From assembly GCA_964016885.1 (NCBI GenBank), contig OZ024759.1, forward strand, positions 34,720,001 to 34,784,000: a DNA stretch of 64,000 nt. Direction: 5' to 3'. This DNA is from Eledone cirrhosa (Eukaryota). Below the pieces are notes generated by a model. That model ran no database searches. It saw only the letters and a list, made by a program, of their open reading frames with translations, and had not been told where the DNA came from. Below are positions 1 to 64,000 of this stretch, one piece after another. Position 1 is the stretch's first letter; every line of letters begins with the position of its first letter. Position numbers and translations under genes: made by a program.

Positions 1-74
1 ATATAGAGAGAGAGAGAGAGAGACATAGAGAGGAGGGAGCTGTAGGGAGGGAAGATATAGTAGAGAGAAGAGGA

Positions 75-105
<31 letters not shown>

Positions 106-155
106 CATAGAGAGGGGGAGCTGTAGAGAGGGAAGATATAGTAGAGAGAAGAGGA

Positions 156-186
<31 letters not shown>

Positions 187-237
187 CATAGAGAGGGGGG
201 AGCTGTAGGGAGGGAAGATATAGTAGAGAGAAGAGGA

Positions 238-270
<33 letters not shown>

Positions 271-401
271 CATAGAGAGGAGGGAGCTGTAGGGAGGGAA
301 GATATAGTAGAGAGAAGAGGAATATATATATATATATAGAGAGAGAGAGACATAGAGAGGAGGGAGCTGTAGGGAGGGAAGATATAGTAGAGAGAAGAGG
401 A

Positions 402-432
<31 letters not shown>

Positions 433-561
433 CATAGAGAGGAGGGAGCTGTAGGGAGGGAAGATATAGTAGAGAGAAGAGGAATATATATATATATATA
501 GAGAGAGAGAGACATAGAGAGGGGGGAGCTGTAGAGAGGGAAGATATAGTAGAGAGAAGAG

Positions 562-594
<33 letters not shown>

Positions 595-725
595 CATAGA
601 GAGGAGGGAGCTGTAGGGAGGGAAGATATAGTAGAGAGAAGAGGAATATATATATATATAGAGAGAGAGAGAGACATAGAGAGGAGGGAGCTGTAGGGAG
701 GGAAGATATAGTAGAGAGAAGAGGA

Positions 726-758
<33 letters not shown>

Positions 759-887
759 CATAGAGAGGGGGGAGGTGTAGGGAGGGAAGATATAGTAGAG
801 AGAAGAGGAATATATATATATATAGAGAGAGAGAGAGACATAGAGAGGGGGGAGCTGTAGGGAGGGAAGATATAGTAGAGAGAAGAG

Positions 888-923
<36 letters not shown>

Positions 924-925
924 GA
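1..925. repeat. Compound minisatellite, ~80-bp unit with embedded (TA)n/(GA)n, ~11 copies
   Basis: gacatagagaggagggagctgtagggagggaagatatagtagagagaagaggaa recurs every ~80 bp, separated by variable TA/GA runs; array runs off the window start. Confidence 0.95.
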
Positions 926-1032
926 GGGGGTATTCTACTTCCCTGTTGACTATAATTTGTCCATGTCTTAACAATCCCTAGTTTTAGATTAATAAAGAGC
1001 CAATATAAAATGAATGTATTTCCACTAAATAT

Positions 1033-1049
1033 CTGACATAAATCAAACG

Positions 1050-1138
<89 letters not shown>

Positions 1139-1720
1139 CCTCCTCTCTTTCTCCCTCCTCTCTTTCTCCAACTCTATCTTTCCGCTCCCTTCCTCTATCT
1201 CGATCTCTCACCACTTTCCCTCTCTCTCTGCTCTCTCTCCATCTCTCTCCCCACTCTTCCTCTATCTCTTTCTCTCACCCCTTTCGCAATCTATTTCTCT
1301 CTCTCTCTCTCTCTCCTCCCTTCCTCTATCTCTTTCTTTCTCTTTCTTTCTTTCCCCTCTCTCTCTCCTTCTTCCCCTCCCTTCCTCTATTTCTATCTCC
1401 CTCTCCTCTTCTCCTCTCTGTATCTTTCACCTCCCTTCCTCTGTCTCTATCTCCCTCTCCCTCTCTATCTCTATATTTCCCCTCCCTTCCTCTATTTCTA
1501 TCTTCCTCTTCTCCTCTCCCACTCCTTCTCTCCCTATCTCTCTCTCTCTCTCTCTCTATCTCTGTCTATCTATCTATCTATCTCTCTCACTCTCTCTCTA
1601 TCTTTCCCCTCCTTTCCTCTATTTCCATCTCCCTCTCCTCCTCTCCCTCTCCCTCTCTCTCTCTCTCTATCTTTCACCCCTCTTTCTCTCTCTCACTCCC
1701 ATCCACTTCCTACTTCTACT
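1033..1720. repeat. Degenerate (CT)n polypyrimidine tract
   Basis: Almost pure C/T on + strand. Confidence 0.9.
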
Positions 1721-1956
1721 TTCACCCTCCTGGGAAATCACGGTCTTCGCAAGGAATTGCTTTCTTCAGCCATTGACAATCTTGTAGAATATTGCTTTGG
1801 CGTTCACCATCAAACGACCAATACTTGATCACTTCTGTGTCGGTGGCGGAAATACTGTGTAAAGATAGAGTAGCGGGGAAAAACTGATTACGTTTGCAAT
1901 GGCGGGAAAACTGTGGTGTCCAGCAGCCATACTTAACTTATATCATCTTACCGTCC

Positions 1957-2083
1957 TTGTTGTTGCTGTTGTTGTTGTTGTTGGTGTTGGTGTTGTTGTT
2001 GTTATTGGTGTTGTAGCTGTTGTTGTTGTTGTTGTTGTTGTTGGTATTGTCGTTGTTGCTATTGTTGTTGTTGATGTTGTCTT

Positions 2084-2114
<31 letters not shown>

Positions 2115-2356
2115 TTATTGGTGTTGTTGTTGTTATTGGTGTTGTAGCTGTTGTTGTTATTGTTGTCGTAGCTGTTGTTGTTGTTGTTGTTGTCGTCGTT
2201 GTCATCGTTGTTGTTGTTATTGGTGTTGTTGTTGTTGTTGTCGTTGGTGGTGTTTATATTTTTATTTATTTTATTTGTTTGGTGGTGGCTTTTGGTAGAG
2301 TTTTATTTGTTGGTTGTCATTCATTGTTGTTCTTGTTGTTGTTATTCATGTTGTAG

Positions 2357-2388
<32 letters not shown>

Positions 2389-2640
2389 GGTGGTGGTGGT
2401 GGTGTTTATATTTTATTTATTTTGTTTGTTTATTTGGGGTGTTTATTGTGTTTTTCTGGGGCAGAGTTTTTTTGTTGGTTGTCATTCATTGTTGTTCTTG
2501 TTGTCGTTGTTATTCATGTTGTAGTTGTTGTTGTTGTCGTTGTTGGTGGTGTTTATATTTTATTTATTTTGTTTGTTTATTTGGAGTGTTTATTGAGTTT
2601 TTCTGGGGCTTTATGGTGGGGTTTTTTTTTGTTATTTGTT
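1957..2640. repeat. (GTT)n/(GGT)n microsatellite with local duplications
   Basis: Trinucleotide runs; ggtgtttatatttt recurs three times and ttggttgtcattcattgttgttcttg twice. Confidence 0.85.
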
Positions 2641-2702
2641 TATGTGTTTCCTCATTCCAAGTGAACGAGTGAAGGAGTGTGTTTGCCGAGAGAGTGGAGT
2701 CT

Positions 2703-2717
2703 AGAAGATTCTAGAAG
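2703..2717. promoter_or_regulatory. Heat-shock-element-like motif
   Basis: aGAAgaTTCtaGAAg = three alternating nGAAn pentamers; arises from a 10-bp tandem duplication. Confidence 0.3.
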
Positions 2718-2827
2718 ATTTCCATTGTGGCCTTTTTCTCCTCTTTTTTGCCTCATCAATTTCAATTTCCTTTCCCAATGACAGACTTGAAGTTCACTTA
2801 ATTCTCTATTGGAAATATATACGCATG

Positions 2828-2913
<86 letters not shown>

Positions 2914-2922
2914 GTCTATGTT

Positions 2923-3060
<138 letters not shown>

Positions 3061-3224
3061 GGCGTCTGTCTGTGAAGTCAACACTCCACACACTACCACA
3101 CCACTCCACCACTCCCCCCTGTATCTCAGTCTCACTACTGTCCCATAAGAATTATCCGAGCTTCAAATTCATTTCTTTTCAGCTTGATTGATCCCTAGCT
3201 CAGTAACATCAAACGTCGGTCTCC

Positions 3225-3248
3225 TTACTACTACTGCTACTACTACTG

Positions 3249-3280
<32 letters not shown>

Positions 3281-3389
3281 GTTACAGATACTACTAGTAC
3301 TACTTCTACTACTACTACTAATAATAATAATAGTGTTACAAATACTACTACTACTGTTACTGTTACCTCTACTACTACTACTACTACTG

Positions 3390-3432
<43 letters not shown>

Positions 3433-3581
3433 TACTACTACTACTACTACTACTATCACTACTACTACTACTGTTACAGATACTACTACTACTGCTACTG
3501 TTACCTCCACTACTACTACTACTACTATTACTGCTACCACCTCTACTATCGCTACTAGTAACAGCAGCAGTGGTAGTCCTT

Positions 3582-3623
<42 letters not shown>

Positions 3624-3704
3624 TTACTACTACCACTACTAGATGTAGTAGTAGTTTGTTAGTAACGCTGGTGGTCGTAATATTAATAGTAGTAATAGTA
3701 ATGC

Positions 3705-3751
<47 letters not shown>

Positions 3752-3829
3752 CTAGTTAGTAACACTTGTGGTGGTGGTGGCAGTAGTATTAGTAGTAGTA
3801 GTGCTAGTTTGTTAGTAACACTGGTGGCT

Positions 3830-3897
<68 letters not shown>

Positions 3898-3965
3898 TTG
3901 TTAGTAACACTGGTGGCTGTAGTAGTAGTAGTAGTAGTAGTAGTTTGTTAGTAACACTGGTTGCT

Positions 3966-4021
<56 letters not shown>

Positions 4022-4042
4022 TTGTTAGTAACACTGGTGGCT

Positions 4043-4090
<48 letters not shown>
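3225..4090. repeat. (TAC)n switching to (TAG)n microsatellite
   Basis: TAC runs to ~3555, then the reverse-complement TAG runs punctuated by gttagtaacactggtggctg. Confidence 0.9.
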
Positions 4091-4091
<1 letters not shown>

Positions 4092-4344
4092 CGTTATTGA
4101 TGTTGGTTTTTTTGTTTTCCATATTTCTTTTGTTTGATAATGGTAACTTTCCTGGAACTCCAGTTCCAAACAACTCAAAAGTATCTTTTATCACTCTTCA
4201 GAAATGTTGATTGTTTAGCTGCAGTTTTACGAGATATTTCCCCTTCATTAATTTCTTTGATTGCCATGGTGACAAATTCCAACCTAATCCCATAAACTCT
4301 ATCATTCTATCTATCTATCTCTCTCTCTCTCTCTCCCTCCCTAC

Positions 4345-4381
<37 letters not shown>

Positions 4382-4407
4382 CCTCCCCCCTCTCTCTATC
4401 TCTCTCT

Positions 4408-4456
<49 letters not shown>

Positions 4457-4607
4457 TCACTCTCTCTCTCCCCCTCTCACTCTCACTATCTCTCACTCTC
4501 TCTCCCTCACTCACTCTCTCTCTCTCTCTCTCTCTCTTTATATATATATATATGTTGTGTGTGTCGTTCTATATCGCTATATAATCCTCTCTCTCTCTCT
4601 CTACTTC

Positions 4608-4644
<37 letters not shown>

Positions 4645-4649
4645 ACTTC

Positions 4650-4699
<50 letters not shown>

Positions 4700-4765
4700 T
4701 TCACTCTTTACATGATTCAAAAGTAGCCACTGTGAAGTAGAACCGTGTCGTTCAAGCACTATTGA

Positions 4766-4910
<145 letters not shown>

Positions 4911-5202
4911 CACACACTTCAGAATCGATCGCTTTTGAAAAGTGGAAGTAAGAAGAAGTAGAACAACAACAACAACAACAAACAACGAATAAAAAGTGAC
5001 AAACTAGTACACACACACATACACACACATACACACACACACATACACACACACACGCATAAATAAACCACAAACATGCATACATGTATACAAGCTCACA
5101 TACATACACACATATAACTTGTGCGCACATACACACAAACGCACACAAACATCAATCCATATACAAACACTCACTCACACACATACAGACATACATCTAC
5201 GC

Positions 5203-5580
5203 CAGTGGTTCTCAACGGTGGGCCAAGGGCCCACTCAGTGGGCTCGGGACAATTTTGAGTGGGCCCGAAGAAATTTCAGTGGGCCTGGAAATGTTTTCAG
5301 ACTTTCTTGGAACTTAAGATCACACAAAATTTAAATGCAGTCGGGATGATATGGGGGTAAGTGTTCCAGAATTCTCTTTGAGCACTGACCCTGGCAATTA
5401 CTAGGGAGTAAAGTGGGCCGGTAGAACAAAAAGATTGAGAAGCACTAGTATATATATCATGTGGGGGTTATAGTCCGGAATAGTTTTAGAGCACTAGTTT
5501 ACGCTTGTAAAATAAGTGGGCCCGGACATTTTTCGGGAGCTAAAAGTAGGCCCGGGGGTCAAAAAGGTTGAGAAACACTG
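5203..5580. mobile_element. Non-autonomous hAT (Charlie/MER5-like) element
   Basis: TIRs cagtggttctcaac ... gttgagaaacactg; 8-bp flanks atctacgc/atccacac (6/8 match, eroded TSD); extra internal right-TIR-like attgagaagcacta at 5434-5447. Confidence 0.75.
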
Positions 5581-5817
5581 ATCCACACATAGACACAGAC
5601 ATATACATCCAACCACATTTACGTATAGACACACAAACACATTCGATCCTACAACTACATATACACATATGTCCACATATATATCCTAGAGAGGGTCAGG
5701 CTTAAACAGCCTAAGGAACACCGTATGTCAATACGGTGCCCTTACGACTCTATCATGAGATACGGGGCCATAAATACATATCTACGTACTCTGGTGTGTT
5801 GATCAGAGGTAAATAAT

Positions 5818-6003
5818 TGTTTCTACGTTAGGCACAAGGCCAGCAATTACCCAGTGTATTACTGGTACTTTATTTTATCGACCCCTTAAGGATGAAAGGC
5901 AAAGTTAACCTCGGCGGGATTTGAACTCAGAATGGCAAGGGCCGTAACTCTATGCGTCAAAGCATGGCATCCGACACTCTACCAATACTGCCAATCCACC
6001 GCC
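5818..6003 (-). mobile_element. Full-length tRNA-derived SINE with 18-bp TSD
   Basis: Minus strand has A-box-like TGGCAGTATTGG and B-box GAGTTCAAATCC; TSD tgatcagaggtaaataat at 5800-5817 and 6004-6021; multiple copies in window. Confidence 0.92.
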
Positions 6004-6138
6004 TGATCAGAGGTAAATAATGTATTGGAGATCGAGTGAGGCAACTTCAAGCGAGTAGCGACCTCTAGACTCACCTGATCAACGAAACAATTGTCAGTAC
6101 TTGTAATAAAGCCCCTTATTGTACAGCCATTCTTTCAC

Positions 6139-6170
<32 letters not shown>

Positions 6171-6180
6171 ATATAGAAAT

Positions 6181-6231
6181 GGCTTCTAAAGGACTAGAAC
6201 TGTTTCATTCGTGAGAAATCATCAGGAAGCC
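6181..6231 (-). ncRNA. Hammerhead ribozyme motif, inverted copy
   Basis: Same core on minus strand with perfect stem I GGCUUC/GAAGCC, but CUUUA instead of CUGUA breaks one stem III pair. Confidence 0.6.
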
Positions 6232-6330
6232 GACTGTCCAAGTAATATGACGGTATTTATACCTTTTCTGGTGGTAGGAGAGGGTGGTCATTGCGAAAGG
6301 TATAAATACCGCCATATTACTTGGACAGTC

Positions 6331-6381
6331 GGCTTCCTGATGATTTCTCACGAATGAAACAGTTCTAGTCCTGTAGAAGTC
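6331..6381 (+). ncRNA. Type I hammerhead ribozyme motif
   Basis: GGCUUC-CUGAUGA-uUUCucacGAAu-GAAACAG-uucuaguc-CUGUA^GAAGUC; intact core, stem I 6 bp (one GU), stem III ACAG/CUGU, predicted cleavage after 6375; stem II weak. Confidence 0.75.
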
Positions 6382-7078
6382 ATTTCTATATTAAAATATT
6401 TATACTCTGCTATGTATTGAGTACCTTACTTACTGTGGTTACCCCCCGATTGAACCTGGGATAAGCATATATATAGGTACATATATATATATGTGTATAT
6501 ATATATATATATATAACACCTTTTCTGCACCTCATGTCATTCTTCTTTGTCTCCACGTTGGACTACAGTTCACATTCCTTATTATTCTCTTCTGTTTTAC
6601 TATTTCTCTCCTTTCTATAGTTTTTTCTCTTCAGGCTAAGTCCTCCTCATTCTCTCCCTTCTTTGTCAGCTGTCACACTTGAGACACTTTTTCATCTATA
6701 TTTGTGTAATTTGCCTAAAGTCATAATTTGTCTCTGTTTTTTTGTGTCCCAATATGCACTGGGACGATTGGTATCAACCTCAACCTACTGAAACCGTAGT
6801 GATTTTCAGATGTTGCCTGAGGAGATGAGACTGTCCGTTTTTTCTTTGTTTTATCCTGTGCACCTCACCCATTGTTTTAAGACGGCCGTCACGTGCGATG
6901 TGTCTGAGGAGGTGTTAGCTGTTATATTATTTTTTTCACAAGTTTAAAGTCTTCGTTCAACAGATACAATGAGAATTAGCTTAGAAAACTGAGATAATGA
7001 AGAAAGTTCAACGTCCATCGTTGAGTGTCGTTGTGTGATGTGATATGATGTAACGAGACGAGATGAGATGAGAGAGAA

Positions 7079-7118
<40 letters not shown>

Positions 7119-7119
7119 G

Positions 7120-7179
<60 letters not shown>

Positions 7180-7552
7180 CTCGTATGTAATAATGTTTAA
7201 TGAGAGAAAAATGGTTGAATTGCGAGAATTCTTTGGAAACATCAGAGGAAATGAAATAATTGTTTCAAAATAGAACACAAATAGTTCCATGGAAACCTTT
7301 TCTCACAGAATCCCATGGCAAGAATTCAGTATTAAGTAAATTGTCCTCTAATTTCTTGTGTTCCATTGTGTTGTTAGCGTCTGTTTGTATGTCTGTCTGT
7401 CTGTCTGTCTGTGAGTTTGTGTCTGCCTGTACTCTGTGAGTTTGTGTCTGTTTGACTGTGTTTGCGTATATCTGTGTGTCTCAGTGTCTCTGTGTTTATA
7501 TGGGTGTGTGAGTGTGAGTTCCTGTGTGTGTGTGTGTTTGTGTGTACAACTC

Positions 7553-8310
7553 TACATGTACAACTGTGGCTAAAATGACTCTTCAACACCTTAATTTCTT
7601 TAGCTAAAACACACCACAGTTTCAGATCAAGTCACTTGCCAGACATGTTTAACTGTAGCTAAAATGACTCTTCAACACACAGTCTCGGCTCAAGTCACCA
7701 GACATGTATAACTGTAGCTAAAATGACTCTTCAACACACAGTCTCGGCTCAAGTCACCAGACATGTTTAACTGTAGCTAAAATGACTCTTCAACACACAG
7801 TCTCGGCTCAAGTCACCAGACATGTATAACTGTAGCTAAAATGATTCTTCAACACACAGTCTCGGCTCAAGTCACCAGACATGTATAACTGTAGCTAAAA
7901 TGATTCTTCAACACACAGTCTCGGCTCAAGTCACCAGACATGTTTAACTGTAGCTAAAATGACTCTTCAACACACAGTCTCGGCTCAAGTCACCAGACAT
8001 GTATAACTGTAGCTAAAATGATTCTTCAACACACAGTCTCGGCTCAAGTCACCAGACATGTATAACTGTAGCTAAAATGATTCTTCAACACACAGTCTCG
8101 GCTCAAGTCACCAGACATGTATAACTGTAGCTAAAATGATTCTTCAACACACAGTCTCGGCTCAAGTCACCAGACATGTTTAACTGTGGCTTAAATGACT
8201 GTTCAAGATAGCACAGTCCCGGCTCAAGTCACCAGACATGTACAAATGTAGCTAAAATGATTCTTCAACACACCACAGTGTCAGATGAAGTCACTTACCA
8301 GACATATACA
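7553..8310. repeat. 59-bp complex minisatellite, ~12 copies
   Basis: cacagtctcggctcaagtcaccagacatgtataactgtagctaaaatgactcttcaaca; near-identical core, degenerate edges. Confidence 0.97.
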
Positions 8311-9258
8311 ACTCGGAACTTTATGAATAATATGGTATTTGTCAGGAGTTTCAAGTGTATTATACACTTTCTTTTTTCTCACAAATTACCAAAGTTCAAC
8401 TTAACTAAAAGTGCGTGCAACGAGGACTTTCTCAAACTCTTCAAAAACGTTCTTAACTATAAATGTCCTCTAGTGTCTTTTTTTCTGTCTCTGTACTAAG
8501 TAACCGAAACTATTTATGATAGATAAATTGGTCTGCTGTCCTACACATTGTTCTCTCCCTCTCTCTCTATATATATATATCGCTCTCTTTCTCTATCTAT
8601 CGCCCTCTCTCCCTCTCCCTCTCTCTCTCTCTATATATATATATAGCTCTCTTTCTCTATCTATCGCCCTCTCTCTCTCCCTCTCTCTCTTCTCTATCTT
8701 TCTATCGCTCTAGCTCTTTCTCTCTATCTCTATCTATCACTCTCACTCTCTCTATCTCTCTCTATATATCTATCTATCTATCTATCTCTCTCCCTCGCTC
8801 TCTGTTTCTCTTTCTCTCTTTCTATTGCTCTCTCACTCCCTCTCTCTCTCTCTTTCTTTCTCTCACTCTCTCTTTCTCTGTCTCCCCCTCTTTTTCTTTC
8901 GCCTTTTGTTTTTGGTTTTATTTCATATTCTATTCGTTTCGTTTCGTTTTGTTTTGTTGTTGTTTTTTATCTCCAATTCCGGAATTCAATTTTTGACAAA
9001 GAGAAACCATTTTTTTGTTATCGTTGTTATTGTTATTGTTGTTGTTGTTGTTGTTGTTATTGTTATTGTATCCAAGTCTACCATTCTTCTGTTTGATTTG
9101 GCAAATAACCAAACTCTTGAACAAGTTCTTCACCTTAATTTATTGCTCTGCTAACGCCATCATCATATCGTCATTAGAATTCTCTGCCGCCAATTAAGAA
9201 GGATTGGCTCCATTCTACAATATGAAAAGAAATATACTTAAAAACCACAACAACAACA

Positions 9259-9304
<46 letters not shown>

Positions 9305-9335
9305 TAATAACAATAATAGTAATAATGATTTCATT

Positions 9336-9372
<37 letters not shown>

Positions 9373-10274
9373 GTTCTTTTATTTTTGTTTTATATTTTAA
9401 TGTAAGACAAGCATTAAAATTCTCTTGTTATGTCAATTGGCTTAAATGTAAAGAATGATTCTTTAATTGGCTGTAAATTTACCACTTCGCTAAATTTTTA
9501 ATATTTTGTTATGGTAGTTGTTGTTGTTGGTGTTGTAGATGTTGTTGTTGTTGTAGGGGGATGTATAGAAGGAGGGTTGTTATAATTGAAGTTGTTGTAG
9601 TCGTGTTTGTTTTTGTAGTTGTTGTTTTAGGGAGATGTATAGGAGGACTTCTTGTCTTGGCATTTTTTGGGTTTTGTTTGTTTGTTTGTAAGGGGGGGGG
9701 TATTTTGCTGGGAATTCATTTTCTGATTTTTTTTATTATTTTTTATATATATATTCATTTTTGTTGTTTTTTGTTTGACGGGGGGGGGGTCGTTCAATAA
9801 CTTATTATTATTTTGTTTGTTAAACTTTTCTTCTTTTCTCTCTCCAAACCGTTTAAAAAGTTCCTCATGTGTAACGTGTAGATTTACACTCAACTAAATC
9901 TCTCACAATTATTTCACCCCTGACGAGGTTTTTTTTCTTTTTATTATCTTTATTTTATTTCATTTCATTTCACTTTATTTATATATATATTTATTTATTT
10001 TTATATTACCTTATTTTATTTTATTGTTTTCTATTGTATTGTATATATTTTTTATCTTAAATCAATTTAAAAGATACTGAATTCAATATAATGTAATTTA
10101 ATTTAATAAAATGAGTTTTTTTTAATAAAAAGAAACAAGGTAGACGAAAGAAAGGGCTGGGTGAATTGGAGAATCTCCATGTTTAAGGGATGAAAGTTCT
10201 CACCCCTGGCGATGTTTCTGTTCAGTCAGAGAGAAATTCCGATGGAGAAAAAAGAGACACAAAAATGTATATCT

Positions 10275-11285
10275 CCTGTGTGTGTATATATGTATTTGTA
10301 TGTGTGTGTATATATGTATTTGTATGTGTGTGTATATATGTATTTGTATGTGTGTGTATATATGTATTTGTATGTGTGTGTATATATGTATTTGTATGTG
10401 TGTACCTGCATGTGTGTGTATGTAGATATACCTCTGTGTGAATATACCTCTGTGTGTTTGTGTGCGAGTATGTATGTGTGTATTTGAGTATCTGTGTGTG
10501 TGTGTGAGAGTATATATGTGTGTTTGTGTCTGTGCGACTATGTCTGTGTGTGTGAGTATGCCTGTGTATGTCTCTGTAAGTATGTCTGCGTGCGTGTTTA
10601 AATGCGTATTTGTGAGTATGTCTGTGTGTGTCTGTGTGTGTGTGAGTATGCCTGTGGTATCAGTGTGTGTCTGTGTGTATATGCCTATGTGTTTGTATGT
10701 GTGTGTAAGTATGCCTATGTGTTTATGTGTGTGTAAGTATGTATCTGTGTATGAGTCGGTGCAGGTATGTCTCTGTGTGTATATGTGTGTGTGTGTCTGT
10801 ATGAGTATGTCTCTATGTATGTGTGTATGTGTCAGTATGTCTCTATGTATGTATGTGTATGTCAGTACGTCTCTATGTATGTGTATGTATGTATGTCTCT
10901 ATGTATGTATATGTCAGTACGTCTCTATGTACGTATGTGTATGTATGTATGTCTCTATGTATGTCTCTAGTATGTATGTGTATGTCAGTACGTCTCTATG
11001 TATGTATGTATGTGTATGTATGTGTATGTATGTCTCTATGTATGTATGTGTATGTCAGTACGTCTCTATGTATGTGTATGTATGTATGTCTCTATGTATG
11101 TATATGTCAGTACGTCTCTATGTATGTGTATGTATGTATGTCTCTATGTATGTCTCTATGTATGTATGTGTATGTCAGTACGTCTCTATGTATGTATGTG
11201 TATGTATGTCTCTATGTATGTGTGTGTATGTCAGTATGTCTATGTATATGTGTGAGTCTATGCAAGTATATGTGTCTGTGTGTGA
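10275..11285. repeat. (TG/TATG)n compound repeat with 24-bp and longer higher-order units
   Basis: tgtgtgtatatatgtatttgtatg x5; recurrent gtcagtacgtctctatg. Confidence 0.9.
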
Positions 11286-12419
11286 GACTGCGCATGTTTG
11301 TGACATTTGTGGTTGTTTTTTAAGGTAAGCTCTAGTGTAAGCTCTGCTGAGGAGGAACCAATCCTTCCTCCCCCTCCTCTCTTCTAATGGTGCGGAATAA
11401 AGGAGAATATTAAGAAATTTAATAGGAAAATTAGTGGAAGGGCAAATAACTCGATTATTTTAATGAGTAAGGTGAATAAGGTTGGAGGGACGGTGGGTGG
11501 TGGTGGAGGAGGGGTGGGAGGAGTGGTGGGGTGGGATGTCTGTTAGAGCTTGTAGGGTAAGTGTGAAGTGGTGAGGGTTGGGGTGAGAGTGTGGTGTTGA
11601 CATCGTTTTACATGCTGAAGGGGGGGGGGGGGGTCTATGGTGATGGTGGTGGTGGTGGTGGTGGTGGTGTTGGTGGTGGTGACTATGGTGTGGTGAATGA
11701 TGATGGTGATGGTGGCGGTGATGATGGTGGTGGTGGTGGTGGTGTTGGTGATGGTGGTGGTGGTCGTGGTCGTGGTGGTGACTATGGTGTGGTGAATGAT
11801 GATGGTGATGGTGGCGGTGATGATGGTGGTGGTGGTGATGGTGGTGGTGGTGGTGCGGGCGATGATGGTGGTGTTGTTGGTGGTGGTGGTGGTGGTGGCA
11901 AAGGTGGGGTGGTAGTAAGGATGACGATAAATGTTGGTTCTGGTGATTGCGATGGTGATGTTGATGGTGGGAATGGTGTCAGTGGGGGCGTAAAGGTGTT
12001 GGCGGTGGTAAAGATGGGGCGGGGTGGTATTGGTTGCAGTGGTGACAGTTGTGGCTGAGATGACATTGATGCAGGAAATGGTGAGATGGTGGCGGAAATG
12101 ATGACACTGATGACAGTGATGATGATGATAATGATGATGATACTGATGGTGATGGTGATGATGGTGAAGATGATGATGGTGGTGATGATGATGATGATGA
12201 TGGTTACCGTGAAGAAGAAATAGTGATGGTGGTGGTCTCATTTGTCGTGATTGGTGGTGGTATTTGTAGTAGTGATGGCGGTGAGGGTGACAACCGTTGT
12301 GGTGTTGGTGGTGGTGGTGCTGTTAGTGGCCGTGCTAATGATAGCAGTAGTAGCAGCAGCAGCAGCAGCAGCAAGAGGAGATAACTCCTTTTAAGTCTCT
12401 ACTGTTATGAAGTTAGATT

Positions 12420-13130
12420 AACCATCCAACAAACCAGCTAACCATCCAACCCACGGATAAACTATACAACTAACTAACTAACTAACCAACCAACCAATGT
12501 AACATCCAGCCATCGAACCAGCCAACCAATGAACGATCCATCCTATCAGCCAACCAACCAACAGCCAGCCAATTATCCATTCAAAACAACTTCTCAACTA
12601 ACCATCCAACCAAACAAAAATCCAGGCAGCCAACCATCCATCAGACCAGCTAATGAACCAGCCGTCTAACCATCAAGCCAGCCAGCCAATCACCCATCTA
12701 GCCAGCCAGCTAATCAACCAACCAGCCGTCTAACCATTGAGCCAGCCAGCCAATCATCTATCAAGCCATCCAGCCAGCCAGCCAATCATCTATCAATCCA
12801 TCCAGCCAGCCAGCCAATCATCTATCAAGCCAGCCAGCCAGCCAAACATGTATCAAGCCATCCAACCAGCCAGCTAATCATCTATCAAGCCAGCCAGCCA
12901 GCCAATCATCTATCAAACCAGCCAGCCAATCATCTATCAAGCCAGCCAGCCAGCCAGCCAATCATCTATCAAGCCAGCCATCCAATCATCTATCAAGCCA
13001 TCCAGCCAGTCAGCCAATCATCTATCAAGCCAGCCAGCCAGCCAGCCAATCATCTATCAAGCCATCCAGCCAGTCAGCCAATCATCTATCAAACCAGCCT
13101 CTCAGTCAACCAACCAACCGTCTAACCAGA
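12420..13130. repeat. (CAAC/CAGC)n-derived minisatellite
   Basis: Repeated aatcatctatcaagccagccagcc. Confidence 0.9.
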
Positions 13131-13199
13131 CAACATACTGTGGATGTAGTTACTTAGATGAAACCACCTACCATACAACTTTAAGATTTCAACGCCTGG

Positions 13200-13890
13200 A
13201 CTATTACATTACACCACCATACTACTACACCGCCACACCATTATATCACTAAACTACTACACCACTACACCTACACAACACCACTACACCACTACACCAC
13301 TTCACTAATACATATCACCACCACACCACTACACCACCACAACATTATACCACCACACCACCACACCACTACACCCCTTCGTTAATACACACCACTACAC
13401 CACTACACCACTACATCTCTTCACTAATACATATCACCACCACCACACCACTACACCACCACAACATTATACCACCACACCACCACACCACTATACCCCT
13501 TCGCTAATACACACCACCACAACCACACCACCACTACACCACCTCACCATTTTACCACCACACCACTACACCCCTTCGTTAATACACACCACTACACCAC
13601 TACACCACTACATCTCTTCACTAATACATATCACCACCACCACACCACTACACCACCACAACATTATACCACCACACCACCACACCACCACACCACTATA
13701 CCTCTTCGCTAATACACACCACCACAACCACACCACCACTACACCACCTCACCATTTTACCACCACACCACTACATCCCTTCGTTAATACACACCGCCAC
13801 CACTACACCACTACACCACTACACCACTACACCAAACTATTTACACCATCACCAACACCACCACCGTCACCCCCACTACCACCACCACCA
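13200..13890. repeat. (CACCA/CTACA)n pentamer satellite with higher-order duplication
   Basis: Repeated ttcactaatacatatcacc and ttcgttaatacac blocks. Confidence 0.88.
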
Positions 13891-14796
13891 CCATGATCAT
13901 CATCATGTACTTATAGTTTTAGTATAGTTTCATAACTAACCTACACATGTCTCATTCCCAAACTTCAATAATCTTATATTGCCTCAAGCTAGATTATTCC
14001 ACTATTTCCTATCCCACTATACCTTCATTCTATTATCCTAACAATCTATTATTCTGCCATTCTGCCATTCTGTCATTCTGATATTCTATAGAATATCTTA
14101 TCACAAGGTGAGTGGAATCCACGTTTTTACCCTTCAAATATTTTCAAATATATTTAAATATTGGAAAACTCATTGTCGTTTAATTTGTGATGGGTTTACC
14201 GTGGGTGTCGGGGAGTTTATTGAAGTGGGGTCGATGAGGGTGGTGGTGGTGGTGGTGGTGGTAGGGATGATTGTGGTGGTGGTGGTGGTGGTGGTAGGGA
14301 TGATGGTGGTGGTGGTGGTGGTGGTGGTATGTTGTTGTTGATGGTAGTGGTAGGGATGATGGTGGTGGTAGGGATGGTGGTGGTGGTGGTGGTATGTTGT
14401 TGTTGATGGTGGTGGTGGTGGTGGTGGTATGTTGTTGTTGATGGTAGTGGTGGTGGTGGTATGTTGTTGTTGGTGGTGGTGGTGGTGGTGGTATGTTGTT
14501 GTTGATGGTAGTGGTGGTGGTGGTATGTTGTTGTTGATGGTGGTGGTGGTGGTGATGATGGTGGTGCATATAACGGTGGTTCGGGGTGGTATGTTGTTAT
14601 TCTTCGTGGTGGTGTTGATTTCATAGTTGCTGTTGTTATTGTTGTTGTTGTAGTTAGTTGGAATGTTGATGGTGGTGGCGGTGGCGGTGGTATGTTGTTG
14701 TTGGTGGTGGTGGTGGTGGTACCTGGAGAGGTCGTTTGGGGTGGTATGTTGTTTTTGTTGGTGGATTAAATCCTCATCACTATATTCAATATGGTG

Positions 14797-14866
14797 TTGA
14801 CACTCTACTAATGTATTGAGTACTTTATTAACTGCTGTTACCCCCGATTGAACCCGGGATCTACAC
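14797..14866 (+). mobile_element. 3' tail fragment of the 6169-6467 Penelope-like family
   Basis: atgtattgagtac...gttaccccc...gattgaacc matches 6411-6460. Confidence 0.55.
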
Positions 14867-14921
14867 ATCACTTAGCTCATAACCGTATAACCGTGCCCTC
14901 TATAACCATTGACGAGTAACG

Positions 14922-14979
<58 letters not shown>

Positions 14980-14984
14980 GATGA

Positions 14985-15510
14985 TGGCTGCCCCCTCGTT
15001 ATCGAGTATGGCCATTGCGCGGTATACCATTATTAATAATTATTAATTAATTCCATCGTGCAATGCCTGTGCGTGAAGATATTAGATATTTTTTAAAGTG
15101 AGGAAAAACTGTGCACTGAGCCAATCCCACTCCCTGAGCGACAGTAGCTATAACCCGAAAAGAAGAAAAGATCAACTCTCCTAGAAGAAAGCCCTGACAA
15201 AGGCTATGGGTCCTTCACTCCCAGTGGTTTAACCGCGCGATCGGGTGCCCAGCCGGACTATTTCTATGTCCCCGCGCATATACATACACATGCACCCATG
15301 TATATACACATATACATATATATACATATGTACATGTGTATATACATATTTTGGATGGCCGTATATACACTTTTGGATGGCCGTTGACTCTTATGAGTTC
15401 TTCCGTCCTTTGTCAGGTTTTGTTTTTTGTCCTGCAGTGTGTCCAAAATCAACCCCCTCCCCAAGTAAACTTGGTGGGGTTGCCGGTTTAGTCGCCGATG
15501 ACCCGACCAT
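14985..15510 (-). mobile_element. Interspersed repeat, possibly RTE-related non-autonomous element, split by a TA/CA run
   Basis: 15371-15510 and 15178-15206 are reverse-complement matches to parts of 25252-25442; RTE assignment is from memory. Confidence 0.6.
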
Positions 15511-16499
15511 ACATACATATATATATGAGTGTGTTCTCTTATTAATTCTGGCAATATTATTACACAAATATGACCCTCCCCAAGTATAACAATATATATA
15601 TATAATAGTAAACTTTGTAAAATCTGAAATTCGCAGAGATGAAAACTTCTTTAGTTTTTGTATTTTGCTTATACAATTTATGTTTTGTTCTTTTTTTTTT
15701 GCTTATATTTTTGTGTAATTTGAAGAAATTATAACATTGGGTGAGACTTTAGCAATCTCAACCAATCGTAGAATTGACTATTAAAAGAGGACTAATTTTA
15801 TTCCTTATTTTCTTTATTTTATTTTCAGTCGATAACAATCTGGAATCGACCCCGAAAAAAATTTGAAAATTCGAAAACTGAAACAAAATATATCAATATA
15901 TATTTAAATATATATAAAAATATATATATAAATATATATATATTAAAAAAATCCTACATATTTCATTTTATATCGACCCCCTCGACTGGTTATATACTAC
16001 AGTTTACCAGTATTGAACCCGGGTCTAACAAAACCAAATCATTGCTTCATCACATAATTTGTCTGTCGTTGTCAATATCTGTTTGAAACACTGACACACA
16101 AGACCAGCCATTTTGTAAGTACATATTTCTATTTTGTTTTATATCTATCCAACTTCATAATGTATATTTACCATATTTTAAAAATATTTACTAATTTGAA
16201 CATTTGTTGTTGCTGTTATTGAATGGCTGTCTGGGCGTGAGTCTGTAGTATTGTGGGGGGTGGGGTCACTTGCCCTAGCGGTCAGTGTGACCGTAGCTTT
16301 TGTAAGTAGAGAATTTTTGTTTTTAACATATATTTACCATATTTTTACCATATTTTTAGAAATATTTACCAATTTGAACATTTGTTGTTGTTATTATTAT
16401 TATTCTGCGTGAATGGGTCTGCTCCGAGTATGCGCCCGTAGATTGGAGTAGAAAAATTGGGAGGGGGCACTTTACCCTAGCGGACGACCGTGACTTTTG

Positions 16500-16700
16500 T
16501 GGGATTTCTACACGAGTGCCCCAGAGTCTCCTCACCTTTGGGGAATTTGTTATGTTTGTTTTAAATGTTTGTTTTCTTAGTCTCTTTTATAAATTTTATT
16601 GTACACAAAAACACCCACACTCTATCGTCCTGTACTGTCTTTAATGTCTCCTTAATGTGCGCCCTGTGAGGCTAATAAAGAAAGCATTATTATTATTATT
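16500..16700 (+). mobile_element. L1/Tx1-like LINE 3' end
   Basis: Ends ccctgtgaggctaataaagaaa + (att)n; similar to the ends at ~51865 and ~52442 on the minus strand. Confidence 0.5.
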
Positions 16701-16974
16701 GGCCTTGTGCCAAACGTAGAAACTGTTATTATTGGTCTGTTCGGACGTCTTTTTGCTCGCTCCCTGTAAGTCGCTTTATTTACCTGTTATAATTATTTGT
16801 TGTTTAATTTTTCTTGTTGTATAAGGAATATAAGCCCTTGGTCTTTGCCCTGTGAAGGGGAAAGTATAATATTTAGGACTTTTGGCCCAAATATTTGAAT
16901 AATATTTGAACATTTTACTTTTTAAAAAAAAATGTTTTAAACATGGCTGAGCCACGCCCCCCAGCAATATGTCT

Positions 16975-17165
16975 GCTCGAACCCGAGCAGATGTGTACGG
17001 CTTTTCAACAGCACTTTGCTCAATTGTTCGGGAGCGGCGGCGGCGGGCCGGATCGGAGTATGGACTTCGGTGCATGCCTCGACGGACTGCTGCGCCTCTC
17101 GACGACCGCAGCGCAGTGCTGCGAAAAGCCGATAACAGCAGGTGAAATACGGGAAGCGATGTCTG
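16975..17165 (+). mobile_element. L1/Tx1 ORF2 fragment (linker upstream of the RT domain)
   Basis: LEPEQMCTAFQQHFAQLF...LDGLLRLSTTAAQCCEKPITAGEIREAM fits the F..LF / L..LS....CE.PIT..EI..A pattern that precedes the SPGxDG motif. Confidence 0.75.
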
Positions 17166-17166
17166 A

Positions 17167-17325
17167 CGACGCCATGCTTTGCAGCATAGATTTATCGCCC
17201 TTTTCATTATGAGTTCAAATCCCGCCGAGGTTAGCTTTGCCTGTCATTCTGACGGGGTCAATAAAATAAAGTACCAGTAATACACTGGTGTAATTACTGG
17301 CCTTGTGCCAAAAGTAGAAACAATT
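17167..17325 (+). mobile_element. 5'-truncated tRNA-SINE (same family as 5818)
   Basis: gagttcaaatcccgccgaggtt...ggccttgtgccaaaagtagaaac. Confidence 0.88.
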
Positions 17326-17580
17326 ATATATTATATCATATACTCCAGTTATGTATTTCGACTAACGACTTTCTTAGAGAAAATTACACCGTTTGTCTAA
17401 CAACCACAACAACAACACCAACCACAACATCAACAAGAAATAGAAAGGGGGCGGAGTAGATGAAACTGATGGTGATGGTGATGATTATGGTGATGATGAT
17501 TATGGTGATATGTATTTGTATATATATTGTATTATATTGTGTATGTATTTGTATATATATTTGTATATATATATATACCG

Positions 17581-17631
17581 GGCTGTCTGATGATTTCTCC
17601 CGAATGAAACAGTTCTAGTCCTGTAGAAGCC
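17581..17631 (+). ncRNA. Hammerhead ribozyme motif (third copy of the 6331 family)
   Basis: ggctgt-CTGATGA-tttctcccgaat-GAAACAG-ttctagtc-CTGTA-gaagcc; one stem I mismatch; flanked by TA runs. Confidence 0.65.
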
Positions 17632-17738
<107 letters not shown>

Positions 17739-17758
17739 TATATATATATATATATATA

Positions 17759-17938
17759 TTGGCAGTATTGGTGGAGGGTCGGACGCCATGCTTTGAAGCA
17801 TGGAGTTACGTCCCTTTACGATCTGAGTTCAAATCCCGCCGAGGTTGACTTTGCCTTTCATCCTTACGGGGTCGATAAAATAAAGTACCAGTAATGCACT
17901 GGGTCATTGCTGGCCTTGTGCCTAAAGTAGAAACAATT
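17759..17938 (+). mobile_element. tRNA-SINE followed by an 18-bp (GAT)-based repeat
   Basis: tggcagtattgg A box, gagttcaaatcc B box, family 3' end. Confidence 0.92.
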
Positions 17939-18667
17939 ATGGTGATGATGATAACGATGATGATGGTGATAACGATGATGATGGTGATAACGATGATGAT
18001 GGTGATAACGATGATGATGGTGATAACGATGATGATGGTGATAACGATGATGATGATGATAACGATGATGATGGTGATGAGGAGGAGGTAACTGAAGTGA
18101 AACTTTTATCATGTCGAGTGAAATGATACCTCATTAGAATTTATAAATCTTGCTTAGGGGATTGATTCTTCGCTAGTAAATGACAATTTAATGCTTTATA
18201 AATAGGAAATTAAATTAATATCGAAAACTGGATTCGCCGTATATTTGAAGATGATTATATTTACACTGTTTATTTTGATACTTATTAAATTGTGAATTCT
18301 CCAATAGAAATAATCGATCTGTTTATTGTCTTTACGGAGGCTATTCTTCTTGTGGCTAGATCGAATTATAGTCTGACCTTGATAAGCACTTCGATTTGCA
18401 AGAATTTGACAGAAGAATTTGTCCATTTAAGCTAAAGTTAATTTTTCATTTTCATTTAGGTGTTCATTTGCTCGTAAGAATGTTTGATGGTAATCTTTGC
18501 CCCCAACGCCACCCCACCCCCGCGCTTCCACCACCCCACCCATTCTTAAGATAATTACCGATATTTCTCAGCCATTAACTTCTCATATTAAGGTGTTCTA
18601 AGTTCAAATAATATCGAGGTCATCTTTACCTTTCTTTCATCTTAGATAAAATAAATCACCAATAATT

Positions 18668-19048
18668 TTGTTATACTTGGGGAGGGTCATATTGTTGTAA
18701 TAATATTGCCAGAAATAATAACAGAACACACACACTGTTTGGTTGGTTTTCGCTTCTGTATCTTTTATATCTCCATAGTTAATTTATTTGGCAATACAAT
18801 GGGAGGAAACATAATAGAACCACTGATGATATCACAGATGTGCAACGAAAGAACTTTGATAGACTATATATATATATATATCTGTATTTTTAACCGTTGG
18901 TCAATCAATGATAAACGTTGATTGCCAAATAAATTAACTATGGAGATATAAGAGATACAGAAGCGAAAACCAACCAAACAGTGAGTGTGTTCTGTTATTA
19001 TTTCTGGCAATATTATTACAACATTATGACCCTCCCCAAGTATAACAA
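18668..19048. mobile_element. Foldback element with ~128-bp inverted arms (MITE or Penelope-type inverted ends)
   Basis: 18668-18795 is reverse complement of 18921-19048 with few mismatches; solo copy of the arm end at 15526-15592. Confidence 0.8.
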
Positions 19049-20196
19049 TATTTGTTTCGACACACGATTTCATATCAAAAACCTTGCAAAACAAAAACCA
19101 ATAATTTTAATTTAGATATATTTCAGTATATGAATGCTTGACAATCCACTCTTAAGAAAATTACCAATATATCCCCTACCCCACCACCACCACTTCTCCC
19201 AACACTAATCACTGGTACGCATTCAGAGTTCAAATCCTTGCCAGGTGAAGCAACTATGCTAAAACTTCGAAGTCACTGTTACTTTTCTCTTCAGAAAAAA
19301 ATTATTTATGTATATATATATATATATGTATGTGTTTGTGTACATGTCTATATATATATGTGTATGTGTCTGTATATATATATATATATATGTGTGTATG
19401 TGTTTGTGTACATGTCTATATATATATATATGTGTGTATGTGTCTGAATATATATATATGTGTGTGTATGTGTCTGTATATATATATATGTGTGTGTGCG
19501 TTTGTGTACATGTCTATATATATATATATATGTGTGTATGTGTCTGAATATATATATATGTGTGTGTATGTGTACATGTCTATATATATATGTGTGTGTA
19601 TGTGTCTGTATATATATATATATGTGTGTGTATGTGTCTGTATATATATATATATGTGTGTGTATATGTGTCTTTATATGTGTGTGTGGATAATGACTGA
19701 ATTCAATTGTCTTTATATTTCAAAGCTAAGAATCTGTTACTGTGTAGTATTGTATAGTGGGAGGGGGAGATACTGAAGATAGAGGAGTAGACTATAGTAG
19801 GAGGGGGGTAGACTATAATGGGAAGGGGAGTAGACTATAGTGGGAGGGGGTAGTAGTCTATAGTAGGAGGGGGTAGGATGGTGGTGAAGGATGGAAGATG
19901 TGGGAGGAGGTGGTGGTAGTGGAATTGTTCGTCTTCTTCGTCCCCATTGTTTTACTGTTAGTTTAGGCGGTGGTGGCGCAGGCGGTGGTAAAGGCGGTGG
20001 TGGCGCAGGTAGTGGTGGTGGCGGTGGTGGCGCAGGCGGTGGTAAAGGCGGTGGTGGTGCAGGTAGTGGTGGTGGCGGTGGTGGCGCAGGCGGTGGTGGT
20101 GGAAGAAATGTCTCTCTCTCTCCCTATCTATCTCTGTTTCTGTGTGTGAGACTATCTCACGTTCTCTCTCTGTCTATCTCTGTCTCTTTGTGCATG

Positions 20197-20238
<42 letters not shown>

Positions 20239-20374
20239 CTCTATCTATCTATCTGTGGAGTCTGTGATGTAATTAGCTGAGCTTCTCTGCTGGAATCATT
20301 GAAGCATTATTAAAACACGAACTACAGAATTAGAGATTTGACAGAACTGAAGAATTGACACAAGTTTGGTAACG

Positions 20375-20610
20375 ACAGAAGAAGAAGACAGAAGAAGAAG
20401 AAGACAGAAGAAGGAGAAGAAGAAGAAGAAGACACGAGAAGAAGGCAGGAGAAGAAGACAGGAGAAGAAGACAGAAGAAGACAGAAGAAGAAGAAGGAGA
20501 AGAAGAAGAAGAAGAAAGAAGAAGAAAAGAGAAGACAGGCGGAGGAGGAGGAGAAGACAGGCGGAGGAGGAGGAGAAGACAGGGAGAGAAGAAGGCAGAT
20601 GGAAAAGAAG
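20375..20610. repeat. (GAA)n polypurine repeat
   Basis: gaagaagacagaag runs. Confidence 0.85.
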
Positions 20611-21191
20611 ATTTTTAGAAACCAAACGAAAACAAAAACAAAAATTCTTAGAAAAATAACAACAAACGGCAAAACAAACAAAATATATTGAAAGAAGACA
20701 GAAAACAAAATGGCGGTATTTTATTGCTGAACAGTAGTATAGAATAATGAAAGTGATGTTGTTGTTACTGTTGTTGTAGTTTAATTACTAAAATAATAAA
20801 CAGGAAGAGAGAAAGGGAGGGAGAGAAGGAAGATAAGATAATGATGAGGGGGATGGGGGTGGAAGTAGGAGGGGTTGAGGGGTAGGTGAGGGGGGGATTT
20901 GAAGTAATGACTTATTGAGTGACACATTGACTCAGTTGTCTGAAAAGAGTGGCGGGGGCGGCGGCGAGGAGGGTTAGGGAGAGAGGGGTGGTTTGGTGGT
21001 GAGTTTGTGTAGATGAATGTGGTTTGGATTTGGAAGGTGGAGGTGAGGGTGAGGTAGTGTGTAGTGGAATGTGGGTATAGTTTTGTGTGCGGGTTGGGAG
21101 GTGGGATGGCAGGTTGTGGGTTGTTTTGAGTGTGGTTAACTATTGTATTATCTAGGATGGATTTTATATAGTCATGTGTTGGGGTGGATGT

Positions 21192-21500
21192 CTTCTTCTT
21201 CTTCTTCTTCACCCACCTATTCCTGAAAGGGTCATGGGGGGGGGGGGGGGGCAGAGTCCTCAAACACTCCTTCCAGAGGGTCCTGTCAAAAGCAACTGTC
21301 TCCAACTGATCCGGCTGGATCCCCAAATGAGACCAGCCAAGCTCATGGATGTTATCCAACCATCTTGTTTAGGGGTCTACCCTTAGCTCTTTTGCCGGTT
21401 GGTTTTGCCAGTAAAATCTGTCCAGTGATTCCTCCCTGAGACATTCTAACCACATGTCCGTAGTATCAGAGCTGTGGTCTCTCAATTTGGAGAAGGAGTG
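21192..21500 (-). mobile_element. RTE-clade LINE 3' fragment (decayed)
   Basis: Minus strand LLQIERPQL*YYGHVVRM...KPTGKRAKGRP, frameshift, WLDNIHELGWSHLGIQPDQLETVAFDRTLWKECL; (GAA)n tail. Confidence 0.85.
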
Positions 21501-22019
21501 TAAACTTAAATTGTGTATCTAGAATGGGAGATGTTTCATTTTGTATGTTGAGAGATGATGTATGATATAATTGATATATGTAGGATGTCGTGTGTGTATT
21601 TGTGATATTGGAGGATATTTTTGAGCCCCTAGCATTTGACTGGTACTGTATTTATTTATCTATCGTCTGTGAATATAAAGAAAAGAGAGGTTTAAGTGGA
21701 TTTATAAAGATTTCAAGATTGGTGAACGTAGAAAGAGAACAGTAAAAAGAAATGACCCAATTACTGACCTCAGATAACAGTTAGTCCTAGATGTTGACCT
21801 TTCCTCCATTTTTGAACTTCTCACTTTCATTTTCCGTTGTCGTTACTTGTCTCTACTCCTTAGCACCCCTCCCCTGCTCTCCTTCTCCTCCTCCTCTCCC
21901 CCTCCCCCTCTCTTCCTCCTTCGCCCACACCCCCTCACCAATCTCTATTATCTTTCACGTCTTCACTGGAGTTTCTTTCAAATTAGCCTTTTGTACATAT
22001 CCGACAGGAAGCAGCATAA

Positions 22020-22061
<42 letters not shown>

Positions 22062-22203
22062 ATAAATATATATATGCATGCATATATCATAGATGAATAC
22101 ACACACACACATGTATATATATATATGTGTGTCTATATATAGAGAGATATAGAAGGAGAGACGTATATAGATATGTATATGTACATAGATGCATATACAT
22201 GGT

Positions 22204-22238
<35 letters not shown>

Positions 22239-22291
22239 GTATGTATATATTATATATATATATAGAGAGAGACGCATATGCACATATGGAG

Positions 22292-22356
<65 letters not shown>

Positions 22357-22379
22357 TCACATTCATATTTAAGTTGATT

Positions 22380-22530
22380 TCGTTTTCACTCGCTTCACAC
22401 AGGAAATAACATGGCAAACTTGTGTTAGCAAGTTCAATTGGGAAAGAAATTAAACCACCGGAAGCCAGTAGCGAAGAAGACAATTGAAGAACCGGAAGTA
22501 TTGTGGATAATGGCGTCTTAGTTCACGTTT
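22380..22530. promoter_or_regulatory. Promoter/enhancer-like island with ETS- and YY1-like motifs
   Basis: acaggaaat, accggaagc (22457), accggaagt (22491), aatggcgt (22509) within ~130 bp of non-repetitive DNA. Confidence 0.35.
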
Positions 22531-22712
22531 AAACTTTGCCGCAGTTAATCATAAAGTCGTTTCATATGAGAAGAAATCCATTCTCTTGGGAAAAAAAGAA
22601 TAACGCATATGAGATTACGAATTAAAAGGAAAAACATAGTTTAGCTAGTGTGAAGCGATGGAAAATATTTCAATAATTCATAAATTTCTAGGAAATATAT
22701 GAAACATGAAGT

Positions 22713-22842
22713 TAGCTGGTCACGCTTGGGGATCCAGCCGAATCTGCTGGAGACGTTTGCTTCTGGCAGGACCTGCTGAAAGGAGTGTTTGAGGTCTCAG
22801 TCCCCACGACGCTCTTAAGAATAACCAGGCAAAGGAGAAGCA
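22713..22842 (+). mobile_element. RTE LINE extreme 3' fragment with (TAG)n tail
   Basis: SWSRLGIQPNLLETFASGRTC*KECLRS is homologous to the 21192-21500 C-terminus. Confidence 0.8.
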
Positions 22843-22859
22843 AGTAGTAGTAGTAGTAA

Positions 22860-22896
<37 letters not shown>

Positions 22897-23189
22897 CGTA
22901 GTAATGGTATAAGTAGTAGTAGTAGTAGTAGTAATGGTATAAGTAGTAGTAATGGTATAAGTAGTAGTAGTCGTAGTAGTAATGGTATAAGTAGTAGTCG
23001 TAGTAGTAGTAGTAATGGTAGTAGTGGTAGTAGTAATGGTATAAGTAGTAGTAGTAGTAGTAATGGTATAAGTAGTAGTAGTAGTAATGGTATAAGTAGT
23101 AGTAGTAGTAATGGTATAAGTAGTAGAAGCAACAATTATTAGAATAAGAAGAAGGGATATATGCGAAGACATTCCTAAGTTTGGTTCCC

Positions 23190-23467
23190 TGGAGTGGCAT
23201 TGTGGCCTTCAGCAAGACACTTTATTCTATTTCATCTTGTTCCAGTTCACACAGGTGGCAAAAATGAATTGTACCTGTGCTTGTTAATCAAAGAACCTCC
23301 AACCTGTCATGTCATGTCATGTCATACAATGTGTCACAGCGAATTAATCTCCTGCAGAACTACGTTAAGAATACACGTGCCTGTGTTTGGGGAATGTTCA
23401 ACCACTTAGGCATTAATCTCTGTTGATTGAACAACGAACACTCTCCGTTGATACCAACGGAGATCCG
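23190..23467 (+). mobile_element. Second SINE family, decayed
   Basis: gtggccttcagcaagacact...gaactacgttaagaatacacgtg...caacggagatcc resembles octopod SINE body/tail (from memory). Confidence 0.55.
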
Positions 23468-23529
<62 letters not shown>

Positions 23530-23567
23530 GTATGTATACATATATATATACAAGTTGTCCCCAAGAA

Positions 23568-23848
23568 ATATATATATATGTATGTATAGATATATATATA
23601 TGTATGTATATATATATGTATGTATATATATATATATGTATGTATATATATATATGTATGTATATATATATATGTATGTATATATATATATGTATGTATA
23701 TATATATATATGTATGTATATATATATATATGTATGTATATATATATATATGTATGTATATATATATATGTATGTATATATATATATGTATGTATATATA
23801 TATATATATGTATGTATATATATATATATGTATATATATATATGTATG

Positions 23849-23885
<37 letters not shown>

Positions 23886-24206
23886 GTATATATATATGTA
23901 TGTATGTATATATATATATGTATGTATATATATATATGTATGTATATATATATATGTATGTATATATATATATGTATGTATATATATATGTATGTATATA
24001 TATATATGTATGTATATATATATATGTATGTATATATATATATGTATGTATATATATATATGTATGTATATATATATGTATGTATATATATATATGTATG
24101 TATATATATATATGTATGTATATATATATATATGTATGTATATATATATATATGTATGTATGTATATATGTATGTATATATGTATGTATATATATATGTA
24201 TGTATG

Positions 24207-24240
<34 letters not shown>

Positions 24241-24314
24241 TGTATGTATATATGTATATATATATGTATGTATATATATATGTATGTATATATATATGTA
24301 TGTATATATATATG

Positions 24315-24345
<31 letters not shown>

Positions 24346-24406
24346 ATATATATGTATGTATATATATATGTATATATATATGTATATATATATATATATG
24401 TATATA

Positions 24407-24447
<41 letters not shown>

Positions 24448-24450
24448 ATA

Positions 24451-24489
<39 letters not shown>

Positions 24490-24530
24490 ATATATATGTA
24501 TGTATATATATATGTATGTATATATATATG

Positions 24531-24561
<31 letters not shown>

Positions 24562-24590
24562 ATATATATGTATGTATATATATATGTATG

Positions 24591-24623
<33 letters not shown>

Positions 24624-25182
24624 GTATGTATATATATATATATGTATATATATATGTATATATATATATATGTATATATATATGTATGTATATATATATG
24701 TATATATATATATGTATGTATATATATATGTATGTATATATATATGTATGTATATATATATGTATATATATATGTATGTATATATATATGTATGTATATA
24801 TATATGTATGTATATATATATGTATGTATATATATATGTATGTATATATATATGTATGTATATATATATATATGTATGTATATATATATATATGTATGTA
24901 TATATATATGTATGTATATATATATGTATGTATGTATGTATGTATATATGTATATATGTATGTATGTATATATGTATGTATATATATATGTATGTATATA
25001 TATATATATGTATGTATATATATATATGTATGTATATATATATATGTATGTATATATATATATGTATGTATATATATATATATGTATGTATATATATATA
25101 TGTATGTATGTATATATATATATGTATGTATATATATATATGTATGTATATATATATATGTATGTATATATATATGTATGTA

Positions 25183-25232
<50 letters not shown>
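23568..25232. repeat. ~1.7-kb (TA)n/(TATG)n microsatellite
   Basis: Direct inspection. Confidence 0.97.
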
Positions 25233-25233
<1 letters not shown>

Positions 25234-25234
25234 C

Positions 25235-25495
25235 CCAGTACAACCTGTCCCATGGTCGGGTCGTTGGCGACTAAACTGGCAAACCCACCAAGGTTTCCTG
25301 GTGAGGAGGGTGACTTTGGACATCCTGCAGGACTAAAAACAAAACCTGTCAAAGGGGTAAAGAAGCTCTTAAGAGTCAATGGCCATCCAAAATCACCGGG
25401 AGAGATTACCCCTTAGCCTTTGTCAAGGCAGAATTCTAGGAGAAGGAAAACTCTGATATAACACCTGCAACCCTGATGGTATCCAGTGATGTTGA
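25235..25495 (+). mobile_element. Interspersed repeat (same family as 14985-15510)
   Basis: Reverse-complement similarity to 15178-15510. Confidence 0.6.
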
Positions 25496-25831
25496 CTTGT
25501 TCTTCTTTTTGGTAAATATCATCTTGGTTAAGAGAGTGGGACTGGCTTTGTGCAGTGCCTTTGCTCACTATAAAAGCTTCACGGCACAGGCATTGCTTTA
25601 TATCTGGAGATCTCTCTGCACTTGTCGTCACATGGTACCATGGGCCCAGCACTATGTGTCAGTAATTGTCACAAGTGTAGTGTTTGTACCAGAGTTTTCA
25701 AGTCACTGGCTGGACTAAAAAGTCACACTCGTTCAGCGCATTGGTAGGGGTTCTCCTACATGGATATAAAGTAGTGGCCGTACTCGAAAACGAGTTGGCA
25801 GCCACCACATATATATATAAATATGTATGTA

Positions 25832-25889
<58 letters not shown>

Positions 25890-25947
25890 CATGTATATAT
25901 ATAGAGAGAGAGAGACAGAGAGAGAAGTGTGTGTATGTGTCCCGAAA

Positions 25948-26230
25948 GTGTGTAAATATATATTAGTATCATATACAGTTATATTTGTTCCAATGGAACT
26001 CTCCAGAAGACTTATCTCCCGCTTCCCAGTAATTCCGGTCACGTTGTATCTCGTCATGTGGGACGTTAACTCCAGTATTGCCTACAGCGAGAATATTGCC
26101 AATCCAATTTTAGATATAAACATATCAATATGTTTTCCTATATAAATAGAGTAATGACCTTTACTGTGTAGTGCACTGCTCATTGATATACATACACACA
26201 CACACATACATACATACATATATACATACA

Positions 26231-26262
<32 letters not shown>

Positions 26263-26270
26263 CACACACA

Positions 26271-26306
<36 letters not shown>

Positions 26307-26344
26307 CACACACATACATACATACATACACATACATACATACA

Positions 26345-26377
<33 letters not shown>

Positions 26378-26415
26378 GTATATACACACATATATATATA
26401 TACACACACACACAC

Positions 26416-26449
<34 letters not shown>

Positions 26450-26486
26450 GTATATATATGTATATATACACACACACACATATATG

Positions 26487-26533
<47 letters not shown>

Positions 26534-26539
26534 GTATAT

Positions 26540-26586
<47 letters not shown>

Positions 26587-26593
26587 CATATAT

Positions 26594-26624
<31 letters not shown>

Positions 26625-26683
26625 CACACACATATATATACACACACATATATATATACACACACTGACACACAGACACACAT

Positions 26684-26715
<32 letters not shown>

Positions 26716-27131
26716 GACTGTTGCCGTTTAGTGTACTGATACCTTTTCTATTATGCACCTAGCTAAGCATGTTGGGTGAGCTCATCTATGTGACATACAT
26801 ACACATACACACATATATATATGTGTGTATGTGTATATATATATATGTGTGTATATATATATATATGTGTGTATATATATATATATGTGTGTATATATAT
26901 ATATATGTGTGTATATATATATATATGTGTGTATATATATATATATGTGTGTATATATATATATATGTGTGTATATATATATATATGTGTGTATATATAT
27001 ATATATGTGTGTATATATATATATATGTGTGTATATATATATATATGTGTGTATATATATATATATGTGTGTATATATATATATATGTATGTATATATAT
27101 ATATATGTATGTATATATATATATATGTGTG

Positions 27132-27165
<34 letters not shown>

Positions 27166-27569
27166 TGTGTGTATATATATATATATGTGTGTATATATAT
27201 ATATATGTGTGTATATATATATATATGTGTGTATATATATATATATGTGTGTATATATATATATATGTGTGTATATATATATATGTGTGTATATATATAT
27301 ATGTGTGTATATATATATATATGTGTGTATATATATATATATGTGTGTATATATATATATATGTGTGTATATATATATATATATGTGTGTATATATATAT
27401 ATGTGTGTATATATATATATATATGTGTATATATATATATGTGTGTGTATATATATATATGTGTGTGTGTGTGTATGTATATATAACGAAGGAAATGTGG
27501 TAAGGAACCAGCTGGTCTACAACTAACCGTCGAAACGGTTTGAGCTCAGCCGTCGGGGTCCTACTCGTT

Positions 27570-27654
<85 letters not shown>

Positions 27655-28030
27655 TAAAATAACAGATTAAAGTTTAAGCAAAGAATCGCTGCTTTCGCCC
27701 TTAACGGGATCTTCTGAAAATATATTATTATTATATATATATATATATGTGTGTGTGTGTATATATGTATGTGTGTATGTGTGTGTATGTATATCAATGA
27801 GCAGTGCACTACACAGTAAAGGTCATTACTCTATTTATATAGGAAAACATATTGATATGTTTATATCTAAAATTGGATTGGCAATATTCTCGCTGTAGGC
27901 AATACTGGAGTTAACGTCCCACATGACGAGATACAACGTGACCGGAATTACTGGGAAGGGGGAGATAAGTCTTCTGGAGAGTTCCATTGGAACAAATATA
28001 ACTATATGATACTAATATATATTTACACAC
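25948..28030. repeat. ~250-bp near-identical inverted duplication around ~1.6 kb of mostly microsatellite
   Basis: 25948-26200 vs 27781-28030 reverse complement; I see one substitution and a 2-bp indel. Confidence 0.92.
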
Positions 28031-28420
28031 AGGGTATTTTCGGTTATTCCCGGTGTTTCCGTATGTTTCCGGGTATTTCCGGCTGTTTCCGGTCATTTCC
28101 GGCTATTTTCGGTCATTTCCGGGTATTTCCGGTTATTTCCGGTGTTTCCGGGTATTCCCGGCTATTTCCGATTATTTCCGGGTCTTTCCGGCTATTTTCG
28201 GGTATTTCCGGGTGTTTCTGGGTATTTCCGGCTATTCCCAGCTATTTCCGGCTGTTTCCGGGTATTTTCGGTCATTTCCGGGTATTTCAGTATATTTCCG
28301 GTTGTTGCCGGGTATATCCGACTATATCCGACTATTTCCGGCTATATCCGGCTATTTCCGGGTATTTCCGGCTCATCCCGGGTATTTCCGGTTATTTCCG
28401 CGTATTTCCGGGCATTTGCA
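28031..28420. repeat. 10-bp CpG-rich satellite (TATTTCCGGN)n
   Basis: gtatttccgg/ctatttccgg with ~10-bp period. Confidence 0.92.
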
Positions 28421-28430
28421 GGTGTTTTTG

Positions 28431-28712
28431 ACCTTCGCGCATGCGCAGTATGATCCAAACCTCGCGCATACGCAGTAAGGTCCAAACTTCGCACAAGCGC
28501 AATACGGGCCAACCTTAGCGAATGCGCAGTGCTGTCTAACCTTCGCGCATGAGCACTACGGTCCAACCTTCGCGCATGCGCACTACGGTCCGACCTTCGC
28601 GCATGCGCAGAACGGTCCGACCTTCGCGCATGCGCAGAACGGTCCGACCTTAGCGCATGCGCAGTGCTGTCCAACCTTCACGCATGCGCAGTGGGATCCA
28701 ACATTCGCGCAT
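28431..28712. repeat. 27-bp array carrying NRF1-consensus CGCGCATGCGCA, ~10 copies
   Basis: ggtccaaccttcgcgcatgcgcactac; period measured 28561 to 28588. Confidence 0.92.
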
Positions 28713-28744
28713 GGGAGAAAAGACAAGTCGATTTTCTCGAAAAA

Positions 28745-29335
28745 CGACGGAAACTAAACGGAACTAGCTGGAAAATAAACGGAAGATAGACGGATATTCG
28801 ACGGAAAATCGACAGAAAATAGAGGGGAACTAAACGGAATTCGACGGAAACCCGACGGAAAATCGAAGGAAAATCGACGGAAAATAGACGCAACTAGTCG
28901 GAAATAGCCGGACATACCCGGAAATACACGGTAATAACCGAAAATAATCGGAAATACCCGGAAATATCCGGAAACGCCCGGAAATAGCCGGAAATACCCG
29001 AAAATGACCGGAAATAGCCGAAAATACCCGGCAATAGCCGGAAATACCCTGAAACACCCGGGAATATCCGGAAATACCCGGGAATAGCCGGAAATACCCG
29101 GAAATAACCGGAAATACCCGGGAATAGCCGTAAATAACCGGAAATGACCGAAAATACCCGGAAATAGTCGGAAATAGCCGGGAATGACCGGAAATAGTCG
29201 GAAATACCCGGAAATGACCGGAAATAGACGGAAATATCCGGAAACAGCTGGAAATACCCGGAAAACACCGAAAATAACTGGAAATACACGTGCATACCCG
29301 GAAATAGCCGAAAATACCCGGAAATACCCGGAAAA
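28745..29335. repeat. (CGACGGAAAA)n then (CCGGAAATAN)n satellite, inverted relative to 28031-28420
   Basis: Direct inspection. Confidence 0.92.
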
Positions 29336-29449
29336 CACTTAGGTTAGAAGACACTTAGGTTTGAAGACACGACAAAAGTTCGTTGCAATGAATTGTGAAA
29401 CACTTGGACCTGAATCAAACCTGGATGTTTAGCATGGCCACCCAGCTTT

Positions 29450-29620
29450 ATTAATGGTTTCTAATTTAAATACAAGGCCAGAAATTAGGGAGAAAAGACA
29501 AGTCGATTATATTAACACCAGTACATCACTGGTATCTCTTTTGTGGATACCAGTAGTATGAAATATTAGGTTGACAATGGTCGGGTTTGAGCTCAGAAAA
29601 GAAAGGGTTTTAAACAATGC
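29450..29620 (-). mobile_element. Older, diverged tRNA-SINE copy
   Basis: ggtttctaatttaaatacaaggccag...actggtatctc...gggtttgagctcagaa aligns loosely to the 5818 family. Confidence 0.6.
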
Positions 29621-29646
29621 CACAATTACTCCCATAAATTAATAAA

Positions 29647-29829
29647 GTGGATTGGCAGTATCGGTAGAGGGTCTGACGCCATACTTTGCAACAAAGAGTT
29701 ACGGCCGTTTATGGTCTGAGTTCAAATCCCGCCCAGGTTAACTTTACCTTTCATCCTTACGGGGTCGATAAAATAAAGTACCAGTAATACACTGGAATAA
29801 TTGCTGGCCTTGTGTCAAAAGTAGAAACA
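29647..29829 (+). mobile_element. tRNA-SINE with 13-bp TSD
   Basis: Family match; TSD ataaattaataaa at 29634-29646 and 29830-29842. Confidence 0.92.
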
Positions 29830-29889
29830 ATAAATTAATAAACACAATTTCTTGAACGTGGAAGTATAAACAGTTAATAATTTAACGAT

Positions 29890-30461
29890 TAGGAAAATCG
29901 ACGAGAAAACCGACGGAATACCGACGGAAAACCGACGGAAAATAGACGGAAAATCGACGGAAAATATACGGGAACTAAACGGAATTAGCCGGAAAATCGA
30001 CGGAAGATAGATGGGAAATCGACGGAAAATCGACGGAAAATCGACGGAAAAATCGACGGAACTAGTCGGAAATAGCTGGAAATATCCGGAGATAGTCGAA
30101 GATAGCCGGAAATACCCGGAAATACCCGGAAAACACTCAGGTTAGAAGACACTTCTAACGTTAGAAATAGCTGGAAAACCGACGGGAAATCGACGGAAAA
30201 ATCGACGGGAAGTGGACGGAAAATAGCCGGATATAGCCGGATGTAGCCGGAAATACCCGGAAATAGCCGGAAAACACTGGAAATACGGGAAAATAGCCGG
30301 AAATAACCGGAAATACCCGGCAATACACAGGAATCTCCGGAAAACACCGGAAATAACCGGAAATACCGGGGAATACTCGGAAATAGCCGAAAATACCCGG
30401 AGATAACCGAAATACACCGGAAATACCCGGAAGTAGCCGAAAATAGCCGCAAATACCTGGA
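29890..30461. repeat. Second block of (GACGGAAAA)n/(CCGGAAAT)n satellite
   Basis: Same units as 28745-29335. Confidence 0.9.
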
Positions 30462-30827
30462 AAACACTTAGGTTAGAAGACACTTACGTTAGAAGACACT
30501 TAGGTTAGAAGACACTTAGGTTAGAAGACACGTAGGTTAGAAGACACTTAGGTTAGAAGAGACTTAGGTTAGAAGACACTTACGTTCGAAGACACTTACG
30601 TTAGAAGACACTTACGTTTGAAGACACTTACGTTAGAAGACACTTAGGTTAGAAGACACGTAGGTTATAGGTTAGAAGACACTTAGGTTAGAAGACACTT
30701 TCGTTTGAAGACACTTTCGTTTGAAGACACTTAGGTTAGAAGACACTTACGTTTGAAGACACTTAGGTTAGAAGACACTTAGGTTAGAAGACACTTACGT
30801 TAGAAGACACTTACGTTTGAAGACACA
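30462..30827. repeat. 16-bp tandem array CACTTAGGTTAGAAGA, ~22 copies
   Basis: Variants ttagg/ttacg and tta/ttt; short versions at 29335-29370 and ~30133-30165. Confidence 0.95.
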
Positions 30828-31164
30828 ACAAAAGTTCGTTGCAATGAGTTGTGAAACACTTGGACCTGAATGAAACCTGGATGTTGAGCATGTCCACCCA
30901 GCGTTATTAATGGTTTCTAATTTAAATACAAGGCCAGAAATTTGGGAGAAAAGACAAGTTGATTTTCTCGAAAAACGATGGAAAATAAACGGGAACTAAA
31001 CGGAACTAGCCGGAAGATAGACGGAAAACCGACAGAAAATAGACGCGAACTAGACGGAAAATCGACGGAAACCCGACGGAAAATCGACGGAAAATAGACG
31101 GAATTAAACGTAAAATAGACAGGAAATCGACGGCTATTTCCGGGCATTTCCCGGTGTTTCCGAC

Positions 31165-31377
31165 GTTCGCACATGCGCAGTAAGGTCCAAATTTCGCGCA
31201 TGTGTAGTAAGGTCCAAACTTCGCGCATGCGCAATACGGTCCAACCTTAGCGAATGCGCAGTGCTGTCCAACCTTCGCGCATGCGCAGTGCGGTCCAGCC
31301 TTCTCGCATGCGCAGTGGGATCCAACCGTCGCGCAGGCGCACTACGGTCCAACCTTCGCGCATGCGCACTACGGTCA
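31165..31377. repeat. Second 27-bp NRF1-motif array, ~8 copies
   Basis: Same unit as 28431-28712. Confidence 0.9.
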
Positions 31378-32830
<1,453 letters not shown>

Positions 32831-33041
32831 ATAAATAGAATGTTATATTTATAACTCAATTTCTAATTTTTAAATATACACCACCTTTGTGTTCTCGGTG
32901 TAAATCCTGTCGAGATTAATTTACAATTTTATAATTTTAGAGCAGCAAAATATAGTACCAGTCATTTTATGGGTTCAATTTAATCGATCAGCTTCTCCCC
33001 GTCAATCACTTGGCATTTGCCAAACAAAGACACACAAACAG

Positions 33042-33118
<77 letters not shown>

Positions 33119-33746
33119 ACGACAAATTTGAAATAAATTATGTGTTTCCAATAAAAGTTTAAAAAAAGAATTATTGAAAGTAAGAAATATTATTATTTAG
33201 TAATAATATTTTTATTGTTTGTTTTCACTGCATTAACTGCTGAGTGTGACTTATTTTTCTTACTATTTTCTACTCTAAATGGCGGCTGAGACGTCATTGG
33301 ATTATTAGTAAGATTTACTGGATGACGGCGTTTCCTTTTTGCATTATTTTACAAACAGTGGACATGGGCACCTCCCTCTATATACCTGGGATAATGTAAG
33401 GAGCATTGTATTTTTATACATAGTACAATGGTTATCTCTTCTTATATTTACATTTTCATCCCCAATTCTGTATTTTGAAGTCCTTTCATTATTTTAAATA
33501 TTTCTATCATGTCACTCGTTTGATTTATCTCCTCCAAAGTTGTAATTCTAAGTGTTTATCCTTGGTATAGTGAACTAATGTGGATATTTTCAAGTCTTGA
33601 CATTTATAGAATACTGTACTAATTATTTAAATAGTCTTATATTTCCCCCCTAAGATTTATCTCCTCTAAATTTTCTAAGTTTTCAAAATGTATTTGTGTG
33701 TGTGTATATATATATATGTATGTGTGTATTTGTGTTTGTGTGTGTT

Positions 33747-33873
<127 letters not shown>

Positions 33874-34016
33874 ATGCCCAGATCATGCTAGAATTTCAGC
33901 AACGTTTGTTTCCAATTCTTCTTTATTCCTGTTCATTCCATTCCATTGTTATTCTGTTTATTTCAGAATCAAGATGTCTTGGAGTAGCTGACTATCTTCT
34001 ACAATTATTCTCAACC

Positions 34017-34080
34017 ATGGATAGAAAGATACAGGCGGGAGCATTGATTACTTTCCTACTACTAACACTTTCTAAAACAG
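34017..34080 (+). CDS. Probable first coding exon (signal peptide) of a secreted or membrane protein; exon 33967-34080
   Basis: Acceptor ttattctgtttatttcag ends 33966; Kozak-like aaccATGG; MDRKIQAGALITFLLLTLSKT (basic N-region plus hydrophobic core); strong donor CAG|gtatgt in phase 1. Confidence 0.55.
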
Positions 34081-34424
34081 GTATGTATAGAGATATCTCA
34101 CTACTTTTGACACATCTCGTGTGGTTTTCTCTCTTAAACATAAGCTGTGCTGAGTATGTTACGTCAAACCGTCTCTTGGGCGGTTTTTCTATATTTCTTT
34201 GTTTGTTGATTATTATTGGCGATTTATTTGTGAAATGTTTAATAATGGCGGATATATCATTTCTTTAGAAACATGTATATGAAGTATATACATCTCCACC
34301 TGGATCTACACACACACACATATGTGTATATACACCTTCATCTGTATCTACACACATACACATACACAATTATATACATCTACATTTGTATCTAAACACA
34401 CACTCGTACACTCATATCTATCTA

Positions 34425-34446
34425 TATATATATATATATATATAAC

Positions 34447-34502
<56 letters not shown>

Positions 34503-34588
34503 AAACTATATATATAACTATATATATATATAACTATATATATATATATATAACTATATATATATATATAAAACTATATATATATATA

Positions 34589-34634
<46 letters not shown>

Positions 34635-34640
34635 TATAAC

Positions 34641-34685
<45 letters not shown>

Positions 34686-34727
34686 TATAACTATATAATA
34701 TATATATATATAACTATATATATATAG

Positions 34728-34786
<59 letters not shown>

Positions 34787-34798
34787 TATATATATATA

Positions 34799-34834
<36 letters not shown>

Positions 34835-34848
34835 TATATATATATATA

Positions 34849-34884
<36 letters not shown>

Positions 34885-34986
34885 TAGTTATATATATATA
34901 TATATAACTATATATATATATATATATATATAACTATATATATAACTATATATATATATATATATATAGTTATATATATATATATA

Positions 34987-35026
<40 letters not shown>

Positions 35027-35084
35027 TAGTTATATATATATATATATAACTATATATATATATATATATATATAACTATATATA

Positions 35085-35119
<35 letters not shown>

Positions 35120-35174
35120 CTATATATATAACTATATATATATATATATATATAACTATATATATATATATATA

Positions 35175-35211
<37 letters not shown>

Positions 35212-35246
35212 CTATATATATATATATATATATATAACTATATATA

Positions 35247-35285
<39 letters not shown>

Positions 35286-35322
35286 CTATATATATATATA
35301 TATATATATAACTATATATATA

Positions 35323-35381
<59 letters not shown>
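34425..35381. repeat. (TA)n array with TAAC and GTTA variants in both orientations
   Basis: tataactata interleaved with its reverse complement tatagttata. Confidence 0.95.
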
Positions 35382-35385
<4 letters not shown>

Positions 35386-35916
35386 TAGTGAATTTATATA
35401 CAAAATAATAACTCATTACTTGCTGCTTTAACGTTGCTGATGAATATATATATATATCATAAAAATAAATTGAAAAAATTCCCCATTGTATATATATCTG
35501 TTTGTGTGGGTATGAATTAGAATTCACCTGATGTCTGTGTTAGAGAAGAGAATGCATAAAAATACCTGTAATAATTATTATTTTGACGCGGAATAATATG
35601 AAGAGTCCGAAGTATTTAAAGATTCTGGCTGTTTCATTTTTTTCTGCCGTTGTCACGTGTTTTCTTCTTTCTTCTCCTTTTTCTGTACTCTTTTTGATGA
35701 AGAGGTAATCGAAGGAAACGTCAAATATTCCTTTCATTATTACTTTAGAGCTTAAAGATCACATCAATTATTTTCTTTGTCTTCGTGTGGAACTCATTTT
35801 AGGCTTGAGTATACGTATATATGTATGTGTTTATATATATATATAATGTATGTATATATACCCATATATATATTAATGTATATATATGTATGTATGTATA
35901 TACATATATATATGTA

Positions 35917-35971
<55 letters not shown>

Positions 35972-36524
35972 ATATACATATATATATATGCATGTTTATA
36001 TGTATATACATATATATATATGTATATATCTATATGTATATATATACATATATATGAATTTATATAGATATATAGATATACATAGAGAGAGAGACAGACA
36101 GGCAGACAGACAGACAGATAGAATGAATGAATGAAAAACAAAAAGAGAGGAGGAAGAAAGAAAGTAAGAAAGACGAAATGTGAGAAGAGAAAATGGGGAT
36201 AAATAAATAAGAAAGAGATAATAGAAGCGGAGACGGTTGAAAGAAGGAAATATGTCATCCATTAGAGAAAATGGCGATAGAATGTGTCTGATGTTAAACT
36301 AATTGAACCAATGAAAATAATAGCTCCTAGGCTTGAAACGATCATCAGAGGTTCTTCAATTATTGTCCCATCCTATTACAACAGAATTCTACCACGGCTG
36401 GTGTTGGTGGTGGTGGTGGTGGTGCTGTTGTTGCTCTTGTCGGGTGTGGTGATGATGATGATGGTGATATTAGTGTTGCATATATGTATACATCGGTGTA
36501 TATGTATATTTCGTTATTTATAAG

Positions 36525-36654
<130 letters not shown>

Positions 36655-37125
36655 TACATATTAATAGATATCGATACATACATATAAATATATACACATA
36701 TATATATATATACATATATATATATACATATGTATATATTTATAATCATTTATATATATACAAGTATATATATGTATATATATATATATAAAACATGAGA
36801 AGAAAGAAAAATACTGCGTGGTTTGCACATGGGTTACATATGATAAAAATAGTCCTTCGTCAGTGATTTTCCAACCATCATTGGTATTTCATATATATAT
36901 ATATATTATATATTGTTGGTGTTTGTGTATGTATATCTATTGCCCACCTCCCCAACCCCACCACCATTCCACTAAACTACACAATATGGTGGAATATTAA
37001 TGTGGAAGTGGGAGAAGAAAGATATTCACAAAACAATGTAAAAGACGAGGTTTAATGAAACCTTTTAGATGTTTGATGTGGATTTGAGCTCTTGTTTGTA
37101 ATGTATGTACTCACACAGATATATT

Positions 37126-37174
<49 letters not shown>

Positions 37175-37526
37175 TATTTTAATAAATATATATATATATA
37201 TGTGTGTATGCGTGTGTGTGTGTGTGTGTGTGTATTTGAAGTTGAAACAAAGTGGGAAGCTCTGAGTGGAAAATTAAAGTTAAATAAATAAATAAATAAA
37301 AACTATCCAATATGTCTGACAGGAGATACCGAAATAAGGGAAATAGCTTTTTGTGATGATAATACTGATATTGGACGACATACAGACATATAGACACACA
37401 CATACACATACACATATACACCTGATATTGGACGACATACAGACATATAGACACACACATACACATATACACAGATTTATTTTAGTGATACAAAGGAATA
37501 TTTATAAACCCCCATAAACACGTGTA

Positions 37527-37571
<45 letters not shown>

Positions 37572-37634
37572 GTGTTTAAATATATATGTATATATATATA
37601 TATATCTGTGTTTAAATATATATGTATATATGTA

Positions 37635-37798
<164 letters not shown>

Positions 37799-37945
37799 TA
37801 TGATATGTATATATATATCTGTGTATATATATATATATCTGTGTTTAAATATATATGTATATATATATGTATATACATATATATATATACGGTTCACAGT
37901 TTGAAAAATTATATGTATGTATATAAGAGTATATATATGAATGTT

Positions 37946-38020
<75 letters not shown>

Positions 38021-38494
38021 ACAATTTACACTTTGTTAAATGATATGTATGTAAGGTTATATATATATATATATTGCGGGTTCGTAAAAGTGTATCTATG
38101 TATATGTGTGTATGTATATGTGCGTATGTATATGTGTGCACGTATGTGCCTTTCTTTGGTTGATTGTGTGTGTTTGTGTGTGTGTGTGTGTTTGTGTGTG
38201 TTTGTGTGTGTTTGTGTGTGTGTTTGTGTGTGTGTATGTGTTTGTGTGTGTGTATGTGTGTTTGTGTGTGTGTTTGTGTGTTTGTGTGTGTTTGTGTGTG
38301 TGTGTGTTTGTGAGTGTTTGTGTGTGTTTGTGTGTGTTTGTGAGTGTTTGTGTGTGTGTGTGTGTGTGTTTGTGTGTGTATGTGTGTGTTTGTGTGTGTG
38401 TGTGTGTGTGCGTGTGTGTGTGAGTTGATGTAACTGCAACGGAAAATTACAGGCTGTAATAACACCAACAATGAGGTTTACAACTGATATGTTT

Positions 38495-39525
38495 ACAAAC
38501 AACAACAACAGCAACAACAATAGAAACACACAACAGCTACAACAGCAACACAAACACACAACAACTACGACAACAACAACACCAGCAACAACAATAGAAA
38601 CACACAGCAACACAAACACACAACAACTACAACAACAACAACAACAGCAACAACAATAGAAACACACAACAACTACAACAACAACAGCAACACAAACACA
38701 CAACTACAACAACAACAACAACAGCAACAACAATAGAAACACACAACAGCTACAACAACAACAGCAACACAAACACACAACAACTACAACAACAACAACA
38801 CCAGCAACAACAATAGAAACACACAACAACTACAACAACAACAGCAACACAAACACACAACAACTACAACAACACCAGTAACAACAATAGAAACACACAA
38901 CAACTACAACAACAACACCAGTAACACAAATACTAATATGTAGACCAAAATCTACACAAACAACACCAACACTACCAATAACACCCACAACACCACCATC
39001 ACTCCCATACCCCGCCACCACCACGACCATCACTCCCATACCCCGCCACCACCACCATCATCACTCCAATACCCCGCCACCACCACCACCGCCATCACTC
39101 CCATACCCCACCACCACCACCAAAAACAACACCACCACCAACACCAACAACAATAACAACACCACAACACCACAACACCACCATCACAACACCACCACCA
39201 CCACCACAACACCACCATCACAACACCACCACCACAACAACAACAACCACAACACCACAACACCACACCACCACCATCAAAACACCACCACCACAACAAC
39301 AACAACCACAACACCACCACCACCACCAACACCAACAACAATAACAACACCACACCACCAACACCACAACACCACCACAATTACCACCACCACCACAACA
39401 CCACACCACCACCACAACAACACCACCACCAACAACAATAACAACACCACAACACCACAACACCACACCACCACCATCACAACACCACCACCACCACCAC
39501 AACACCACCACCAACAACAACAATG
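38495..39525. repeat. (CAA)n/(CAC)n compound repeat
   Basis: Recurrent caacaatagaaacacacaac. Confidence 0.9.
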
Positions 39526-39648
39526 ACACGTCTATATCAATCAATATGTAATTGTAAAAGTGAAACTGATATTCATTTTCATTCCATTTCCGCCATTACT
39601 AACAATTACAGATTCTACATATTGTGTATATATATACGTATATATATG

Positions 39649-39717
<69 letters not shown>

Positions 39718-39720
39718 ATA

Positions 39721-39814
<94 letters not shown>

Positions 39815-39947
39815 TAACTACAACACCACACAAAGAGTAATAACACCAACAGCCTACTCCCTCCAGACCTCAGTCACCGCTCCAGTCACGACCATCCCCA
39901 ACACAACATATATATATATATAGACACACAAACACCACACACACAAA

Positions 39948-39995
<48 letters not shown>

Positions 39996-40065
39996 ATGAA
40001 ACAAACAAAACACTGGAGATAATTTTACAGTTATATTAGGTTCACGCTTTGTGGAAGTGGAGGAG

Positions 40066-40103
40066 GTTTCAACGTTTCAGACAAAAATCTTTCTTCAGGA
40101 AAG
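40066..40103 (-). ncRNA. Minimal type I hammerhead ribozyme motif with palindromic stem III
   Basis: Minus strand UUUC-CUGAAGA-aAGAuuuuugUCU-GAAACGUU^GAAA; AACGUU palindrome in place of stem III as in Penelope minimal hammerheads. Confidence 0.6.
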
Positions 40104-40129
40104 TTCGTATAAGGAGAGAACAGTTACAC

Positions 40130-40189
<60 letters not shown>

Positions 40190-40419
40190 TGAGAAGGTTA
40201 GGAAAGGAAGTTTAAAAAATTTAAAAAATAAAGAAAACAAGTGGTGATAGGGCGAGGTGGGTGAAAGATCTAGCCTGGGGGACCAGGGTGGAGGGTAAGG
40301 AGTGACAGGGGTGTGGTTGTGTCTGTGTGTGTCGAAGGGAAGAAATTGGTAGATGTATGTGGCTTCAGTCCATGTGTCCCAGAGTCTTATAAAGTGAAGT
40401 GTGCACACCATTGGCTTGT

Positions 40420-56895: not shown

Positions 56896-57057
56896 TATTG
56901 TTCAAGATGTCGTCTGTAAACGAATGTCTCGGAGGTATTTTAGTGTATAATGACATTTATTTGGAGGATGTACATAGGTCACAACTGGGATTCGTTGGCA
57001 ATCCTTTTCCTCCTATCAATTTGTACGAAAATAAAAACCTGCACCTGTATTATGAAA
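56896..57057 (+). CDS. Possible internal exon, 162 nt, phase 1-1
   Basis: Acceptor ttttgttttgtacag; open frame LFKMSSVNECLGGILVYNDIYLEDVHRSQLGFVGNPFPPINLYENKNLHLYYE compatible with the 34080 donor; donor aaa|gtgtgt only moderate; no recognised domain. Confidence 0.2.
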
Positions 57058-57083
57058 GTGTGTATGTATTTATGTATGTGTGT

Positions 57084-57120
<37 letters not shown>

Positions 57121-57247
57121 ACGTCTTCTCATCTTCTTGAGTCTTTTCTCTTTCGAAAGTGAAGCATTCATTTTGTTTTTTTCTAATAGCTAGAAATATA
57201 AATACATACATACATGCATACACACACACACATTCATATACACACAT

Positions 57248-57313
<66 letters not shown>

Positions 57314-57376
57314 AATTCAAAGAAATATCAGCTATATCAAAGCTTGCCTTCCTAGGTGATTGATGGAAAATTAGAC

Positions 57377-57419
<43 letters not shown>

Positions 57420-57730
57420 CAAACAAACCAACAGACAGACACAGGCGAGCGGGTGGACGGACGGACGGACGGATGGAATTACGCCAAAAATATCAACTTA
57501 CTGGCGCCTGTACTACGTCACTCTTTCTAATCACTGATATTTTTTATAATTATTATTTCTATTAATTAAGAAGACTTTAAATCAAAGTCAGTAAGTATTG
57601 ATTATCATGATAAATGGCTCGCTTCTTTTTTTCTAATGATACGTTTCTAAATCCGAGACGAAATCTGGAAAAGTTAATAGGTCTTCAATAATGCAGTAAC
57701 GACACGTAAGTCTTGTCTGACATTCTGTAG

Positions 57731-57748
57731 CAGCGCCCTCTACTGACA
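57731..57748 (-). promoter_or_regulatory. CTCF-like binding motif
   Basis: Minus strand TGTCAGTAGAGGGCGCTG closely fits the CTCF core (Y)CASYAGRKGGCRS. Confidence 0.5.
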
Positions 57749-58339
57749 GATATCGACTTTAATAAAGAATTTTATTCAACAACAACAATAATAATGATGA
57801 CAATAATAACAACAGCAGTAGCAACAACAACAATGATAATATTAACAGCAGCAACAACAATAACAACAACAACGACAAGACAAGAAAAACATGTGATGCA
57901 ACAACAACAACAACCATAATGACAGCAACAATAGCAAGAATAATAATAGCAATAGCAACAATAATAATAACAACGACAGCAACAACAACAAAAATAACGG
58001 CGGCAAGACCAGACAAACAATAGATGCAATAACACCAACAATATCAACGATAACAACAACAACAGTAACAACAACAATAACAGCAACAATAACAACAATA
58101 GTATCGGCGGCAAGACCAGAAAAAAACAATACAAACAACAACAACAACAACAAAAACAACACAAACGATTAAAAATATAAAATGAAAAAAAATCAATTCA
58201 AATATGGCTACCAACACATGGGTATTTATATGCGTGAGTGTATGGTGTATGTGTAGGCTCCTGTACGCATATACATGTGTGTGAGCATTGTGTATATATG
58301 TGTGTTCGTCTGAGAGTATATATATATATATGGACGGTG

Positions 58340-58669
58340 TTTATGTATGTATGTATGTATGTATGTATGTATGTATGTATGTATGTATGTATGTATGTAT
58401 GTATGTGTATGTATGTATGTATGTATGTATGTATGTATGTGTGTATGCATGTGTGTATGTATGTATGGATGTATGTGTGTATGTATGTATGTATGTATGC
58501 ATGCATGTATGTATGTATGTATGTATGTATGTAAGTGTGTATGTATGTATGTATGTAAGTGTGTATGTATGTATGTATGTATGCATGTATGTATGTATGT
58601 ATGTATGTAAGTATGTATGTGTGTATGTATGTATGCATGCATGTATGTATGTATGTATATAAGTATGTA

Positions 58670-58700
<31 letters not shown>

Positions 58701-58735
58701 ATGCATGCATGCATGCATGCATGCATGCATGTATG

Positions 58736-58766
<31 letters not shown>

Positions 58767-58790
58767 GTATGTATGTGTGTATAAATATGT
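58340..58790. repeat. (TATG)n/(CATG)n microsatellite
   Basis: Direct inspection. Confidence 0.95.
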
Positions 58791-58907
58791 ATAATTCTGA
58801 TCACGACGCCAAATATATGTTGGACAATGAAAACAAAAAGGTGACGTTTAGTAAGGTTAAATTAGACACAGACAGACAGACAGACAGACAGAGACAGACA
58901 GACAGAC

Positions 58908-58950
<43 letters not shown>

Positions 58951-59252
58951 GAATGGAAGTAAATTAATATGTAAATGAGTTAGTGAGAATAACAAATGAG
59001 AGTGGGCAGAAGGTCGGCGTAAACGAAATATGAATAACTAAAAGTAAACAAAATAGAGAAAGCTTTGACCTTAGGTAGAAATAATGCCCGTCATTTTTCA
59101 TGGGTACTACGGTGGTTTATGTGTGTGTGCGCGCGTCTGTGTGCGTGTACGTGTGTGTCTGTTTGTCTGTGTGCCCGTGTGTGCATGTGCGTGTGTTTCG
59201 TACCTGTGATTCTGTTCGTGTTTCACATAACACCGACATTTTTGAAAATTGC

Positions 59253-59340
<88 letters not shown>

Positions 59341-59949
59341 AAAAAAAAGGTGTAAATTAACATTTCAAAAAATAGTGATTGAGAAAATAAGAGTCATATT
59401 AAGACACGTCAATGGATCAATATGATCGATTAAAACCAAATTAATGATCTTGAAGGGAGTTTCTACAGCTTGGCCACCACCTAATGAATAGAATAAAACG
59501 AGTGAAGGAAGAAAAGAAGGTTTTTTTTTCTTTTCTAATTACCAAATGAAATGCACTTCTCAGTGAAATTAGAGACTCGTGTCACACCGGAAGTACTTGA
59601 CCTAGTTTCATCTCGCATGCTCACCAGGAAGGAATAGACATCCCTTAATATAATTTCCAAATACTTCCACAAGAAATAAGAAATCAATTTTCCAACCAGT
59701 CAAGGACATTATTTTTAACCAGCTCACACCTATGAAGGTTTAGCTGGTTACATAAATGGTTGTATCTCAGGATTTTTCGGATGTATTAAAGATAGGGTCT
59801 CCAGTCGTACCCATGTGTTTTAAAAGCTGGAGCTCCCTGACAGGTTGTTACAACTTACAGCTGTGTAGGTTTAGCTGGCCTCCCATGAGGTTTTTTTCTC
59901 ACATGTTTTAAAGTTAAAGACCCCAGCATTATCATGTTGTTGTTACAGT

Positions 59950-61840
59950 CGTTGTGGTGTAATACAGTATGGTATAGTGTAGCATAGTGTTGTGTTTTGT
60001 TGTGTGGTGTGGTGTGGTGTAATCTAGTATTGTATAAAGCAGTGTAGTGTGGTGTAATGTAATGTAATATAGTGTAATGTGGTGTACATTGGAGTGTAGA
60101 GTAGTGTAATATAGTGTAGTTTGGTGTATTGTTGAAGTAGTGTAGTGTAGTGTGTTGTGTAGTGTAGTGTGTTGTGTAGTGTAGTGTGTTGTGTAGTGTA
60201 GTTTAATGTGGTGTTGTTTTGTGAGGTGTAGTGTAATATAATTGTTTCTACTTTTGGCACAAGGCCAGCAAATACCCAGTACATTACTGGTACTTTATTT
60301 TATCGACCCCCGTAAGGATGAAAGGCAAAGTTAACCTCGACGGGATTTGAACTCAGATCGTAAAGGGACGTAACTCTGTGCGACAAAGCATGGCGTCCGA
60401 CCCTCTACTGATACTGCCACTCCACCGTAATGTAGTGTATAATGTAGTGTAGTATGTAATGTAGTGTAGTATGTAATGTAGTGTAGTGTAGTATGTAATG
60501 TAGTGTAGTGTAGTATGTAATGTAGTGTAGTATGTAATGTAGTGTTGTGTAGTGTAGTATGTAATGTAGTGTAGTATGTAATGTAATGTAGTGTAGTATG
60601 TAATGTAGTGTAGTATGTAATGTAGTGTAGTGTAGTGTGTAGTGTAGTATGTAATGTAGTGTAGTGTAGTATGTAATGTAGTGTAGTGTAGTGTAGTGTG
60701 TAATGTAGTGTAGTATGTAATGTAGTGTAGTGTAGTGTGTAATGTAGTGTAGTATGTAATGTAGTGTAGTGTAGTATGTAATGTAGTGTAGTGTAGTGTG
60801 TAATGTAGTGTAGTATGTAATGTAGTGTAGTATGTAATGTAGTGTAGTGTAGTGTAGTGTGTAATGTAGTGTAGTATGTAATGTAGTGTAGTATGTAATG
60901 TAGTGTAGTGTAGTGTAGTATGTAATGTAGTGTAGTATGTAATGTAGTGTAGTGTAGTGTAGTATGTAATGTAGTGTAGTGTAGTATGTAATGTAGTGTA
61001 GTGTAGTGTAGTATGTAATGTAGTGTAGTATGTAATGTAGTGTAGTGTGTAGTGTAGTATGTAATGTAGTGTAGTGTAGTATGTAATGTAGTGTAGTGTA
61101 GTGTAGTGTGTAATGTAGTGTAGTATGTAATGTAGTGTAGTGTAGTATGTAATGTAGTGTTGTGTAGTGTAGTATGTAATGTAGTGTAGTATGTAATGTA
61201 GTGTAGTATGTAATGTAGTGTAGTGTAGTGTGTAGTGTAGTATGTAATGTAGTGTAGTGTAGTATGTAATGTAGTGTAGTGTAGTGTAGTGTGTAATGTA
61301 GTGTAGTATGTAATGTAGTGTAGTGTAGTGTGTAATGTAGTGTAGTGTAGTGTAGTATGTAATGTAGTGTAGTGTAGTATGTAATGTAGTGTAGTGTAGT
61401 GTAGTGTGTAATGTAGTGTAGTGTAGTGTAGTATGTAATGTAGTGTAGTGTAGTATGTAATGTAGTGTAGTATGTAATGTAGTGTAGTGTAGTATGTAAT
61501 GTAGTGTAGTGTAGTGTGTAATGTAGTGTAGTGTAGTGTAGTATGTAATGTAGTGTAATGTAGTGTAGTATGTAATGTAGTGTAGTATGTAATGTAGTGT
61601 AGTGTAGTATGTAATGTAGTGTAGTGTAGTGTAGTATGTAATGTAGTGTAGTATGTAATGTAGTGTAGTATGTAATGTAGTGTAGTGTAGTATGTAATGT
61701 AGTGTAGTGTAGTATGTAATGTAGTGTAGTGTAGTATGTAATGTAGTGTAGTGTAGTGTAGTATGTAGTGTAGTGTAGTATGTAATGTAGTGTAGTATGT
61801 AATGTAGTGTAGTGTAGTATGTAATGTAGTGTAGTGTAGC
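59950..61840. repeat. (TGTAG/TGTAA)n pentamer-based satellite
   Basis: tagtgtagtatgtaatg; degenerate left of the SINE, homogeneous right of it. Confidence 0.95.
60241..60427 (-). mobile_element. tRNA-SINE inserted in pentamer satellite
   Basis: Family match to 5818-6003. Confidence 0.92.
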
Positions 61841-62029
61841 AGGACATCTAAACCCCGCCCTTCTCTGGAATCACTCTACACCGCCATTAATTCAGTTTTC
61901 ACTCTCTTCCATTTCAAAGGGAAATATTGTTCCAATTCTTTCCTGATTTACTCAATATTTTATAGTAAATCATCCATTTAGGATCTGTCTCTCTCTCTCT
62001 TTCTTTCTCTCTCACACACACACGCACGC

Positions 62030-62310
62030 ATACAGGCTCACATACACGGGCTCACATAAACACAGAGGGACACACACGGGCTCACATAAACACAGAGGGA
62101 CACACACGGGCTCACATAAACACAGAGGAACACACACACAGGCACACACACGGGCTCACATATACAAACACACATGCAGGCACACATATACACACACACA
62201 TACAGCACACATATACAGAGACGGACACACACACGGGCTCACATATACACACACATACAGGCACACATATACAGAGACAGACACACACACAGTGGCACAC
62301 ACGCACACAC
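62030..62310. repeat. 30-bp CA-rich minisatellite
   Basis: cacacacgggctcacataaacacagaggga. Confidence 0.85.
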
Positions 62311-62365
62311 ACTTGTCATAATCTGCTTTCTTTACTTGTGGGAATGTTGGCAACAATTGTTTTAG

Positions 62366-63343
62366 ATGTTGTTGTTGTTATTGTTGTTGGGGGTGGTGTT
62401 GTTGTTGTTGTCGTTGTTCTTGTTGTTATCGTTATTGTTGAAGTGGGGGTGGTGTTACTGTGGTTGGGGTGCTGCTGTTGTTGTTGGGGCGGTGTTGTTG
62501 TTGGGGTGGTGTTGTTGTTGTTGTTGTTGTTGTTGGGGCGGTGTAGGTGTTGATGTTGAGGTGGTGTTTTTGTTGTTGTTGGTGTGTTGTTGTTGTTGGG
62601 GTGCTACTGTTGTTGTTGTTGTTGGGATGGTGGTGTTGTTGTTGTTGTTGGGGCGGTGTTGTGGTTGTTGTTGGGGTGGTGTTGTTGTTGTTGTTGGGGG
62701 CGGTGTTGTTGTTGTTGTCGTTGTTCTTGTTGTTATCGTTATTGTTGAAGTGGGGGTGGTGTTACTGTGGTTGGGGTGCTGCTGTTGTTGTTGGGGCGGT
62801 GTTGTGGTTGTTGTTGGGGTGGTGTTGTTGTTGTTGTTGTTGGGGCGGTGTTGTGGTTGTTGTTGGGGTGTTGTTGTTGGGGGCGGTGTTGTTGTTGTTG
62901 TTGGGGTGCTGCTGTTGTTATTGTTGTTGGGCTGGTGGTGTTGTTGTTGTTGGGGTGGTGTTGTTGTTGTTGGGGCGGTGTTTGTTGTTGGAGGGTGGTG
63001 TTGTTGTTGTTGTTATTGTTACGTTGCTGTCGTCATACTTATTGTTGTTATTGATGTTGTTGTTATTGTTATTATTGCGTTGTTGTTGTTATTATAGTTG
63101 TTGTCGTTATCGCTGTTGAAGTGTGGGTGGTGTCATTTTGGTTGGGTTGCTATTCTTGTAATTGTTGTTGCTGTTGTTGTTGTTGCTGTTATCATCGTTG
63201 TTGTTGTTGTTATTGTTGTTATCCTTATGATGTAGCTGTTGTTGTTGTTGTCATTTTTCTGCTATTGTTTTCCTACTTCCTCTCTTCAAGTATTTTATTT
63301 TTTGTCATGTTTGCAAGAATTGTTTGATTTGTTGTTGCCGTCG

Positions 63344-63375
<32 letters not shown>

Positions 63376-63400
63376 GGCGGAGTGGGGGCTATTGTTGTTG
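62366..63400. repeat. (GTT)n/GGGG compound repeat with internal ~90-bp duplication
   Basis: gttatcgttattgttgaagtgggggtggtgttactg appears twice, ~300 bp apart. Confidence 0.88.
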
Positions 63401-63638
63401 TTATTTATTGTTTTTGTAATTACTCTTTAAATGATTTTGTTACGTGTGTGTTTCTGTATGTATATATATATATATATGTGTGTGTGTAAGTGTGTGTGTA
63501 TGTATTTGTGTGTGTATATGCGTGTGTGTATATATATATGCATATACATATGTGCATCTATATGTGCGTGTGTATACATATACATGTATATACATATGTG
63601 TGTGTATGCACATGTATATTATGTATATATATATTATG

Positions 63639-63673
<35 letters not shown>

Positions 63674-63894
63674 ATATATATATGTATATATATATATATA
63701 TGTGTGTGTATATATGCATATATATATATAAATGTGTGTGTGTGTGTATCTGTATATATGTATTTAGATATGTGTGTGTGTATTACGATCTTATTTGTCC
63801 TTTTTATTCAGTTAATATTTGTTGCAGCTATTATTATCATCATTATATATATATATATATTTATATATACATATATATATATATATATTTATAT

Positions 63895-63947
<53 letters not shown>

Positions 63948-64000
63948 TCGTTTTCAATAATTCCTTGCAGCGTTTGTTTTAAATCCGGTCTTTTCTCTGC

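What the first reader, a model, noticed from the sequence alone, without database searches (positions are those of the whole stretch)
28031..31377. CpG-rich composite satellite built from housekeeping-promoter motifs (ETS-like and NRF1-like arrays)
Seen: in an AT/microsatellite background, ~3.3 kb is dense in CpG and made of dozens of CCGGAAAT units plus ~18 27-bp units, many carrying CGCGCATGCGCA. Known: CCGGAA(G/A)T is the ETS motif and YGCGCAYGCGCR the NRF1/Erect-wing motif; both typify CpG-island promoters and are methylation sensitive. Inference: this could be a tandemly amplified promoter or TF sink. It ends ~2.6 kb upstream of the candidate signal-peptide exon, and the retained CpGs suggest it is unmethylated or very young.
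Basis: partly seen in the sequence, partly recalled or inferred. Interest (0 to 1): 0.75.

Follow-up and report, generated by a model that had tools for sequence, protein, structure and literature searches.

The report
Patchwork minisatellite sharing a Helitron repeat
This CpG-rich stretch is a patchwork of four short tandem repeats and a captured piece of ordinary DNA that recurs, reshuffled, at a few other places in the genome, and one of the repeats also sits inside a transposon family, so it is most likely repeat DNA copied between sites rather than an amplified promoter.

Summary
The sequence is largely as described: CpG o/e 1.55 (0.65 elsewhere), 43 exact CCGGAAAT, 19 27-bp units, only 7 with the full 12-mer. 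About half of the 3.3 kb was missed: 11-bp and 16-bp repeats and a spacer holding SINE-like elements. The spacer core recurs at 6 other loci (94-99% identical), all on small contigs, with the modules reshuffled around a fixed cyclic order and no shared ends. The 27-bp unit is genome-wide (628 candidates) and lies at a fixed place in a defective Helitron family (23 of 30 copies picked by their Rep sequence); the window has no Helitron ends. The ETS reading fails: 1 of 110 units is CCGGAAGT and the core varies as much as its flanks. The NRF1 reading is partly alive: 8 of 19 units keep GCGCATGCGC, the core varies less than its flanks, an NRF1 gene exists, and window units lack the CpG decay seen in Helitron-linked units. 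No transcription-start or binding data could be obtained. Verdict: a dispersed composite minisatellite, likely in an octopod, of a kind known from oysters; incidental NRF1 binding remains possible.

The parts
28032..28417 (-). 10-bp minisatellite (A10, CCGGAAATA plus one variable base), about 39 units, inverted relative to the later A10 arrays
28431..28713 (+). 27-bp minisatellite (C27), 10.5 units, palindromic core equal to the NRF1 consensus; same unit family as the array inside a Helitron family
28713..28743 (+). junction joining the end of the spacer core to the 11-bp repeat; 8 matches genome-wide at 5 loci
28739..28898 (+). 11-bp minisatellite (B11), related in sequence to A10
28899..29334 (+). 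A10 array, about 43 units
29331..29370 (+). 16-bp minisatellite (D16), 2.5 units
29371..29633 (.). captured non-tandem spacer; its first 138 bp (core U) recur at 6 other loci at 94-99% identity; about 29449-29606 is a decayed minus-strand copy of a SINE-like repeat (label recalled)
29647..29829 (+). younger SINE-like insertion with a 13-bp target-site duplication (29634-29646 and 29830-29842); its 5' part is present, cut short, in the C23 and C25 sister loci
29892..30061 (+). B11 array, 15 units
30057..30463 (+). A10 arrays interrupted by one D16-like piece and a short B11 block (30173-30224)
30460..30826 (+). D16 array, 22.5 units; found elsewhere only in sister composites on C20 and C25
30827..30974 (+). 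second copy of spacer core U (94% to the first) ending in the U-to-B11 junction
30972..31133 (+). B11 array
31159..31376 (+). C27 array, 8.1 units, preceded by about two inverted A10 units; runs directly into (AT)n with no terminal repeat or target duplication
32830..33664 (+). neighbour, not part of the satellite: a separate dispersed repeat (736 candidates) with a possible splice donor at 33396
33967..34080 (+). neighbour: single-copy exon-like stretch with acceptor, ATG at 34017, a 21-residue hydrophobic leader and a donor; possibly a 5' exon of the cadherin gene seen from about 39 kb downstream (inferred)

Best explanation
The stretch is a non-coding patchwork of four minisatellites and a SINE-bearing spacer that recurs, reshuffled, at a handful of loci on the small chromosomes, and it was likely assembled by break repair that copied from sister arrays and switched templates, with its motif matches likely incidental. 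Shown: the four units, the spacer and the junctions are shared between loci; the order B11-A10-D16-core-B11 is kept head to tail while start and end points differ at each locus; the SINE-like insertion and its flank travelled together, so the copying unit was genomic sequence; the 27-bp unit belongs to a genome-wide pool that includes a fixed internal array of a defective Helitron family. Inferred: that copying was by template switching at breaks in simple repeats (reinsertion of a small DNA circle would leave the same pattern and cannot be told apart here); that the Helitron captured and spread the 27-bp array rather than inventing it; that the locus has no selected function.
For: Core spacer at 7 loci on C18, C20 (3), C23, C25, C27, 94-99% identical. 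Module adjacency over 19 stretches: D16 to core 9, core to B11 9, B11 to A10 32, A10 to D16 7, A10 to B11 18; flanks differ at every locus, often another minisatellite or (AT)n. U-to-B11 junction 8 times at 5 loci, backwards control 0. No TIR, TSD or Helitron end at the window's borders. C27: 628 candidates; of 28 other fetched places 12 are Helitron-linked (9 with RepHel matches), 10 lie in AT-rich or telomere-like patchworks, 3 stand alone, 2 are A10/B11 composites, 1 has Helitron-like flank on one side only. 23 of 30 Helitron copies chosen by Rep sequence carry C27 (19 of 26 after removing 4 already seen). Helitron hallmarks in that family: 5' TC, 3' hairpin and CTAG, A|T target, PIF1 and Helitron_like_N domains. 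A10 core positions 95/85/86/91% identical against 84-97% for five flanking positions. A neighbouring 32-bp module in sister loci is a tandemised piece of a GIY-YIG-type retroelement, showing the same process on another source.
Against: The C27 core is about half as variable as its flanks in all four groups (window 0.074 vs 0.164; telomere-like 0.065 vs 0.188), which neutral copying does not predict; palindrome self-correction (z -5.6 folding) is only a suggested reason. No source element was found for A10, B11 or D16. Window C27 units differ from Helitron units at two diagnostic positions, so the link is shared ancestry, not direct copying. Junction microhomologies were read by eye at only a few joints. 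This one copy does lie 2.6 kb from a possible 5' exon. Own-genome searches scored only the best 40 candidates, so the small-chromosome bias of A10 rests on 40 of 62.
Confidence: 0.62

Rival explanations
1. The array works as a regulatory element or binding sink: unmethylated NRF1 sites in the 27-bp units (and weak ETS-like sites) recruit factors and affect the downstream gene. This can be true on top of a repeat origin.
For: 8 of 19 units keep the NRF1 consensus; core less variable than flanks; NRF1-family gene on C15; no CpG-transition excess in window units (ratio 0.44 for C27, 0.28 for A10) against 2.33 in Helitron-linked units; human TERRA promoters are NRF1-bound 29-bp tandem repeats (PMC6600276, passages); 2.6 kb from a possible 5' exon.
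Against: ETS core not constrained and canonical site 1 of 110; rare variants do not avoid the NRF1 motif in the window (0.048 vs 0.032); 0 of 20 stretches holding the downstream repeat carry any module; modules recur inside transposons and giant satellite blocks; low methylation is the default for octopus transposons (PMC9476566, passages); one sister C27 array on C20 does show CpG excess (ratio 2.29, but it is an internally duplicated array).
Confidence: 0.14
2. The composite is a damaged piece of an unrecognised DNA transposon with modular, foldback-type ends made of short tandem repeats.
For: A10 minus and A10 plus arrays form an inverted pair around the first C27 array; fixed cyclic order of modules; Drosophila Foldback ends are built of short tandem units (recalled).
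Against: No shared left or right end or target duplication across 19 stretches; no transposase-like frame recognised beside the composites; most sisters have A10 in one orientation only.
Confidence: 0.1
3. The patchwork was written by a Penelope-type reverse transcriptase jumping between RNA templates, as other notes of this scan propose for hammerhead repeats in this genome.
For: Penelope-like elements are common near these loci and one module in sister loci derives from such an element; cyclic permutation fits a circular template.
Against: No hammerhead or other Rfam family at gathering score; no strand-specific A-to-G excess (A10: A>G 5.5%, G>A 7.3%, T>C 9.1%); no fixed start points.
Confidence: 0.09
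4. The arrangement is an assembly artefact.
Against: Sister loci differ by 1-6% and in module order, units are individually diverged, and the SINE-like insertion has a clean target duplication.
Confidence: 0.03

Closest known systems
Helitron/Helentron-carried satellite-like arrays of Crassostrea gigas (Cg_HINE; PMC7492417 abstract and outline; PMC8268682 passages)
   Same: One monomer occurs inside Helitron-type elements, standing alone, and with element sequence on one side only; short arrays dispersed over the genome.
   Different: Here the carrier is a canonical Helitron with remains of RepHel, the monomer is 27 bp, and the window locus is a four-module patchwork with no element ends.
Shuffled or composite satellite loci from transposon remnants (review PMC12628747, passages)
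   Same: Truncated, tandemised and re-oriented pieces of different repeats and elements at one locus; the same arrays inside and outside elements.
   Different: The review's composite monomers are single long units; here short arrays are chained in a recurring cyclic order at a few loci on small chromosomes.
Human TERRA promoter 61-29-37 repeats (PMC6600276, passages)
   Same: CpG-rich composite of short tandem repeats, one with NRF1 sites; some C27 loci here abut degenerate TTAGGG arrays (6 of 28).
   Different: 0 of 6 telomere-capped contig ends carry C27, A10 or B11 in 9-22 kb of subtelomere; the window locus has no telomeric repeats; promoter activity untested.
NRF1/ETS CpG-island housekeeping promoters (NRF1 consensus from PMC10810270, abstract; ETS consensus recalled)
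   Same: Exact NRF1 consensus in 8 of 19 units; CpG o/e 1.55.
   Different: Multi-copy tandem DNA, GC 45.5%, canonical ETS site nearly absent, no TSS evidence.
C. elegans Helitron-derived 10-bp periodic A/T clusters (preprint 10.64898/2026.08.08.743475, abstract and passages)
   Same: Minisatellites linked to Helitrons; A-tracts at 10- and 11-bp period in A10 and B11.
   Different: A10 and B11 are GC-richer, were not found in the Helitron, and curvature or insulation was not tested.

Membership tests
NRF1/ETS CpG-island promoter | High CpG o/e with GC above about 50% (threshold recalled) | tested here: inconclusive
   o/e 1.55 but GC 45.5% overall; C27 blocks 59-60%
NRF1/ETS CpG-island promoter | NRF1 consensus GCGCATGCGC | tested here: met
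   8 of 19 units
NRF1/ETS CpG-island promoter | Canonical ETS site CCGGAAGT (recalled), core constrained | tested here: not met
   1 of 110 units; GGAA intact in 67 of 110; core no better kept than flanks
NRF1/ETS CpG-island promoter | Substitutions avoid the NRF1 motif | tested here: inconclusive
   Yes for all variants (p 0.016-0.018), no for rare variants in the window (p 0.78); units are not independent
NRF1/ETS CpG-island promoter | Overlaps a TSS in open, unmethylated chromatin and is bound | not testable with these tools
   No RNA holder listed, no chromatin data
Helitron (the window locus as an element) | 5' TC, 3' hairpin plus CTRR, A|T target, RepHel remains | tested here: not met
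   No terminus match in window 22-40 kb and no RepHel match in the window
Helitron (the family carrying C27 elsewhere) | 5' TC, 3' hairpin plus CTAG, A|T target, Rep and PIF1 domains | tested here: met
Transposon-associated dispersed satellite-like arrays (oyster type) | Same monomer element-bound, standalone and one-sided | tested here: met
   12 element-linked, 3 standalone, 1 one-sided among 28 places
MITE or Foldback with internal tandem repeats | Shared terminal inverted repeats and target-site duplication | tested here: not met
TERRA promoter-type subtelomeric repeats | Next to terminal telomere arrays | tested here: not met
   0 of 6 telomere-capped ends among 36 contig ends examined
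Retrozyme | Hammerhead ribozyme in the unit | tested here: not met
   No Rfam match at gathering score in 27500-34400

The most novel reading that the evidence does not exclude
The 27-bp array is a portable NRF1-binding cassette: a Helitron carried it to hundreds of sites, where its CpGs decay, while patchwork copies on small chromosomes keep their CpGs and cores, and this copy has become an NRF1-driven control element upstream of a cadherin gene.
Probability: 0.1. Interest if true: 0.65.

Novelty: new member of a known kind. Interest (0 to 1): 0.3.

Why it matters
If the best reading holds, it is an ordinary but clear example of how short repeats, transposon pieces and captured DNA are chained and moved between chromosomes, with a built-in control: the same 27-bp unit decays at CpGs in Helitron copies on the giant chromosomes and does not in the window. 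If the novel case held, it would be a transposon-spread library of binding sites for a methylation-sensitive factor in a cephalopod-like animal, directly testable by one ChIP experiment.

Tried and rejected
Coding reading of the 27-bp unit (9 codons): variable positions show no codon periodicity and units carry indels; rejected. Downstream repeat 32830-33664 as part of the same element: 0 of 20 stretches holding it carry any module; rejected. Helitron as the native source of C27: the one relative found with an uninterrupted Rep region has no C27 upstream, but its 5' end is disrupted; n = 1, direction open. A10, B11, D16 as parts of the Helitron or of the GIY-YIG element: not found in them. TERRA-type location: 0 of 6 capped ends. 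RNA-editing signature: none. Rfam: only sub-threshold matches, mostly to microsatellites. Cadherin exons inside the window: none found with a small home-made profile. Expression: no RNA holder listed; the two listed runs laid no contig on the exon; neither is evidence. The script stopped at the D16 step; D16 was tabulated. Scan notes: none near this place, one unrelated sequence hit. Ten paper searches listed no paper whose title or abstract start describes this repeat; no repeat library (Repbase, Dfam) was available, so it may be catalogued there. No supplements were read; the satellite-methylation result of PMC9476566 rests on a supplementary figure not seen.

Full report
Setting. The window is G000:C20:34720001-34784000 of a 3.0-Gb animal assembly; 61% of it is tandem repeat. 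C2H2 finger arrays, TTAGGG telomeres, SINE-like repeats that I recall as octopus-type and unchecked notes of this scan point to an octopod; that label is inferred.

Observation. The region 28031-31377 has 268 CpG, o/e 1.55, against 0.65 outside; CCGGAAAT occurs 43 times inside and never outside, far above shuffles. There are 19 27-bp units, 7 with the full 12-mer and 8 with the 10-bp core. The description covers about half of the stretch. In order: A10 (10 bp, minus), C27, B11 (11 bp), A10, D16 (16 bp), a 521-bp spacer, B11, A10, D16 (22.5 units), a second copy of the spacer core, B11, C27. The spacer holds a decayed SINE-like piece and a younger one with a 13-bp target duplication. Another array in the window (40420-44400) is as CpG-dense.

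Sister loci. The 138-bp spacer core recurs at six other loci on C18, C20 (two), C23, C25 and C27 at 94-99% identity. They contain the same modules in other lengths and combinations. Over 19 stretches the adjacencies follow a cycle: D16 to core 9, core to B11 9, B11 to A10 32, A10 to D16 7, with A10 to B11 18; the flanks differ at every locus and are often another minisatellite or (AT)n. The core-to-B11 junction has 8 matches at 5 loci in the whole genome. The C23 and C25 copies carry the 5' part of the same SINE-like insertion with its flank and stop inside it, so genomic sequence was copied after the insertion. A10 matches of 150 bp or more (40 of 62 candidates scored), B11 (27 of 27) and close D16 matches (10 of 10) fall on contigs of 22-45 Mb or unplaced ones; the four giant contigs, 54% of the assembly, give only A10 matches under 80 bp. 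The window's ends show no inverted terminal repeat, target duplication or Helitron terminus.

The 27-bp unit. It has 628 candidates, 40 scored. Of 28 other places fetched, 12 are Helitron-linked (9 with RepHel matches in the stretch held), 10 lie in AT-rich patchworks (6 of them beside degenerate TTAGGG arrays), 3 stand alone, 2 are A10/B11 composites and 1 (L061) has Helitron-like flank on one side with window-type units. The family has canonical ends: 5' TC, 3' hairpin and CTAG, between A and T, and PIF1 and Helitron_like_N domains. Choosing copies by Rep sequence instead (262 candidates), 23 of 30 carry C27 within the 1.5 kb held, 19 of 26 after removing 4 already seen. In 29 of 30 the Rep region breaks at one point; the single relative with an uninterrupted Rep has no C27 upstream, though its 5' end is disrupted. 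So a defective subfamily probably captured and spread the array; direction is not settled. Helitron units differ from window units at two positions.

Motif tests. A10, 110 window units: GGAA intact in 67, CCGGAART in 43, CCGGAAGT in 1; core positions are 95, 85, 86 and 91% identical, five flanking positions 84-97%, the tenth three-way variable. Substitutions do not avoid the ETS core. C27: the core equals the NRF1 consensus (PMC10810270, abstract) and is less variable than its flanks in every group (window 0.074 vs 0.164, p 0.018; telomere-like 0.065 vs 0.188; Helitron 0.099 vs 0.159, p 0.16). With rare variants only the window shows no protection (0.048 vs 0.032) and other groups little (p 0.02-0.24). 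Tandem units share variants, so these p-values overstate. The core is a palindrome and the array folds strongly; self-templated correction is a possible neutral cause, untested. An NRF1-family gene lies on C15; ETS genes were not searched.

Methylation. CpG transitions exceed other C/G transitions 2.33-fold in Helitron-linked units (351 of 2761 vs 176 of 3228; ratio above 1 in 10 of 12 loci), 1.65-fold in AT-rich or telomere-like patchworks, and not in the window (C27 5 of 137 vs 13 of 158; A10 7 of 215 vs 30 of 256); one sister array on C20 shows 2.29. This fits little germline methylation or recent copying at the window. In Octopus bimaculoides transposons are lowly methylated, satellites somewhat more (PMC9476566, passages), so retained CpG is weak evidence of function.

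Neighbouring gene. The exon-like stretch 33967-34080 is single-copy and has a splice acceptor, so it need not be the first exon. Between it and the satellite are 1.45 kb of (AT)n and a separate repeat with 736 candidates; 0 of 20 stretches fetched for that repeat carry any module. Cadherin exons start about 39 kb downstream on the same strand; the link is inferred.

Mechanism. Shown: shared modules, junctions and captured spacer; cyclic order with free start points; membership of C27 in a Helitron-borne pool; tandemisation of a retroelement piece in sister loci. Inferred: copying by break repair with template switches between arrays, mostly among small chromosomes; a reinserted DNA circle would look the same. 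Confidence 0.62. Rivals: regulatory or sink role 0.14, unknown modular transposon 0.10, reverse-transcriptase jumping 0.09 (a lead from scan notes; no hammerhead; no A-to-G bias), artefact 0.03.

Comparison. It works like the Helitron/Helentron-associated arrays of the oyster, which occur element-bound, one-sided and standalone (PMC7492417 abstract; PMC8268682 passages), and like the shuffled loci reviewed in PMC12628747 (passages). The window locus is not itself a Helitron, MITE or retrozyme by the tests run. The human TERRA promoter (PMC6600276, passages) is the nearest functional analogue for NRF1 sites in short tandem repeats, but 0 of 6 telomere-capped ends among 36 examined carry the modules. 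The 10-11 bp A-tract phasing recalls nematode periodic clusters (preprint, abstract and passages); untested.

Verdict. A real, low-copy composite minisatellite of a known kind; ten paper searches listed no description of this family, but no repeat library was available. Interest 0.3. The boldest open reading, a Helitron-spread NRF1 cassette co-opted upstream of a cadherin gene, has probability about 0.1.

Noticed in passing
window 32830-33664; G000 C15, C18, C19, C24, C25, C26: Separate dispersed repeat, 736 candidates, best 40 all on small contigs, in 7.6-kb tandem units on C24 28.47-28.50 Mb; has a YY1-like motif (recalled) and a possible splice donor at 33396; no long frame found beside it. 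A more plausible promoter or first exon for the downstream gene than the satellite.
   Followed up: partly
L184-L187 (G000:C20:34793434 onward): Cadherin-repeat exons on the plus strand from about 9 kb beyond the window end; the window's signal-peptide-like exon may belong to this gene.
   Followed up: partly
L071, L119-L121 (C3 150.93-150.97 Mb); L068, L115-L118 (C8 30.89-30.93 Mb); C13, C14: Interstitial degenerate TTAGGG arrays over 34 kb and a 32-bp telomere-like satellite over 40 kb, abutting C27/A10/AT-rich patchworks with frequent inversions.
   Followed up: partly
L072, L132-L141, L152-L181: Defective Helitron family, 262 candidates, 39 of the best 40 on the four giant contigs; Rep region interrupted at one shared point in 29 of 30 copies; carries an inverted copy of its own 3' end internally.
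   Followed up: yes
window 40420-44400: TTCG/TTCC simple-repeat array with CpG density equal to the finding (o/e 2.11).
   Followed up: partly
window 25948-26248: Inverted duplicate (95.7%) of 27734-28030, the left flank of the satellite; similar local inverted duplications occur near 6190-6390 and in L023.
   Followed up: partly
L023:7729-8062 (C20 34.543 Mb): A sister composite 200 kb away also holds an inverted, 96-99% identical copy of window 32830-33190, so the two loci exchanged flanking DNA as well.
   Followed up: partly
L192, L026, L193: A 32-bp minisatellite whose monomer is single-copy in the 3' part of a GIY-YIG-type (Penelope-like) element and is tandemised next to B11 arrays.
   Followed up: partly
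L216-L263: 6 of 36 contig ends examined end in TTAGGG arrays, some over 17 kb; the three subtelomeres seen at C6, C14 and C19 are repeat-poor.
   Followed up: no
window 27650-27720: Fragment of a palindromic element seen whole in L082:660-1480.
   Followed up: no
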